Translations under genes and position numbers: made by a program
Notes under the pieces: generated by a model
Told to the model about the DNA's origin: nothing
Databases searched by the model: none
What the model saw: only the letters and a program-made list of their open reading frames with translations
Source of the DNA: an uncultured archaeon
Lineage (GTDB): Archaea > Asgardarchaeota > Lokiarchaeia > Sigyniarchaeales > SOKP01
Assembly: GCA_964388035.1 (NCBI GenBank)
Contig: CAYLZE010000024.1
Location: forward strand, 1-52,939
Length of the DNA: 52,939 bases
Direction of reading: 5' to 3'
Shown: positions 1 through 52,939 of the stretch, piece after piece
How the letters are laid out: the number at the start of each line of letters is the position of its first letter
How positions within the stretch are numbered: the stretch's first letter is position 1

Positions 1-200
1 TTGATGTTCATAGCATTATTCGGTATCGAATTTTTTAATAATATGAAAAAAGAGCAGAAAGGAGGAAATCACGAAATATGAATTGTGTCAAATATTGGTT
101 GGTCTGTAAAATTTGTACGGTTATTTACGCTCGAAGTTTCTTTATAAGGTTCACAGCTTAAAAAAATAGGAACAAGAACTTAATAAAAATTATATTACCG

Positions 201-1247
201 TTAATTTTTTCGAGATATAATTAAATTTGCGATATTGGACGACTTCAGAAGATCTTTTCCAAATTCTACGAGTTTTTTCTTTTTTTCTTCGTCATTCCAC
301 AAGTCAGCTTCGAAATTTTGGAACTTGATGCTCTCGATGGCGAGGTTAGTGCGCAGGAGTTCATGGAAAATTAGTTTTAAATCAAAATTGCAGGATTTCA
401 CGAGCATTTCGTCGGTTTTCGCATTTACGGTTTTTTTAATCAACGATCCGAGGGAACCTCCGATTCGGGGAGAGATGAACCGCAGCACGGAATCCGTCAT
501 GAAGGTGGTCATTTTCTTCAAGATCTCCATCCATCGATTTTGCGAGACGTTAAAATGAACCCATTTCACATCAAAGCCGTGTTTCTTATCGGGATCCGTT
601 TCTTGAAGGAATTGCATTTCCTTGATGTTATCATTTTTTAGAAAACTGATGGAAAATTCGCGGGAATCATTAATCAATAATATTTCCCCATCTTTACTAT
701 CATATTCTTTAATTTTCTCTTTCGGTACTTGAAATAGTTCAAAACAACTATCAATCGCCTTTCGCACGACAAGAGCAGGATTATTCGTGATTTCTCTCAG
801 GTCTTTAAAGGACTTCTTACCGATTTCTAGGCAGTGTTTCAAATGAGTATTATTCATTACATGGATTTTATTGGATAGACCTTGTGCATCTCCTTCAATG
901 GCTTTCAGGAATTCTCCAAGATTATCGAGGGAGGTTTTCTCCTGGATCAAGTCCACAATTTTTTGAGAAATTTCCTCGCTAGCATTATCGTTTAGGAAAT
1001 CGTCAGATTCTTCCATTTTTCCCATCAGCTTCATTCTCTTCTCCTTGATCTTGGATCTCACGTCCTTGATATATTCGATTACCTTGCGGGATTTTTCATC
1101 TTCCTCTTTATCCATGTTCTCTAATATTTGCTCTTGAATTCCGGGAAATAACCTGCCGTCCAATTTAATATCCTCGGGGCGAAAGCTCTGCTTGGGGGAG
1201 AACACTGTTGAAAAGGCAAAGAACAATCCACCTCTAACATCTACCAA
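201..1247 (-). CDS. hypothetical protein (348 aa)
   Basis: Long ORF, TTG start preceded by a GGAGG SD-like motif; no family recognised. Confidence 0.75.
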   Translation of the reverse strand: MVDVRGGLFFAFSTVFSPKQSFRPEDIKLDGRLFPGIQEQILENMDKEEDEKSRKVIEYIKDVRSKIKEKRMKLMGKMEESDDFLNDNASEEISQKIVDLIQEKTSLDNLGEFLKAIEGDAQGLSNKIHVMNNTHLKHCLEIGKKSFKDLREITNNPALVVRKAIDSCFELFQVPKEKIKEYDSKDGEILLINDSREFSISFLKNDNIKEMQFLQETDPDKKHGFDVKWVHFNVSQNRWMEILKKMTTFMTDSVLRFISPRIGGSLGSLIKKTVNAKTDEMLVKSCNFDLKLIFHELLRTNLAIESIKFQNFEADLWNDEEKKKKLVEFGKDLLKSSNIANLIISRKN

Positions 1248-1458
1248 TTTAACTAGCCTCCATTCAAAGTTTTAATATATAGTAAAAGATGAGGTTTATA
1301 TAATTTTGGATGGGATAAGAGGGTATAAACGCAATTTAGAACGGGCTATAGCGAAGAATCTAAAAGTAGTATATTAAGGAAAAATGAAGGTAATGCAGCT
1401 CGCAGACGTAAACTTAAAGATAAAATAGAGAGGAAAATTGAGTGGATTCTTACAGCAA

Positions 1459-1920
1459 CTATTCGATTTCAATTGTTTCTAAATCGCGTCCTTCATGGGC
1501 TGCTTTAAAGGCCTCATGATATTTTGAGATTTCGTCATGCAATTCCCTTAATTCTTCATTTTTCAAGATGCTCTTAAAGAAATTATTGGTAGAATCATAC
1601 ACTTTTTTAACAAAAGTATCGATTCTGCTCATTTCATAGGCAAGTTCCTTGATAGAATCGTATTTTATTTCCAAATCCACGATTCTTCTTCTCAATTCTT
1701 CTTCGAGTTTTTTCCGGGTTCTAAAGTGAGTCCAGATAATTTCAAAGACGAAATAATTAGCGAATTGGACAAATTCTGTCAATAAAGCGATGCCAAATGC
1801 TATGACAATGCTCCCCGTAACGATAAATGCTGTTGAAAACCCTAGCAAGATGGTAATCGCTCGGTATACAATGCTTTTAAATAAACTTTCTTTCCATTCG
1901 ATTTTCTTTATAGATTCCAT
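1459..1920 (-). CDS. DUF2061-like membrane protein with C-terminal helical extension
   Basis: ESLFKSIVYR...AFIVTG...YFVFEIIW pattern typical of DUF2061. Confidence 0.7.
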   Translation of the reverse strand: MESIKKIEWKESLFKSIVYRAITILLGFSTAFIVTGSIVIAFGIALLTEFVQFANYFVFEIIWTHFRTRKKLEEELRRRIVDLEIKYDSIKELAYEMSRIDTFVKKVYDSTNNFFKSILKNEELRELHDEISKYHEAFKAAHEGRDLETIEIE

Positions 1921-2230
1921 TACAATCGCAAGAGTTAAATTATTGAATTATATTAATAAGAACGGGTATATATTTTAATTTTTTTAGAAATATAATCTTT
2001 TAATAAAAATTAAGTTCTAATCTTGGAAGAGGAGATATAAAGATGAAGACCTTGCCGTGAAATTATCACAATAGAAATCAGCTTCGGTGAAATGATTCTT
2101 AAAACGTGAGAGCTGTTAATACAAAATTAAAAGATAGCTATCTAAAGAAAGAAGAAATCATATCTTTAGTAATCTACCATGGTTGGAAAATTAAAAAACG
2201 AATAAAAACAGAGATTCAATAAAAATCTAT

Positions 2231-2247
2231 CCCCCTTGCTTAGGGGG
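2231..2247 (-). terminator. GC-rich hairpin downstream of rpl40e
   Basis: CCCCCT-tgctt-AGGGGG, 16 nt past the rpl40e stop, followed by a T-run on the minus strand. Confidence 0.4.
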
Positions 2248-2263
2248 TTTTTAAGAAATCAGA

Positions 2264-2425
2264 TTACTTTGACACTTCTCTTCGTTTTAATCGTAAATCC
2301 TTGCCGTGGCATCTTCTACATTTCTTAGCTTTAACTGGATTTAAGGCTCCGCAACTGCGGCATACACTTTTTTCTAGTAAATGGTACCGGGCAATTTTAC
2401 GTTTTTCGGGGTCATCTATGGGCAT
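2264..2425 (-). CDS. rpl40e: 50S ribosomal protein L40e (not in ORF track)
   Basis: Manual translation MPIDDPEKRKIARYHLLEKSVCRSCGALNPVKAKKCRRCHGKDLRLKRREVSK; CxxC...CRxC...LRxK motif. Confidence 0.95.
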   Translation of the reverse strand: MPIDDPEKRKIARYHLLEKSVCRSCGALNPVKAKKCRRCHGKDLRLKRREVSK

Positions 2426-2610
2426 TTTATTCTTTCTCGCTACTATTAATTGCTACTTTATAATTTTAACAAGTGAAAGATAAAATAGAAAAAACACGAA
2501 AATTAAAAAATTTTCCTATAAGAAAAGGTTTCCATGATAAAATTAAAATGAAATGCTGAATACAGAATTCATAAGTGAAAAAGTATTTGGAAAAACGTGA
2601 GTAGATTAAG

Positions 2611-2805
2611 ATGCCCAAGCAAATAGTAGATGAAGAGAAGTTTATTAAATTATCAGAACATGCGGTACATTGTCGCGTGAAGAGATTAAAAGACGTGGTA
2701 AAGCTGAAATTGCGCACGAAAAAAACGCTCTATACCTACAAGGTAGATCCCGCTTCTGCAGAGAGGTTACTTTCGGATATTAGTTGCGAGATTATAGAAA
2801 TATAA
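2611..2805 (+). CDS. rpl38e: ribosomal protein L38e
   Basis: MPKQI...VKLKLRTKKTLYT motif of eL38. Confidence 0.9.
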   Translation: MPKQIVDEEKFIKLSEHAVHCRVKRLKDVVKLKLRTKKTLYTYKVDPASAERLLSDISCEIIEI

Positions 2806-3251
2806 TCCTATAAAGACTTATTTTAATCTTTGGTTATAATTCGTTATTGTGTCTTTTCTTGGCTTAAAATAGCATGTTCTATTTTTGAAATAATCAACTT
2901 CGCTATCTCCCGGTAATTCTTTTTTTATTTATAGTCCATTGGAACTTATGACCTTATTTTTTATCGCAAAATTGCTCATTTATGAATATTCCCCCTTGAT
3001 CTTCAAGTTGTGAAAATTGAACTTCAAGAATTTCAAGTTATAAAACCTTTTTCTTCCCATTTTTTTCCCATATTATAAATGTGGGAATAATCGTGGCAAT
3101 TTTCCCATCGAATTCCCAGAAGTTAAAGCTATGAACGTTCAAATTCGAAAGAATTATATATTACCTCATTAATAGTATAATTAGAATGCATTTGGCATTA
3201 GAAGATATATTTAGAAGTATGCCCTCATGAGGCAATATTCGAGGAAATAAA

Positions 3252-4646
3252 ATGAATGCTGCATTATATTTTTTTAATCCACGTTCTATTGCAATTATCG
3301 GAGCTACAGCGGATCCAAAAAAATTTGGAAATGCAGTTACTAAAAACATTCTTGAAAATAAAGTTCTTCAATGTGAGATATACTTAATTACCCAAAACTC
3401 GGAAGATATTCAAGGTAAGAAGTGCTATAGGTTTCTTTCTGAAGTACCCGGAGAGGTTGATCTTGTCATCATCCTGGTTCCCGCGAGAATTGTCGAGATT
3501 GTCATTAATCAATGCATCAAGAAAAAAGTTAAGGGAATTATCATCATTACAGCGGGATTCGGGGAGATCGATGATATCGGTAAGCGAGTAGAGCAAGAAA
3601 TCGTAAGGAAATGCAAGGAAAATGGAATACGAGTCATGGGTCCCAATTGCGTGGGAATTCAGAATTTAGAAATGGGTTTAAATGCTTCTTTCATTCAGAC
3701 GGCACCCGGGGGATCTATTGGCATGATTAGCCAGTCGGGCTCGATCGGATGTGCGTGTTTCTATGAAATGCAGGAGTGGAATTTGGGGTGCTCAAAATTC
3801 GCCAGTATTGGAAATAACGTGGATTTCTCCTATTTTGAGCTTTTAGAATACTTAAAGGAGGATGAGCATACTCGCTTGATCAGCATCTACATGGAGTCGA
3901 TTAAAAATCCAAAAGAGTTTCTAAAGGTTTTAAGGCTGCTGACTCCGGTTAAACCGGTCATTTCTTTAAAAGGAGGAAAAAATGCAATCGGCATGCAAAC
4001 AGCAAGCAGTCACACCGGTTCTCTAGCTTCGGACAATCGGATTTTAAAAGCGGCTTTACATCAAGTTGGAACAATCCCTTGCGATACTATCGGGGAATTC
4101 ATCACAGCAATGAAAACATTCAGCTATCTCCCCCTTCCTAAAGGGGAAAAGATCGGGATCTTGACGAATTCCGGGGGAACCGCGGTATTATTTTGCGATC
4201 ACTTGGAGCGTTTTAATTTGCAACTGGCTTCTTTTTCCGCGGAATTTATTGATAAAATCACACCTCACGTGATCCCGCTAGTGAAAAAAGTTAATCCTCT
4301 GGACATGATTGCGGGGGCCGGGGAAAAAGAATATTTCGAAATTACCAGAGCAATGTTAGAAGATCCTACTATTGATATTATAGTAGTAGGATTGGTCATC
4401 CCTCCCTTTTTAGAAATGGACCCCGGGGAACATTTCAAAGGAGCCGTGAAGGCATGGAACCAAACGGGAAGAGAAAAACCCTTGCTAATTCTTAATTTAT
4501 TTGGAGAACATTTTTCAGGAATTAAGCAAATTTCAAAAGAAGAAAAGATAACTTTCTTCACGAATCCGCTTGATGTTGCACTTTCCATTAAATTTTTGAT
4601 TGAAAGGATGAAATTTTTAAACCATTTGAATGAGATTGAACCTTGA
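3252..4646 (+). CDS. acdA: acyl-CoA synthetase (NDP-forming) alpha subunit
   Basis: FFNPRSIAIIGA, GPNCVG, SQSG, SHTGSLA (phospho-His), TNSGG, NPLDM. Confidence 0.9.
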   Translation: MNAALYFFNPRSIAIIGATADPKKFGNAVTKNILENKVLQCEIYLITQNSEDIQGKKCYRFLSEVPGEVDLVIILVPARIVEIVINQCIKKKVKGIIIITAGFGEIDDIGKRVEQEIVRKCKENGIRVMGPNCVGIQNLEMGLNASFIQTAPGGSIGMISQSGSIGCACFYEMQEWNLGCSKFASIGNNVDFSYFELLEYLKEDEHTRLISIYMESIKNPKEFLKVLRLLTPVKPVISLKGGKNAIGMQTASSHTGSLASDNRILKAALHQVGTIPCDTIGEFITAMKTFSYLPLPKGEKIGILTNSGGTAVLFCDHLERFNLQLASFSAEFIDKITPHVIPLVKKVNPLDMIAGAGEKEYFEITRAMLEDPTIDIIVVGLVIPPFLEMDPGEHFKGAVKAWNQTGREKPLLILNLFGEHFSGIKQISKEEKITFFTNPLDVALSIKFLIERMKFLNHLNEIEP

Positions 4647-4911
4647 GTTATAAAGAGTTCTGATTCCATGAAGTGCATGAATGGACAAGAAATCCATGAA
4701 GAAAGAGACTGAAGAAAGAAACATGCATTGGAAAAACCATTAAATTTAAAAGATACCTTTCCGCTCTAAAGTCATGTCTATAGAACATGGTAAAAAAATT
4801 TATAAATTATTGATCATGTTTTCTCAAAAAGAACTAATCAGTTTTTATTATACCTTAGATTAATCTAAATATAGATCAATTTATTTAAAGAAATTCTTGG
4901 TGTTATAGAAG

Positions 4912-5424
4912 ATTCGAGCATTACCAGCATGCAGAACTTGTGTGGCGACCGATTTTCTCTGTACGAGCTGTCAAGACAAATTCGATGAAGGAGAACTGAC
5001 TGAATTTGAGTTGGATTTAGCCAAAATGCTCGTGGAGCTAGAAGAAACGGATCCGCGCTTTACTTTTCTGAAGGATGTGGCATTTTATAAGGCTATAGAT
5101 TTTGAGGATGTCGTGATTTTAATCATTGGAAAAGGAGATAAATTGCGCATCACGCAAGAACTCGTGGATTTAATAAAAGAAACGTATGAAATTGATAAAA
5201 TCATTTTAGTTGAAGAGAGCAAGAAACCGAGAGCCGTGGTTGAGAGTTTAATCGCGCCTGGTAAATTAATCTCCTTGAACGAGATATTTTTAGCCACGGG
5301 GGATATTGAATTTAAAGCAATCATTCGATCGGAAGATCAAGAGCATATATTATTCACTAAAGAAGAATTGGAAGAATTAGTTCTTGAATTAACGGGCAGG
5401 GTAACAAGAATAGAATTCCAATGA
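4912..5424 (+). CDS. archaeal NusA-like KH protein with N-terminal Zn-binding CxxC pair; probable ATT start
   Basis: In-frame extension IRALPACRTCVATDFLCTSCQ upstream of the track's GTG (4942); KH-like IIGKG; lies before pth2-truD. Confidence 0.7.
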   Translation: MRALPACRTCVATDFLCTSCQDKFDEGELTEFELDLAKMLVELEETDPRFTFLKDVAFYKAIDFEDVVILIIGKGDKLRITQELVDLIKETYEIDKIILVEESKKPRAVVESLIAPGKLISLNEIFLATGDIEFKAIIRSEDQEHILFTKEELEELVLELTGRVTRIEFQ

Positions 5425-5475
5425 AAGGGCACCATCAATAGAGAGTAAGTTAATCGTTTTTTACCAGTCAAGAAC

Positions 5476-5832
5476 ATGGATGAACTTAAACAGGTAATTT
5501 TAATTAGAACAGATTTAAAAATGGGCACTGGAAAAAAGGTTGCTCAAGCATGCCATGCTGCCGTGGAATCTTCAGATAGAGTGAGGATTCAAAATAAAGC
5601 AAACTGGAAGGCATGGAAGAATGCGGGGCAGAAGAAGATCGTTCTTAAAGCCAAGAGCTTGGAACAATTGCAAGATATTGTCAAAGAGCTGGAAAGGCAA
5701 AAGATTCCCCATTTTTTAGTAATGGATGCAGGCTTGACCCAATTACCTCCAGGAACAATAACCGCCCTGGGAATTGGGCCGCATCCCGCTTCTCAATTAG
5801 ATAAAATCACGGGAGATTTGAAATTACTTTAG
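5476..5832 (+). CDS. pth2: peptidyl-tRNA hydrolase Pth2
   Basis: [35 protein letters not shown]-terminal LKLL. Confidence 0.97.
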
Positions 5833-5839
5833 AAAGGAA

Positions 5840-7240
5840 ATGAACTTGTCAGAAAAGGAGTGGTTTACCCAAGCTAATCGGGATTACGAGAGAGAGGTTG
5901 AAAGAGCAGTAGGAATCAACTTTTTTAGCACATCCGAAACCAAGGAAATAGGGGGTATTTATAAAGATAATTACAAAGACTTCATCGTTAAGGAAATAAC
6001 AGAAGACGGGCAAGTCTTGGAAATAAGAGAGGATTCCAAAAATTACGCCTTTTCTCAAGATGATTTCGATAAGTATACTACCTTTAATTTGATAAAAGTG
6101 AATAAAGATACCTTCGAAGCAATTGATCTGATTTGTAGGGAACTAAACATTCATCCGGCACAAATTTCTTATTCCGGATTAAAGGATAAGACCTCAATTA
6201 GCGTACAAAAAGTATCCATAAAAGGAAATTACGTGGAACAACTGAGAACTCTGAAAATAAGAGATATTTTTATCAGGGATATCTATCCGAGTAAGAAAGG
6301 CGTGAAATTAGGAAGTCATTGGGGGAATCATTTCGTGATTACCTTGCGACAAATTGAAGACCGAATAGATCTCAGCCAAGATATTGACCATCTTTTTTAT
6401 AAATTAACGAAAGTTGGGTTTCCTAATTATTTTGGCTTGCAACGGTTTGGAACCTTCCGACCCAATTCCCATTTGATTGGACGGTATCTAATTGAAAAGA
6501 ACTATAAGCTGGCATTTGATGAGTTTGTCACTTCGATCTATCCCATGGAATCGGAATCAGCCAAGAAAGCAAGATCCTGCTTAAAAGAGACAGGAGATTA
6601 TAAAAGAGCGTTTGAAATCTTCCCTCAGAGCCTCCATTATGAAAAAAGAATGTTACAATACATGATGGATCATCCTCAAGATTATGAAGGAGCGTTCAAG
6701 GTGCTTCCCGACGATTTGATAAAACTCATTGTCAGCGCCTTTCAGTCATACATTTTCAATAAAATTCTTTCTCTAAGAGAAAAAAAAGGCATTTCGCTTT
6801 TCACGCCGGTTAAGGGAGATGTTTTCTGCATTTTAGAACAAAAAAATGGATGGGCCACTCTGGTGAAATATCTATTCGGGAGTTATTATGATGAATGGTT
6901 ATTGAAAGCCATGGAAAAAAACCGGGCTGCCATTGTCGTTCCTATTATAGGATATGATATCGATTTGAACTCGTTTCCTTTAATGAAGCAATTATTCGAG
7001 GAAGTGGTGAAGGAAGAACAGATCCGTGCTGAATTATTTTCCAAAAGCGTATTGGAAGATTTAGAATTGAAAGGTGCCTTGAGAACCATGATGGTAAAAC
7101 CCGTCGGATTGCAGATCTTAGAATTTAAAGACGATGATATTTATTCAGGGTTTAAAAAATTGAAATTTGAATTTTCTTTAAGTAAAGGAAGTTATGCCAC
7201 CATGTTATTGCGCGAATTTCCCGCCCGTGAAGGGAAGTGA
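5840..7240 (+). CDS. truD: tRNA pseudouridine(13) synthase TruD
   Basis: DFIVKEI, GLKDK, GNHF, FPNYFGLQRFG, SAFQSYIFN, KGSYATMLLRE. Confidence 0.95.
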   Translation: MNLSEKEWFTQANRDYEREVERAVGINFFSTSETKEIGGIYKDNYKDFIVKEITEDGQVLEIREDSKNYAFSQDDFDKYTTFNLIKVNKDTFEAIDLICRELNIHPAQISYSGLKDKTSISVQKVSIKGNYVEQLRTLKIRDIFIRDIYPSKKGVKLGSHWGNHFVITLRQIEDRIDLSQDIDHLFYKLTKVGFPNYFGLQRFGTFRPNSHLIGRYLIEKNYKLAFDEFVTSIYPMESESAKKARSCLKETGDYKRAFEIFPQSLHYEKRMLQYMMDHPQDYEGAFKVLPDDLIKLIVSAFQSYIFNKILSLREKKGISLFTPVKGDVFCILEQKNGWATLVKYLFGSYYDEWLLKAMEKNRAAIVVPIIGYDIDLNSFPLMKQLFEEVVKEEQIRAELFSKSVLEDLELKGALRTMMVKPVGLQILEFKDDDIYSGFKKLKFEFSLSKGSYATMLLREFPAREGK

Positions 7241-7281
7241 ACATGCTGGTACTAAAAAAGTGATATTTTCGTCATAAAAAT

Positions 7282-8904
7282 TCAATTAACTTTCACATCC
7301 AGGATTTGATTTGTTTCATTTCCCAATATATTTTTTACCTTAATACATATCATGTAATTTCCAGGTTCGGGATAATTCCACCAGTCTGAAACAAGAGACA
7401 GTTCTCTTTTCTTTTGGGTTCTGAAGGAAGTCCATGAGGATTTAAAACAGGATTTATCATGATCAAAATCGATTGCCCAATAGTCTATCCAATCGGACCA
7501 GGCATTAATTTTTTCGGAGATTTCATCGATTACCTTCTGCTTATAGGGAAGACTATAATTTATGAGTTCAAGCTTTAAGCTTAATTTCTTTTTTTCATTT
7601 ACCTTAATTTCAAAAATGGGCTTTTCCCATTCCTGTTCTACTTCGGAAATAGTTTCAGAAGATTTTAGTAGCTTTTTGAGGAAAAAATCATTTTTATCAT
7701 GGTGTTTTTGCTGCAAAATTTTAAAGGGTTGAGCGAATTGAGAGAATTTCACGTTCCAATTGATCAAATCATTGCTAAATTGAATGCTAAGTAAGCGCTT
7801 TCGGGTGATGTGAATGGCGTGATCGTGGACATCGCAGCCAATCCACCTTCTTCCTAATTTTTCTGCAACAGCTAACGTAGTTCCCGTCCCGCAGAAAAAA
7901 TCTGCCACGATATCATCCTGATTTGAGGAGGAGAGGATAATTCTTTTTAATAAACGTTCCGGCTTTTGCGTTGAAAAACCTTGATACTCGGGGGTATTCG
8001 CTCTTACGTAGGGAACATCAAGCCAAACATCTCGGGGAAAGATCCCTTTTCCATCCACGTATACTTTTCTTTTTAGTTTTTTACCATCATGACTTCCTCC
8101 TCGATAATAGAAAGTACCCAGCTCATCTTTTTTCAAGTTATCCATTACCCGATTTGAATATTCCATGTAAATGTTAGGATCATCATTAAAAACATAATTA
8201 CTTGATTTTGAATAAAAAAGGATAACATCATGGGATCGCATGAAGAAATTGCGAGTATTAGCAGAGGCAGCCGGATAGAACCATATGATTTGATTATGAA
8301 AATTTTCTTTTCCGAAAACTTCATCCATGAGAAGCTTGATATAATGGATGGCGTGCCAATCCAAATGCACGTAAATGCTACCATTATCGGCAAGTAACTC
8401 TTTCATCAAGAGGAATCTTGCATACATGAAATCCAAATAAGCATCAATACCACCCTCCCATGAATCCGCATATGCAGTTTTTCTTATCCAGTATTTGGAA
8501 CCCTTGGAATATTTTCCTTCCCCAATCCGCAGATTAAAATCAAAATCGGAGCCCGTTCCAAAGGGAGGATCAAAATAGATAAGCTGAATTTGGTTGGGAA
8601 ATTCATCCCATAGCCCGCGTAGAAGAGCCATGTTATCTCCGAGAAAGAGCATGTTATACCATGAGGATTCGTCCCTTGAACCCATTAAACCCTTATCTTG
8701 GATATTCTTACTGATCTCGCTTCTTTCTCCAAAACCTTCGATGATGGGATCCTCATGGATTTCATTTTCTTCGAACGATTCTGATGGCTCTTGGAAAATA
8801 TTTTCTACCTTCTCTTTGGTCTCTTTCTTACCGTTCCAAGTTAAGCTTACCAAGCAAATCACATTTATTAGCGAAAAATTTAATTTTTTTGGACGTTTAA
8901 ACAT
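7282..8904 (-). CDS. N6-adenine/N4-cytosine DNA methyltransferase (beta class, Mod-like)
   Basis: GDN, IYFDPPF (motif IV) before TQKPERLL and DFFCGTGTT (motif I). Confidence 0.9.
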   Translation of the reverse strand: MFKRPKKLNFSLINVICLVSLTWNGKKETKEKVENIFQEPSESFEENEIHEDPIIEGFGERSEISKNIQDKGLMGSRDESSWYNMLFLGDNMALLRGLWDEFPNQIQLIYFDPPFGTGSDFDFNLRIGEGKYSKGSKYWIRKTAYADSWEGGIDAYLDFMYARFLLMKELLADNGSIYVHLDWHAIHYIKLLMDEVFGKENFHNQIIWFYPAASANTRNFFMRSHDVILFYSKSSNYVFNDDPNIYMEYSNRVMDNLKKDELGTFYYRGGSHDGKKLKRKVYVDGKGIFPRDVWLDVPYVRANTPEYQGFSTQKPERLLKRIILSSSNQDDIVADFFCGTGTTLAVAEKLGRRWIGCDVHDHAIHITRKRLLSIQFSNDLINWNVKFSQFAQPFKILQQKHHDKNDFFLKKLLKSSETISEVEQEWEKPIFEIKVNEKKKLSLKLELINYSLPYKQKVIDEISEKINAWSDWIDYWAIDFDHDKSCFKSSWTSFRTQKKRELSLVSDWWNYPEPGNYMICIKVKNILGNETNQILDVKVN

Positions 8905-8941
8905 TATAATTTAGGAATAAAAAAAGATTCTACGAAAGAGA

Positions 8942-10261
8942 ATGTTTGATAAGATTGGTGAATGGAGAAAAACCCACTATACAAAGAATGTCACGTCAGA
9001 ATTACAAGGACAAGAGGTGATTCTCGGAGGTTGGGTACGTAATTTCCGCGATTTAGGGGGGTTAAAATTCATTAACCTTCAAGATAAGTACGGAGAACGC
9101 CAGATCACTCTGAAAAAGGGGGTAGTATCCGATGAGGTTTTTGAGAAGGTAAAACTGGGCTATCAAGATTGTATCATGGTGCGAGGCAAGGTCAAGGCAT
9201 TTAAAAAAGCACCGGGAGGCGTGGAAATAATCCCCGAAGAAGTGCGCATTTTGAACAGGACGCCGGAAAAACTTCCCATTGATATGACGGGAGAGACATT
9301 ATCGGAATTGGATTTGAGATTGAATAATCGCGCTTTAGACCTTCGCTCTCTAAGAAATCAGGCTATTTTTGGCATTAGGGGGGAATTGCTCAAGTCGGTG
9401 CGAGAATTCTTGTACGAGAGGGATTTCACCGAGATCACGACGCCTAAAATCATCGGTTCCGCCACGGAGGGAGGAACGGAATTGTTTCCGATCATGTATT
9501 TTGATAGGGAAGCTTTTTTAACCCAATCTGCTCAATTATACAAGGAACAATTAAGTGGCGTTTATGAAAGAGTGTTTGAGATCAGCCCTTGTTTTAGAGC
9601 CGAAAAATCCCACACCCGAAGGCATCTCTGCGAAATCTTCACGTTAGATGTAGAAATTGCCTTTGCTGACATGTATGACGTGCTGGAATTATTAGAAAAT
9701 TTGATCCACCATTCCATTAAAAAAATACGGGAGAATCAAATGGAGTCCTTGGAATTTCTCGGAATGCAAAAGAAAACGACCTTGCCAAAATTACCTTTCC
9801 CAAGATACCGCTATGAGGAGATTTTAGATTTACTCGAAGAAAAACTCGATATAAAAATAGAATTCGGAGAAGATATCTCTACCGAAGCGTATCGAAAATT
9901 GGATGAGATTTTACCGGGATATTATTATATCACTCACTGGCCAATGGCTGCCAAGCCTTTTTACATCCAACCCTCAGAAGATCCCATTTACAGCGAATCT
10001 TTTGACCTGCAGAAGGGTTGGTTGGAATTAACTTCGGGGGGCACCCGCGTGCATGAAAAGGAGCAGTTAATCAAGGCCTTGGAACAGAAAGGGTTAAATC
10101 CCGCTTCATTTGAATCCCACACGAGCGTGTTTGGGTTTGGCATGCCTCCTCACGCCGGCTTGGGATTGGGGATTGCACGATGGGTAACCATGTTATGTGG
10201 GTTAGAAGATATTCGGGAAGCAGTGATGTACCCCAGGACTCCCGATCGCTTGACTCCCTAA
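8942..10261 (+). CDS. aspS: aspartyl-tRNA synthetase (archaeal type, probably non-discriminating)
   Basis: GWV..RDLGG OB fold, ATEGGTELF, QSAQLYKE, FRAE, GMPPHAGLGLG, PRTPDRLTP. Confidence 0.95.
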   Translation: MFDKIGEWRKTHYTKNVTSELQGQEVILGGWVRNFRDLGGLKFINLQDKYGERQITLKKGVVSDEVFEKVKLGYQDCIMVRGKVKAFKKAPGGVEIIPEEVRILNRTPEKLPIDMTGETLSELDLRLNNRALDLRSLRNQAIFGIRGELLKSVREFLYERDFTEITTPKIIGSATEGGTELFPIMYFDREAFLTQSAQLYKEQLSGVYERVFEISPCFRAEKSHTRRHLCEIFTLDVEIAFADMYDVLELLENLIHHSIKKIRENQMESLEFLGMQKKTTLPKLPFPRYRYEEILDLLEEKLDIKIEFGEDISTEAYRKLDEILPGYYYITHWPMAAKPFYIQPSEDPIYSESFDLQKGWLELTSGGTRVHEKEQLIKALEQKGLNPASFESHTSVFGFGMPPHAGLGLGIARWVTMLCGLEDIREAVMYPRTPDRLTP

Positions 10262-10318
10262 TTCTTAAATTTTTATATGATTTAGTTTTTATTTGATCCT
10301 CGTTTTAGATTAAATAAA

Positions 10319-11236
10319 ATGGAAGATAATCAAGTAGAAAAATATTTAAAAGCGGGCAAAGCGGTCATTGAAGCAAAGAAACTGGCAAGAGAATTGACCC
10401 AACCAGGAATTTCCTTTTTGGAAATAGCGGATAAATGTGAAGAAAAAATATATGAAGAGGGTTGTGAATTAGCATTTCCCATTAACATGTCTTTAAACGA
10501 AGTTGCAGCTCATTATAGTCCCCCAATTAATGATACCACACTCGTGCCTCAAAAAGGGTTATTAAAAGTAGATTTAGGAGCGCATTTTGATGGATATATC
10601 GCTGATTCTGCCATTACCATTAATATTGATGAAGATCCCACCTTACAAATATACGTGGATGCTGCCAGAGAATCACTTAATGCCGCTATTGATATATTTG
10701 GTCCCGGAGTTAAATTATATGAATTAGGAGAGGTAATTTCCAAGGTCATCCTGTCTTATGGAGTGAAACCGGTTAGAAATTTGGGGGGACACGAGTTGAA
10801 ACAATATAATCTCCATGCGGGTCCATTTATCCCGAATTATAAAGATAAGCGGCATGATCAAGTACTGAAGCCAGGAGATGCCTATGCTTGTGAACCTTTC
10901 ACCACCACGGGTGCTGGGATCGTGTTTAATGGCAACCGTGCTTATATCTATCGGTTTAAAAAAAAAGCTAAAAAAAACATGCCCTACGAAGAAATAAGTT
11001 ACATGAATAAAATCGATACCGAAACCAAGAAACTACCATTCTCTCCGCGGTTTTTATTAAAAAAGCAGCTCATTCCAGAAGACAAGATAGAGAGAATTGT
11101 GGATAGTTTCGTGCGAAAAGATATCTTGGATTATTATCCCATTCTAATTGAACATGAGAGAGCGCTCGTGGCTCAAGAAGAACATACCATAATTATTGAT
11201 AAGAGTGGTAAAACAGTTGTCACCACCCGAGAATGA
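10319..11236 (+). CDS. map: type II methionine aminopeptidase
   Basis: AFPINMSLNEVAAHYSP, DLGAHFDGYIAD, NLGGH, EPF, QEEHT. Confidence 0.96.
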   Translation: MEDNQVEKYLKAGKAVIEAKKLARELTQPGISFLEIADKCEEKIYEEGCELAFPINMSLNEVAAHYSPPINDTTLVPQKGLLKVDLGAHFDGYIADSAITINIDEDPTLQIYVDAARESLNAAIDIFGPGVKLYELGEVISKVILSYGVKPVRNLGGHELKQYNLHAGPFIPNYKDKRHDQVLKPGDAYACEPFTTTGAGIVFNGNRAYIYRFKKKAKKNMPYEEISYMNKIDTETKKLPFSPRFLLKKQLIPEDKIERIVDSFVRKDILDYYPILIEHERALVAQEEHTIIIDKSGKTVVTTRE

Positions 11237-12092
11237 TCTATTCTCTAAATTTATTTTAGTTATTTTATCAGCGGGAGAGGGCAAACGATTCGGTTCGCTC
11301 TCTGATACCCTTCCTAAATCGCTAATCGAATTGAAACATTGGAATGATATTCCTATACTACAATACACCCTTGAAAGGTTTCATGAATTTGGAATTCAGC
11401 AATATTATATTATCATGGGCCATTTAAAGGAGAAAATAGTTCAATTCGTGGAAGATTTATTTGCTAAAAACCCTTTTTTTAAGGGAAAAATAACGCTTCT
11501 TGATTCTGGAATGGAATATAAAAAAGGTCCTCTGTATTCCTTCTATTCCATTTTTAATCATCTAACAAAGTTTAAGGAAGAGAATTATTTCATGATCATC
11601 CCGGGAGATACCTTTTTTGAGCAATCCCTCCTAAAAGAGTTAAAAAAAACTATTTTAATGAATGAACCATTGTTAACTAGCTTTCCATTGCTGTTTTATC
11701 ATTATTGTTCTTTGATGAATGAAGAATCTGAAAATTTCCATGATTCTGAGACGCTTTCAAAGAAAATCTCGATTGTTGGATCCAAAAAGCAAGAGAGCGG
11801 GGAATATCTCGAGAAAATTGAATTAAGGTCCGTCCAAAATCTAAGAAAAGAACGAGATGCGAAAATGATTAAACAAATCATTCCCGCGTGCGTGTTTAAT
11901 TTCAAATTCATGCAGGAAATAATAACATCCCGTCAGGAAATCCAGGGAACTACTTTACGCGATCTATTGAATTTCTTCGCTTCAAAAAAAGGGGAAAAAA
12001 TTCTGGTAAGAGAGATTAAGTATTCTTTGCCTATTTTTGATATTGATCGCCTATCAGATCTGCAAGAGTTCGAGAGGTATTACTCTGCCTAG
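11196..12092 (+). CDS. sugar-phosphate nucleotidyltransferase family protein (start uncertain, possibly TTG 11217)
   Basis: ILSAGEGKRF...PKSLI, PGD, FDID motifs. Confidence 0.75.
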   Translation: MIRVVKQLSPPENDLFSKFILVILSAGEGKRFGSLSDTLPKSLIELKHWNDIPILQYTLERFHEFGIQQYYIIMGHLKEKIVQFVEDLFAKNPFFKGKITLLDSGMEYKKGPLYSFYSIFNHLTKFKEENYFMIIPGDTFFEQSLLKELKKTILMNEPLLTSFPLLFYHYCSLMNEESENFHDSETLSKKISIVGSKKQESGEYLEKIELRSVQNLRKERDAKMIKQIIPACVFNFKFMQEIITSRQEIQGTTLRDLLNFFASKKGEKILVREIKYSLPIFDIDRLSDLQEFERYYSA

Positions 12093-12746
12093 TTTTTAAA
12101 GAAATGAAAAAAAAGCGGAGAATAGTGCAATTAGTTAGAAAAATTTGATCGATTCTCTTGATACTTAAGTTATTTATTCCTGTACTTATTAATGAAAAAA
12201 TGCTAAGGGATTCGGGCGTTACCAAGATTGCACTTTAAAGTAATGAAATGAAGTCCATTAAAAATCAAGGGAACAATGAAAGTAAAGTTACCTTCAGTTA
12301 AATCTCGAGATTGATGAAAATCATTGGTAGAAAGTTATCTAAGATCTTCCAGCATGAAACCCGATCCGCGAATAATATATAAAATTGAAACATGTTCCGA
12401 AAAATCGTTTACCTATCGGAATTACTGGTTAAATTCATCGGAATTTTATTCTCACCATCTTACTTCGAAGAGTCCAAAAAGTTGATAAGGATTCCGAAAA
12501 ATCAAAAAAAATAAATCTAAGCTGTTAAACGGGGAATTACTTGCATTCTCCACTGGTTACTGGTTAAAACGCGTGATAGCGAAAATTAAACCATTGAAAT
12601 ATACACTATTCTCCTAACTATTCATATGCATGTTCACGTATTTAAATGTTAGCATCATGATTTATTATTATAGCCATGCTTTTATTTCATGCATATAACC
12701 ATCAACCACAAGATTATTTAGTAGTTTTAATTATGGATCTTGCATC

Positions 12747-13148
12747 ATGGAACAAGTTGATTCTGGGAACATAAAAGTTTTCATTACTGTTTTCGGAGTA
12801 GGTACTTTAGAAGGGTTAATTATTCGGCATCTTGCCCCTCTTTCGGCGGATATGTTATTGAATAAAATGCCCCTAGTATTACGAGGGCGATTTAGTTTTG
12901 GCACGAAGAAGTATTGGACCTTGCCGGGAGTTGGAATCCATAAAGGATTAAATGCAAGATCGGCAAGGAAAAAGGTGGAAGCGGGGGAGATCATATATAA
13001 CCCAAAGTCCGATGAGTTGATATTCTGCTTGGAGGAAATTGAGATGCCGGACAAGGTAAACATCATTGGCAAAATTACCACTTCCAATCTCGACTTGTTA
13101 AAGAATGCAAAAAATGGATTGAATACTAAAATAGCAAAAGATAAATGA
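12747..13148 (+). CDS. cyclophilin-like fold protein (TM1367/DUF369-like)
   Basis: RHLAPLS...LNKMPL...GEIIYNP...LIFCL...VNIIG pattern. Confidence 0.6.
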   Translation: MEQVDSGNIKVFITVFGVGTLEGLIIRHLAPLSADMLLNKMPLVLRGRFSFGTKKYWTLPGVGIHKGLNARSARKKVEAGEIIYNPKSDELIFCLEEIEMPDKVNIIGKITTSNLDLLKNAKNGLNTKIAKDK

Positions 13149-13166
13149 AATATTGAGAAATAATTA

Positions 13167-13985
13167 ATGGCCATTCAAAAAAAATTAATCCTCGCATTTT
13201 TAATATTTTATAGCGTTACTATCCTCTACTTGTTGCTTTTTTTATACGTTCCCGAAGTAAATCAATTTATCATCTCCTCCCGCAAAAGTTTAACCATCAT
13301 TACCGTAGGCGCTGGCTTCCTTATTGCCATCTTCATTTCCTTCATCATTTGTTTTTTGGGTAGTGCAAGTATTGGATTTCCAGTTCCCTTTCCAGTGGTG
13401 CTTTTTTCGCTTTCAAATTCCATCATTTTGAAATATCTAAATAGGGGGTTCTTGTTTGATCAAATCCTCGGCTTCCCCAGTTTTTGGGGGGAAATTGTCG
13501 TTTTATCCATCACGGGGGGATTAGGTAGTGCATTAGGGGAGTTAACAGGCTATATGGTGGGGTATGGGACTAAAAGAATAGCGGAAGGAACAGATTCCAC
13601 ACTGCTAGACAACATGGATGGTTTCGGTCGGTTAATTTTAAAGAATAAAAGAAGGATCCCTGTTTATGTCTTCATTTTTGGGGTTAGTCCACTTCCTGAT
13701 GATTTACTATTTATTCCATTGGGATTGATCAAGTATCCTTTATGGAAATGCATCCTTCCCGGATGGTTAGGGAAAAGCATTACCATACTTTTTTATTGTT
13801 GTTGGCCCATCTTGATTGCACTCGGTTTTCAATTAGGAGGAATAATGACTACTGATGCATCTAGCATTATTACCGAAGCCTTGATCTTATTAATTACTCT
13901 CACGATCATGTTTTTCATAATGGCTTTTAATTGGAACAAATATATCAAGAATAAAATTTCCTTGAAGAAAGAGGTAAGCGAGTAG
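13167..13985 (+). CDS. DedA/VTT-domain membrane protein
   Basis: GSALGELTGYMVG, SPLPDDLLFIPLG, GK motifs; several TM segments. Confidence 0.8.
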   Translation: MAIQKKLILAFLIFYSVTILYLLLFLYVPEVNQFIISSRKSLTIITVGAGFLIAIFISFIICFLGSASIGFPVPFPVVLFSLSNSIILKYLNRGFLFDQILGFPSFWGEIVVLSITGGLGSALGELTGYMVGYGTKRIAEGTDSTLLDNMDGFGRLILKNKRRIPVYVFIFGVSPLPDDLLFIPLGLIKYPLWKCILPGWLGKSITILFYCCWPILIALGFQLGGIMTTDASSIITEALILLITLTIMFFIMAFNWNKYIKNKISLKKEVSE

Positions 13986-14067
13986 AGCTTATGAAAAAGG
14001 GTATTTTTATAGAGCTGAGGTAGAGAGGATTGGAAATTCTTTCTCCTTGAATGTAAGAATTATTCGG

Positions 14068-14235
14068 TTATTGATTCTTCAAGCAATTCTTACAAACAAA
14101 TACCACTTTCTTTTTATCCGCTTTCTCTTCGCAGAAATAAATCTGTTTCCAAATATAAGATCCGCATATTTGACACACTGCAGGGGTTCGGCTTTCACCC
14201 AATAAAGGACCGAGATGTTTAAAATTCACTGACAT
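14068..14235 (-). CDS. small zinc-ribbon protein, 55 aa (not in ORF track)
   Basis: MSVNFKHLGPLLGESRTPAVCQICGSYIWKQIYFCEEKADKKKVVFVCKNCLKNQ; two CxxC; starts 4 nt after the Alba-like stop. Confidence 0.7.
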   Translation of the reverse strand: MSVNFKHLGPLLGESRTPAVCQICGSYIWKQIYFCEEKADKKKVVFVCKNCLKNQ

Positions 14236-14239
14236 AGTT

Positions 14240-14569
14240 TTATTCTAGTGTTTTGGTTTTTATAGTAATTTCAATTTGAGAAATTAAATCTTTTTGATTG
14301 TTACGTTTATTGTTATACTGTTTTTTTTTATTTTGTCTATAAAAAGGGCGCGATCCTAGCGAAATGTTGGTGATTTCAATACCGGGATACATGCGTTGCT
14401 TTAAGATTTCTGCAACCTCGACTGCCGTCGAAATTTCTTTTCCCTCACCTTTAATTAAAATATTTTTCGCTCCCGTCAAGGAAAAAATTGCGTCTTTTAT
14501 GATTTTATCCTTATCTCGACGATCTTTGACATAGAAAGTTTGTTCATTATTCATTAAAAAAAAACTCAT
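14240..14569 (-). CDS. Alba-family nucleic-acid-binding protein (divergent)
   Basis: ILIKGEGKEISTAVEVAEILKQR and ISQIEITI match the Alba fold signature. Confidence 0.8.
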   Translation of the reverse strand: MSFFLMNNEQTFYVKDRRDKDKIIKDAIFSLTGAKNILIKGEGKEISTAVEVAEILKQRMYPGIEITNISLGSRPFYRQNKKKQYNNKRNNQKDLISQIEITIKTKTLE

Positions 14570-14764
14570 AAAATATGATTAAAAGAAGGTTAACATAGTA
14601 AAAGTATTAATCTTCTAATTTAAACTATTTGAAGAAATCTACAAATATAATAAATGTCCTATCTTAATTAAATTTTAGTTCTTTATAAAGTTAATAAAAA
14701 GATCACTTTCTAAGATTCTTATAAGTAGAGTTAGGAAAACGGATATTAATGTAATAATAATACC

Positions 14765-15307
14765 ATGAAGGTCATTTCAATTTGTGGTCTGCCGGGATCG
14801 GGAAAATCCACTGCAATTGATGCGATAAAAGATATAGGGCATGTGATCACCATGGGGGATGTAATCCGACAAGAAGCCCGTTTAAGAAATATTCCTGGAA
14901 CCGGAGAAAATCTGGGAAAAATTGCACGAGAATTACGGGAGAGACATGGTCCCGAGATTATTGCTAAGAAATGCGTGGATATGATCAAAAGTTTAGGTGA
15001 GGAGATCATTATCGTGGATGGAGTGCGTTCTCTTTCGGAGGTAACAATTTTTAGAACATATTGGTCTTTTCCCATAATTGCAATTATTGCGAGTGAGGAA
15101 ATAAGGTTTAAAAGGCTTCTGGAACGTGAAAGAAGTGATGATCCCAAAACTATTGAAGATTTAAGAAAAAGAGATAACAGAGAAATCGAATTCGGACAAA
15201 AATGGGTAATAGAAGCAGCCGATTACAAGATATATAATGATTCCACGATAGAAGAATTGAAAAAGAAGACGAGAACCCTCGTGTTGGATATTTTAGGAAA
15301 AGAATAG
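14765..15307 (+). CDS. UPF0200 P-loop nucleotide/dephospho-CoA kinase-like protein
   Basis: GLPGSGKS, MGDVIR, DGVRS, R.DD...RD.RE. Confidence 0.85.
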   Translation: MKVISICGLPGSGKSTAIDAIKDIGHVITMGDVIRQEARLRNIPGTGENLGKIARELRERHGPEIIAKKCVDMIKSLGEEIIIVDGVRSLSEVTIFRTYWSFPIIAIIASEEIRFKRLLERERSDDPKTIEDLRKRDNREIEFGQKWVIEAADYKIYNDSTIEELKKKTRTLVLDILGKE

Positions 15308-15316
15308 GGTTTTGTT

Positions 15317-16222
15317 TCATTTAAGGTAGTCTGCAATTGCCCTTGCAAGACTAACTTTACTGGTCTCGTTATCAATGGAATCTGTTGAGATGATATCATC
15401 CGCACCCGCGGTAAGAATGCGATATTTGGCTTGTTCCAGCAATAGCGCGTGCGTTGCTACAGCGTATATTTTTCTTGCCCCACTCTGTTTTGCTAATTTT
15501 ATGGCATTTGCCATGGTTCCCCCAGTTGCGATGATGTCGTCTGAAATGACCACATCTTTATTTTTCAGGCTCAAGGAACCCGACATCGTGATTTCTCCCG
15601 TTTTGACGTCTCTTTTTTTCTCAAAAAAGTCCACCGGGATATTTTCTCCAAAATGCCGTGCAAATGCTCGGGACCTCTCAACAGCACCTTTATCAGGAGA
15701 TACCACCACGATATCACGTAAGCCCAAGGTTAATAGATATTCAGCCAATATTTTCATGGAATCAATATTTACCACTTTATTGCAGATTAATTCTTCCAGC
15801 ACGTTAGGAGCATGTACGTCCACCACGTATAATTCATTAATCCTCATGGAATCGATAAAACCTAACACGGTCTCCGCGAATTTACTTTCTCCGGGTCGAA
15901 AGATCTTATCCTGACGAGCATAAGCCAAATAAGGGATAACAATGATCACTTTACCCGCCCCCATGCGCTTCACGGCATCAATCATCATGAAAAGCTCAAA
16001 TAGACGGGCATTTTGGCTACTATTCGCGCTGGGACCTGTCGATTGAACGATGGTGATTTCATTTCCCTGAATGAGGGTTTCATCCTCAATATTGATTCTA
16101 AGATAATTTTCTCCATCGGGAAAGGTCTTGGCTTCTGTATTAAGGCATTTTATATCGAGTTCTTTCGCAAGCCGCACGCCCAATATCTGGGAGGCAGGTC
16201 CTGCAATAATTATTTTTTCCAG
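15317..16222 (-). CDS. prs: ribose-phosphate pyrophosphokinase; probable CTG start
   Basis: FPDGE, PYLAYARQD, SPDKG, DDIIATGGT; N-terminal strand EKIIIAGPASQ lies upstream of the track's TTG (16183). Confidence 0.95.
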   Translation of the reverse strand: MEKIIIAGPASQILGVRLAKELDIKCLNTEAKTFPDGENYLRINIEDETLIQGNEITIVQSTGPSANSSQNARLFELFMMIDAVKRMGAGKVIIVIPYLAYARQDKIFRPGESKFAETVLGFIDSMRINELYVVDVHAPNVLEELICNKVVNIDSMKILAEYLLTLGLRDIVVVSPDKGAVERSRAFARHFGENIPVDFFEKKRDVKTGEITMSGSLSLKNKDVVISDDIIATGGTMANAIKLAKQSGARKIYAVATHALLLEQAKYRILTAGADDIISTDSIDNETSKVSLARAIADYLK

Positions 16223-16268
16223 TGAAACTCACTTCCGATTATTTTTTTTAATAATGGTAATCATTTCC

Positions 16269-16988
16269 TTATATGGTCCTAATAAATTCCAATACCTTTT
16301 GAAAGAGCTCTTCTCTATGTCCCTTAAAAGAATGACCGCCATCTTCATAGGAGAGGGCATTATTATCGCTTAATCCTAATTGTTCCTTTATTTGAGCAAA
16401 ATTACTGTAGGGAATAGTGGGATCATTTTTACAGTGAGCAATAAATATTCGTTTATCGTTGGAAGGTTCATTTTTTAAAAAATACCTGGGACTCATTTTC
16501 AATATTACATCTTCGGAAAATCTTACCTGCGTAGTGTGATAATCAAATCGCGTGCAAAGAGCCACGAGTTTATCTATTCTCTTATCCATGAAGCCACTCG
16601 TGAGGATAATTGCACCGCCCAGACTGCGTCCGAATAAGGCTATCTTATCATTCAGGACTCTATCTTTTTGAGCATCGAGGAGCCAACTAACTACTTCTTG
16701 AAGATCCGAAAAAATCTGAGGAATCATTTTATCCCAACGGGAGCCCGTTTGTTTCTTGGTTTCTCCGTGACCACGATAATCATAGGACAAGACATAATAC
16801 CCCGCTTCGACGAATTTTTCCGTATAATACTTCACGAAATAACTCTCCCGATGATCCAATAAGCCCGCCATGTTCATTATGAAGGGCGTCTGTGGGGGTG
16901 TAGAACTCGAGAAATAAATTGAGCTCTTGAGAACAATATTATCTTTAGCTATGGGAATATCATGATCCTCTTTTAGAATTTTAGCCAT
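16269..16988 (-). CDS. alpha/beta hydrolase
   Basis: DYRGHG, GRSLGG nucleophile elbow, NDPTIP, GGH. Confidence 0.9.
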   Translation of the reverse strand: MAKILKEDHDIPIAKDNIVLKSSIYFSSSTPPQTPFIMNMAGLLDHRESYFVKYYTEKFVEAGYYVLSYDYRGHGETKKQTGSRWDKMIPQIFSDLQEVVSWLLDAQKDRVLNDKIALFGRSLGGAIILTSGFMDKRIDKLVALCTRFDYHTTQVRFSEDVILKMSPRYFLKNEPSNDKRIFIAHCKNDPTIPYSNFAQIKEQLGLSDNNALSYEDGGHSFKGHREELFQKVLEFIRTI

Positions 16989-17006
16989 GATGATTATTAG
17001 GAAGGC

Positions 17007-17453
17007 TTACTTCTTATTATATTTTTCAATTGCTCGTCTCAGGGTACGGATCGCAAGTTCTGCACAATGCTTGTGATCTTCCGGTAATCCTTGCAGAGCA
17101 GCATCGATATCTTCAGGGGTTAATTTTTCTGCTTCTTCTACCCCTTTTCCCTCAATCATCATCATGGTTTGGCTTCCTGTCGCAACGGAGGCCCCACATC
17201 CATCCGTGATGAATTGGGCTTTTTGTATGATATCATTCTTAATATTCAGGTAAAATGTCATCTGATCCCCACATGGTCCTCGATATGCTTCTTGGACGGT
17301 GGTCTCTTCTTCATTCAATTTGCCCCAATTTTTAGGATCATGAAACAGCTTTACGATATATTCGTTAAAATCTTCAAGTTCTTTATTTATAATTTCCTTC
17401 TGTAAATTTTCTACAAATTCATCAAATTTTTTCTCAAAATCTTCATTCGACAT
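17007..17453 (-). CDS. iscU: Fe-S cluster scaffold IscU/NifU-like
   Basis: PKNWG, GPCGD, DGCGAS, KHCA (three conserved Cys). Confidence 0.9.
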   Translation of the reverse strand: MSNEDFEKKFDEFVENLQKEIINKELEDFNEYIVKLFHDPKNWGKLNEEETTVQEAYRGPCGDQMTFYLNIKNDIIQKAQFITDGCGASVATGSQTMMMIEGKGVEEAEKLTPEDIDAALQGLPEDHKHCAELAIRTLRRAIEKYNKK

Positions 17454-17553
17454 GTCGATCGTAATTATTAAAGGAAAGTACTAATTTAAGATTGAAAGGG
17501 ATAACAAGCAATAAAAATTTATTATTTAAAACTAGTTGCCATGTTCTCAAGCT

Positions 17554-17838
17554 TTATTCATGTTTAAGGACGTGAGTCTCTAAAGACTGAATCGATTCAG
17601 CATCCTGAGGTTGGGTTTTATACTTCTTCATGATTTCGATTATGCTTTTATTGATCTCTTGATGTTGAGATAAGCAAGAACTACTTTTAAGAAAGTCTTC
17701 TCCATGTCGGATGGCAGCAGTATTCTCAGTTATTTTTATCAATTCCGTTGCCAACACCGAATTTAAATAAATTAGATCTGCCATCATGCTTTTTATATAC
17801 ATTAATAAAGGTAAGGTATCGCTCACTTTTTTTATCAC
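17554..17838 (-). CDS. hypothetical protein
   Basis: 94-aa ORF filling the intergenic space, amphipathic helical character. Confidence 0.6.
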   Translation of the reverse strand: MIKKVSDTLPLLMYIKSMMADLIYLNSVLATELIKITENTAAIRHGEDFLKSSSCLSQHQEINKSIIEIMKKYKTQPQDAESIQSLETHVLKHE

Positions 17839-18011
17839 GAGTTTTGATTACTTTTAGATCAGTAAATATTTCTTAAAATTTAATTTTTAGCTTCCCAATC
17901 GCAAGTTCTTGCCCATTTGACTACTTATAAAAAGTTAAAATAATATATTTAGGGAACAGTATTTTACCTATAATAATCAGATATTCCATTTCTATTATTG
18001 AGAAAAAGAAG

Positions 18012-18509
18012 ATGGTGGATTTTAGGGATTATTATCAAGGTTTGGTTTCGCTCAGTTTAATGATTTTCATTTTTTCACTTACCTTCATGCTCGGATCCGT
18101 GTTGATGAAACCATACATTGCGCTGGAGCCCAATGACCTCACCATGATTATCATTTTATGTGCGATTAATTTTTTCTTTTGCTCCTATTATCTGATAGAA
18201 GCATCCCTTTTCAATAAAGTAATGAGATTGGAAGATAAGCAGCTCATAAGATACGGAAAGCGGATTGGCGTGATTTCTTGTTTTTATTTGCCTCATGTAG
18301 CGGCTCTAATCACGTTTGCTTTTCAACAAATCCACGGGTTAGAGAAAATGATGCTGGTACTTATCATATTAATGGAACTTCTCCTCATAGGTTTGGTTTT
18401 TAAGCAAGTTCATGATTTAGTATTTAAAGATCAGATTGAAAGAGAATATGAACTGGAAAAAAATCGAAAAAGATATGGAAAGGCGAAATTAGAGCAATTA
18501 CATGATTAA
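18012..18509 (+). CDS. hypothetical membrane protein (about 4 TM)
   Basis: Four hydrophobic segments, charged tail. Confidence 0.7.
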   Translation: MVDFRDYYQGLVSLSLMIFIFSLTFMLGSVLMKPYIALEPNDLTMIIILCAINFFFCSYYLIEASLFNKVMRLEDKQLIRYGKRIGVISCFYLPHVAALITFAFQQIHGLEKMMLVLIILMELLLIGLVFKQVHDLVFKDQIEREYELEKNRKRYGKAKLEQLHD

Positions 18510-18512
18510 GAG

Positions 18513-19760
18513 TTAAGCTTTACTCAGTTTTTCGAGCGCGGTATCTATCATCTTCAATTTAGTACTGTATTTTTCCATTAGCTCCGCAAACTTGTGTAAA
18601 TCTATTTCATTGCTTTCTTTTAAATTCTTAATCTCGTTGATAGTTCTTACGATACCCGCTTTTTTATCCAACAATTTTTCTTTTTTGCTATAGGGGATCT
18701 TTTTTTCTAATCTCTTGGTCTGAAATTTCTTGAATCTCTTGATATTTAAATCTTTAGGCACGAATTTCGTAAGATATACGGTAGATTTGGGGACGAAAGG
18801 AGCTAAATTCTCCGGAACTATTATGATGGGTTCGGGATCTTGGATTTTCTTTATTTCTTCATAATCGAGTAGAGCTTGATCCTTTTTGCCTAGAATTTCC
18901 TCCACTATTTCTAGATTATGCTTAATGCTCTCTCTTTCTTCATCGGTTAATTCCTTTAAATTGGAGACCATGTTTTCCCAAATTTCCTGGGATTTCACAA
19001 AATACCACAGGGCCTTTTGGTCCAATCTATCTACTTTATCCTTGTTAATATTGGTAATGGAGGACTCCATGGAAGCTCTTGCCTTCAACTTACATGCTTT
19101 TCCCATATCATAATGAAACTGGGCTCTTATTTGTTGTTTCTTTTTCTCATCATGTTTTTTCAAGTAAAAAAGGCGCTTGGATAATGCACTCAATCCCGCA
19201 TATAATTTTGAAGCAAAATAGATGTTTCCAACCGTTTCTTCTTTTAGGGCAGCAATACTTTGAGCAATGATTCTTGCTTCTTCCGAATTCAACTCAAGTT
19301 CTTCCGCATTTAGGAGGTATCCTTTTTCATCTTGCTGAATAGATGCTGCACTAAAGTAAGCTGCAGTCTTAAAATATTTACTCGATTCCACTACAGCTAT
19401 AATGGCATTATCCCATTCCTCTTTTGCCTCATAACTTTCAGAAAGAGAAGAATAGGCTTTTGCCATCACCCATAAAGTTCTTGCGCATTCAAAAATTAAA
19501 TCAGAAATCTCAATATCTTTTTCTAAAAAAGAATCATGGAAATGGGAGGTAATGTCCAGTTCTTTTAATAACTGGGCATGATTAGAGTTTTGATAATTAA
19601 TGTTCAAAATCATGGTATACTCCAAGATCAAATTCAGATCATCAAGGCTAAATGCCTCCTCTTCTTTCTCTAATGCTTCTTCTAGCTGTTTTATTTTGAA
19701 ATGCAAAAAGCGAATTCTTTGCATTTGCTCTTCCGTGAATACGGGGGTCTTAACAAACAT
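18513..19760 (-). CDS. putative BRO1-domain (ALIX/BROX-like) protein
   Basis: FHDSF..., FECARTLWVMAKAYSSLS, SKYFKTAAYF, IIAQ...ASKL collinear with the recalled BRO1 consensus. Confidence 0.6.
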   Translation of the reverse strand: MFVKTPVFTEEQMQRIRFLHFKIKQLEEALEKEEEAFSLDDLNLILEYTMILNINYQNSNHAQLLKELDITSHFHDSFLEKDIEISDLIFECARTLWVMAKAYSSLSESYEAKEEWDNAIIAVVESSKYFKTAAYFSAASIQQDEKGYLLNAEELELNSEEARIIAQSIAALKEETVGNIYFASKLYAGLSALSKRLFYLKKHDEKKKQQIRAQFHYDMGKACKLKARASMESSITNINKDKVDRLDQKALWYFVKSQEIWENMVSNLKELTDEERESIKHNLEIVEEILGKKDQALLDYEEIKKIQDPEPIIIVPENLAPFVPKSTVYLTKFVPKDLNIKRFKKFQTKRLEKKIPYSKKEKLLDKKAGIVRTINEIKNLKESNEIDLHKFAELMEKYSTKLKMIDTALEKLSKA

Positions 19761-19977
19761 GTTATTTTTATTGTTAAATTTATGTTATGATAAGGTAAGG
19801 TATTTTTCTATAATAGTTTATTCATTTTTATCCTCAGATCACCATAACCTTTTTAAAATGATGCAATTTTTAAGAATTAAAGTATCTTAAACCTAATTTT
19901 CAATAATTCATCTTAAAATGGTATTAATACTTTAAGTTACGCAAGCAAAGTTCCCCTATAAAAATTGAATATCCTTA

Positions 19978-21291
19978 ATGAAGAAGGAAATGTCAAAAAA
20001 TACGATAGTAATCATAGAATATGTAAGTGCGGGGGGATTTAATCAAACAGAAATTCCCTCATCCTTGTTTTGTGAAGGATTTGCCATGTTAAAAACGTTG
20101 ATAGAAGATTTTTATAACTTAGATTTCGAGATTCATGCTTTATTGGATGAGAGAATCTCCTATCTTTCAAACTATTTGAAGGTCATTGAAGTCCAACTAG
20201 TTGGAAAAAAAGATAATTTTTTTTTTAAATTTAAGGAATTATTAGATAGAACGGAGTATTGCTTCATCATTGCTCCCGAATTTTCGAATATATTACATGA
20301 ATTAACCAACATTGCAAAACAGAGTCATTCTAGGATCCTGAGCATGGGATTGGAGGGTATTGTTTTAGGAACCTCGAAATATAACACCTATCAATTTTTT
20401 CTAAAAAAGGGGATCCTCACTCCTAAGACATGGTTGCTTCCCTTTCAAGAAAAAAACCTTGAGAAAAAACAAGTACTTCAAAAAGCATTTGAATTAAATG
20501 GGTCTCTCATTGTCAAACCTGAAGATGGTGTCGGAGCAGAGTCCATCCATTATTTTAAAAATGCAGCTGATTTCCGGAAGCGATATGATCATTTTATCAA
20601 TCAAAAAGACTCTAAAAGAAATTATGTTTTACAAGAATTCATTAAAGGACAGGATTTAAGTGCATCCCTAATTGGGTTTTCTAAATTCACTCCCGCTCTC
20701 TTGAGCATAAATACTCAATTTATCAATTTTGACAAGAAAGGTGGAAGTTCGGAATATCTTGGAGGCAGGACGCCCATAAATAAATTTGAAGAAGTAAAAA
20801 AAGAGTTAGTTCAAATCAATCCTTTATTAAATAACGTTAACTTATTGGGATATTTTGGATTAGATTTCATATTGGATAGGAAAAAGCACCTCTCTTTCAT
20901 TGAAATTAATCCCCGATTGACAACTTCGTATATTGGGGTGCGAAACGTCATAAACAAGAATCCCGTCCAAATAATTCTTGATGCAAAATTAAATCGGGAC
21001 GGTCCTCCCGATATCCAAAGAATGCATCATTCCACTTTTTTGAGAGTGGAATTAATAACCACAAGAGAAATGGACATAATGGAATTGAGAGAACAACTTC
21101 TTCCCGATTTATCCAAAAAGATACCCGAAATCATAACTCCCCCCATTCATCTCACTCATTCTCATTCGGAGAAAAATTGGAGTTTTTCAACCTTTATTGC
21201 CACGAAAGCCAATAATGAAAGAAATTCCAAAAAAAGATTAAATGAAATAATGCGTGAATTGGATCAAGCCGGTTTTAAGAGGATAAATTGA
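19978..21291 (+). CDS. ATP-grasp protein, tyramine-L-glutamate ligase (MfnD)-like
   Basis: EYVSAGG...EGFAML, IIAPE, VKPEDGVG, QEFIKG, IEINPRLTTSY. Confidence 0.75.
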   Translation: MKKEMSKNTIVIIEYVSAGGFNQTEIPSSLFCEGFAMLKTLIEDFYNLDFEIHALLDERISYLSNYLKVIEVQLVGKKDNFFFKFKELLDRTEYCFIIAPEFSNILHELTNIAKQSHSRILSMGLEGIVLGTSKYNTYQFFLKKGILTPKTWLLPFQEKNLEKKQVLQKAFELNGSLIVKPEDGVGAESIHYFKNAADFRKRYDHFINQKDSKRNYVLQEFIKGQDLSASLIGFSKFTPALLSINTQFINFDKKGGSSEYLGGRTPINKFEEVKKELVQINPLLNNVNLLGYFGLDFILDRKKHLSFIEINPRLTTSYIGVRNVINKNPVQIILDAKLNRDGPPDIQRMHHSTFLRVELITTREMDIMELREQLLPDLSKKIPEIITPPIHLTHSHSEKNWSFSTFIATKANNERNSKKRLNEIMRELDQAGFKRIN

Positions 21292-21417
21292 TTTATATCT
21301 TTTTAAAAGAAGATAAGAAAAAGTTAGCATGATTTCTCCTCCAACCCTGAAATTGTATTATCTTATTAGTGATAAGAAAAGATTTTTATACGAATGTACC
21401 TAGATCTTTGAGTAATA

Positions 21418-22797
21418 ATGAGTAATGAAAATGATGAAAAAGAGGGTACTTACTCTCCCCCTTTATTAAATTACTTGCGCGAAGAAATTCCCATACAAGA
21501 GATAAGGGACTATTCTTCCCCCGAGCGATTGGGTTCTATCGATTTTGTTAAGGGATTTGCCATTATCGTAATCATGTTAGCACATATAGCCGCAGCATGG
21601 TTCAATAGAGATTGGATATTTTTATATGGAATCGCGTTTGCGCTTTTAGATTTTTTAGGGCCCTCCCTTTTCATTTCTTTGTCTGCGCTGAGCGTGGTGT
21701 TTAGCGTCAAAAAGAAGAAGGGAAAAGTGAAGGAAAAGGTTATCAGGGCAAGAATATTCAGTCGAGGTGGAATGATCATTCTCATAGGGGTCCTGATCAA
21801 TCTGCTAGTCGGGCCTTCTCCCGAATATCCGTTTCCTTTAAATTTATGGGGGTGGAATATCATCATGTTTATAGGATTTTCTCAAATTTTCTCCTATTAT
21901 GCATTGAAAGTTACCAAGATCCGCCGGGCAGTGATAGGCGTGTTTATCATCTTCATTTCTGAACCCATACGTAATGCATTATATTACGGGATGGATAAGG
22001 ACCCGTTAGTATGGTTGGCTCATTATATCATAACATCCCCCGAGGTTAGCACACCATTATTACCCTTTCTTTCTATTTGCTTTATCACCACTATCTTTGG
22101 AGAAACTCTTTATGATGCCATGATAAAGGGTACGGATAAAGCGTATTATCATTTCTTTAAGGTAACCATGATCTGGGGAATTATTTTAGTGATATTCGGA
22201 GTTTCAACGGGATTACAATCCATGCCTCCCGGTTCTGTTCCTTTATCGGAGTATTCTCACTTCGAATTATTAGCAATTGCAAACATGCAAAATTTTGTGC
22301 ATTTTCCCGGCATGTGGGTGTTTCTTATAAGAGGAAAGTTTGCTAACATGTGGTATAATTTAGGATGGGCATTCATTATCATCGCAATCTGCTTTTACAT
22401 GGTTGACATTAAAAAGGTGAACAAAAATGCATTCAGTTCCATGCTTTTTTACTATGGAAAGATTTCCTTGAGCCTCTTTTTATTTCATTACGTATTCATT
22501 ACCCTTTATTCTGGTGATTTGGACCTTATCTCGTTTATTCCTGCATATTTAGGGTATGTGGGATTTCTCGGTATCCTATTCTATGTCTGGTTCGAATACT
22601 ATAACGGCGTGGGAAGTCCCGAATGGATAATGATCCAAGTGGGACGAGTAGGAATGAAGACAGAGGAAACCGTAGTTAAAGAAGCAAAAGTAGCATATAA
22701 AATTACTAAAAAAGGGATTATAAAAACGGAAGAAGCTATCAAAAAAGAAAAGGAACAATTACGCCGAATAATAAAGCCAGAAGAGGATGCGGAGTGA
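21418..22797 (+). CDS. heparan-alpha-glucosaminide N-acetyltransferase-like (DUF1624) membrane protein
   Basis: RLGSIDFVKGFAIIVIMLAH, YGKISLSLFLFH; multi-TM. Confidence 0.75.
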   Translation: MSNENDEKEGTYSPPLLNYLREEIPIQEIRDYSSPERLGSIDFVKGFAIIVIMLAHIAAAWFNRDWIFLYGIAFALLDFLGPSLFISLSALSVVFSVKKKKGKVKEKVIRARIFSRGGMIILIGVLINLLVGPSPEYPFPLNLWGWNIIMFIGFSQIFSYYALKVTKIRRAVIGVFIIFISEPIRNALYYGMDKDPLVWLAHYIITSPEVSTPLLPFLSICFITTIFGETLYDAMIKGTDKAYYHFFKVTMIWGIILVIFGVSTGLQSMPPGSVPLSEYSHFELLAIANMQNFVHFPGMWVFLIRGKFANMWYNLGWAFIIIAICFYMVDIKKVNKNAFSSMLFYYGKISLSLFLFHYVFITLYSGDLDLISFIPAYLGYVGFLGILFYVWFEYYNGVGSPEWIMIQVGRVGMKTEETVVKEAKVAYKITKKGIIKTEEAIKKEKEQLRRIIKPEEDAE

Positions 22798-22937
22798 TTT
22801 CTCAAAACGATGCTGGATTTAAATTCTATTATTTAAAAGCTATAAATTAAATATTTTTATAATATTAATCAATTTTATATCAATAAGCTTTTTATATTAA
22901 TTATTTTAAAATGATTTGAAAAAGAGAGGTTTTTAAC

Positions 22938-23474
22938 ATCGCATCAAAGAATTTATACAAGTTTAAGATAACGATATTCGGGCCAGCCGAAGTTGGTAAG
23001 ACTTCCCTATTAATCCGATACATCAAGGATTACTTTTCGGAAGACCTCCAGAAAACAATTGGCACGAATTTTCTAATTAAAGACATAGAAGTCGATGGAA
23101 AAAATGTGCGGTTACTGCTGTGGGATATCGGGGGTGATGAGCGCTTTCAAGTGATCCGGACCCTATATTTTAAGGGAAGCAATGCTGCCTTAGGTGTTTA
23201 TGCGGTTGATTCCACGCAGTCATTATTAAAACTTCCGGGTTGGATAGCCTCCATAAAGAAGAGCGTTAAGACGCAGATTCCTATAATTCTCATAGGAAAT
23301 AAAACGGATTTGAAAAGAAAAGTTGATAAAGCAGAAGCAGAAGCCCTTGCCGAGCGCCTCAATGCGGAATATTTAGAAACCTCTGCTAAAACAGGAGATA
23401 ATGTTGAATTGGCATTCGAAAAAATAGCTTTGGCTTGTTTGAATGCTCACAAAAGTAACGGGGAAGGAGAATAA
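22938..23474 (+). CDS. Rab-like small GTPase; probable ATC start
   Basis: In-frame upstream of the track's GTG: FKITIFGPAEVGKTS (G1), TIGTNF (G2); then WDIGG (G3), NKTD (G4), ETSAK (G5). Confidence 0.92.
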   Translation: MASKNLYKFKITIFGPAEVGKTSLLIRYIKDYFSEDLQKTIGTNFLIKDIEVDGKNVRLLLWDIGGDERFQVIRTLYFKGSNAALGVYAVDSTQSLLKLPGWIASIKKSVKTQIPIILIGNKTDLKRKVDKAEAEALAERLNAEYLETSAKTGDNVELAFEKIALACLNAHKSNGEGE

Positions 23475-23488
23475 GCGAGGAAACAACT

Positions 23489-24118
23489 TTACCTAATTTC
23501 TAAACTAATATTGAACTTTTTCAAAATTTCCATTAATTCTTCCGTAGTGGTATAGGTAATTGAATTAATGTTTAATTTTGATGCCTCACGGACATTATTT
23601 AAGCCATCATCGATATATATTATTTCTTCGGGCCTACATCCTGCTTTTTCTATGGCAAATTGAAAGATTCTTGGATCGGGTTTGGTCAAGTGAACTTTAA
23701 AAGATAAAATTAACTCGTCAAAATACTCTATAAATTTCCATTGCTTAGATTTTAAAAATTCCCAATGACTTTCATTTACATTAGATAAACAAATTAATTT
23801 ATATCGATTAGTATCTCTTAATTTTTTTAAAAGCGAAACAATATCTTCATTGACGTGGGCGATGACAGAATTAAACGAGAGAAAAAATTCTTCTTGGTTT
23901 AATGCACACAATTCTAATAATTCACAAGCTTGATGATAAAAATCTTCATTTGAAATAAGCCCTTGATGATAAGTGTCAGATTGCCTCCAGAATTCAAGCA
24001 AGAGGAAAGAACCCGGCTTTTTCAAGGGAGAAAGCTTGATGACATCATTGAAAAAGCGCTCAAATTCTAGCTCGACGAGCACTCCACCCAAGTCAAAAAT
24101 AAAAGCTTTAAACGGCAT
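23489..24118 (-). CDS. HAD-family phosphatase (YihX-like)
   Basis: FDLGGV, LSN, KPDPRIF, IDD..NN. Confidence 0.9.
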   Translation of the reverse strand: MPFKAFIFDLGGVLVELEFERFFNDVIKLSPLKKPGSFLLLEFWRQSDTYHQGLISNEDFYHQACELLELCALNQEEFFLSFNSVIAHVNEDIVSLLKKLRDTNRYKLICLSNVNESHWEFLKSKQWKFIEYFDELILSFKVHLTKPDPRIFQFAIEKAGCRPEEIIYIDDGLNNVREASKLNINSITYTTTEELMEILKKFNISLEIR

Positions 24119-24142
24119 TTTATTGGTTATTATTGATGATTA

Positions 24143-26203
24143 TTATTTCCTAAAAGAAATCTTTGAGCTGATTTTTCTGAAAGGCACGGGTAATTTATAT
24201 TTGGGAAATCCCTTAGTATCCTCCTCTAGCAATTCTAAAAGCTCTTCTAACATTACATCATTTATTTGTTTCGAAGTATTCTTTTTTGGGCCGTAAGGTT
24301 GTCCCACTAGTCGTTTACGTATGGAAATTGTTTGATTTTCTACTTCGTTTTTGCCTATTACCAGGACATAAGGAATCCAATCGATTTCTGCCTGTCGAAT
24401 TTTCTTTCCAACCGTTTCTTCTCTATCGTCAAAGTCGCACCTATAGTTATGGCTATTTAGAATGGTCAAGAGTTTCTCGGCATATTCTTTTTGTTCTTCT
24501 CCGATAGTTACGATCCTCACTTGAATGGGTGAAAGCCAAGTCTTAAATCCGGGTATGATTTTATCCTTATTTCGAATTGCCGTTTCGATCAAACCCCATA
24601 GAATTCGCTCCAAGCCCCCTGTAGGCGAGTTGTGAAGGATGATGGGATGCTTTTTTTGTCCATCTTCATCAAAGAATGAGATATTATATTTTTGACGTTG
24701 TTTCCCTTCATTATCTACCATGTATTCTAAGGAACTTTCCACATCAATTTGATTTGTTGAGAGGGTTGCGCTTTTGTTTTGCGCCGAAAGAACCGGTCGT
24801 TCAAACTTTAAAACAAAATAATAATACCTATCTTCCCATAGCTCCAATAACACGGGATCTTCTTCTTTCTTAGAGAGTTCTTTGATCCATCCTTCATTTT
24901 CTTTATAAAAATCATTAGTCGTGCGAATTATCACGTAAGAGGGGATTCCAAGATCTTCGAGCATTTTTTTGATTAAATCATATTGCATTTTAAATTCTTC
25001 CACGGAAGAATCTAAATCCTTACACAGAGTATGCATGTCTGGCATGATAAATCCGCGAAGACGCCTCAATCCGGTCAACTCTCCTTCTTGTTCTCTTCGA
25101 AAATCATACTGTTCCCACTCATATAATCTCAAGGGAAAGTATTGAGGTTTGAGGTTCATGGTGCTTACCATGTCAAATAATAGGAAATCCGAAGCAAATC
25201 GAAGTAAATACCGGTCGTTACCAGATTCCACCCAATATGTTCTGGCAGGAAAACGGGCCGTCTGCGCGGTCAATTTATCGTTTTTTACCGTGTACATCAA
25301 TGGTGTATCAATCAAAATAGCGCCATAATCTATTATTTTCTCCTCGATATAATTCTTTATCAAGTTTTTCATGATCACGCCCTTGGTATACCATCTTAAA
25401 TTGCCCGCGTCCGTATTTTCATCGAAGTCCACCAATTCAAATTCTTTCATGACCTTAATATGGGCGGGTTCTATTCCCTCGTCTTCTCTCTTAGCACCTA
25501 ATTCTGAATTTAAGAAAGCATAGAAGTCTTGCTTTTTAATTCCTTTTAGGGGCTTCACTTCATGATTTTCATTGAATTCAATATCAAGTTCTTCTCCTTT
25601 TTGTGTAACTATTTTAAATTGAGAATTGGTCACGTGTTCTTCGGGTTGGATGTAAAGTTTGACATCCCGGTACATTTCTGCTACTTCATGCCCAATGCAG
25701 TTAATTTTGAAAGATTTATACCAACCAAAGGGTGAATAGGAAGCTTCTATTCCTTTGTCTTCCAGATTCTTTGCTATTTTTGGGCAAACCTCCATTGCTT
25801 CGGGCTTTTTACTCAAGAACTTGCTTAAATGCGCCCAAGGATATACCAATACTTTATCTACTTGATATTTATCTCGCTCCTTGCATAATTCCTGCAATTC
25901 TCTGGGATTCCCCTTTATCTCACCTTTCTCTATTTTTTGATTATACGCGCGAATTTCTACGTTTTTCGCTCCAACTTTTTCCGGCATGCTGGTGATGAGA
26001 TAAATTGCTTCTTCAATCACCTCTGCACCTTGTTTTGCAATTAAATCGGTATCATAAGTATCCTGATCTTCTACGGACACGAATGCTACCAAGATTAATC
26101 CTTCTAGATGGATGACCTCTTGGGCAAATTCTTGAGGATTTGAGGTAGCTTCTTTATTTTTTACGACCTCCACATCTTCAGAATGAATCAGTAAAATTTT
26201 CAT
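24143..26203 (-). CDS. thrS: threonyl-tRNA synthetase (archaeal type with DTD-like editing domain)
   Basis: MKILLIHS, YPWAHLS, FGWYK, FRREQEGEL..LRRLR..MPDMH, GGLER, anticodon-binding domain. Confidence 0.95.
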   Translation of the reverse strand: MKILLIHSEDVEVVKNKEATSNPQEFAQEVIHLEGLILVAFVSVEDQDTYDTDLIAKQGAEVIEEAIYLITSMPEKVGAKNVEIRAYNQKIEKGEIKGNPRELQELCKERDKYQVDKVLVYPWAHLSKFLSKKPEAMEVCPKIAKNLEDKGIEASYSPFGWYKSFKINCIGHEVAEMYRDVKLYIQPEEHVTNSQFKIVTQKGEELDIEFNENHEVKPLKGIKKQDFYAFLNSELGAKREDEGIEPAHIKVMKEFELVDFDENTDAGNLRWYTKGVIMKNLIKNYIEEKIIDYGAILIDTPLMYTVKNDKLTAQTARFPARTYWVESGNDRYLLRFASDFLLFDMVSTMNLKPQYFPLRLYEWEQYDFRREQEGELTGLRRLRGFIMPDMHTLCKDLDSSVEEFKMQYDLIKKMLEDLGIPSYVIIRTTNDFYKENEGWIKELSKKEEDPVLLELWEDRYYYFVLKFERPVLSAQNKSATLSTNQIDVESSLEYMVDNEGKQRQKYNISFFDEDGQKKHPIILHNSPTGGLERILWGLIETAIRNKDKIIPGFKTWLSPIQVRIVTIGEEQKEYAEKLLTILNSHNYRCDFDDREETVGKKIRQAEIDWIPYVLVIGKNEVENQTISIRKRLVGQPYGPKKNTSKQINDVMLEELLELLEEDTKGFPKYKLPVPFRKISSKISFRK

Positions 26204-26286
26204 GTTAACCAGCGCAAAAATTCTAATAAAATCGTTAATTTTGATAATTTAATTGTAAAAGGATTTAATATATAATTGTAGAAGGA

Positions 26287-26898
26287 ATGAATCTTAAAAA
26301 GATTTTCGCAGAAATTACACAAAAGCTTGACGAAATAGAAGAGGAAAGGGAAAAAATCTTAAGGGTATCGCGAGAAATGATTCGTAATTGTAGCTTGGCC
26401 ATAAAATCCATTCATCGAAGAGAACTGGAAAAATACCAGGATCTGATCTCTAACATTAAGTCCATGCATGAAGAATTGAGTCGCATGGTTCAAAATCAGC
26501 CCATCTATTTTGGAAAGCATTTAAAAACAGCAGAGCAAGAATTGGCAGAAGCAGCATGTCTTTTTTCTATCATCAATGATCGAGAGATTCCCTCTCCTAA
26601 AGAACTTAACATGGATGAAGTTAATTATTCTTTGGGCTTAGCAGATCTTATCGGTGAGATAAGAAGATACATTTTAGACAACATGCGCGTGGGAAAAATG
26701 GATAATGTTAATGACCTCTTGGAAAAGATGGATGAAATTTATACCGAATTGTTTTCTTTAGATTATCCAAAAGGAATCACCCAGGAATTGCGGCATAAAA
26801 CAGATGTGGCACGAAGCTTGATCGAAAAAACGAGAGGGGACGTTACCATGGCAATGCAATTGGATCGAGTTAAAAAAGAAATAGGGAAGGAGGATTAA
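26287..26898 (+). CDS. Translin/TRAX (C3PO) family nuclease
   Basis: RE...SRE, QELAEA, Y.LGLADLIGEIRR, LRHKTD. Confidence 0.9.
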   Translation: MNLKKIFAEITQKLDEIEEEREKILRVSREMIRNCSLAIKSIHRRELEKYQDLISNIKSMHEELSRMVQNQPIYFGKHLKTAEQELAEAACLFSIINDREIPSPKELNMDEVNYSLGLADLIGEIRRYILDNMRVGKMDNVNDLLEKMDEIYTELFSLDYPKGITQELRHKTDVARSLIEKTRGDVTMAMQLDRVKKEIGKED

Positions 26899-26899
26899 A

Positions 26900-28459
26900 A
26901 TGCCCTTTGATCTTGAGAAAATCAGGTCGAATGCAAGAACTGACTATGAACAAGCATGGTTAGGAACCAAAAATCTTCTCACCTTAAAAGGTAAGCTTTT
27001 TTCGATCCACGGAAAGGGCAAAGCTCATTTCATGAATGATTTCATTTGCGATGCAAGGAAGGAAATGATTGAGTTGGGTTTTGAAGAATTGATCTTACCC
27101 ATGTTCATCGAAGAAGACCAAATCTATAAACAATATGGTCCAGAAGCCGCCTTGATATTAGATAGGTTGTATTATCTTGCCGGGCTTCCGCGTCCTGATA
27201 TTGGGATATCAAGCGAAAAACTATTAGCGATAAAAAAGAGAATACCTTCCTTTACAAACGAGGAAGGATTAAAAAACATTTTCCGAAGATATAAAAAAGG
27301 GGAAATTGAAGCCGATGATTTGATTGAAGTATTTGTAGAAGAATTAGGGCTGACCGAAAGTGAAGCTTCGGAAATCTTGGATAAAATTTTTCCCGAATTA
27401 AAAACTCTTAAACCCATTCCTTCCAAGTTGACTCTTAGAAGTCATACCACGGCTTTATGGTTTAAAGTGTTAGCCGAATTATATAAAAAGAGGGAATTAC
27501 CCCTTCAATATTTTTCAATTTGTCCTAAATTTAGAAGGGAACAAAAAACGGATGCAACCCACTTATATTGCTCCAATACCCTTTCCTTGGTCATTGTTGC
27601 CGAGCAAATCTCGTTGGAAGATTGTCAACAAATTGCAAAAACAATATGTGAAAAATTGGGATTTGAAAATAGCCGCACGAATATTAAGAAAGCAACCTCC
27701 AAGTATTATGCTCCCCAGACCGAATTTGAAATCTTCGTGGAGCATCCTACCACAAAACAATGGATTGAAATTGGAGATGGGGGATTTTATAGCCCAGTGA
27801 GTCTAGCCCAGTATAATATTGCTCATCCCACCTTTAATATTGGGTTTGGAATCGAGCGGATTTGCATGATTAAAACTGAAATTGAAGATATTAGAAAATT
27901 GGTATATCCGTACTTTTACGAAGAGACTTCCTTTACGGATGAAGAGATAAGTAAGAGTCTCAAGTATAAATTAGTCCCATTGACCGAAAAAGGCATCGAA
28001 ATCAAAAATGCTTTATTAGACATCGCACAACAGAAAAAAGATGTTGAATCTCCCGTGGAAATTATTGCTTGGGAAGGAGTGTTAAAAGATAAAAAGATTC
28101 AAGTTTCAATATGGGAAAAAGATAAAGGAGTATGTCTATTGGGACCTGCTGCATTAAATAAAATTTGGGTCAAGGATGGAAACATCCTAGGATTACCCGT
28201 TGATAAAAGTCCAGAAAATGGAGTGGATACGGGAAAAACGTATTTAGAGGGAATCGCGAATGAAATGGCGTACAATATTGAAGTGTTGCTCGATCAAGGC
28301 ATAAACCAGTATGATCATCGCGTCAAGATGTGCTATAGGGCGTCTGAGATTAATATCGAGGTCGGGGATATTTTAATGGAGTATATCCATTCAAAACAAA
28401 AAAAGATTGATTTGAGGGGTCCTGTATTCATGGGGCTTTCCTATAAAGTAATCGAATAA
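26900..28459 (+). CDS. sepS: O-phosphoseryl-tRNA(Cys) synthetase
   Basis: YEQAW, YKQYGPEA..ILDR.YYLAGLPRPDIG, TLRSH, FRREQ..D..HL, SKYY.P, IDLRGPVF. Confidence 0.88.
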   Translation: MPFDLEKIRSNARTDYEQAWLGTKNLLTLKGKLFSIHGKGKAHFMNDFICDARKEMIELGFEELILPMFIEEDQIYKQYGPEAALILDRLYYLAGLPRPDIGISSEKLLAIKKRIPSFTNEEGLKNIFRRYKKGEIEADDLIEVFVEELGLTESEASEILDKIFPELKTLKPIPSKLTLRSHTTALWFKVLAELYKKRELPLQYFSICPKFRREQKTDATHLYCSNTLSLVIVAEQISLEDCQQIAKTICEKLGFENSRTNIKKATSKYYAPQTEFEIFVEHPTTKQWIEIGDGGFYSPVSLAQYNIAHPTFNIGFGIERICMIKTEIEDIRKLVYPYFYEETSFTDEEISKSLKYKLVPLTEKGIEIKNALLDIAQQKKDVESPVEIIAWEGVLKDKKIQVSIWEKDKGVCLLGPAALNKIWVKDGNILGLPVDKSPENGVDTGKTYLEGIANEMAYNIEVLLDQGINQYDHRVKMCYRASEINIEVGDILMEYIHSKQKKIDLRGPVFMGLSYKVIE

Positions 28460-28478
28460 TTTTAGCCAGGAATTTAAG

Positions 28479-28937
28479 ATGAATAAAAAAAAAGTTCTCA
28501 TTGCAGGAACATTCGATTTAATTCATCCGGGACACATATTTCTCATTAAGAAAGCTGCTGAATTGGGGGAAGTCCACGTCATAGTAGCGACGGATAAAAA
28601 TAGAGAGGAATATTCGGGTGAAAAACCCATCGTGAACGAGCTGCAAAGATTAGAGGTGGTTAAGAACCTCAAAGATGTAACATTTGCTCGTCTCGGTCGC
28701 CGTGATAACAACACCATAATAACCGTAAAGGAAATCAAGCCTGATATCATCTTATTAGGACCGGATCAGAAATATAGCATTGAAGAACTAACCCGGCAAT
28801 TGGCATCCATTGGGCTACAGAATATTGAAGTAAGGCGCTTAGACCAGATTTATGACAAGTTCGAATTAACCAGTTCTACAAAAATTAAAAAGAAAATCAT
28901 TGAAGAATATAAGAAGGGTAATTTGAAGTATAAATGA
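28479..28937 (+). CDS. ribL: FAD synthase (cytidylyltransferase family)
   Basis: GTFDLIHPGH, KPDIILLGPDQ, SSTKIK; overlaps ribK by 4 nt. Confidence 0.85.
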   Translation: MNKKKVLIAGTFDLIHPGHIFLIKKAAELGEVHVIVATDKNREEYSGEKPIVNELQRLEVVKNLKDVTFARLGRRDNNTIITVKEIKPDIILLGPDQKYSIEELTRQLASIGLQNIEVRRLDQIYDKFELTSSTKIKKKIIEEYKKGNLKYK

Positions 28938-29653
28938 ATTCTAAAAATAATGATATTGCAAATATCACTCCAGAGAATTATAATAATTGGTTCAGCTTAT
29001 ATCATCTTTCCCAATTATTGAACAACCAAAGAACCATCAAAATTAGTAGTGGGGAATTAGGAACCATCTTACATGTATCCCAGCAGACCGCTTCACGAAG
29101 AATTAATGAATTAACGCAATTAGGGTGGATCACCCGATTAATTGAAGGAAAAACGCAAAAAATTCAAATAACAGAACAAGGATCCTCAATATTATTATCC
29201 ATGTATAAAAGCCTCAGGGATCTTCTTGAATCTATTTTTATTGTGGGAGAAGTTTCGGAAGGAATGAAAGAAGGTGGCTATTATGTTGCAATTAAAGGTT
29301 ACTACGAGCAGTTTAAAGATAAATTGGGTTTTACCCCATATAAAGGAACCCTTAACCTAAAATTAAACGATGCCGATAAAGAACTCTTGCGCGAGAAATT
29401 GAATATAAAAAAACCCCTAATTATTGATGGATTCAAGGATTCAAATCGTGAATATGGACCCGTGTATTGTTTTGACGTGTATATATCCACTTTTCAAGAT
29501 AGAAAGAATAAGGTAAAAGCAGCCATTTTAGATATAAAACGAACTCATCATGAAAAAAACATAATAGAAATTCTGGCTGAGCCGTACTTGAGAGATTATT
29601 TTAAATTGCAAGATGGCGATAAACTCATCTTAACTTTCGGAACGGAAGATTAA
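28934..29653 (+). CDS. ribK: CTP-dependent riboflavin kinase with N-terminal wHTH (RbkR-like)
   Basis: SQQTASRR HTH; G.V..GM.EG.YY, PYKGTLNL, RTHH, LRD...L.DGD. Confidence 0.92.
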   Translation: MNSKNNDIANITPENYNNWFSLYHLSQLLNNQRTIKISSGELGTILHVSQQTASRRINELTQLGWITRLIEGKTQKIQITEQGSSILLSMYKSLRDLLESIFIVGEVSEGMKEGGYYVAIKGYYEQFKDKLGFTPYKGTLNLKLNDADKELLREKLNIKKPLIIDGFKDSNREYGPVYCFDVYISTFQDRKNKVKAAILDIKRTHHEKNIIEILAEPYLRDYFKLQDGDKLILTFGTED

Positions 29654-29746
29654 TTAATAATGCGTCCCAAATATATCTCCTGCTCATCTTAATTCTACTT
29701 GATTCAAGCTTTTAAAATAATGGATGTAAGGTTAAATAAAAACGTG

Positions 29747-30391
29747 CTATTTTTCTTCCTTTAAGGGCAGGGCAGAAGATTCTTTTTTACTTATAATTTT
29801 ATTAAATTTATAAAACCGATAGATGGCTGTTAGGATCACGAGCCACATGAAGAGAAATAAGAGTTCTGGTAAGAATCCGAAAAAAAAAGCTACTATTTGG
29901 CTGATCACTAAGAAAAACAAGCGTTCTGATCGTGCCATCAAACCGAAATCAAAGTTCTGCGTTAAAAAGTTTTCGGCTCTTGCCCGCGTATAGCTTATCA
30001 TTAAAGATGCGAAAAAGCTGAAAAAAATGATTATTTTCACATCTATGACGTTCCATAGGGTAGAGTTCCAGCAATACAACAAGAGTGCTAAAAATATGAT
30101 GAATTCAGAAAATCTATCCATCGTAGAATCTAAAAAGGATCCTCTCTTGCTTGATTTATTGGTTAAACGCGCTAGAGCCCCGTCCACGCCATCAAAAACT
30201 CCACACATGAAAATGAATATCGCGGAAAATAATAAACTTCCAAAAAACACTAAAGAAATGAGACTTAACCCCGCAAAAAGGAGCATTATCAAGGTGATCA
30301 TGTTCGGTGTAGCGCCTATTTTTTGCATCGCTTTTGCCAATATATTAATTAACGGCTTGAATAAATATCTTAACCGAAATTTTGAAGGCAT
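29747..30391 (-). CDS. CDP-alcohol phosphatidyltransferase
   Basis: TPN, DGVDGALAR...G..LDS..DR, SYTRARAE. Confidence 0.92.
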   Translation of the reverse strand: MPSKFRLRYLFKPLINILAKAMQKIGATPNMITLIMLLFAGLSLISLVFFGSLLFSAIFIFMCGVFDGVDGALARLTNKSSKRGSFLDSTMDRFSEFIIFLALLLYCWNSTLWNVIDVKIIIFFSFFASLMISYTRARAENFLTQNFDFGLMARSERLFFLVISQIVAFFFGFLPELLFLFMWLVILTAIYRFYKFNKIISKKESSALPLKEEK

Positions 30392-30498
30392 GATTTTCTC
30401 TACTTTCCATGAGCATTTTCCGTAGTTTATGTTATAAATGTATAATGTTTTATTTGTTTTATTTATTTAATAATTTAAAATAGAGAGAAGAAAAGAAA

Positions 30499-30792
30499 AT
30501 GAAATTACGATTAGTCTTAAAAACAGTGACAAAAAACAATAAAGAAGTCGTTCTTAAATTTAATATCGCTCCCAGTAAGCATTTGGGATTCATTAACTTC
30601 GTAAATCTTGCTCTTAATCAAGGGAATCCAATAACGCTCTCATTTGAAAAAATTTCTAAAGAGGGGGAGAGAGAAGCAAGCAAGGTTGCCGGAACTTTTA
30701 AGCTTGAAGGAAAAGGCGATAAGGCATTGAATGAAATGGAACAAGAAATAAAAGATACGTCGAGTGCTAAAGAAAAACAAAAAAGAAAATAG
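30499..30792 (+). CDS. hypothetical protein
   Basis: 97-aa ORF with purine-rich leader; no family recognised. Confidence 0.65.
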   Translation: MKLRLVLKTVTKNNKEVVLKFNIAPSKHLGFINFVNLALNQGNPITLSFEKISKEGEREASKVAGTFKLEGKGDKALNEMEQEIKDTSSAKEKQKRK

Positions 30793-30890
30793 CCCTTTAT
30801 TTTCATGTTATAAAACCCTATCTTAGTTAAGGATAATTCCAAATTAAAATCGATCATGGTCTAATATTTTTTAAGTAAGGTTCATGCGCA

Positions 30891-31847
30891 ATGGGTAAAA
30901 CTGTTAAAATTCAGGTGCCGGGACGAATCTGCATTTTAGGTGATAAGGTAGATTTGCTCAAAAAGCCGGTCATTGCAATGGCAATTAATTTAATGATGGA
31001 AATTAGATACAAAGGGACATCCGATGGAAAGATTGAATTTATTAGCCGAGATACAAACGAGAAAACGATCTTTTCATTGGACGAGACTCCTTCCAAGGAT
31101 ATTGATCTCGCTTATTGGAGCGTCTTATATGAAAGAATTCGGGATAAAATTAAAAAAGGATTTAGTCTAGAGGTTAAGTCTGACATCCCTATAGGTTGTG
31201 GACTGTCTACTTCTGCCGCATTATCCGTGGGATTTTTAACCGCTTTAAATACGGCATTGCAATTAGATTATTCCCCCTATGAAATTGCGGAATTAGCTTA
31301 TTTAGGTGAGAATCATGATTTAGGCATTCAATGCGGACGCATGGACCAATATTCGATTGCTTTTGGGGGAGTTACATTCATTCATACGGACGATCGCCCC
31401 CGAGTGGAATATTTGGATGTAAATGAACTGCCGATTGTTGTCGGAGATTCAATGGACGAGAGAAAAGCGTCATCCGTATTAAATCGGATAAAAAAGCAGA
31501 TCTTGGAAAAAGACCCACCCACATTAAACGCCTTTAAGATAATTGAACAGTGCGTATATAGAGGCAAAGAAGCTCTTCTCGCGGGAAACTTTAAAGAATT
31601 AGGCAAATGCATGGATCTTCAACAAGAACAAGAAATCGTGTTAAATGCACACACGGAAAAAATATTGTCGCTCTGTTCTGCCGCTAAGAAAGCCGGGGCT
31701 TATGGTGCAAAGCAAATGGGCGCGGGAGGAGGAGGATGCATGCTTGCCCTTTGTCCCGGGAAACAACAAGAAGTGGCAGACGCAATCGAACAAGCGGGAG
31801 GAAGAGCGTGGATCTTTGACATTTTTAAATACGCTTTAAAGTCCTAA
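30891..31847 (+). CDS. GHMP family kinase (galactokinase/mevalonate kinase-like)
   Basis: PGRICILG, IPIGCGLSTSAA, CGRMDQ, GAK..GAGGGG. Confidence 0.9.
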   Translation: MGKTVKIQVPGRICILGDKVDLLKKPVIAMAINLMMEIRYKGTSDGKIEFISRDTNEKTIFSLDETPSKDIDLAYWSVLYERIRDKIKKGFSLEVKSDIPIGCGLSTSAALSVGFLTALNTALQLDYSPYEIAELAYLGENHDLGIQCGRMDQYSIAFGGVTFIHTDDRPRVEYLDVNELPIVVGDSMDERKASSVLNRIKKQILEKDPPTLNAFKIIEQCVYRGKEALLAGNFKELGKCMDLQQEQEIVLNAHTEKILSLCSAAKKAGAYGAKQMGAGGGGCMLALCPGKQQEVADAIEQAGGRAWIFDIFKYALKS

Positions 31848-32021
31848 AATTAGTGGATTACCCTAGTTAATTCATTGAGGCGCGATTTTGGAATTAATGT
31901 TATAAGATTACTTGTTATCTTTTACACTTAGAAATTTTGAAAGGCATTTTCTTTTTGGATTATCATCCCTAATTAAACAAGATTAATTGCATGATCAGTT
32001 TAAATTCAATTCGCGGTATTA

Positions 32022-34046
32022 CTATTTTTTATATGGACGAAATACTTCTTCCCATTGTTTCTTTTCAAGTATCAAATTTTTTTTCACATCAAATATTATG
32101 GAGCGTTCGCTAATACCCCCCAAATCTTCTCTTTCGATTGAAATTTTCAGAGATTCCAATTCTTTCTCCAATTCACGAAGACTTTCTTGATATATCTCTG
32201 GATGGGTTACTTTCTCTTGACCACCTCCAAAAATAAGGATGGATAAATCGTCTTTTCTTGCACCTTTTTTTAACATCTTATATAAGAGGGTATCGAAAGA
32301 AACTTTCAGCGATTTCAAGCTATTCTGGTTCGTCTTTTCTTGCAAGATATCCGCATAACAAGCTCCAAAAACCTCATGTTTCGAATCCTTCAGAAATAAA
32401 ACCATGCCCACCCTTAAGTCATATATAGCAATCTTGTCGCTTTTAGTTGGTTGGGATTTTAGATCAATAATTGCATGATACCCCAGGGGGACTCGTAATT
32501 CCCCGTAGAGATTGGGTTCCGTAATCTGCAGAGAAACTTGCCTTTTTTGCTTAGTCTTTTTCTTTAAGGAACCTCTTGCATCCTTGCTTTGATCGCCACG
32601 AGAAATCTTTTTTTCACACGACTCCAACTCCATAATACGTGATTCTACTTGTTTTTCCAAATGTTTCAAGAATCTTATCCTTTGATTCGTACTCTCCACT
32701 TTTTTCTCAACTTGAACTTCCTTCACTTCAAGATCCCTTTCCTTGTTTTCTATCGATTCTATGCGTTTTTGAAGTTTGATAATTAGGGCAAGGTACTGAT
32801 TATTTAAATTTTCAATGTTAGAAACACGTTTTTCCAACATGATCACTTTATTTTCGAGAGCCTTGGAGGATTTAAGGGGGGGGAGTGGGATGTAAGTTTC
32901 TTTTATAGGTACATCCTCTGTTCGATTGCTCCCATTGGTCGGGATATCTTCATCATTTCCAGCTTTCACGTGATGAATAGGTTTAACCGGGGTAGATATA
33001 ACATCTTCCTTGTTTGTGGCGAGAGTCTTAGGTTTCTTCAGCTTTCTTGTAGTGGGGGATTTTTCCTGCCTTGTTTCACTCTTCTTCTCAATTATTTGAT
33101 CCTCTTTATTACTCATTCCATTCATGGAAAGTTCCGGAATGGTAAGAGTAATGTGCTTGGTTTTTGTCCCATCTAAGTTGACTGGCATCACGCGACCCTC
33201 TTTTTGAATGATGTTCTTCTTGTTATTCTTCGATTCCCTTTTAACGTAGATTTTATTATTGGCATCTATTAATTTAAAACAACTTTTTGAGTCCCAAATA
33301 ATTTCTGTCTTTCCTAAAACTAAAATACCACCTTCTACCAAATGCGCTTCGAGCATTTTTAATACTTTTTTCCTTGAAAGTTCGTTTAAATATATGATAA
33401 AGTTCCGGCATAAGATAATATCATAGATACATGATTCTGCGTGTCCCTTAGTGAGGTCTTCCGGCAAGAATTTTACATTTTTTTTGATTTTTTCTTTTAA
33501 AGTGTACTCAATAGTATTCTCTTGATTCTTCTTTACAAAATAAGTATCAATATAAATTTGAGGGGTCTCGTGTAACGAATATTCTTTATAAGTAGCCCTT
33601 GAGGCTATATTTATGGCATTTTGGTCAATATCTGAGGCGATTATCATGTAATTGGGAAATTCAGGAGTACTTTGTCTTATTTGATCTAAAAGCATGGCGA
33701 TAGAATAAGGTTCTTCTCCTGAAGCACAAGGACAAGACCACACTTTAATAGTATCCGCCTTATTCGAAAATTTGCGGGTAAGAAGATCCTTGATTTCTTT
33801 AAAAACCTCTTGATTTCTAAAAAAAAAAGAATAATTGACCGTAAATTTATCAATGATCTCCTTGTTTTCTTCCGGATGCAGCCTAATATATTCGAGATAA
33901 GCATGTGGCGTGGAACATCCTAACAAGGTCATGCGTGTTTTTATATTCCTTTCCAAGTAAGAGAGGTGATAACCCTCCAATTCCATACCCGTGGAGAGAG
34001 AAAGAAAATCAACTAATTCTTCCATTGAACCGGAATTAATTTCCAT
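32022..34046 (-). CDS. CheR-type methyltransferase fused via linker and coiled coil to a degenerate CheD-like domain
   Basis: N-terminal TVNYSFFFRN, VWSCPCASGEEPYSIA, ASDID, DIILCRN; C-terminal MLKKGA...IFGGG...EDLGG..R.IIFD. Confidence 0.85.
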   Translation of the reverse strand: MEINSGSMEELVDFLSLSTGMELEGYHLSYLERNIKTRMTLLGCSTPHAYLEYIRLHPEENKEIIDKFTVNYSFFFRNQEVFKEIKDLLTRKFSNKADTIKVWSCPCASGEEPYSIAMLLDQIRQSTPEFPNYMIIASDIDQNAINIASRATYKEYSLHETPQIYIDTYFVKKNQENTIEYTLKEKIKKNVKFLPEDLTKGHAESCIYDIILCRNFIIYLNELSRKKVLKMLEAHLVEGGILVLGKTEIIWDSKSCFKLIDANNKIYVKRESKNNKKNIIQKEGRVMPVNLDGTKTKHITLTIPELSMNGMSNKEDQIIEKKSETRQEKSPTTRKLKKPKTLATNKEDVISTPVKPIHHVKAGNDEDIPTNGSNRTEDVPIKETYIPLPPLKSSKALENKVIMLEKRVSNIENLNNQYLALIIKLQKRIESIENKERDLEVKEVQVEKKVESTNQRIRFLKHLEKQVESRIMELESCEKKISRGDQSKDARGSLKKKTKQKRQVSLQITEPNLYGELRVPLGYHAIIDLKSQPTKSDKIAIYDLRVGMVLFLKDSKHEVFGACYADILQEKTNQNSLKSLKVSFDTLLYKMLKKGARKDDLSILIFGGGQEKVTHPEIYQESLRELEKELESLKISIEREDLGGISERSIIFDVKKNLILEKKQWEEVFRPYKK

Positions 34047-34217
34047 TTTCTCCGTGAACCATCACCCGAGTACCCCTTGCTTACCTGCATTTAAACAAGT
34101 CTTGTTAATTGAAGATAAATAAAGAAAAGCTTTTTTCTTACTTATTAAAAAAGCATGCGTTTTTAAATGTTTCTCAAGGCAAAAGTATAATATTTAAAAC
34201 TTGTTGACTATTGTGAG

Positions 34218-34961
34218 CTATAAACAATTATCCAATTTAATGAAGTTCATTTTTAATAGCCTTTTACAACTATTAAACACTTTTTGGGAAGGGATGTTCA
34301 ATTTGTTAGAGATATCTGAAATGGAACGCGTTCCATCGATAAGTTTAAATATTTTCGAGGCAACATTATCGCTTAAATAAAGATTCGGGTTTACGTTTAT
34401 TGATACTTGGATTTTCGGAATCATGGTTTCATATTTAGAGGATTGCATGGTCTTTAGTTTTTGGTCTTTTTCCTCAAGATGCATTTTTTCAGTTAATTGT
34501 AGAGAACTTATATCCTCATGTTCCCTTGAGCTTCTATTTTCTTTTTGCTCTTCTTCGATGCGTTGATTCACGATCCTTTCAAAGGATTTAAATGCCTCTT
34601 GTCGTCCACTCCATTTTAAAATTTGGTCAATATTATACTTGTTCATGAAGGTATTAGACAAGGATCGTAAGGTTCTTTGGACATCATTACCATTCGACTC
34701 TTTATCATGGGTGGCAATGAAAATCAAATTAGGAATACTTTCATGCTTGAAAAAGGATAATTTTAAGTCCGAATTCGAGAGCATTAATTCTTTTATGGAG
34801 CCAAGATTTTCAAAATGATCAGAGAACGAATTTAAAGCAGAGAAGAATCCCGAAACCATGACTAAATCATGATGATTTGAAAAAAGGGGGGTGGAAGCCA
34901 GTTCAGAAGATCTTGAAAAAAGTGGGACTCCATCCTTTATAATTACCACGTCTTTAATCAT
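34218..34961 (-). CDS. longin-like domain + C-terminal winged helix protein
   Basis: IIKDGVPLFS...VSGFFSALNSF...IKEL longin-like pattern; LIDGTRSISDIS...LLKMNFI wHTH. Confidence 0.65.
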   Translation of the reverse strand: MIKDVVIIKDGVPLFSRSSELASTPLFSNHHDLVMVSGFFSALNSFSDHFENLGSIKELMLSNSDLKLSFFKHESIPNLIFIATHDKESNGNDVQRTLRSLSNTFMNKYNIDQILKWSGRQEAFKSFERIVNQRIEEEQKENRSSREHEDISSLQLTEKMHLEEKDQKLKTMQSSKYETMIPKIQVSINVNPNLYLSDNVASKIFKLIDGTRSISDISNKLNIPSQKVFNSCKRLLKMNFIKLDNCL

Positions 34962-35164
34962 TTTTCTTCAGACTCTTTCATTATCCTTTCATTCTACCTA
35001 AAATAATATAGGAAAAGAAGGAGATTACTAAGAACACGTTTTTTTCTTAATCATTTAATGGTCTTTAATTAAAAAAAAGGATATAATATTAGAATATATA
35101 TGGTGATTTTTCTATATTCTAAATATTGCTTTTATAGTGAGGCAAATATCCATTCCTCCTTATA

Positions 35165-35986
35165 TTACTTTCCAACAAATAGTGCCTCTCTTTTTTCTTT
35201 TAAAGCTCTCATGGATTCAGTAAAATCCTTGCTTCTGACTGTTTTTTTCCACATTTTATTTTCCAGGTCCATTTGTTGTTCCATGATTTCTCGAAAATAG
35301 GAATGGATGGTTTTTTTCATCAATTTTATTGCTAACGAGGGTCCTTTAGGAGGAATCAATTTTAAAGCTTGCTCTCTTACATGAGGTAATAAAGCATCTT
35401 TAGGGAGGATGGCGTTAATCAAGCCCAAGTCCAAGGCATCCTTAGCCGTCTTTTTTTCTCCAAAAAATAATAATTCTTGAGCTTTATGAATTCCAATCAT
35501 GAGGGGTAATAATACGGTAGTAGCAAAATCGGGCATTACGGCTCGTTTGACAAAATATAGAGCCCACCAGGCATCCTCGGCCATGTATACTAAATCAGAA
35601 CATATGATGGGAAACGTGAATCCGCCTCCTACCGCCAATCCATTTATTGCGGATAGAACCGGTTTGGAAAAGTCCCAAAATTTCAGACAGAGAATTTTTG
35701 AAGCCATATCTGTCAAATCAATTTCCTTTTTTACCGTTTCTGGCACTCCATCGAGCATATCTTGGCTAAAATACCCTCCTGAAGAAAAAGCACCTGCTTC
35801 TTCACAGCCCGTAAGGATCATCACTTTCACCTCATCATCCTGTTCAGCATGATCTACAGCATATTTCAATTCTAAAAGTCCAAGGGGGGATAAAGCATTT
35901 TTCCGCTCGGGCCAATTTAAGGTGAGGGTGAGGATTCCATTGTTTTCTTTTTCATACTTTATTTGCGTGAAATCTTCGGGATTCAT
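35165..35986 (-). CDS. enoyl-CoA hydratase/isomerase family protein
   Basis: LTLNWPERKNAL, AFSSGG, KPVLSAINGLAVGGG; likely start MNPEDF. Confidence 0.92.
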   Translation of the reverse strand: MNPEDFTQIKYEKENNGILTLTLNWPERKNALSPLGLLELKYAVDHAEQDDEVKVMILTGCEEAGAFSSGGYFSQDMLDGVPETVKKEIDLTDMASKILCLKFWDFSKPVLSAINGLAVGGGFTFPIICSDLVYMAEDAWWALYFVKRAVMPDFATTVLLPLMIGIHKAQELLFFGEKKTAKDALDLGLINAILPKDALLPHVREQALKLIPPKGPSLAIKLMKKTIHSYFREIMEQQMDLENKMWKKTVRSKDFTESMRALKEKREALFVGK

Positions 35987-36137
35987 ATATAAGTTAGAGC
36001 AAAAACCTATAAAAATTGTTTGAAAATACAAGCCAGCGGTGAAAAGGTGAAAAGGAACTCTAAGATATTAATAAAATTTTGGAAAGTAGTGTTCTAAAAA
36101 TTCAAAAGAAATTAATTCTTTTAATACACGATTATCA

Positions 36138-36893
36138 GTGAAGGATGACCACATCAAAGCTATTATTCTTGCAGCAGGGAAAGGAAATCGCATGCAACCT
36201 TATACTAAAACTTACCAAAAAACCATGATTCCCCTTCACGGAAAACCATTATTGGAATACATTATCGAGGGAGTCATTCATGCTGGCTTGAATGATATCA
36301 TTATCGTCGTAGGATACAAGAAAGAGCAAATCATGGCCTATTTCGGGAATGGAAGTAAATGGGGTATAAATATTACCTACGTGGTTCAAGAGAATTTAAA
36401 CGGAACTGGCGGAGCCTTGTTATTATGTGAGGGTTTTGTAAAAGAATCTCATTTTTTTCTAACGTGGGGAGATATTTTAGTACCCTACAAGGTTTATGCA
36501 AAAGTAGTAAAAACCTTTAAGGAGGAGGGAGAAGATTTTATTTTGGTCACCAATTACATGGAAGACCTACAAAAAGGCTGTGCAATAATCCCAAAGGATG
36601 GATATTGCATGAGAATGGTAGAAAAACCGTCCAAGGATACCATTAATAGTAAATTAAACAATTGTGGAATTTTTATATTATCTAAGGAGATTTTTGAGAT
36701 CTTGCGTTTTCTTTCGCCTTCAGAACGAGGGGAAATAGAATTACCTGAAGCAATTAACCTCGGGATCGATACCCGCAAATGGAACGTCCGCATTCATCGA
36801 ATGGCAGCTTCTCAATTTAGAGGAGATTTCGGGGATTTAGAAGTATATGAAAAATTAAAAAACGATAAAAGTTGGCTAGATAAAGTATATTAA
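36138..36893 (+). CDS. sugar-1-phosphate nucleotidyltransferase
   Basis: ILAAGKGNRM, GTGGA, WGD, VEKP, SERGEIEL. Confidence 0.9.
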   Translation: MKDDHIKAIILAAGKGNRMQPYTKTYQKTMIPLHGKPLLEYIIEGVIHAGLNDIIIVVGYKKEQIMAYFGNGSKWGINITYVVQENLNGTGGALLLCEGFVKESHFFLTWGDILVPYKVYAKVVKTFKEEGEDFILVTNYMEDLQKGCAIIPKDGYCMRMVEKPSKDTINSKLNNCGIFILSKEIFEILRFLSPSERGEIELPEAINLGIDTRKWNVRIHRMAASQFRGDFGDLEVYEKLKNDKSWLDKVY

Positions 36894-36935
36894 TTCTCTA
36901 TAACCTGAGCTAACACTTAGCCATTATATTAAATT

Positions 36936-37349
36936 TCATTTATCCTCAAGAAATAAATCCTCAAATTTCATGCCAAGAGCTTGCGATAATTTTGCTAATT
37001 CGGATTTAGTAAACCTTTCTGTTAATTGTTCGTCATTTATCTCTTTAAGTTTAGCTATCTTGTCAAGACTAATACCGGTTTTTTTTGTGATTTCAATGGT
37101 TTCATCAAGTGTCTTGTTTCCAAGAATATCCCTTATCTCGGGTTGATAATAAAATATATCTTCAATGGTTTCATTGAATATTTCCGCAATTTTAAAGGAA
37201 AGCGTTAAAGAAGGGTTATAGGATCCTTTTTCCATGTAATAAATGGTTTGCCGGGAGACTCCTACTAAATCAGCCAATTCTTGCTGGTTCATGTTATTCT
37301 CCTCTCGAAGTTCTTTAATCCGTGATACCAATTTTTTCTTAAATTTCAT
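36936..37349 (-). CDS. XRE-family transcriptional regulator with second degenerate HTH
   Basis: IKELRE...QQELADLVGVSRQTI...YNPSL; SD-like GGAGAGGT before ATG at 37349. Confidence 0.9.
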   Translation of the reverse strand: MKFKKKLVSRIKELREENNMNQQELADLVGVSRQTIYYMEKGSYNPSLTLSFKIAEIFNETIEDIFYYQPEIRDILGNKTLDETIEITKKTGISLDKIAKLKEINDEQLTERFTKSELAKLSQALGMKFEDLFLEDK

Positions 37350-37508
37350 GTTACCTCTCCTATCCAATAACCCTAGTGTAAAAAGGTTTCTCTCCTACAA
37401 GACAAGGATGCTCTTTTTTACCATATATTTCAAAAGCTACACGTCATTTTTATTGTATTCTTAAAAAAGATATAGATAAAAATTGTATAATGGAAAAAAA
37501 TAAAAAAT

Positions 37509-38336
37509 TTACTTTACTTTAAATAGATCTTCGACCTTACAGTTCAATACATCTGCAATTTTCATTGCAAGTGTGAGACTGGGATTATATTTACCTTCTT
37601 CTAAGTATTTTATCGTTTGAATCGGCACCTCTATTTTTTCAGCTAATTGAGCCATGGAAATATTAGTCATTTCTCTCAATTCTTTAATCGTGGTTTTTAA
37701 TCTTTCCCCTTCCCGCATCTTAGAAAGGATATACGAGATGAAGTTATCAAAAGCAAGTTCTTCGGGTTTAAAAATTTTGTCTTCCAAACCAGAGGGGATT
37801 GCTGAATACTTGGTCATCATTTCTTTAATTTTCTCAACAATCATATGGGGTTCTTTTAATCCAGGAATGTATCCTTCTGCTCTAACAATTCCTTTTTGGG
37901 CAGCGGCGGCGGCAGCAGCGGCAGATCCGGCAGTTTCAACATTCAAGGTATAGGTACCAACCAAGCGATCAAAGATTCCCGTGGTAATGTTAAAATTTTG
38001 AATTCGACTATAAGGAATATTTCCCTTGGTCTGAGTAAAGACCCCGTGATTGATCATGATCTCATTTTCAGTAATCGTAAATGAGAACTTCTTAACAAAT
38101 GAAATTGAATATAGTGCTGTAATTATTAAAATAATCATATCAGGAAGGATGATAGTAAAAAGGATCAGGTAGATTAAAATTGTCAAAGTGAAGTTCGGTT
38201 CAAGGAAGTATATTAAAAGGAAAAATGCCAATATACTCGCTGAATAGATGATTAAACTTATGCCGGATTTAAGTACTTGCTTCCTCATGTAATCCATACT
38301 AATGGTTCCTTCATGAAAAGTCGGTTTTTCACTCAA
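37509..38336 (-). CDS. membrane protein: 2 TM + bacterial PH (bPH_2/YdbS-like) + C-terminal XRE HTH
   Basis: GVF...IPYSRIQ...GIFDRLVG...VETAG (bPH_2); IKELRE...YNPSLTL (XRE); GGAGG before TTG. Confidence 0.85.
   Translation of the reverse strand: MSEKPTFHEGTISMDYMRKQVLKSGISLIIYSASILAFFLLIYFLEPNFTLTILIYLILFTIILPDMIILIITALYSISFVKKFSFTITENEIMINHGVFTQTKGNIPYSRIQNFNITTGIFDRLVGTYTLNVETAGSAAAAAAAAQKGIVRAEGYIPGLKEPHMIVEKIKEMMTKYSAIPSGLEDKIFKPEELAFDNFISYILSKMREGERLKTTIKELREMTNISMAQLAEKIEVPIQTIKYLEEGKYNPSLTLAMKIADVLNCKVEDLFKVK
37899..37922 (-). repeat. (GCY)8 poly-alanine tract
   Basis: GCC GCT GCT GCC GCC GCC GCT GCC within the bPH_2 domain. Confidence 0.9.
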
Positions 38337-38384
38337 TTTATTTTCCTCCTTTTTTTATTTTTATTTTTATTAAAAGATATTCTT

Positions 38385-38404
38385 ATGTTAAGTAAACTTT
38401 ACAT
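38385..38404. promoter_or_regulatory. candidate XRE operator 1
   Basis: ATGTTAAG-TAAA-CTTTACAT, 7/8 bp inverted repeat, 48 nt upstream of the bPH_2-HTH start. Confidence 0.6.
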
Positions 38405-38473
38405 CATATTTAAATGTTTTCAAATGCAATATTTGGGCGTATAAATGGTATACAATAGGAATATATCGGTATC

Positions 38474-38493
38474 ATGTTAATTTTGCTTAACAA
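38474..38493. promoter_or_regulatory. candidate XRE operator 2
   Basis: ATGTTAAT-TTTG-CTTAACAA, same geometry and half-site as operator 1. Confidence 0.5.
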
Positions 38494-38581
38494 ATAGATT
38501 TTTATTTACAAAAAAAGGATGTGTTCCTAAATAGAATATTGACTAGTAATGTGATTAGGTGTATAAAAAAAGAAAGATGAG

Positions 38582-38941
38582 TTATAATTTATTTTCGATT
38601 TTTATCATGGGCAAATTAAAACGTTCTTGATGGCATTGAGGACATTTTGAGGGTATTTTTATACTTCCGCTATTAAAATTCATGATATATCCACAATGCA
38701 AGCATTCCACGGGGGATACTGAAATTCTTTTCCCCTCTCTTTTGAGCTTTCGGGCAATAAAATTAAAATCATCCAATAACGATTGGAGATCCTTATATTC
38801 GAGTTCCCTCATTAAATCTTTCACATGGAACTCTCCGTCTGCTTCAAAAATCCAATCATGAAGCCTTTCTTTATGAGTTTTCCAATTTTCTTCTTCCATT
38901 CTTTTTTTTTCACCTTTTTTATTCGATAAATCAGTAATCAC
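38582..38941 (-). CDS. HTH + zinc-ribbon predicted transcription regulator (COG3357-like)
   Basis: PVECLHCGY...PSKCPQC...P.IKI. Confidence 0.8.
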   Translation of the reverse strand: MITDLSNKKGEKKRMEEENWKTHKERLHDWIFEADGEFHVKDLMRELEYKDLQSLLDDFNFIARKLKREGKRISVSPVECLHCGYIMNFNSGSIKIPSKCPQCHQERFNLPMIKIENKL

Positions 38942-39327
38942 TTTTTATACAATAGCAGAAATTCAACACCAATTTCCTCAAGATAAAAAACTTAATTCAG
39001 CTATATAAATGTTTTACTCAAATTCTATAATAAAAACCTAAAAATTAGTTAAGACATCCAATTAAATGGAATAACAATTGAGACTTTTTAAGTAAAAATA
39101 AATTAGAGGAAATGATACTATCTTTTTTTCTATCTAATAAGAGGGATTAACATGGGGGTATAATACCAATTGGAAAGGAAAGGAGTATTATAACTTGATA
39201 CGTTTGACCAAATTTATTATTTTTAAACCACAAATTTTTTTTTGATATTGCTTATTATTATTTAATATTAAGAAATGCAATTGTAATCATCATTGAAAAA
39301 ATCATAATTAAATGAGTTGAGCATAAA

Positions 39328-39885
39328 GTGGGAACAAAAGATAGGTATTTTGAAAAGCACAAATATGAACCGGCAACGGGGACTTTTGCTACGGCATTAG
39401 TATTTACTTTCGTTGGGATATTATCTTTAATTTTTAGGGCATTGAGAGTAAACTTCATCGGATTAAGCGAGTGGGGATTTTGGTTATTCATACCGGCTTT
39501 TTTCATCTTTATCGGAGCCTTCAGTCAATTATACTCCAATTCAAGACATAAAAAAATGGTAATGTCTGCATTAATGGACAGAAACATGCAGGGCACGTAC
39601 AAGTTAGAAAGTATTGGGGACGAAATAGGAATAGATCCCAAGAATATTTTGAGAGTCCTCATGGATCTACGAAATCAAGGAAAGGTACGATATCAATTTA
39701 ATTCAAATACGGGGGAAATTATTTTAGGAGAAAATATTGTATATAAGCCCGTCAACGAATATGCTACTATAGAAAAGAAGGAAGTTCCCTCCACGCCCCC
39801 AGAGAGTAAGACATATTGCGTTTATTGCGGTCAATCCTTGCCTGAAGGAGCTAAGTTCTGCGAACATTGTGGAAGTAAAGTGTGA
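39328..39885 (+). CDS. 2 TM + winged-helix-like + zinc-ribbon protein
   Basis: Two TM segments, wHTH-like middle, CVYCG...FCEHCG C-terminus. Confidence 0.75.
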   Translation: MGTKDRYFEKHKYEPATGTFATALVFTFVGILSLIFRALRVNFIGLSEWGFWLFIPAFFIFIGAFSQLYSNSRHKKMVMSALMDRNMQGTYKLESIGDEIGIDPKNILRVLMDLRNQGKVRYQFNSNTGEIILGENIVYKPVNEYATIEKKEVPSTPPESKTYCVYCGQSLPEGAKFCEHCGSKV

Positions 39886-39984
39886 AAACCTTTTGGAATT
39901 CCCTTTTTAATTATAATCACTTTTTTTGTTATTCTTTTTTACTTTGTTTATATCCTTTTATCATCTAAGGCATTTAGAAATCTC

Positions 39985-42900
39985 CTATGAATAGGTTTCT
40001 TTATATTTTTGGATGATTCGATTTAAATTTTTGAGGGCTTTAATGGTGAAGATCATGAGATATTTAGAGTGAAGTTGATCATGTTTTTTAGTTATATTAT
40101 GGGCGAGCTCGTGAGCAGCGATCATTATCCACAAAATAGGAAGGGGAAATTCTCTTTCTAAAGATTCATCCACCATCATGGAATAATTAAATATTAATTG
40201 TCCCCTAAAATTGAAAGCATGTACGGGGGTGTTAAAAAGAGCTACGGATACAGTATCAGAGTTTCCATCCATCACGTCTATGATGAACTCTAATATCATT
40301 TTAAACTTTTTCAGGGATCCTATCTCTATTGACTTTACAGGTTCTTGACCGTAATAGAAAAAATTTCCTTCTTGCTGTAATGTTAGTTCGGGGATGGGAG
40401 GATTTATTTCGAGACCGCCAAATTCCGCGTTAGCAGGAAATTCCATGGTTTTAAACAATATTTTTTTATTTTTTTTGAGATCCTTTTTCAAATTCCTATC
40501 AATTTTATAATAATTGACCAGCTTTCCTTTATCGATATGGAAAGAATCCGCAATTTGTGAGTTAATTTCTTGAATTAACTCATTTTTTGACGGGGGATCC
40601 TCGATTATTATTTTTAATTTATTTTTTGAATAGGGCTTGCTATTTTTCTCACTATTTGCAGGCAATACATGAACTCCAGACCCATCTTCTTTTTTATAAA
40701 ATTCATAACTTGTTGGTTTCCAGGTAAGGGAAGGTTTTTCCCGTTTTGAACTGATCCTTGGCAAATTTTCAAAAAGATCCACGTTTTCTTCTTTGATACT
40801 ATTTTGGATCAATCCTCTATTGGGGGTCTCTCGATCCCGTATAATTAATTGAAGATCAGGAGCATTTAATTTCTTAATTTCGAGTTTATAAGTGGAAAAT
40901 CCTAAATTTGTTAAAGTATCAATTTTATTTTCTGATCCTAATAATTTTTCAATCAAGGGGCTCATGAGTTTGGATTGAGAGATATTGCCTTGAAATAAAA
41001 CGGAGGAGATGGCTCTCGATAAATCGTTTAAGAATTGGAGGGGGGCTTTTTGTTGGATGCCATTAATAATCCCAATGGTTTTGGATTCGGGATCATATTC
41101 CACGGAATTCCCGGAAATGAGAGATTTCTCGCTTTTATAAGAGAGTTCATGGTATATTTCTTCACAAGTGATGTATTGGATGTGCTTGAGTTCATTTTTC
41201 CAATCATTTTTATATTGTAAGCTTGTTTCATTAATAATAACCTCCATGTAAGGAATTAATTCCTTCAATTTGCTCTCGAGTATCCTTATATAATCGGACT
41301 TTTTAATTATGCCCTTAAAAATTATCTTTTTTTTTATTATTTCCGAAACCTTTTTTACACCTAATGCTTCCAGGAACTCCAATACCTTATTATTTACAGT
41401 TGCGATTTTTAAAGCAGAAAATTTTGCTAAATACGACTTCTCATCCGGAATATAAATCGCTTGAGGATATTCAAAAGACTTTAAATCCTCCGTTATCACG
41501 ATTTTTGATTTAGCGAGCAATTGTTTTTTTTTATCACTCAAAAACGGGTATCTATTTCCTAACGTGTTATATAACAGGAATAATCGCGTTGTCTCAATAT
41601 CTTTTTGAGCACAGTATTCCACCAAAAAATCTGCAAGATCGTCCGTAGTTAATGCTGTTTTTAGCCCAATTTTTTTGAAAAAAGTAATGGAATTGGGATA
41701 ATGAGATAATTTTAATAGCTTCTTGCTCTCTCCAAATATCACTTTTGCTTCTTTAGAGCGCGCAATTAGATGGTTTGCTCGCTCGAAATGATTAATCTCG
41801 GGCACATATATTATTTTTTCTAAAGCTAATCGTTTTTTAGCCCGCAAGCTTAATTCGTTAAAATTATTCGATTGCCCTAAGAAGGAATAAATGGTATCAA
41901 GAATCCGCACGTGTTCGGCTTTCTCGGTAGATTGGGCATTCTCTAGTTTTCTTTTTACGACCTCATCAAGTAAATAACGCGCGACATCTTCGGGTGCTGG
42001 CTTTTTACGTAATTGTAATTTATCTGCTAAATCCGTGGGGAGCTTGATCAAGGAAAGGGGCATGGATTCCCCTAATAACTCTTGTATCTCTTTACTTTTA
42101 AGGTAAACCTGATGCGGATATTCAATTCCTTTAGTACTTGGAATGCATTTCTTCTCTTTTAATAGGTTGATTAATGAATTTTTATCTTCCCGTTCCTTAT
42201 TCTGATGAATTGCATCAAATATCAGTTCAAGGCGTTTTAAAACGTGTTTAATTTGTTGGGTTTCATTTTTTTTCACGGATCGAAGATATTCCATTAAAGC
42301 TTGTTCTACCGCATTTTTCAAGTGCTTAATTCTTGGTTCCTTGTTTATTCCAAGTTTTTCGTAAAACTCCATTCCAATTTCGTTTCCTTCCGCATTCACA
42401 TCAAAATACGCAACTGAATTGGCAAAGATTTTCTGATTATATTCTGTTAAGAAATAACAATCGCGTGCTTTTACCTTGTTTCCGTTGAGAGAAGGGATTA
42501 AATCAAGGACTTTAAGTTCTTCCAAATCAGATTTGGATAATTCGTGGCTATTTTCAGAAAGAAACTTTAACACGTCCAAATCAACGATCTCTGCTCCTTT
42601 TTTTTTAATCAGGGAGAGAACATGGGAAGGTGTAAACTTCTTGGAAACCCCTAATATTTCCAGGTACTTTCGACAATTTTTATTTTTTTCAAATGCCTCG
42701 GGAAGAAACACTATTTCTTGTACCAGGGGTTTTGGTACTTCCACTTCATTAAAAAATACTTCTTCTGGGTTCTTAAATCCGCGATTTGTATAAATGATGG
42801 GATGGTTAAAATCATAAAGCCCCCTGTTATAAAAAAATGCATAATACGGGATGATCAAGTCTAGATCTTTTTTAGTAAACTTGCTTTTATTTGAAATAAA

Positions 42901-44559
42901 ATAATTCAGGATCTCATCATCGTCTAATTCTTTAAGGCCTAATTCTTGCAGGTAGATTCGAACTTTCTTATTTTCAATGAACAGATGATGAACCACTCTC
43001 TCTGGTGGATATAATCCAATAGTTTCGGTTTTGGGGAGATATAGATTCCCTGGAATAGCTTTTTGGCCCATTTCATTTGGTAAGGACTCTGCGTGGAGCA
43101 ATTTAGCTAAGTCTTTACCATTTAAACTTTTAGAATGATTTGAAAAGTAAATCCATGCGGCATGTATTTGTTCCAAGTCAATAACTTTATTTCCGCTAGC
43201 AATTTGCTGTATTAAATCACTAATTGTTAATTCCTTGACGCCTAATCTCGCCAATAATTTCTTCAGGTGTTCATTTGGTGGAGGATTTAAAATTTTGATT
43301 GCAGGGACAAAAAAGGGTCGTAATTCTTCCTCAACAACCGCTCCATCAGAGGCTTTAATCCAATTTCCATTAATATCAAGCAAATTGGCATGAAGAAACT
43401 TCTTTATTTTAGTATATATAAATTCCTTGATGTAGGATTCAAAAGGACTATAGGGTGCGTCATAATATAATGTTTTCAAGAGGGCATTAAAATACTCGGA
43501 TTTATTCTCCTCCACTTTTCGAGTAATTTTATCTTTAAAATAAAAGAGCGCTATTTCGAGCATTTCCGAGGCTTTTCTTAGAAGAAAAGAATTGAATTTT
43601 CCTGCCATGCCTTCGGTTGAGAATCCTTTTCTTGAAGTCTCGGGGATAAAATTACTAGATAATACAAACCCTAATCCAAAAGGGGTTTCGGAAGGAAAAA
43701 TTATAAAGATAGGATAATCCAATCTATTAGGATAATCATTTTCTAGAGAAAAAGCGAGATACACCGGTAATTTCGCATTTTCGATAATTTGCGATCCATG
43801 CCTTGCATATTTTTCGGGAACCAGAATGATCCTTTTAAAGACTAACCATTCACCATGATTCTCCTTGGATTTAAACCTTTTCTTTATATTTTCAATAATT
43901 TTTATTTTTAAAACTTCTACCTCCGCCCGTTTATCCTTGATTCTTTCCGAAGCTTCAATAACTTTTTTAACATGATATTCCTTTTTCGGATAGATAAGCT
44001 TAATTTCATTTAAATTAGAAGCAAACAACAGATATGGGAACTTTCGTAAATATTCATTCAATTTATCTAATTTTTTAATATCATCTGATGACAAGCGGGG
44101 ATGAAAGGGAAGATATAACCGGGTTCCATTAAAAAATTCTTCGTGATGCCGATTTATGTAAGGATAAAAATCCTCTTCTTCATGATTCATTACAAATTTC
44201 AATATGGTATTTCCCGAATGATAAATAGGCGTGTCAGAAATCGATAATACAGATAACGCGCCTAAATTCATGGCTCCCGTTTTTTCGAAATCTTTTCCTC
44301 CCAAACAAGGAGTTAATAATCGCTTGATGTCATTAGAATCAAAAGGAGTTCCATCATTTGAAACTTCTATGCCCTTAGGCATCTTTACCTCAAATTGAAT
44401 CATTTTCGCATTTGCATCGTCCGCGTTCTGAATTAATTCCCGAACCCATGTCCGAACGTCAGAATATAGGTTTTCGAAGCGATGGGTGGTCTGATAGGCG
44501 GGATATACTATGCGTTCTCTCTCGAAATTGACATTTTCAAATTCTTTTCCTAATTCCAT
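39985..44559 (-). CDS. sacsin-like GHKL ATPase / internal repeats / HExxH metallopeptidase-like protein
   Basis: RELIQNADDA, SNDGTPF, GTRLYLP at the N-terminus; AHELAHN...H...H at the C-terminus. Confidence 0.8.
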   Translation of the reverse strand: MELGKEFENVNFERERIVYPAYQTTHRFENLYSDVRTWVRELIQNADDANAKMIQFEVKMPKGIEVSNDGTPFDSNDIKRLLTPCLGGKDFEKTGAMNLGALSVLSISDTPIYHSGNTILKFVMNHEEEDFYPYINRHHEEFFNGTRLYLPFHPRLSSDDIKKLDKLNEYLRKFPYLLFASNLNEIKLIYPKKEYHVKKVIEASERIKDKRAEVEVLKIKIIENIKKRFKSKENHGEWLVFKRIILVPEKYARHGSQIIENAKLPVYLAFSLENDYPNRLDYPIFIIFPSETPFGLGFVLSSNFIPETSRKGFSTEGMAGKFNSFLLRKASEMLEIALFYFKDKITRKVEENKSEYFNALLKTLYYDAPYSPFESYIKEFIYTKIKKFLHANLLDINGNWIKASDGAVVEEELRPFFVPAIKILNPPPNEHLKKLLARLGVKELTISDLIQQIASGNKVIDLEQIHAAWIYFSNHSKSLNGKDLAKLLHAESLPNEMGQKAIPGNLYLPKTETIGLYPPERVVHHLFIENKKVRIYLQELGLKELDDDEILNYFISNKSKFTKKDLDLIIPYYAFFYNRGLYDFNHPIIYTNRGFKNPEEVFFNEVEVPKPLVQEIVFLPEAFEKNKNCRKYLEILGVSKKFTPSHVLSLIKKKGAEIVDLDVLKFLSENSHELSKSDLEELKVLDLIPSLNGNKVKARDCYFLTEYNQKIFANSVAYFDVNAEGNEIGMEFYEKLGINKEPRIKHLKNAVEQALMEYLRSVKKNETQQIKHVLKRLELIFDAIHQNKEREDKNSLINLLKEKKCIPSTKGIEYPHQVYLKSKEIQELLGESMPLSLIKLPTDLADKLQLRKKPAPEDVARYLLDEVVKRKLENAQSTEKAEHVRILDTIYSFLGQSNNFNELSLRAKKRLALEKIIYVPEINHFERANHLIARSKEAKVIFGESKKLLKLSHYPNSITFFKKIGLKTALTTDDLADFLVEYCAQKDIETTRLFLLYNTLGNRYPFLSDKKKQLLAKSKIVITEDLKSFEYPQAIYIPDEKSYLAKFSALKIATVNNKVLEFLEALGVKKVSEIIKKKIIFKGIIKKSDYIRILESKLKELIPYMEVIINETSLQYKNDWKNELKHIQYITCEEIYHELSYKSEKSLISGNSVEYDPESKTIGIINGIQQKAPLQFLNDLSRAISSVLFQGNISQSKLMSPLIEKLLGSENKIDTLTNLGFSTYKLEIKKLNAPDLQLIIRDRETPNRGLIQNSIKEENVDLFENLPRISSKREKPSLTWKPTSYEFYKKEDGSGVHVLPANSEKNSKPYSKNKLKIIIEDPPSKNELIQEINSQIADSFHIDKGKLVNYYKIDRNLKKDLKKNKKILFKTMEFPANAEFGGLEINPPIPELTLQQEGNFFYYGQEPVKSIEIGSLKKFKMILEFIIDVMDGNSDTVSVALFNTPVHAFNFRGQLIFNYSMMVDESLEREFPLPILWIMIAAHELAHNITKKHDQLHSKYLMIFTIKALKNLNRIIQKYKETYS

Positions 44560-44728
44560 TCAATTACTCTTCTTAAGATTCTTTTCTATTAATCTTATAA
44601 AAGAATACGGGTAAAAAATTTTAAATTTAACGATAATAAAGAAAAAGTCCCTACGATGTCCGTATTTATATTCAAAAAAAAAGGGTGAAATACTGGTTAA
44701 TATTATGTTTTTTTACCATTCGGGTAAT

Positions 44729-45448
44729 TTATTGCCTAATTCCCAACCAAAGAAACACTACAGAGAATATAGTACCTATTCGAATAAAGAAGGTAATGAT
44801 GCCAGGATCTATCAGCGCATCTAAAGCTCCACATATGATGAAGAGGAACCATCCTAAAGATAAATAGGAGAATTTTCTCCGGATCATTCCTGTAGATTGG
44901 ATACTTTTGTTCAAAAAGCCAAACCCGTTAAAAATCAGTCCTGATGTTAAAAACACGATCATCAGTATGAATATAATGGAAGAAAGGGAAACCGATGTAT
45001 TCAATAAAGCCGTTCCTTGGGGAAGGGGGTTAGGGTAAACAAATATTGCTTCGGGATTTGTCAAGGAAAATACGAATAAAATTATTTCAAAAATTACTAC
45101 TAATGCCCCATAAATGATTAAAATGAGTATTTTTTTAGTTGGCGCCAACAATTCTGCTCCCGTATAAAGACCAAAAAGAGTCACGGGTCCTGTCCATATA
45201 TAACTTAATAGCCCATATAACCAATACGGTTCTAAATTGGTTCCTGTAATTAAAATCACCATGAAATCTGTTGCCGGACCTAATAGAACGTATCCTATGC
45301 TAATAATGCATAATCCCGTAATTCCTAGCAATTTTGCTTTTAGTTTTACTGCAGTGAGGAGTGCATAAATACCAAAAATGGTTGCTATAATTACAACTAT
45401 GAAAGCGGTACCCCCATCTAACCATCCTAATTGACTTAACTCCGCCAT
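44729..45448 (-). CDS. hypothetical 7-TM membrane protein
   Basis: Seven hydrophobic segments in 239 aa, no soluble domain. Confidence 0.7.
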   Translation of the reverse strand: MAELSQLGWLDGGTAFIVVIIATIFGIYALLTAVKLKAKLLGITGLCIISIGYVLLGPATDFMVILITGTNLEPYWLYGLLSYIWTGPVTLFGLYTGAELLAPTKKILILIIYGALVVIFEIILFVFSLTNPEAIFVYPNPLPQGTALLNTSVSLSSIIFILMIVFLTSGLIFNGFGFLNKSIQSTGMIRRKFSYLSLGWFLFIICGALDALIDPGIITFFIRIGTIFSVVFLWLGIRQ

Positions 45449-45699
45449 TTTAGATCACGTCTATATAAATAATTCTTATTTTAATACTATTTTTACTTTC
45501 AACCTTTTAAATATTTCATTTTTTTCTAAATTGATAATGAAATAAAGAAATGTTATCATGAATCGATTAAGTGAGTATTGTCAAGTGATTATCATGAGTA
45601 GAAATAAATGCTTTCATCAAGAGGATAGGATGGAAAAAGATTAATTGGTTTCTATTTTTATTCTAAATAAAGATTTTAGCTTATTAAGTCATTCAGATT

Positions 45700-46248
45700 T
45701 CAAATACGGGCATAAAAAAAAGCAGAAAGAGAATTCTTACCAGAAGCAAGAGTCAATTCTTGCTTAAATTCTAATGATTCAAAAAAAGAATTCAATTCAT
45801 ACCTAAAAGAAATTACAATAGCTCTTTTTTTGGCTGTTCTTAATACATGGTTTAAAAAGGCGTGCATGGGAGGATACGAATAAATATAAATGAAGTTATA
45901 TTTGCTTAAATCTTGTTTAAACAAATCTGCTTTTTTAAATTCCATTTTCCGCACGAGTTTTCGGGGTATTTTGCTAGAATTTTTAAACTCCTTTATTTTT
46001 TGCTGAGATAATTGAAAAAAATGATCATCCAGTTCTATTCCCACTGATCTTATCTTATATTTCAAAGCGGCATGGATAACAACTCTCCCGTCCCCCGATC
46101 CTAAATCGATTAACTTTTGTTTAGCCCCTTTTTTCAGACCAAAATCTTGTTCCAAAACACGGAAAATTTTATCGATATAATCCCGATCTGTTTCCAAGTA
46201 AGGAAGCACTAATTTAGAAGAAATGGTGTAAAAATTATTCTCGTTCAT
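45700..46248 (-). CDS. class I SAM-dependent methyltransferase (FAM173/protein-lysine MTase-like)
   Basis: LPYLET, LIDLGSGDGRVV, GIEL, ADLF. Confidence 0.85.
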   Translation of the reverse strand: MNENNFYTISSKLVLPYLETDRDYIDKIFRVLEQDFGLKKGAKQKLIDLGSGDGRVVIHAALKYKIRSVGIELDDHFFQLSQQKIKEFKNSSKIPRKLVRKMEFKKADLFKQDLSKYNFIYIYSYPPMHAFLNHVLRTAKKRAIVISFRYELNSFFESLEFKQELTLASGKNSLSAFFYARI

Positions 46249-46476
46249 TTTAGTAGTGAAGATAAGGTATAATTAATTGGCATGAAAAATATAATTCCTT
46301 CTTGATTATTTAAATTAATGAATCAGTTCCTATTAAGAAAGTAATAAAAAATATAAGGATAATATAAAATAAGAGAATTGATAATATTTATTTATTGTAA
46401 GGTCATTTTCTATTCATGCGATCTTGAGTAGAGATTCCAATAAACTAATACTGCCATTGTATTTAAAAATTATTGC

Positions 46477-47025
46477 GTGAAACTGATACATATGATTGAC
46501 AGAAAGTTATACGAGATACTCAATCGAGCGTTAGGCGAAACTTCGATTAAAAATTACTCCTCAGAATTTTCGTCTCGGATCATTGTTCAAAAGGTATTAT
46601 ACCTATTAACTCACGGGATTTCTGCACCTAATGTAAGCTTGCCCTATAAATGGGAATTCTATTTACACGGTCCTTATTCTTCAGATATTGCTCAAATGCT
46701 TCATCACATGAATGATGTAAGGGATGAAATCTCCCATAAACAGGTGGATTTAACTAAGAAGGATCTCATGAGTTTAGAGAATTTCCGTCAATTTAGAGAA
46801 CAATTAATGTCTTTAAGAGAAGAGGAAAGAGAACTAAGCAATTTACCTAAGGCGGAATTATTTGAAATTTTAGGTACTTTAGTATATTTAGCAGGACAAC
46901 TTGAAAAAGATGAAATTAAAATTCGAGCAAAATTTAAAGCTTTCAAGCCATCATTAATTCAAAAATTAACTGAGAATGCTTTTTCTATGCTATACCAACT
47001 ATTAAATGAGTTTGGATACATTTAA
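46477..47025 (+). CDS. YwgA/SocA(DUF4065)-like winged-helix protein
   Basis: R...QKVLYL...W.FYLHGPYS motif. Confidence 0.65.
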   Translation: MKLIHMIDRKLYEILNRALGETSIKNYSSEFSSRIIVQKVLYLLTHGISAPNVSLPYKWEFYLHGPYSSDIAQMLHHMNDVRDEISHKQVDLTKKDLMSLENFRQFREQLMSLREEERELSNLPKAELFEILGTLVYLAGQLEKDEIKIRAKFKAFKPSLIQKLTENAFSMLYQLLNEFGYI

Positions 47026-48445
47026 GCACCTATTAAAAATACGCTTTAAAATCATGAAGACATTAACGGGATTACCCGCAAAAAAGTATATTTTAGACCC
47101 GATCCACGGACCCATTCCCATTACGGCACTTGAATATGGGATCATTTCTACTCCTCTTTTTCAGAGACTTAGAAACATCACGCAGCTGAGTCAAACTCAC
47201 CTCGTTTATCCTGGAGCCCTCCATAACAGGTTTCAGCATTCCTTGGGAACGATGTTTGTCATGGATAAATTACTCAACACATTGAGGGAACGAGAACAAC
47301 TACCTGTTGATACTTCTAAGCAGGAACTCATTATAAATATAATGAGGTTGGCTGCATTGTTGCATGATTGCGGTCATTTACCCTTCTCCCATACTTTTGA
47401 AAATGAAAAAGAGCAAAGAGACCATGAAGTTTTCGCAAAGTGGATCATAGAGACCAGTGAAATAAAAGAAAAGGTCGAAGAGCACGGTATACCTTCAGAA
47501 ACCATTAGTGGAATAATTACGGGAGAAATTAATATAAAGGATGAGCATTTTAGCGAGCTCACAGAATTGTTACCTTTATTAAGTTCTAACGCAGATTGCG
47601 ATCGAATGGATTACTTGTTAAGAGATTCTTACTTTACGGGGGTCCCCTATGGAAAATATGATATTGATCGCATTACAAATTTTGTTTCTCTTGACAATCG
47701 GCAAATATGTTTTTTGGATAAAGCTCAAGACGCCTTAGAAGATTTCTTGTTTTCCCGGTATCAAATGTATAAAATTGTCTACATTCATAAAACCGTGATA
47801 GGATATCAGCTCTTATTACTTAAAATTCATGAAAAATATATCAAAAAATATCAGGACAAAATAAACCTCCCTTTCTTTCTTCCTAATGAGGATGACTTTA
47901 AAAAAGCAAATAATGAATGGTATAATGATAAATTTTTTAATCTTACTGAAAGAGATTTCTTTACAAGTATCAATTTACTCTTAAAATCAGAAGTCATGTC
48001 TTCAGATGAAAAAAATGATTTGAAAAACATGCAAGATAGGTTTATTTATAGAAATCCAATCAAAAATTGTTACATGTTTGATAATTTAGCTACCATGTCC
48101 CAAACCGAATATTGTGATAAAGAGTCAGAATGTTTTGAAGAATTATTAAGAACTCATCCCGAGATCATTGCTCATTGGTCCTTCTTAAGATATAACCCTA
48201 GCGAACCAATTCAAATCGCAGATCCTATTCTTAAAGAAGAACATGAAGATCAACAAGATCCTAAATTTATACGAATTTTTGATAGGAAAAATAATAGGAT
48301 CGAACTTCTACAAAATAGAGCAAATTCATTTATAAACTCGCTCGCAAGTCATCACAGGATTCTCATTTGCTATTATCATAAACAACCAGAAGCTCAAGAT
48401 ATTATTCGCAATTTAGCCCTTAAGTTAATATCTAATGAAATATAA
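47006..48445 (+). CDS. HD-domain dNTP triphosphohydrolase-like protein (SAMHD1/YwfO family)
   Basis: DPIHG, FQRLR.ITQL, YPGA.H.RF.HSLG, LLHDCGHLPFSH, D.DRMDYLLRD, MY..VY.HK. Confidence 0.9.
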   Translation: MSLDTFKHLLKIRFKIMKTLTGLPAKKYILDPIHGPIPITALEYGIISTPLFQRLRNITQLSQTHLVYPGALHNRFQHSLGTMFVMDKLLNTLREREQLPVDTSKQELIINIMRLAALLHDCGHLPFSHTFENEKEQRDHEVFAKWIIETSEIKEKVEEHGIPSETISGIITGEINIKDEHFSELTELLPLLSSNADCDRMDYLLRDSYFTGVPYGKYDIDRITNFVSLDNRQICFLDKAQDALEDFLFSRYQMYKIVYIHKTVIGYQLLLLKIHEKYIKKYQDKINLPFFLPNEDDFKKANNEWYNDKFFNLTERDFFTSINLLLKSEVMSSDEKNDLKNMQDRFIYRNPIKNCYMFDNLATMSQTEYCDKESECFEELLRTHPEIIAHWSFLRYNPSEPIQIADPILKEEHEDQQDPKFIRIFDRKNNRIELLQNRANSFINSLASHHRILICYYHKQPEAQDIIRNLALKLISNEI

Positions 48446-48745
48446 AACAGGATCTTTTAATCCTCATTTTTCCTATTTGGTATTGACTTGGATTTCTAAG
48501 AGACTTGAAACCTAAAGATCTAATGTTTGAGATATTAATGATATTTAATTTTACCTTAGGAGCAGCATTTTAGATCTTTTCAATGTTCAAAATATAGATC
48601 AGTGTTCTAATCCTCAATAAATTAGATTACGAGAATTTGAAAGGGGGGAAAATGAGAATCTGATTTTGAAATCAAATTGAATGAGTTCGATAGAATGTTA
48701 TTTAAAAAAAAGGGAGTGAAAAAAAATTTAAAAAGTTACTAAATC

Positions 48746-49420
48746 TTATGGTTCCAGAATTACATCATTACGGAGCGTACCAATTTTTTGTATTGTTGCT
48801 TCAACTTGATCCCCCGGAATTAAGGGACCAACTCCTGCTGGCGTGCCCGTAGCAATGATATCATCTGGTTCTAAAGTTATGAACGCCGTGATGTATTCAA
48901 TCAAGTAGGGAATTTTAAAGATAAGATGCTTGGTGTTAGAGGATTGGCGAATTTTCCCATTAACTTTTAATTCAATATTTAAATCATTAACATCTCCAAT
49001 TTCATCCGAAAGCACGATGCGGGGCCCCAATGACCCAAAAGTATCCATGGATTTCGACAAGTACCAGGGTTCGGCTTTTCGAATTGCTTTCAATTGCATT
49101 TTTCTTGCCGTGATGTCATTAAATACCGAATAGCCCAAGACATGATCATTGGCATCCTTCTCAAGCACCTTCTTGCATTTATCCTTGATGATAACAGCCA
49201 ATTCAATCTCGTGATCTAATCTATTAAGCGTCTTTTTTGCATGCAGTTTTTTTGGATAGATAATAGAATCTCCATCGCCTATTAAGCAATTAGGAGTTTT
49301 TGCAAACAACACAGGCTCTTTGGGAGCATCTTCTCCCGATTCTTGGGCATGATCCAAATAATTTCTTCCTAAACAGATAATTTTTGAAGGTTTAACTTCT
49401 ATTTCTCCAATGCGTACCAT
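48746..49420 (-). CDS. fumarylacetoacetate hydrolase family protein
   Basis: KIICLGRNY..HA.E, HEIELAV, NDITAR, TGTPAGVG. Confidence 0.93.
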   Translation of the reverse strand: MVRIGEIEVKPSKIICLGRNYLDHAQESGEDAPKEPVLFAKTPNCLIGDGDSIIYPKKLHAKKTLNRLDHEIELAVIIKDKCKKVLEKDANDHVLGYSVFNDITARKMQLKAIRKAEPWYLSKSMDTFGSLGPRIVLSDEIGDVNDLNIELKVNGKIRQSSNTKHLIFKIPYLIEYITAFITLEPDDIIATGTPAGVGPLIPGDQVEATIQKIGTLRNDVILEP

Positions 49421-49669
49421 TTTTTTAGTCCGAAGAAAATATTAATTATAAATCATGTAGAGGTTATAATAGATGAAGAAAGCTAGGATACCTTATAAAA
49501 ATACCTTCATCAAGGTTCTTTTGCATCCCTGTTTAAGATCATGCTCGGGAGAAATTCTTATTATTTCAAATTAAAAGATTCGTGGGTTTTTTTTTGATCG
49601 TAGCAAGAGAGAACAGAAATTAGTAAATAAATTGTAATGCTTTTTCTTTAATAATTTTCCGAATTATTT

Positions 49670-50656
49670 GTGATTAGAAATAAAAATTTAAAAAAAGTGA
49701 AATCTTTCATGATAACAAATAGAATTTTTAAACCAGCTAAATCAAGGGGAGGAAAATATTTAAGCATAATTACAATTTCGATAGCAATATTATTTTTAAT
49801 AATTTTTTTTGCAACTTATCCATTAAATAACAACATTTCATACTCGGTTATATTAATAAGCATATATACCATTACTATTGCAGGATTGATTTTGCTGATT
49901 TATGCATATTATGAACTGGAATACATCCTTACCAGTGAAAATCTTTTAATCAAGTGGGGTTTAAAAACAACTAAGGTACCAATAAATGAGATCGAGAGAA
50001 TAATAAAGGCACCGACGAAAATGTATCAAGGGATAAGATTAGGAGGGGTTGGAGTACCTGGATATTTATTCGGCAGGTTTAAATATTTAATACAAGATGA
50101 ATTTGAGACCGTATCTTTATATGCAACCAAGCTGGATACCCTCATTTTCATTGAAACAATAGATAATGGAAAAAAGAAGTTTTATGGAATTACTCCTGCT
50201 GAAGAAGAAGAGTTCCTCACAGCCATTAATGAGTCAAGAGGAGTCAAGGAACTTCAAATTAAGGATAATGAGAAGACCTTCCCAAGTTTTATAAATAGGG
50301 CAAGGGATATCAAGTATGCATTGTCCTTATTCATCCTTTCCCTTATTATTTCTGTTTCAGGCTTGATATATTTCTTAGCCATCTATGTCCACTTACCTCA
50401 AACAGTACCGCTTCATTTCGATAGTAATTTCATGCCCAATCAGTACGGAAGCAAGGTGAATCTACTGGGAGTAATCTTCCTATTTATATTCTTTGGGATT
50501 GGATTTAGCTCCTTGCTCTATTATTACATCCATAAAAGAACTCATTTAGATCAAACAAGATATGGATATAGCATAATGTTTTTACCTTTAGCAATTAGTC
50601 TAATGTTCTTGATTATCACCATAATCATCTTGGTTGAGACCTTGGCTTTTGCTTAA
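49670..50656 (+). CDS. bacterial PH-domain (bPH_5-like) + DUF1648 membrane protein
   Basis: GIRLGG...GYLFGRF...LYAT; LPQTVPLHF...PNQYGSK (DUF1648). Confidence 0.75.
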   Translation: MIRNKNLKKVKSFMITNRIFKPAKSRGGKYLSIITISIAILFLIIFFATYPLNNNISYSVILISIYTITIAGLILLIYAYYELEYILTSENLLIKWGLKTTKVPINEIERIIKAPTKMYQGIRLGGVGVPGYLFGRFKYLIQDEFETVSLYATKLDTLIFIETIDNGKKKFYGITPAEEEEFLTAINESRGVKELQIKDNEKTFPSFINRARDIKYALSLFILSLIISVSGLIYFLAIYVHLPQTVPLHFDSNFMPNQYGSKVNLLGVIFLFIFFGIGFSSLLYYYIHKRTHLDQTRYGYSIMFLPLAISLMFLIITIIILVETLAFA

Positions 50657-50740
50657 AGGCTGGCGGAGTTCCATGATGCATGCCCTCTACGCATGTAAAT
50701 TTTAATCCAAAATAGAAAAAAAGAATCGCGAAAGTAGCAA

Positions 50741-50768
50741 TATCAAGTAATATTCCTAAAACTTGATA
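50741..50768. terminator. inverted repeat between convergent genes
   Basis: TATCAAGT-12 nt-ACTTGATA. Confidence 0.3.
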
Positions 50769-50796
50769 CCTTGGGAATACTTTACTGCTTTTCTTC

Positions 50797-51528
50797 TTAT
50801 TTTCCCCTCGTTAGAATATCTTCTCTTCGAAATGTAAATTTACTAAGGTAAAAAAGAATAATATCGCTAATACCAAAAATTAATGAAATGATCATGAGAT
50901 TGAAGATTTCCAGTGGGATGATGCCTATTTCGCTTGAAACATAAATTACCGCAAGTGGGGCAATTGTAATTATTCCTAGTTGCTGGGCAGTGCGCACATC
51001 ATTTACTCTGGTAGAGATGATAATATTTAACTCGATGGTTAAGATTACTCCCAGTGGAGCCATTAAAAACAAGATAACCCCCATGAACCAGTTTGGAAAG
51101 TATAAATATCCTAACGGGTTAAGAGTAAATAAATCCATCAATACCATGAAAATAATAGAGCTGAAATAAGTAGACAAGATGGGGGGGATGAATGCTGCGA
51201 TGCTTTTTCCCATGAGAATTTCTCCTTCAGTAGTCGGTGTAGCGAGTAGAGGCTCCAAACTCTTTTCTACCTTTTCTCCCACTAAACTGTAGGAAGCTGT
51301 TGTGGTTGTAAGCAGTACCACCTCGATGAGCAGGAAGAAGGAAAATGAATTCAAAAGAGTTATCAATACGAGGGGGTCAACACCATGCGATGAAATGTAA
51401 ATGATAATAAGAGGCAAGCCAATTGCCACTAAAAGGGGAAAAAGGATGATAGAAATAATTATGGCTCTTTTTTTCCTCAAAATACTAAATTCTTTAGCTG
51501 CTATGAGCCAAGCTTGTGATAGTCTCAT
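50797..51528 (-). CDS. ABC-2 type transporter permease
   Basis: VGEKVEKSLEPLLATP...ILMGK; about 6 TM. Confidence 0.9.
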   Translation of the reverse strand: MRLSQAWLIAAKEFSILRKKRAIIISIILFPLLVAIGLPLIIIYISSHGVDPLVLITLLNSFSFFLLIEVVLLTTTTASYSLVGEKVEKSLEPLLATPTTEGEILMGKSIAAFIPPILSTYFSSIIFMVLMDLFTLNPLGYLYFPNWFMGVILFLMAPLGVILTIELNIIISTRVNDVRTAQQLGIITIAPLAVIYVSSEIGIIPLEIFNLMIISLIFGISDIILFYLSKFTFRREDILTRGK

Positions 51529-52445
51529 TTTGTTTCACTCACTATTTTTAAATATACATCTTCTAAACTCGATCTAAGCTCAGCAACAAACTGAACTTTT
51601 CCACCCGCCAATACGATTGCTTGTACCAGATCGGGATTTTCTTCTTTAGCATTTGCCACATCAAGGATTAATTTATTTCCCTCAATCGTTATATTATTTG
51701 GAGTAAGCTTTTTCACTGCATTTACTATTGGATCGTTCACTTCTTCAAGCTGAATCACCGTTTTAACGCCTATAAGCGACCTTTCTAGTTGATCTGGGGT
51801 ACCGATACTCAATAATTTCGTCTTTAAGATTCCAATTTTATCGCAAATTCTCTGGGCTTCATCAAGATTATGCGTGTTTAGAAAAATGGTCTTTTTTTCT
51901 TTCTTAAGCTCAAGAATGAAATCTCTCAAGGTCTTTGCCGATTCCGGATCAAGATTTGCGGTGGGCTCATCAAGAAAGAGGATCTCGGGATCGTGAATTA
52001 ATGCCCTCGCCACCGCAATCTTCTTTTTCATGCCTTTCGAGTAAGTTCCAACAGCTAAATCTTTTTTATCCCATAGCTCAAACATTCGAAGGAACCGTTC
52101 AATATTCTCCTTCCGTTGCGTCTCTGAGACACCATATAACTTGCCATAGAAGTCAAGATTCTTGTACGCACTGAGATCCTCATAGAGACCCGCTTCATCG
52201 GGAACGAATCCTATGATTTTCCGTATCTTCAAGGAGTCTGCTTTATTGGAAATATCATATTCGCTTATTTTTGCACTTCCACTTGTTTGTGACATTAAAC
52301 AACTTAGCATTCTCACGGTTGTAGTCTTGCCGGCTCCATTTGGACCAAGCAACCCGAAAACCTCGCCCTCTTCCACGTTGAAGGTAAGATTTTCAACGGC
52401 AGTTATACCGCCGAATTTTTTGGTGAGATTTTCCGCTTTTATCAT
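51525..52445 (-). CDS. ABC transporter ATP-binding protein
   Basis: GPNGAGKTT, YSKGM, LFLDEP, THNL. Confidence 0.95.
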   Translation of the reverse strand: MIKAENLTKKFGGITAVENLTFNVEEGEVFGLLGPNGAGKTTTVRMLSCLMSQTSGSAKISEYDISNKADSLKIRKIIGFVPDEAGLYEDLSAYKNLDFYGKLYGVSETQRKENIERFLRMFELWDKKDLAVGTYSKGMKKKIAVARALIHDPEILFLDEPTANLDPESAKTLRDFILELKKEKKTIFLNTHNLDEAQRICDKIGILKTKLLSIGTPDQLERSLIGVKTVIQLEEVNDPIVNAVKKLTPNNITIEGNKLILDVANAKEENPDLVQAIVLAGGKVQFVAELRSSLEDVYLKIVSETK

Positions 52446-52472
52446 GATACCTACTTATTGAAGGGAATTTCT

Positions 52473-52490
52473 TCAAGTATTAATAGTTGA
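52473..52490. promoter_or_regulatory. candidate operator palindrome upstream of the ABC operon
   Basis: TCAAGTATTAATAGTTGA, 16/18 self-complementary, 27 nt upstream of the ATG. Confidence 0.35.
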
Positions 52491-52681
52491 GGTATTATAT
52501 TTTTACGATTTTTAAGCTCATCCTTCATTCTTCATTCTTCAATCTATACGAATAATATTCTAAAAGCTCGTAATCATTTTCATTACTTTTGATAGTATGA
52601 ATGATTAATACTCAGAGATATTTGAAAACCTTTTTAACAAAATTCGAACGATTTCTTCATATTCGTTGGAATGGATAAAAA

Positions 52682-52939
52682 ATGACCCAATCAATATTTA
52701 TTACTGGTGGCACGGGTTATATTGGCCAAAATCTCGTAAAAAAGCTTCATTCGCTTGGTCATAACCTGACGCTACTCGTGCGAGAATCAAGTGACTTGTC
52801 TCCTTTTGAAGGGTTGGATAATATTACCTATAAGATGGGAGATGTTCGGAATTTAAAAAATTTACAAGAAGCTGTTCAAGATAGCATTGATGTAATATAC
52901 CACTTGGCTGCGTATGTCAAGATTTGGGCGGAAGATCCC
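52682..52939 (+). CDS. NAD-dependent epimerase/dehydratase (extended SDR), 3'-truncated by the window (not in ORF track)
   Basis: MTQSIFITGGTGYIG...GDV...DVIYHLAA. Confidence 0.92.
   Translation, partial: MTQSIFITGGTGYIGQNLVKKLHSLGHNLTLLVRESSDLSPFEGLDNITYKMGDVRNLKNLQEAVQDSIDVIYHLAAYVKIWAEDP

Follow-up and report, generated by a model that had tools for sequence, protein, structure and literature searches.

A divergent Bro1-like domain joined to a putative ESCRT-I-type hairpin in a compact protein of Lokiarchaeia

Bro1/ALIX is among the few core accessory factors of the ESCRT machinery that are still counted as missing from Asgard archaea, where Bro1/Alix orthologs were found not to be identifiable (Makarova et al., 2024). 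The label 'Bro1' appears in Eme et al. (2023; PMC10307638), but merely for best domain hits of proteins from Hod-, Njord- and Thorarchaeia. On the other hand, steadiness-box hairpins of ESCRT-I type are described from this phylum. In eukaryotes the steadiness box of Vps23 (2f66, 2caz, 2p22) and TSG101 (6vme) is joined to a UEV domain and a stalk. In Asgard archaea such hairpins are appended to other modules, as in Znr_CC_PH_SB, Vps22-SB and BAR-SB proteins (Makarova et al., 2024), and a free steadiness-box protein is known as well (Hatano et al., 2022); all of these occur in Lokiarchaeia, and the hairpin is presumed to plug the attached module into an ESCRT-I/II assembly. Yeast two-hybrid assays have shown interactions of steadiness-box proteins from Lokiarchaeota with Vps28 and with Vps22 (Hatano et al.). 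The protein described here appears to follow the same design, with a Bro1-like module in front of the hairpin. Such a module is not among the steadiness-box partner domains in the relevant text of Makarova et al. (2024) and Hatano et al. (2022), figures excluded. Bro1 is not mentioned in the main text of structure-based surveys of Asgard proteins (supplements of a 2026 Nature Microbiology paper excluded), and no description of this protein was found in the open-access literature searched, again without figures; a description under a generic label such as 'TPR' remains possible.

The window, i.e. the whole stretch of DNA analysed (52,939 nucleotides), encodes the protein in a single ATG-to-stop frame (Table 1). 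The open frame continues for just 8 codons upstream of the ATG, hence no N-terminal part is missing from the 415-aa protein, the C-terminus of which ends in ...LSKA. Upstream, 217 bp separate the gene from a divergently oriented ATP-grasp gene. The genome (5.47 Mb, 211 contigs, 96.7% complete) carries only this short form of the gene. Named relatives are all 'hypothetical protein' entries from Promethearchaeota/Lokiarchaeia MAGs.

Table 1. Coordinates of the Bro1-like gene and of its features in the window (residue numbers refer to the encoded protein).
Feature	Position	Strand	Remarks
Whole ORF	18513..19760	-	415 aa + stop codon; single copy in genome
Bro1-fold core (predicted), residues 1-308	18837..19760	-	superposes on solved Bro1 domains (their residues ~21/33 to ~332/341)
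Beta-hairpin HFHD / KDIE, residues 73-84	19509..19544	-	DSSP; HMMER alignment to HD-PTP; residue mapping
Three helices 116-139, 152-177, 180-200 (residues 116-200)	19161..19415	-	conservation analysis; invariant columns
Near-invariant extended segment, residues 306-337	18750..18845	-	IQDPEP..VPENLAPFVPK..L.KFVPKD; low model confidence
Lys/Arg-rich linker, residues 338-358	18687..18749	-	low model confidence
C-terminal helical hairpin, residues 359-414	18519..18686	-	structure models, Foldseek, VIA-align

The closest described counterparts of the N-terminal part are the eukaryotic Bro1 domains (PF03097), namely those of yeast Bro1 (1zb1), ALIX/PDCD6IP (2oew, 3c3o, 2xs1), HD-PTP/PTPN23 (3rau, 5cru, 5mk0) and BROX (3r9m, 3um3, 3zxp). 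The archaeal protein is predicted to share their TPR-like helical arrangement, with a beta-hairpin (the FTW..D strands) ahead of a long FE-containing helix, and it displays the blocks W/F..D, D..E.A..L, K.A..F, L..E..R..AQ and KL..GL in the same order. However, it lacks the first 20–30 residues of the eukaryotic domains, the V domain and proline-rich region of ALIX/Bro1, the phosphatase of HD-PTP and the CAAX box of BROX, and Pfam ALIX_LYPXL_bnd does not match it. A single hairpin, without V domain or Pro-rich tail, follows the Bro1-like domain; the protein is therefore not an ALIX ortholog.

The AlphaFold2 model computed on the family alignment (mean pLDDT 81, pTM 0.67) comprises helices 10–31, 39–52 and 61–68, the beta-hairpin, eight long helices up to residue 290, a low-confidence segment at 312–356 and the C-terminal hairpin. 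In a Foldseek search of 350,542 PDB chains, ranks 1–21 are all Bro1 domains (E 2.6e-4 to 4e-3), including those of yeast Bro1, BROX, HD-PTP and ALIX (1zb1, 3zxp, 3rau, 2oew), and are followed by NASP and LGN-type TPR proteins. Rescoring of the Foldseek matches with VIA-align yields Z 15.8–18.0 at rmsd 3.9–4.8 A, with 260–276 residues aligned (of ~360), model residues 1–308 being paired with Bro1 chain residues 21/33 to 331/342. A VIA-align search that is independent of Foldseek (48,161 PDB cluster representatives) puts all of the Bro1 representatives, five in number, at the top (Z 17.5, 17.1, 16.9, 16.1, 16.1). The next fold is SRP68-RBD at Z 11.5–11.9, covering only 158–171 residues, and the gap from the Bro1 matches to any TPR/solenoid amounts to 4–6 Z units. 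Helical models may reach Z ~14 by chance; the Bro1 match of the predicted model exceeds this level in score, in coverage and in the gap to other folds, albeit without an experimental structure. TM-scores to Bro1 domains are moderate (0.42–0.51), at rmsd ~4 A and 11–14% sequence identity. What defines a Bro1 fold is a helical core of TPR type together with a small beta-sheet, and most of the domain should superpose; the predicted model fulfils this, and in this sense we count the fold as shown. Helical solenoids are capable of convergence, which calls for caution regarding likeness to a Bro1 fold.

Direct sequence comparison is far less telling. The 415-aa protein has no relevant match in Pfam, NCBIfam or the PDB chain sequences, with Pfam BRO1 absent at E<=10; a 36-member profile of the main family retrieves nothing relevant from the PDB sequences, and a six-frame search of the genome with Pfam BRO1 returns no match. 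Weak TPR_2 and MIT matches were observed inside the core in the Pfam search. An exhaustive HMMER profile search of 1.84 billion representatives recovers just 59 clusters, none of them eukaryotic. The link to Bro1 runs via distant members of ~400 aa, 25% identical to the 415-aa protein, three of which (P0149, P0152, P0153) the family profile finds at E 6e-33 to 3e-28. Of these, P0152 is the one that reaches Pfam BRO1 (E 3.2e-8), residues 9–182 falling on profile positions 33–208; its 33.3 bits lie just below the gathering cut-off of 35.1, and the precomputed annotation in the protein database assigns PF03097 to it as well. The matching stretch maps gap-free, by the family alignment, to residues 15–189 of the 415-aa protein.

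The other distant members (P0149, P0153 and P0188) do not match Pfam BRO1, so that only one of the four does, and the sequence link hence rests on one intermediate plus weak profile matches. Among the latter, the A4 profile, the N-terminal columns of which stem solely from the four distant members, has the Bro1 domain of HD-PTP as its best PDB sequence match (E 0.14). Here iPeeWedl...dlnleiarvlfllG stands opposite VPVTWTEI...DIKYEQACILYNLG, which corresponds to the second and third motif blocks listed below and pairs the invariant E91 with the Glu that is conserved in Bro1. In the ESM Atlas, the clusters closest to the protein, its own aside, are eukaryotic ones of BRO1, palC and PDCD6IP-like type; given their scores of 0.82–0.85, these are possible leads only. 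Remote sequence homology is counted as shown on these grounds, and residues 1 to ~335 are read as a highly divergent yet homologous Bro1 domain, which forms part of our main reading (see below).

An initial annotation of the locus, made from the sequence alone, had suggested an archaeal BRO1-domain protein on account of six motifs. Every motif position proved exact in the translation: LILEYTMIL (44–52), HFHDSF (73–78), DLIFECARTLWVMAKAYSSLS (87–107), SSKYFKTAAYF (126–136), LNAEELE (150–156) with IIAQSI (164–169), and ASKLYAGLS (183–191). The likeness of these motifs to Bro1 exceeds chance, because HMMER aligns the same blocks to a solved Bro1 domain via the distant members (their first two blocks falling on HD-PTP residues 88–151), and because all six lie within the stretch covered by the Pfam BRO1 match of P0152. 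Sequence blocks collinear with those of Bro1 (FTW.D, FE.A..LFN, Y.Q.A.G.F, LAQAQE, AKL) are present, the blocks after the first two having been compared with the general Bro1 consensus only. The claim of a BRO1 domain is supported by the fold searches and by the remote sequence link, and the outcome named in advance as refuting it (only generic TPR or solenoid matches and no Bro1 fold) did not occur in the structure searches. Two further claims held: a Pro-rich stretch followed by a helical hairpin is present (Pro-containing residues 306–337, hairpin 359–414), and this hairpin, which resembles the ESCRT-I steadiness-box type, takes the place of a V domain.

These data bear on a first rival explanation, in which the protein is a generic TPR-like alpha-solenoid whose likeness to Bro1 is convergent and which has no tie to ESCRT. 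In favour of this stand the lack of a direct profile match, the weak TPR_2 and MIT matches in the core, the Z of ~14 that helical models attain by chance and the low identity to solved Bro1 domains. Against it stand Z-scores of 16–18 over ~270 collinear residues with the beta-hairpin included, 4–6 units above every TPR/solenoid; the transitive Pfam BRO1 match (E 3e-8) and the HD-PTP Bro1 domain on top of the PDB matches of the A4 profile; language-model neighbours that are BRO1 families; and motif blocks collinear with Bro1. Hence, we regard a generic solenoid as very unlikely.

The last ~60 residues form an antiparallel helical hairpin in the models, as does the steadiness box of Vps23 and TSG101, there of the same length of ~60 residues. 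With the last 72 residues modelled alone (pLDDT 90.6), the top Foldseek matches are ESCRT-I headpiece chains (6vme_B/G/F/H, 2p22_B, 2f6m_C, 2caz_A, 2f66_A), at statistically weak scores (E 0.34–1.4, TM 0.70–0.75). In the wide VIA-align search Vps23 chains are best for residues 354–415 (Z 9.6–9.7, rmsd 1.2–1.6 A, 59–62 residues); 6vme_B of the human ESCRT-I headpiece, the residue numbering of which fits TSG101, shows 24% identity over 67 residues, and Sulfolobus CdvA reaches Z 9.2. On the sequence side, a three-member profile of the distant subfamily (A3) weakly matches the yeast Vps23 steadiness box (2f66_A, 2caz_A; E 0.6–0.9), with the pattern TI.EL..L...G.I....F in common. However, unrelated hairpins (e.g. 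integrase coiled coils) reach Z 9.0–9.4, less than 1 Z unit from Vps23, and Pfam Vps23_core (PF09454), run on the last 76 and on the last 107 residues, gives no match at E<=10. The similarity itself is counted as shown: the predicted hairpin can be superposed on the Vps23/TSG101 C-termini, though unrelated hairpins score nearly equal. Its identity as an ESCRT-I steadiness-box type is likely and not proven, for the reason that unrelated hairpins score alike and that Vps23_core misses it. As an observation in its own right, the fold of such a hairpin alone is not specific.

The gene is real and under constraint, as shown by comparison with orthologous loci. In the collection of species genomes, 124 stretches encode close relatives, the best 80 of which were kept as loci; they display 65–79% amino acid identity at conserved length, and the housekeeping genes nearby (Prs and ThrRS) reach the same level of ~70%. 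Within the Bro1-like core, helices 116–139, 152–177 and 180–200 are best conserved across short, long and distant members, and F136, L150, L155, E160, R163, Q167, G189, L190 and R196 are among the invariant residues. Helix 152–177 carries conserved polar residues at a spacing of 3–4 (E153, E156, E160, R163, Q167, E174), which looks like an exposed binding stripe. We propose helices 116–200 as the partner-binding face; stripe and face alike are inferred, without binding data. ALIX I212D is a standard CHMP4-binding mutant (published literature). By approximate offsets, taken from the HD-PTP and the structural alignments, F182 and L186 are proposed as equivalents of ALIX I212 and L216, again by inference. 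The segment 306–337 probably serves as the strap that extends from the C-terminal end of the Bro1 domain, or else as a docking motif; we liken it, by analogy only, to the extended strap that closes the Bro1 domain of ALIX.

The neighbouring genes code for Prs, a hydrolase, NifU, small membrane proteins, the ATP-grasp enzyme, a HAD hydrolase and ThrRS. Despite conserved synteny, no ESCRT gene is a conserved neighbour across the 80 loci; the synteny itself reflects close kinship and not function. The ESCRT genes of the genome are found elsewhere. The end of contig C82 carries Vps4, Vps25-like and Vps22-like genes and stops just past vps4, and on contig C30 an ESCRT-III gene adjoins a gene for a 679-aa Znr_CC_PH_SB-like protein, a gene order that agrees with the one tabulated for Lokiarchaeum GC14_75 (Znr_CC_PH_SB / MetE / Vps20). 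A six-frame search of the genome with Pfam Vps23_core returns only this 679-aa protein and not the present ORF. No UEV domain was found in the genome, and neither Pfam Vps23_core nor UEV reveals a canonical Vps23. A second ESCRT-III gene was not found. A tblastn candidate for it on contig C150 turned out to be a sugar kinase-like ORF.

Turning to the remaining claims of the initial annotation, the placement outside an ESCRT operon held, and the role of ESCRT-III adaptor stays an inference, as there are no binding data. As to its caution that BRO1-like proteins may already be catalogued among Asgard ESPs, the 'Bro1' sequences shown in the text of Eme et al. are short (~75–155 aa) and do not belong to the family of the 415-aa protein.

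Based on this dataset, we hypothesize that the protein is a soluble two-module ESCRT adaptor, in which a Bro1 domain (residues 1 to ~335) would be followed by a basic linker and a hairpin of Vps23/TSG101 type (359–414). We hold this reading to be the best supported one and more likely than not (probability roughly 0.6), with both partners and the cellular process inferred. By analogy to Bro1, ALIX, HD-PTP and BROX, which bind Snf7/CHMP4, the face of helices 116–200 may bind the C-terminal amphipathic helix of an ESCRT-III subunit. The hairpin, in turn, may pack on steadiness-box hairpins of ESCRT-I/II-like subunits, such as the Znr_CC_PH_SB-like, Vps22-like and Vps28-like proteins. In this way a single polypeptide would do the job of ALIX, leading from early ESCRT factors to ESCRT-III, via a different attachment to ESCRT-I. 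The ESCRT-III tail of this genome does end in a conserved amphipathic helix (..KEKL..EIEKLRKELEG). However, this helix is also kept in a sister family without the Bro1-like gene, so that there is no specific co-variation to support the proposed Bro1 site.

Paralogs of the gene raise a second rival explanation. Many genomes of sister genera carry one to three extra paralogs of 560–790 aa, some in tandem, in which the Bro1-like and hairpin modules are preceded by an HHH_5 domain at the N-terminus (E down to 3.5e-13) and by a Lys-rich linker resembling histone H1; these HHH_5 paralogs and the short form are present together in the same genomes. Longer fused forms of the family were not found within the band of 1344–3835 aa in the protein search. 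The protein may be genuinely homologous to Bro1 in its fold and yet have taken on another job, with a partner other than ESCRT-III and a hairpin that is merely a dimerisation or coiled-coil element; the helix-hairpin-helix (HhH) fusions would then point to a nucleoid- or DNA-linked scaffold instead of a membrane-remodelling adaptor. The HHH_5 domain and H1-like linker alongside the short form, the absence of ESCRT synteny, and the weak hairpin matches at the level of unrelated hairpins speak for this view. On the other hand, the best-conserved core helices 116–200 sit, by the approximate offsets, in the CHMP4-binding region of ALIX; the top hairpins among tens of thousands of chains are specifically those of ESCRT-I Vps23/TSG101; and an extra DNA-binding module in the paralogs would fit recruitment of ESCRT to DNA-proximal sites. 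A changed job of this kind therefore appears unlikely to us, and the two-module adaptor is retained as the preferred reading.

The distribution of the gene is narrow, which is shown by a profile free of HhH columns: of 134 sampled genomes from the GTDB family to which the window belongs, 126 have the gene, and the eight without a match are 64–93% complete; the 265 other Asgard genomes all lack a match, among them three closed ones of a sister family in which the ESCRT-III ortholog is present. A count with the A2 profile over the phylum (274/400 genomes matched) was discarded as an estimate of distribution, because the weak matches outside the family vanished once the HhH-free A3 profile and a stricter cut-off were used; the surplus probably comes from the helix-hairpin-helix columns of A2. 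A word-indexed search of ~5.8 billion proteins yields just four distant homologs. A second archaeal subfamily, 25% identical, is present in other Promethearchaeota MAGs, which points to some depth within archaea.

A third rival explanation concerns the origin and not the mechanism. Instead of being an inheritance of Asgard archaea, the gene may have been acquired by one Lokiarchaeial lineage, e.g. from a eukaryote, with quick divergence thereafter, in which case it would say little on the ancestor of eukaryotes. The restriction to one GTDB family and the scarcity of relatives (four distant homologs, 59 clusters in the searches given above) are in line with this. Contrary to it, identity is only 11–14% to every solved eukaryotic Bro1 domain; the steadiness-box and HhH fusions are unseen among the solved eukaryotic Bro1 proteins and the Atlas neighbours examined; and the second archaeal subfamily is found in other Promethearchaeota MAGs. 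We consider such an acquisition possible, and the narrow distribution in any case cautions against placing the gene in the ancestor of eukaryotes.

A bolder reading, which we deem unlikely, would have an ALIX-like bridge from early ESCRT factors to ESCRT-III already present in archaea as one compact protein, its Bro1 domain fused directly to a headpiece hairpin of ESCRT-I, with the HhH paralogs tethering this bridge to DNA. If this were true, Lokiarchaeia would have a means of linking scission by ESCRT-III to the nucleoid, which would be the archaeal counterpart of chromatin-linked abscission control. Being a small soluble protein, the candidate makes the question of its partners (which ESCRT-III tail, which headpiece partner) testable. 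Should the domain prove to be a genuine Bro1 domain, one more component of the eukaryotic toolkit for membrane remodelling would gain an archaeal relative; whether it predates eukaryotes depends on its unresolved origin. The fusion to a putative steadiness box, which is without precedent, hints at how ESCRT-I and ESCRT-III could have been joined before ALIX had its V domain and proline-rich region.

Only one Snf7-family gene was detected in the window's genome (assembly 96.7% complete), and no UEV domain was detected there. The cluster encoding Vps22-like, Vps25-like and Vps4 proteins lies at a contig end; given these detections, a second ESCRT-III gene probably lies in an assembly gap. In the family owning the Bro1-like gene, the ESCRT-III tails have a linker motif in common, [DE][DE]LQYIPE[YF], which is replaced by MESMSLYDD in the sister family; the terminal helix, ..KLxxEIEKLRKELEG, is present in both. 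As this is one phylogenetic contrast only, it provides weak evidence.

Locations of the features discussed
Feature	Location	Strand	Remark
ESCRT-III gene	G000 (window's genome):C30:25243-25890 (L096)		orthologs L097-L125
ESCRT cluster (Vps22-like, Vps25-like, Vps4)	G000:C82, L085 7952-10957		at contig end
Weak DUF5788 match	Bro1-like ORF residues about 334-383 (window 18612-18761)	-	spans linker and first hairpin helix
Predicted membrane protein, 165 aa	window 18012-18509	+	convergent with Bro1-like gene
HHH_5 paralogs (examples)	G236 (related genome):C26:5091-7151; G236:C26:8869-10497		proteins P0122-P0136

Weak Pfam matches to DUF5788 recur in the Bro1-like ORF and its orthologs L094 and L095 (E 0.009-0.05). 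The stop codons of the Bro1-like gene and the membrane-protein gene are separated by just 3 bp, and the two genes adjoin in 70 of the 80 loci; the predicted membrane protein itself has no Pfam match. One locus (L009, DATKTW010000140.1; protein P0005), with a 73% identical copy of the archaeal Bro1-like gene, is deposited as 'Candidatus Nanopelagicaceae bacterium'; faulty binning or labelling is the most likely cause. Several further loci bear Hod-, Hermod-, Odin- or Thorarchaeota labels, even though their protein is 69-73% identical to Lokiarchaeial ones.

Paralogs of 560-790 aa with an N-terminal helix-hairpin-helix (HHH_5) domain occur in related genomes; the window's own genome yielded none. 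The HHH_5 domain is followed by a Lys/Ser-rich linker, with a histone-H1-like HC2 match in one paralog, and then by the same Bro1-like and hairpin modules as in the short form (415-aa type, without HHH_5). Paralogs and short form are found together in the same related genomes, and in some of these the paralogs are arranged in tandem.

Follow-up and report, generated by a model that had tools for sequence, protein, structure and literature searches.

A CheR methyltransferase fused to a Cys-less CheD-like domain in an Asgard archaeon

Asgard archaea are the closest prokaryotic relatives of eukaryotes. In CheR structures, the FFR-type arginine, the GEEPYS loop and the CRN..IY segment constitute the active-site and SAM-binding motifs, and in CheR-TPR proteins of the WspC and FrzF types a C-terminal interaction module directs CheR to its receptor. 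The catalytic triad of CheD consists, in the T. maritima enzyme, of Cys27, His44 and Thr21 (PMC7022378), and in B. subtilis CheD the contact with CheC involves the Met-Phe pair M101/F102, with binding functions outweighing enzymatic activity for chemotaxis (PMC3513319). Asgard chemosensory components are mentioned just generally in surveys (PMC9680633, PMC10767990), and nothing relevant was found in the literature on a CheR-CheD fusion architecture or on Asgard archaea with CheR and CheD.

The locus described here lies in a window of 52,939 nucleotides, the whole stretch of DNA analyzed, from the metagenome-assembled genome (MAG) of an Asgard archaeon of Lokiarchaeia type, and consists of a single 674-aa open reading frame on the minus strand (Table 1). 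Like B. subtilis CheR (5FTW) and Salmonella CheR (1AF7/1BC5), the encoded protein contains a full-length, two-domain CheR with intact SAM-binding and FFR motifs, and the source genome also has CheB and an MCP. Unlike classical CheR, it continues C-terminally for about 400 residues (linker, 90-residue helix and CheD-fold domain), its gene lies apart from the che cluster of its genome, and the MCP of that genome lacks a pentapeptide tether. The C-terminal domain shares its fold and clear profile homology with T. maritima CheD (2F9Z) and B. subtilis CheD. Unlike these enzymes, however, it reads Gly547 (LRVG), Tyr564 (CY) and Ile541 for Cys27, His44 and Thr21 of T. maritima CheD and Glu-Lys for the CheC-contact Met-Phe pair, and, unlike free-standing CheD, it is joined to CheR; with the triad and the Met-Phe pair lost and the domain fused, it is therefore not functionally a member of the CheD enzyme family of CNF1/YfiH-like cysteine hydrolases. 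CheR-TPR proteins, many of which are found among the more distant matches of the fusion, and the E. coli pentapeptide tether resemble it in concept, an added device bringing CheR to its receptor or restricting it there. In contrast to both, the fusion has as its module an inactive enzyme from its own pathway, attached via a long helix, and neither a TPR nor a pentapeptide is present.

Architecture of the fusion protein

Pfam and AlphaFold2 bore out the domain architecture that the original prediction had read from the DNA letters, with nearly identical boundaries. In the Pfam analysis, CheR_N (PF03705) spanned residues 9-56, CheR (PF01739) residues 72-264 (E 1.6e-43) and CheD (PF03975) residues 571-657, the last scoring 37.9 bits where the cut-off is 25. 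In the full-length AlphaFold2 model, CheR is predicted with confidence at residues 8-269. Residues 274-393 are disordered (pLDDT below 50), residues 393-482 form one helix (pLDDT 76-86), and residues 505-674 fold into an alpha/beta domain of CheD type. No tRNA genes were found in the window.

Table 1. Positions of the fusion gene, its parts and the upstream gene in the window.
Feature	Position	Strand	Basis or remark
Fusion ORF: CheR, linker, long helix, pseudo-CheD	32022..34046	-	674 aa plus stop
Alternative start Met8	34023-34025	-	yields the 667-aa database gene call, P0002
CheR methyltransferase, residues 8-270: N-terminal all-alpha domain and SAM-binding domain	33237..34025	-	Pfam
Lys/Pro/Thr-rich linker, residues 274-392	32871..33227	-	predicted disordered, pLDDT below 50; composition
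Single long helix, residues 393-482	32601..32870	-	AlphaFold2 model; heptad pattern
CheD-fold pseudo-deamidase domain, residues 505-674	32025..32534	-	Pfam, profile, model
Gly547 at catalytic Cys column	32406-32408	-	alignment
Tyr564 at catalytic His column	32355-32357	-	alignment
Glu611-Lys612 at CheC-contact Met-Phe column	32211-32216	-	alignment
Upstream 247-aa gene, Asgard-only family	34218..34961	-	171 nt from fusion

The characteristic motifs of CheR are intact in the fusion (FFRN at residues 75-78, WSCPCASGEEPYS at 103-115 and CRNFIIY at 213-219), and their residues are invariant in an alignment of 11 long-fusion family members. The closest PDB match of this part was B. subtilis CheR 5FTW, aligned over the whole chain (E 1.8e-34), and one MCPsignal protein and one REC-CheB protein are encoded in the same genome, both on contig 7. 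Judged by its motifs, the CheR part looks functional, and SAM-dependent receptor methylation is predicted for it.

The linker that follows, of about 120 aa, shows no sequence conservation in the family alignment. The long helix, of about 90 residues, is proline-free, rich in Glu, Gln and Lys, and heptad-like at residues 422-484. All long fusions have a helix at a similar position, varying in length and sequence, and, as modelled, it is probably a coiled-coil dimeriser or a spacer of about 13 nm. A motif scan of the fusion helix identified no conserved [EQ][EQ] methylation site of the receptor type; with a relaxed motif, matches fell in the SAM-binding loop of all checked copies except one and, in the window copy alone, at GGGQEKVT (residue 607) in the CheD-like domain. 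As the helix contains no conserved Glu/Gln pair and is poorly conserved in sequence, the earlier suggestion that the coiled coil might act as a receptor-mimic substrate is therefore unlikely.

A CheD fold without the catalytic cysteine

When the C-terminal domain alone was compared to the PDB by single-sequence phmmer, the match was weak (E 0.08). The profile of the 11-member family matched T. maritima CheD (2F9Z_C) over residues 16-147 of 159 with an E-value of 9e-26, and the same structure was the top Foldseek match (E 3e-10, TM 0.61/0.68) of the domain model (pLDDT 87.5), followed by NTAN1 and CNF-type hydrolases. The family profile and Foldseek hence confirm the CheD fold and show that the C-terminal domain is genuinely related to CheD. 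The alignment also upheld the original call of a dead CheD, including the assignment of LRVG and CY to the Cys and His columns. At the Met-Phe column, most relatives have Phe or Tyr directly after a hydrophobic residue. The fold-defining GA, GG and GG..R residues are kept in the domain and are invariant in the family alignment.

Loss of the nucleophile is general among the long fusions. The CheD Cys is missing from all those examined, which form about 25 sequence clusters across deep branches and read G, S, T or N in its place, and the catalytic His column is retained by most other long fusions, though not all. By comparison, the Cys is kept by every short fusion and by every stand-alone Asgard CheD of full length, taken as at least 175 aa, once fragment-like rows resembling parts of long fusions are set aside. 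Since no long fusion has the Cys that the stand-alone Asgard CheDs carry, the domain is a conserved pseudo-enzyme domain, and it is therefore unable to act as a cysteine deamidase. No active CheD was found in the source genome. In a quick tree of CheD domains, the nearest kin of the CheD-like domain are active-looking stand-alone Asgard CheDs, located in che clusters beside CheC, and the fusion may have had one origin. The window copy is the most degenerate of the long fusions, and its branch in this quick tree (1.47, against a median of 0.59) is the second-longest terminal branch after that of P0007. The domain probably serves to dock or regulate CheR, and the family is a clear example of how an enzyme, here CheD, became a conserved domain without catalysis once it had been fused to a partner from its own pathway. 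If the domain does dock CheR, this would be a new way for CheR to locate its receptor.

Chemosensory genes and genomic setting

The source genome, which is 96.7% complete, encodes one chemosensory cluster, located on contig 7 and composed of MCP, CheW, CheY, CheA, CheW-CheC and CheB, together with a Roadblock-Ras GTPase. The sole CheR match and the sole CheD-like match in the genome are both the fusion gene, which is not linked to this cluster; with an estimated contamination of 7.3%, contigs 7 and 24 might conceivably stem from different strains. MCP, CheA, CheW, CheB and CheY are absent from the window, as originally noted, but the genome does encode all of them, on contig 7. The fusion hence supplies the CheR missing from the cluster and, with CheB, completes the methylation arm. 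The contig-7 MCP presents a conserved Gln-Gln pair at residues 288-289, and a C-terminal xWxxF pentapeptide for tethering CheR was not found on it. A complex prediction that paired the CheD-like domain with residues 205-644 of CheW-CheC from contig 7, its CheC part, scored 0.00 and was taken as no answer. CheF and archaellin genes, the strict mark of archaeal chemotaxis, were not detected in the source genome, which had no match to CheF-arch or Arch_flagellin, an absence that in a MAG is no proof; archaellin was likewise not found in five relatives carrying che genes. In this setting, the adaptation enzymes may help to learn what the bacterial-type sensory pathway controls in Asgard archaea.

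The fusion sits among housekeeping genes, in a synteny conserved in three genera. The 247-aa gene upstream adjoins the fusion site in G192, G132 and G156 as well (42-44% identity), and in the genome of P0005 a 246-aa gene without Pfam matches occupies the same place, a likeness of position. An Atlas search with the 247-aa protein, for which a longin fold is proposed, returned unnamed Asgard clusters only. In G132 and G156, the neighbor (249 aa) is intact beside a decayed fusion; the two are therefore not obligate partners, and the function of the 247-aa gene probably does not hinge on the fusion.

Relatives differ in where the fusion lies. In two more distant ones, P0009 and P0011, it is inside a che cluster, adjoining cheB, between this gene and genes for an LCIB-type carbonic anhydrase, MCP, CheW, CheY and CheA, and the CheB and LCIB genes of G000 are orthologs of these neighbors. 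Whether the fusion belongs to ordinary che clusters, which would speak against an orphan module, is thus answered differently in P0009 and P0011, where it does, and in the source genome, where it is unlinked. Within family f1, MCPs are present in G000, G150, G168, G186, G192 and G195 only. Long fusions occur in five f1 genomes (G000, G150, G186, G192 and G195), all of which carry MCPs, and no intact long fusion was identified in the 35 f1 genomes that lack an MCP, counts that, kin not being independent, reflect few events. In G132 and G156, which gave no match for MCP or CheW, the fusion is reduced to truncated pieces at the syntenic site. Stand-alone CheR and CheD often accompany the fusion in fusion-bearing genera; with another CheR at hand, the fusion does not have to serve there as sole CheR and might have a different task.

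Function of the fusion and competing explanations

Taken with the single che cluster of the genome, these results make it likely that the fusion serves this Asgard archaeon as its sole CheR-type protein-glutamate methyltransferase, methylating its single MCP, with the CheD domain kept for binding or regulation. It would most likely act on the contig-7 chemoreceptor, opposite the one CheB methylesterase of the genome. The C-terminal domain probably descends from an active Asgard CheD and, we infer, survives as a binding or regulatory module that would recruit CheR to the receptor array or orient it there, through either the methylation helices of the MCP or the array-bound CheW-CheC; the helix of about 90 residues would act as spacer and dimeriser, and the disordered linker of 120 residues as a leash. 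Several observations count against this reading: the separation of the fusion from the che cluster, in the source genome and also in at least two other genera that have it, the contamination estimate of the MAG, the stand-alone CheR and CheD that often accompany the fusion elsewhere, and the few events behind its co-occurrence with MCPs. The long branch and the Glu-Lys at the CheC-contact pair fit relaxed constraint. With the His and the Met-Phe pair lost on such a branch, the docking role of the window domain may therefore be weakened or changed in the source genome.

The original prediction had instead proposed an orphan, self-contained methylation module outside chemotaxis, in which the dead CheD holds the substrate and the coiled coil is a receptor-mimic substrate. 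A window without che genes, housekeeping neighbors whose synteny is kept in three genera and a Glu/Gln/Lys-rich helix are what such a module would predict, but the genome contains a full che cluster missing just CheR and CheD, relatives (P0009 and P0011) house the fusion inside che clusters, the fusion co-occurs with MCPs and survives only in shortened form in G132 and G156, where neither MCP nor CheW was matched, and the helix is unconserved in sequence and has no conserved methylation-type site. The proposal is not supported, and we regard it as scarcely credible. The same association of fusion and MCP presence counts against a target other than a receptor, whereby the fusion would act with the upstream 247-aa Asgard protein in the regulation of a GTPase or the cytoskeleton. 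Such a link is suggested by the gene directly upstream in the window, G192, G132, G156 and the P0005 genome, by the Roadblock-Ras GTPase inside the che cluster and by the lack of an archaellin or CheF match in the genome; it is nonetheless very unlikely, given the intact 249-aa gene where the fusion has decayed and the fusions of P0009 and P0011, which adjoin cheB and do not have the 247-aa gene beside them.

A different doubt concerns the CheD-like domain, and perhaps the helix too, which could be functionless leftovers of a protein in which CheR alone matters and diffuses to the receptor. The window copy has lost Cys, His, Thr and the Met-Phe pair, has the second-longest terminal branch after P0007 and is only 33% identical to its G192 ortholog, compared to 72% for the neighboring ThrRS. 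The reading frame is nevertheless unbroken through the 170 residues of the domain, which keeps its GA, GG and GG..R fold residues and is modelled with confidence, and the retention of a Cys-less domain in about 25 long-fusion clusters argues for selection on a non-catalytic role; a functionless remnant is therefore improbable. An extension of the preferred reading, in which the fusion acts as CheR for the MCP, takes the Cys-less CheD domain and the coiled coil together as an undescribed CheR-docking device that would replace the enteric pentapeptide tether, with a pathway output other than the archaellum, possibly on the genes of small-GTPase or cytoskeleton type that accompany the cluster. 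This combined proposal is tentative and, as a whole, rather doubtful.

Two other kinds of fusion invite comparison. The short CheR-CheD fusions of Promethearchaeota (P0122-P0125 and P0127; 403-476 aa) have the same domain order and fall in the same CheD clade. Unlike the long fusions, they have no coiled coil and keep the CheD Cys and His intact, whereas their CheR is degenerate, with FFRN replaced by FFFN, FFKN or FLTN and an altered SAM loop; both of the two checked lie outside che clusters. By their motifs, this sister group and the long fusions form a pattern of reciprocal degeneration. Adaptation enzymes are also joined in the CheB-CheR sensor kinases (CheB-CheR-PAS-HATPase), which are widespread in bacteria and represented by a 1239-aa protein in the same archaeal family. 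These kinases occur in genomes without MCP matches and are wired to a histidine kinase, whereas the long CheR-CheD fusion tracks MCPs.

Domain composition of the CheR-CheD fusion

The fusion is encoded by a single open reading frame of 674 aa; its public annotation begins at Met8 and comprises 667 aa. The domain anatomy of the original prediction proved correct nearly to the residue when compared with Pfam matches and with an AlphaFold2 model of the full-length protein, computed from 11 aligned family members (see table). NCBIfam was consistent with the Pfam domains, with scores far under its equivalog cut-offs. The helix contains no proline and follows a heptad pattern. The CheR part matched B. 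subtilis CheR from end to end (5FTW, E 1.8e-34) and keeps the FFRN, GEEPYS (SAM loop) and CRN..IY motifs, which are invariant among all long family members; from its sequence it looks functional.

Searched alone, the C-terminal part showed only marginal similarity to CheD structures (E 0.08). When the C-terminal domains of the family were combined into a profile, T. maritima CheD (2F9Z chain C) was matched with E 9e-26, covering residues 16-147 of its 159, and Foldseek with a model of this domain alone (pLDDT 87.5) returned the same chain as best match (E 3e-10), followed by NTAN1 and CNF-type hydrolases, which are known structural kin of CheD (PMC7022378). Given the profile and Foldseek matches to 2F9Z_C, the domain is a genuine homologue of CheD, as had been proposed. 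The catalytic triad of CheD is Cys27/His44/Thr21 (PMC7022378), and the residues aligned to it are Gly547, Tyr564 and Ile541, which bears out the predicted loss of the catalytic Cys and His. B. subtilis CheD contacts CheC through Met101/Phe102 (PMC3513319); this column reads Glu611-Lys612 in the fusion.

Features of the fusion protein, its neighborhood, the contig-7 chemosensory genes and the remnants in relatives
Feature	Location	Strand	Basis or remark
CheR-CheD fusion gene	window 32022-34046	-	674 aa
CheR_N	residues 9-56		Pfam
CheR	residues 72-264		Pfam, E 1.6e-43
CheD	residues 571-657		Pfam, 37.9 bits (cut-off 25)
CheR region	residues 8-269		AlphaFold2, confident
Lys/Pro/Thr-rich disordered stretch	residues 274-393		AlphaFold2
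One unbroken helix	residues 393-482		AlphaFold2
Short disordered joint	between helix and alpha/beta domain		AlphaFold2
Alpha/beta domain	residues 505-674		AlphaFold2
247-aa gene	window 34218-34961	-	Asgard-only family; directly upstream of fusion
Whole chemosensory cluster	contig 7, L010:3761-14557	-	all genes on same strand; only one in genome
Cluster gene 1	contig 7	-	small membrane protein
Cluster gene 2	contig 7	-	MCP, 331 aa, sole MCP of genome
Cluster gene 3	contig 7	-	CheW
Cluster gene 4	contig 7	-	CheY
Cluster gene 5	contig 7	-	CheA
Cluster gene 6	contig 7	-	DUF11-type protein, 1064 aa
Cluster gene 7	contig 7	-	277 aa, without assigned identity
Cluster gene 8	contig 7	-	CheW-CheC-CheC fusion
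REC-CheB	contig 7, region L009:6168-9886		about 16 kb from cluster; adjoins Roadblock-Ras GTPase and LCIB-type carbonic anhydrase
G132 remnant	L023:2459-3587		278-aa CheR ORF, stop, last 81 residues of CheD-like domain
G156 remnant	L024:4082-4489		last 119 residues only; 82% identical to G192 fusion

Loss of the CheD catalytic Cys across the long-fusion family

An exhaustive profile search for the domain against 1.84 billion representatives identified 47 close relatives at E 1e-30 or better, with ordinary 150-170-aa CheDs ranking lower. In the resulting comparison of catalytic columns, the roughly 25 clusters of long fusions (at least 600 aa) all have G, S, T or N at the Cys position. Canonical CheDs present both Cys and His, and LGSC and the His are intact in all stand-alone Asgard CheDs of full length; one such CheD lies in a CheW-CheC / CheR / CheB / CheD / CheC / Roadblock-Ras / CheB cluster of the relative G192. 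The few shorter Cys-less entries resemble fragments of long fusions. As judged from these columns, a dead CheD is a trait of the long-fusion family. A quick tree placed the fused domains together and apart from canonical CheDs (SH-aLRT 86; canonical clade 97); a single origin is possible. Deep branches have kept this domain folded yet without the Cys, which speaks for a function other than catalysis. Since binding of B. subtilis CheD to receptors and CheC counts more for chemotaxis than its deamidation activity (PMC3513319), a binding role for the dead domain is plausible.

Short CheR-CheD fusions of Promethearchaeota (P0122-P0125, P0127, P0160; loci L018, L019), of 403-476 aa and without the coiled coil, are reciprocal to the long ones, with CheD Cys and His intact and degenerate CheR motifs (FFRN changed to FFFN, FFKN or FLTN); both of the two checked are encoded apart from che genes.

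The window protein is the most degenerate member of the family. Among the copies checked, it alone has lost Cys, His and the Met-Phe pair together, its terminal branch in the quick tree is 1.47 versus a median of 0.59, and it shares 33% identity with its G192 orthologue, compared with 72% for ThrRS, encoded five genes from it in the window. That this lineage is losing its CheD-like domain is, in our view, rather improbable.

Chemosensory context and decay in relatives

The MAG to which the window belongs as contig 24 (G000) measures 5.5 Mb, with completeness 96.7% and estimated contamination 7.3%. The window carries archaeal genes, among them those for an archaeal ThrRS editing domain and a CTP-dependent riboflavin kinase, and homologues are named after Asgard groups, Promethearchaeota and Hermodarchaeota included. 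Whole-genome searches returned one CheR and one CheD-like match, both being the fusion gene, and no active CheD. The fusion had been described as an orphan; the proposed genome check found both MCP and CheB on contig 7, the former within a cluster that also encodes CheW, CheY, CheA and CheW-CheC-CheC, and contains neither CheR nor CheD. With a methylesterase and a receptor carrying a conserved Gln-Gln pair (residues 288-289), this system needs a methyltransferase, for which the fusion gene is the only candidate identified. G000 has lost the stand-alone CheR/CheB/CheD/CheC set, kept in genus g2, so all its CheR activity has to come from the fusion. Deamidation of the receptor Gln pair, if any, would fall to CheB, which deamidates receptor Gln in E. 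coli.

The original prediction also suggested that this architecture might work outside chemotaxis, as a self-contained module, a reading that genomic distribution does not support. In two more distant members, P0009 and P0011 (28-31% identity), the CheR-helix-CheD gene lies within a che cluster, in the order REC-CheB, fusion, LCIB carbonic anhydrase, two or three small genes, MCP, 271-aa gene, CheW, CheY, CheA, DUF11-type protein, and the CheB and LCIB genes of G000 are orthologous to these neighbors (40% and about 60% identity). In the window, G192 (g2) and the P0005 genome, the fusion occupies another conserved site among housekeeping genes, with flanks including NTP transferase, GHMP kinase and the 247-aa gene, then CDP-alcohol transferase, riboflavin kinase, PheRS, translin and ThrRS. 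MCPs were found in 5 of 40 further genomes from the family to which G000 belongs, giving six with G000 (G000, G150, G168, G186, G192, G195), and all five long-fusion genomes (G000, G150, G186, G192, G195) are among them. G132 (94% complete) and G156 (92%), both of genus g2, yielded no MCP and no CheW match, and hold only remnants of the fusion at the syntenic site, directly after an intact 249-aa neighbor; as their end-points differ, the deletions are probably two separate events. This pattern in few and related genomes, short of statistical proof, points to the fusion being kept only by genomes that have a chemosensory system it can serve. The 247-aa gene, which has no Pfam family, is found at the same position in three other genomes (42-44% identity); since this neighbor stays intact where the fusion has decayed, synteny here is not partnership. 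Location beside this gene and away from the che cluster characterizes the sub-clade with the window, not the P0009/P0011 sub-clade.

Other CheR proteins occur in members of the same archaeal family. G071 encodes a 1239-aa CheB-CheR-PAS-PAS-HATPase protein (L022:2776-6495), and frames of 1100-1340 aa, known only to bear CheR, were found in G030, G083, G135, G138, G159, G174, G177, G183 and G186. All of these genomes except G186 lack an MCP match, which points to employment of the CheB/CheR pair outside receptor arrays.

Proposed docking role and wider setting

The coiled coil had been suggested as a receptor-mimic substrate. The helix sequence is not conserved among long fusions and a motif scan detected no receptor-type Glu/Gln-pair site in it, so that a built-in substrate mimic seems unlikely. 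A relaxed methylation motif matched only the SAM-binding loop (in every copy checked except one) and, unique to the window copy, GGGQEKVT at residue 607, inside the CheD-like domain. We propose that the dead CheD may dock CheR onto receptor helices or array-bound CheC, the distance being spanned by the helix of 90 residues (about 13 nm) and the leash of 120 residues. In enteric bacteria CheR is tethered by a receptor xWxxF pentapeptide, whereas the G000 MCP has none; this absence and the CheW-fused CheC, which by virtue of that fusion presumably sits in the array, fit a docking role.

CheW-CheC-CheC (P0130, P0273-P0391) is remarkably conserved: of its 209 matches, the best 120 are 59-74% identical over the CheC part and bear names from many Asgard groups; full-length identity was 57-62% in a sample of 21. 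By comparison, the CheR-CheD fusion is fast-evolving, with 28-46% identity between genera.

Public records name the long fusions "CheR family methyltransferase" or "hypothetical", and a literature search found no paper on the CheR-helix-CheD architecture. CheR as an enzyme and the pathway type are known; the conserved dead-enzyme appendage is new. The wider context is more intriguing than the fusion itself: GTPase genes accompany the contig-7 cluster, and neither archaellin nor CheF was matched in the 96.7% complete MAG, nor archaellin in five relatives. In a relative, the A-type ATPase catalytic subunit (L011:158-3631) holds an intein that includes a LAGLIDADG endonuclease domain; the 608-aa orthologue on G000 contig 7 is intein-free. 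Two further window genes are eukaryote-flavored, a 1524-aa ORF (39985-44559, minus strand) with a faint Sacsin-domain match at its N-terminus and, near it, a 182-aa DOT1-like methyltransferase (45700-46248, minus strand).

Follow-up and report, generated by a model that had tools for sequence, protein, structure and literature searches.

An Asgard archaeal sacsin-type ATPase with a putative terminal zinc protease, a Tiamat-like protein resembling eukaryotic DUF3684 proteins

The window, a stretch of 52,939 nucleotides from an uncultured Lokiarchaeia archaeon, encodes a protein that probably belongs, as a Tiamat-like form, to the sacsin/Tiamat branch of GHKL ATPases, with a zinc protease as its predicted effector instead of a nuclease. 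The gene is on the minus strand (39985..44559), as are all features described below, and it is a single copy in its genome. It has an ATG start and 1524 codons plus a stop, giving a 1524-amino-acid protein, and the N-terminus start is the same in an alignment of six full-length homologues. An earlier note on this DNA had read this frame and quoted motifs from it, and we found both the frame and the motifs. Eukaryotic contamination of the window was ruled out. GC content is even across the window, and one homologue (P0002) is on a 793-kb Promethearchaeota contig, near Asgard-type small GTPases.

Predicted sacsin-type ATPase head

Residues ~30 to 200 (43960..44472) are a GHKL (Bergerat-fold) ATPase domain of the sacsin type, as the earlier note had proposed. 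This region matched NCBIfam NF047352 at 8e-15, scoring 55.1 bits where the cut-off is 50. The Pfam SACS model (PF25794) gave the window protein a score of 25.8 against a threshold of 32.8, yet it was matched by all seven members of the Asgard clade to which the protein belongs. Matches to Pfam HATPase_c and to the Hsp90 N-domain were weak. The N-box ELIQNADD (residues 41 to 48; 44416..44439) carries the predicted catalytic Glu and Mg-binding Asn. It is followed by NDGTPF (residues 68 to 73, with NDG at 68 to 70) and by the G-box KTGAMNLGALS (residues 93 to 103). The ExxxNxxD N-box (E41, N45, and D48), the DxG motif (D69-G70), and the Gly-rich ATP lid (G95 and G100) are therefore all present, and these residues, together with Q44 and R310, are invariant in 21 diverse relatives. 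Judged from the sequence, all of the nucleotide-binding and hydrolysis residues are in place.

A transducer-like region follows (residues ~201 to 344; 43528..43959). It has an invariant PETSRKG motif that includes R310, and N323 is also invariant. By likeness to Hsp90 and Tiamat, we infer that R310 would be the gamma-phosphate sensor. The head is of the sacsin/Hsp90 type, but there is one in this protein versus three in sacsin, and the J, HEPN, and UBL domains are missing, as are the Hsp90 middle and C-terminal domains.

Repeats, core, and membership in the Tiamat-like superfamily

Residues 345 to 1075 (41335..43527) consist of seven tandem repeats of about 100 residues, each closing with an LxxLG[VIL] motif. 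The units (345-448, 449-549, 550-645, 646-745, 746-858, 859-973, and 974-1075) were compared with hhalign. In-register profile-profile matches had P values of 3e-10 (units 4 and 5), 8e-9 (3 and 4), 1e-7 (4 and 6), and 4e-6 (2 and 4), and units 2 and 7 matched over 94 columns (P 3e-5). The first unit is the weakest (P 2e-4 with unit 4). Column-shuffled controls gave P values of 0.03 or worse, and an ATPase-domain control gave 0.007 or worse. The earlier note had counted about seven such repeats, and that count holds against the shuffled controls. In two short paralogs (P0012 and P0013), about four of the units are missing. Repeat numbers of three and seven both occur within the clade.

The conserved region after the repeats (residues 1076 to 1229; 40873..41334) had neither repeat nor zincin likeness in profile comparisons. 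The idea that it might be a second, degenerate zincin was ruled out because there was no profile similarity. Together with repeats 4 to 7, it matches the Tiamat core: PADLOC TmtA profile PDLC03969 aligned with residues 663 to 1249 (6e-35), and PDLC03968 aligned with residues 24 to 339 (4e-20). A linker rich in K, N, S, and E comes next (residues 1230 to 1359; 40483..40872). It was delimited by composition and by alignment columns 1241 to 1375, is poorly conserved, differs in length among homologues, and is presumably a flexible tether.

The Tiamat/Tiamat-like superfamily is the subject of two October 2026 preprints (including bioRxiv 10.64898/2026.09.30.754977). Tiamat (TmtA) is a single-gene anti-phage system of Bacillus cereus, and its effector is described as sitting on a disordered tether. 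The Tiamat "metalloprotease-like" fold is reported in these preprints to be catalytically dead, with HExxHx5H lost, and the repeat fold is termed "TPR-like" or "Fold B." Only recently have Tiamat, NO VEIN, and sacsin been united in a single ancient ATPase family. The accessible text of bioRxiv 10.64898/2026.09.30.754977 has no mention of Asgard archaea or of an active-site-bearing form of the Wss1-like fold.

On the evidence of the profile matches, the Asgard protein is a member of this superfamily, something that the earlier note had missed. It has the sacsin-type GHKL head and transducer, the TmtA-matching core, repeated modules, a Wss1-like fold, and a tethered effector in common with Tiamat, and its variable linker resembles the disordered tether reported there. 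However, it is without the PD-(D/E)xK (NOV_C/DUF3883) nuclease. Its Wss1-like fold is also terminal and retains HExxHx5H, unlike the fold as reported for Tiamat. A Pfam search found no match to the PF13020/NOV_C nuclease in the protein. Because of this, and because it ends in a zincin, the protein is Tiamat-like rather than a Tiamat in the strict sense. InterPro-style annotation would place it in "Type II-A," given in the preprint as ATPase and DUF3684 only. DUF3684 (PF12449) was matched by two of the seven clade members (best 4e-14), and the window protein (P0001) was under the Pfam threshold.

The terminal domain is a putative metalloprotease

The last 165 residues (1360 to 1524; 39988..40482) were modeled by AF2 as a Wss1-like domain with a pLDDT of 88.4. 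The putative active-site motif HELAHNITKKHDQLHSKY (residues 1483 to 1500; 40060..40113) reads HExxHx5H, then a further His-Ser-x-Tyr, and a second motif, AFNFRGQLIFNY, is upstream at about residues 1452 to 1463. In the model, the active-site motif sits in a helix (model positions 114 to 127) after strands 89 to 92 and 95 to 99. The protein ends 24 residues past the last conserved His, H1497.

The top structural match in the PDB was Wss1 (5xbn; 109 residues aligned, rmsd 3.5, 10% sequence identity), with a Z score of 8.0, a level at which, by the tool's own caution, a structural match can reflect a mere common arrangement. Almost all of the next matches were zincins, and YbeY, M48, and minigluzincins scored Z 5 to 7. 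Foldseek against Wss1 gave an E value of 0.065 and a probability of 0.99, and the best shape match in the ESM Atlas was a eukaryotic DUF3684 cluster (TM 0.74). A Pfam search with the terminal domain returned nothing significant, including WLM, SprT, or any peptidase family, and a PDB sequence search returned only marginal adamalysin matches (E 0.08, in the HExxHxxGxxH region). As modeled, the terminal domain belongs to the zincin superfamily, which agrees with the HExxH domain that the earlier note had pointed out. Wss1 and SprT/Spartan are DNA-protein-crosslink proteases. The Asgard domain has their small zincin fold and the HExxHx5H metal-site spacing, but here an ATPase-repeat body of 1350 residues precedes it in the same chain. 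A homodimer prediction for this domain scored 0.15, which is evidence neither way.

All six full-length members of the Asgard clade, at 38 to 48% overall identity, retain the three predicted metal-binding His residues, the catalytic Glu, and the fourth His (H1483, E1484, H1487, H1493, and H1497). Eukaryotic homologues with only some 16% identity have them too. Conservation of this kind indicates that the putative active site is kept under selection. This bears on a second explanation, in which the terminal zincin serves for binding without catalysis and the protein is only an ATPase scaffold or sensor with unlinked partners. Such a role is possible in principle because the Tiamat fold is reported to be dead (bioRxiv 10.64898/2026.09.30.754977). 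Furthermore, a sister group with RELAY in place of HELAH retains the domain, so the fold must be of some use even when it is not catalytic. However, invariance of the five residues across a divergence as deep as that between the Asgard clade and the eukaryotic family would be difficult to account for if there were no metal site, and we consider a non-catalytic module improbable.

If the terminal domain is a protease, its action might be controlled by the rest of the protein. ATP binding would cause the heads to dimerize and a clamp to close, as in other GHKL proteins. The repeat arms would take hold of a protein or nucleoprotein ligand, and the flexibly tethered protease would cleave that substrate or a target further downstream. 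With an ATP-driven clamp, capture, and tethered cleavage, the protein would be an ATP-gated protease. The Asgard protein and its eukaryotic look-alikes have all of the catalytic residues and no nuclease, which makes them the first natural candidates for an ATP-controlled protease in the Tiamat/NO VEIN/sacsin family. They also suggest what the ancestral effector of this family was.

Relationship to eukaryotic DUF3684 proteins

The terminal domain occurs in three groups: the small Asgard clade and eukaryotic DUF3684 proteins, both with the site intact, and prokaryotic relatives with the degenerate RELAY form. The earlier note had proposed a link to fungal DUF3684 proteins, and had staked it on a full-length eukaryotic match of the same architecture. 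The link was borne out because full-length eukaryotic proteins share the order ATPase, DUF3684, and terminal HELAHNxxxxH. They come from Monilinia, Sclerotinia, Golovinomyces, Pseudogymnoascus, Acaulospora, a yeast-like genome, and the diatom Nitzschia. The Golovinomyces member is annotated as a "putative neutral zinc metallopeptidase," those of Monilinia and Sclerotinia as hypothetical proteins, and that of Nitzschia as a "DUF3684 protein." They are similar in length to the Asgard protein (1485 to 1860 amino acids) and share AFNxxGxLxFN and HELAHNxxxxHxxxHxxY with it, but they have only about 16% overall identity and no MGGNPxTV motif. A joint terminal-domain profile matched them at 1e-41 to 1e-17. 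The Asgard protein, the eukaryotic DUF3684 proteins, and the prokaryotic defense-island relatives form a single assemblage with the terminal domain in common.

Trees were built with MAFFT, FastTree, and IQ-TREE. With the terminal domain excluded, E-INS-i and L-INS-i alignments split Asgard plus eukaryotes from the rest (SH-aLRT/UFBoot 98/94), and this split had an SH-aLRT of 86.8 under LG+C20 PMSF. When only the ATPase was used, with sacsin as outgroup, Asgard again grouped with eukaryotes (91.8/80). However, the cruder FFT-NS-2 alignment put eukaryotes with one Tiamat group and the Asgard clade with the other prokaryotes (SH-aLRT 99.5). The sister relationship is therefore favored on the better alignments and is alignment-dependent. 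The earlier note's suggestion of a eukaryote-signature protein gains from the grouping on better alignments, but not from its dependence on alignment or from the presence of the ortholog in only 4 of 400 phylum genomes.

If the relationship is real, the Asgard clade would be the closest prokaryotic kin of a eukaryotic DUF3684 ATPase-protease family, a eukaryotic signature protein not listed before, which was either inherited from the archaeal ancestor or acquired through exchange with stem eukaryotes. The ancestral Tiamat-type machine would then have been an ATP-gated Wss1-like protease, from which the "dead" fold of present Tiamat and NO VEIN descended. We offer this only tentatively and regard it as rather unlikely. 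The alternative, which we rate about evenly, is that the Asgard clade is one more patchily transferred prokaryotic Tiamat-like branch that kept the ancestral site, and that the grouping is a long-branch or alignment artifact. The FFT-NS-2 trees and the rarity of the gene in Asgard genomes fit this alternative, and an approximately unbiased (AU) test did not reject Asgard plus P0025/P0042 (P 0.31). An Asgard-only terminal-domain profile, searched against 1.8 billion proteins, also ranked the RELAY group (1e-10 to 1e-7) over eukaryotes (1e-6 to 1e-3), and MGGNPxTV is common to the Asgard clade and the RELAY group only. Against it are the three supported groupings above and AU rejection of Asgard plus the whole RELAY group (P 0.0003). 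If the Asgard-eukaryote link is true, then a large immunity-type or quality-control protein joins the genes connecting Asgard archaea to eukaryotes, and the unstudied fungal DUF3684 proteins gain a testable function.

Genome context and biological role

Like Tiamat, the protein may well act in conflict with, or in defense against, viruses and mobile elements, although we hold this slightly more doubtful than not. Relatives P0023 and P0025 are in defense islands, beside NERD, helicase, methylase, SIR2, HEPN, and QueC/TGT genes. These relatives, the very patchy distribution of the ortholog, and the three different neighborhoods of clade members lean toward defense. Leaning the other way, the Asgard copies are among metabolic or housekeeping genes, with no defense-island context at their loci, and three of them have the gene order HcyBio/CBS, HTH-CBS, gene, and EamA in common, a pattern more suggestive of stable inheritance on the chromosome than of a defense island. 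The defense effector proposed in the earlier note is thus favored by its close relatives and not by the position of the Asgard copies.

The same neighbors and shared synteny would suit housekeeping quality control, in which a sacsin-like chaperone with a Wss1-like protease clears damaged proteins or DNA-protein adducts and is vertically inherited. Wss1, the closest solved fold, repairs DNA-protein crosslinks, and the eukaryotic homologues sit amid ordinary nuclear genes. However, 396 of the 400 phylum genomes lack the gene, and one of these (G162) is from the same genus and 96% complete. Such absence is not expected of a housekeeping gene. The nearest prokaryotic relatives are in defense islands, and a repeat count of three versus seven within the clade is as expected for a fast-evolving sensor. 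Housekeeping therefore seems to us a doubtful explanation.

A conserved operon partner was ruled out: neighbors differ between clade members, and no partner gene is common to all copies. Some neighbors recur, with a convergent zinc-ribbon gene in two genomes only and EamA in three others. A search of genome contigs for related loci confirmed only five. The Bathyarchaeia locus has an HNH-like tail at its end, which marks it as a different Tiamat-like type.

The 1524-aa protein ends in a predicted zincin domain

The open reading frame at positions 39985-44559 of the minus strand starts with ATG and encodes a protein of 1524 aa. The gene is real and well defined, and the same N-terminal residues begin six full-length homologues that are 38-48% identical to its product. 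Every motif quoted in the earlier note was found in the protein: ELIQNADD (residues 41-48), NDGTPF (residues 68-73), KTGAMNLGALS (residues 93-103), and the terminal motifs AFNFRGQLIFNY and HELAHNITKKHDQLHSKY (the latter at residues 1483-1500).

Residues ~30-200 are a sacsin-type GHKL ATPase, matching NCBIfam model NF047352 above its cutoff (8e-15) and PADLOC model PDLC03968 (4e-20). The Pfam SACS and HATPase_c matches of this head were weak, and its match to the Hsp90 N-domain was faint. E41, Q44, N45, D48, G95, and G100 were invariant in 21 relatives with only ~16% identity among them. The PETSRKG motif of the transducer-like region (residues ~201-344) is invariant, and R310 may act as a gamma-phosphate sensor, by analogy with the arginine described for Hsp90 and for the anti-phage protein Tiamat (TmtA).

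The earlier note had counted about seven internal repeats. We cut the clade alignment at its LxxLG[VIL] anchors and compared the resulting units profile against profile. Units 1 to 7 were linked by in-register matches, the best with P values of 3e-10, 8e-9, 1e-7, and 4e-6. These go well beyond the controls, in which column-shuffled profiles gave P ≥ 0.03 and the ATPase domain gave P ≥ 0.007, and they support seven repeats, at residues 345-1075. Residues 1076-1229 are conserved, yet they showed no repeat likeness in the profile-profile comparison. Together with repeats 4-7, this region matched the PADLOC Tiamat model PDLC03969 (6e-35). The linker that follows (residues 1230-1359) is rich in K, N, S, and E, varies in length, and is poorly conserved.

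Residues 1360-1524 were modeled confidently as a zincin (pLDDT 88.4, pTM 0.86). The best solved structural match was Wss1 (5xbn; Z 8.0 over 109 residues, rmsd 3.5), followed by YbeY, M48, minigluzincins, and M1 aminopeptidases. In the model, AFNFRGQLIFN forms a pair of edge strands, and the predicted active-site helix that follows carries HExxH. H1483, E1484, H1487, H1493, and H1497 are invariant across the Asgard clade.

Relation to Tiamat

Two preprints dated 1 October 2026 frame the Tiamat/Tiamat-like family (bioRxiv 10.64898/2026.09.30.754977 and 10.64898/2026.09.30.755639). The first divides the Tiamat core into TPR-like repeats, "Fold B," and a metalloprotease fold resembling Wss1, of which it says that it "lacks the canonical HExxH"; it also lists Tiamat-like types whose nuclease is replaced or missing. 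The second links plant NO VEIN to Tiamat. The word "Asgard" occurs nowhere in the text of the first, and an intact-site form of the Wss1-like fold is described in the available text of neither. Unlike Tiamat, the 1524-aa protein does not have the nuclease, which is one defining feature of Tiamat. It is Tiamat-like, not a Tiamat. Within this recently described family it is a variant whose Wss1-like protease is terminal and intact, an arrangement common to the eukaryotic DUF3684 proteins.

The terminal domain occurs in three groups of proteins

A profile of the terminal domain was searched against 1.8 billion representative proteins and retrieved 90, which sort into three groups by motif and alignment. 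Tiamats with the NOV_C nuclease (PF13020) were absent from these profile matches.

The Asgard clade has the motif HELAHNxxxxHxxxHS and comes from sources named Promethearchaeota, Lokiarchaeota, and "Hermodarchaeota." It includes short forms of ~1055 aa without about four of the repeats. Two of these, P0012 and P0013 (locus L022, 7001-10180), are missing the stretch that corresponds to residues ~481-876, as well as most of the linker, and they retain the ATPase head and an intact protease site.

The second group is prokaryotic (1340-1455 aa), has RELAY at the active site, and has lost both helix histidines. Both RELAY proteins examined, P0023 and P0025, are in clear defense islands. Neighbors of P0023 (locus L006, 1-4000 and 12969-13769) encode a NERD protein, a ResIII/DEAD helicase, and an N6/N4 DNA methyltransferase; these surroundings recall the NERD-helicase partnership described for some Tiamats in the first preprint. 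The P0025 locus (L021, GCA_024256265.1) is a dense island with QueC and TGT, HD-CE, HEPN_Swt1, SIR2_2, and a second HD-CE/HATPase_c_3 protein.

The third group is eukaryotic (1327-2067 aa). Its members match Pfam DUF3684 strongly (down to 1.8e-291) and keep HELAHNxxxxH intact, within a few residues of the C terminus. The sources are Leotiomycete fungi, the glomeromycete Acaulospora, a yeast-like genome, and the diatom Nitzschia. In the yeast-like genome the DUF3684 gene is flanked by TRAPPC9, Med6, and proteasome genes, and one Golovinomyces entry is already labeled "putative neutral zinc metallopeptidase." The closest ESM Atlas shape matches of the archaeal terminal domain were eukaryotic DUF3684 clusters (TM 0.74). 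The link to a largely fungal family made in the earlier note is therefore correct.

In a Deltaproteobacteria MAG (locus L020, 5899-11247), three separate ORFs (1025, 237, and 489 aa) cover the homologous region; either the gene is broken or the assembly is faulty.

Placement of the Asgard clade depends on the alignment

One tree used an E-INS-i alignment without the terminal domain (53 proteins, 979 columns, LG+F+G4). The Asgard and eukaryotic clades were each supported at 100/100, and together they were split from the remaining prokaryotic Tiamat and Tiamat-like proteins (SH-aLRT 98, UFBoot 94; SH-aLRT 86.8 under LG+C20+F+G4 PMSF). The same split was recovered (91.8/80) in an ATPase-only L-INS-i tree (66 proteins, 278 columns) to which sacsin, NO VEIN, and distant prokaryotic members had been added. 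An AU test rejected a grouping of the Asgard clade with the whole RELAY group (P = 0.0003). These analyses favor the Asgard-eukaryote sisterhood raised in the earlier note, but other results go against it. With the faster FFT-NS-2 alignment, both FastTree and IQ-TREE placed the Asgard clade with prokaryotic relatives, and the conflicting split had an SH-aLRT of 99.5. Also, a grouping with the two nearest RELAY members was not rejected by the AU test (P = 0.31). Long-branch attraction is a real risk here, because both candidate sisters have long stems. The placement varies with the alignment used, and these sequence trees make the sisterhood possible, with a roughly even chance. The protein may be a eukaryote-signature protein, as the earlier note suggested. 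In no tree was the Asgard clade nested inside the eukaryotes, which argues against a recent eukaryote-to-archaea transfer.

Proposed mechanism

The order of the domains and the conservation of residues in the protein are established; beyond these, we infer the mechanism. As in other GHKL proteins, ATP would drive a dimeric clamp to close. Its repeat arms would capture a ligand, either a protein or a nucleoprotein, and the zinc protease, on its flexible tether, would cleave it. Because the metal site is strictly conserved in both Asgard and eukaryotic proteins, catalysis probably matters. In the RELAY relatives the fold persists although the site is gone, so the fold also has a noncatalytic use, and this suggests that the dead Wss1-like fold of Tiamat derives from an active one. 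Wss1-type proteases target DNA-bound proteins and Tiamat targets DNA, which makes a DNA-associated protein an attractive guess for the putative substrate.

Distribution and gene neighborhood

The source genome (5.5 Mb) carries a single copy of the gene. Orthologs were found in 4 of 400 species genomes of the phylum (the source genome plus three species from a different genus of the same family), and none was found in a same-genus genome of 96% completeness. Asgard copies occupy at least three different neighborhoods, each of housekeeping character. The order HcyBio/CBS, HTH-CBS, gene, EamA occurs in three genomes, an Rce1-like neighbor in two, and a convergent zinc-ribbon gene beside the ATPase gene here and in one other. 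Defense-like matches near the gene in the window were only weak ones, to a DarG-C-like and HD/dGTPase-like pair and a small methyltransferase. The patchy distribution fits a conflict gene, but the neighborhoods do not.

The zinc-ribbon gene encodes a ~185-aa protein with a C-terminal ribbon (window 39328-39885, plus strand; locus L023, 11645-12199, adjoining homologue P0004) and is the only neighbor common to the two loci. Directly upstream of the ATPase gene, on the same strand after a 170-bp gap, is a 239-aa ORF (44729-45448, minus strand) with no Pfam or PADLOC match and no counterpart beside homologues. Two genes upstream is a 182-aa SAM methyltransferase (45700-46248, minus strand) with DOT1-like (8.8e-10) and PADLOC mad2-like (1.9e-11) matches. 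The two-gene unit at 46477-48445 (plus strand) encodes a 182-aa protein matching the C-terminal part of PADLOC DarG (4e-8), and this gene overlaps the start of that for a 479-aa HD-domain protein (weak dGTPase-like match, 4e-6). One possible reading of the unit is a small module of the nucleotide-depletion or toxin-antitoxin type. A few kilobases from homologue P0002 are Roadblock/LC7 and two Arf/Ras/Roc-type small GTPase genes (locus L001, 15354-19254). These are typical Asgard eukaryote-like genes and confirm its host lineage.
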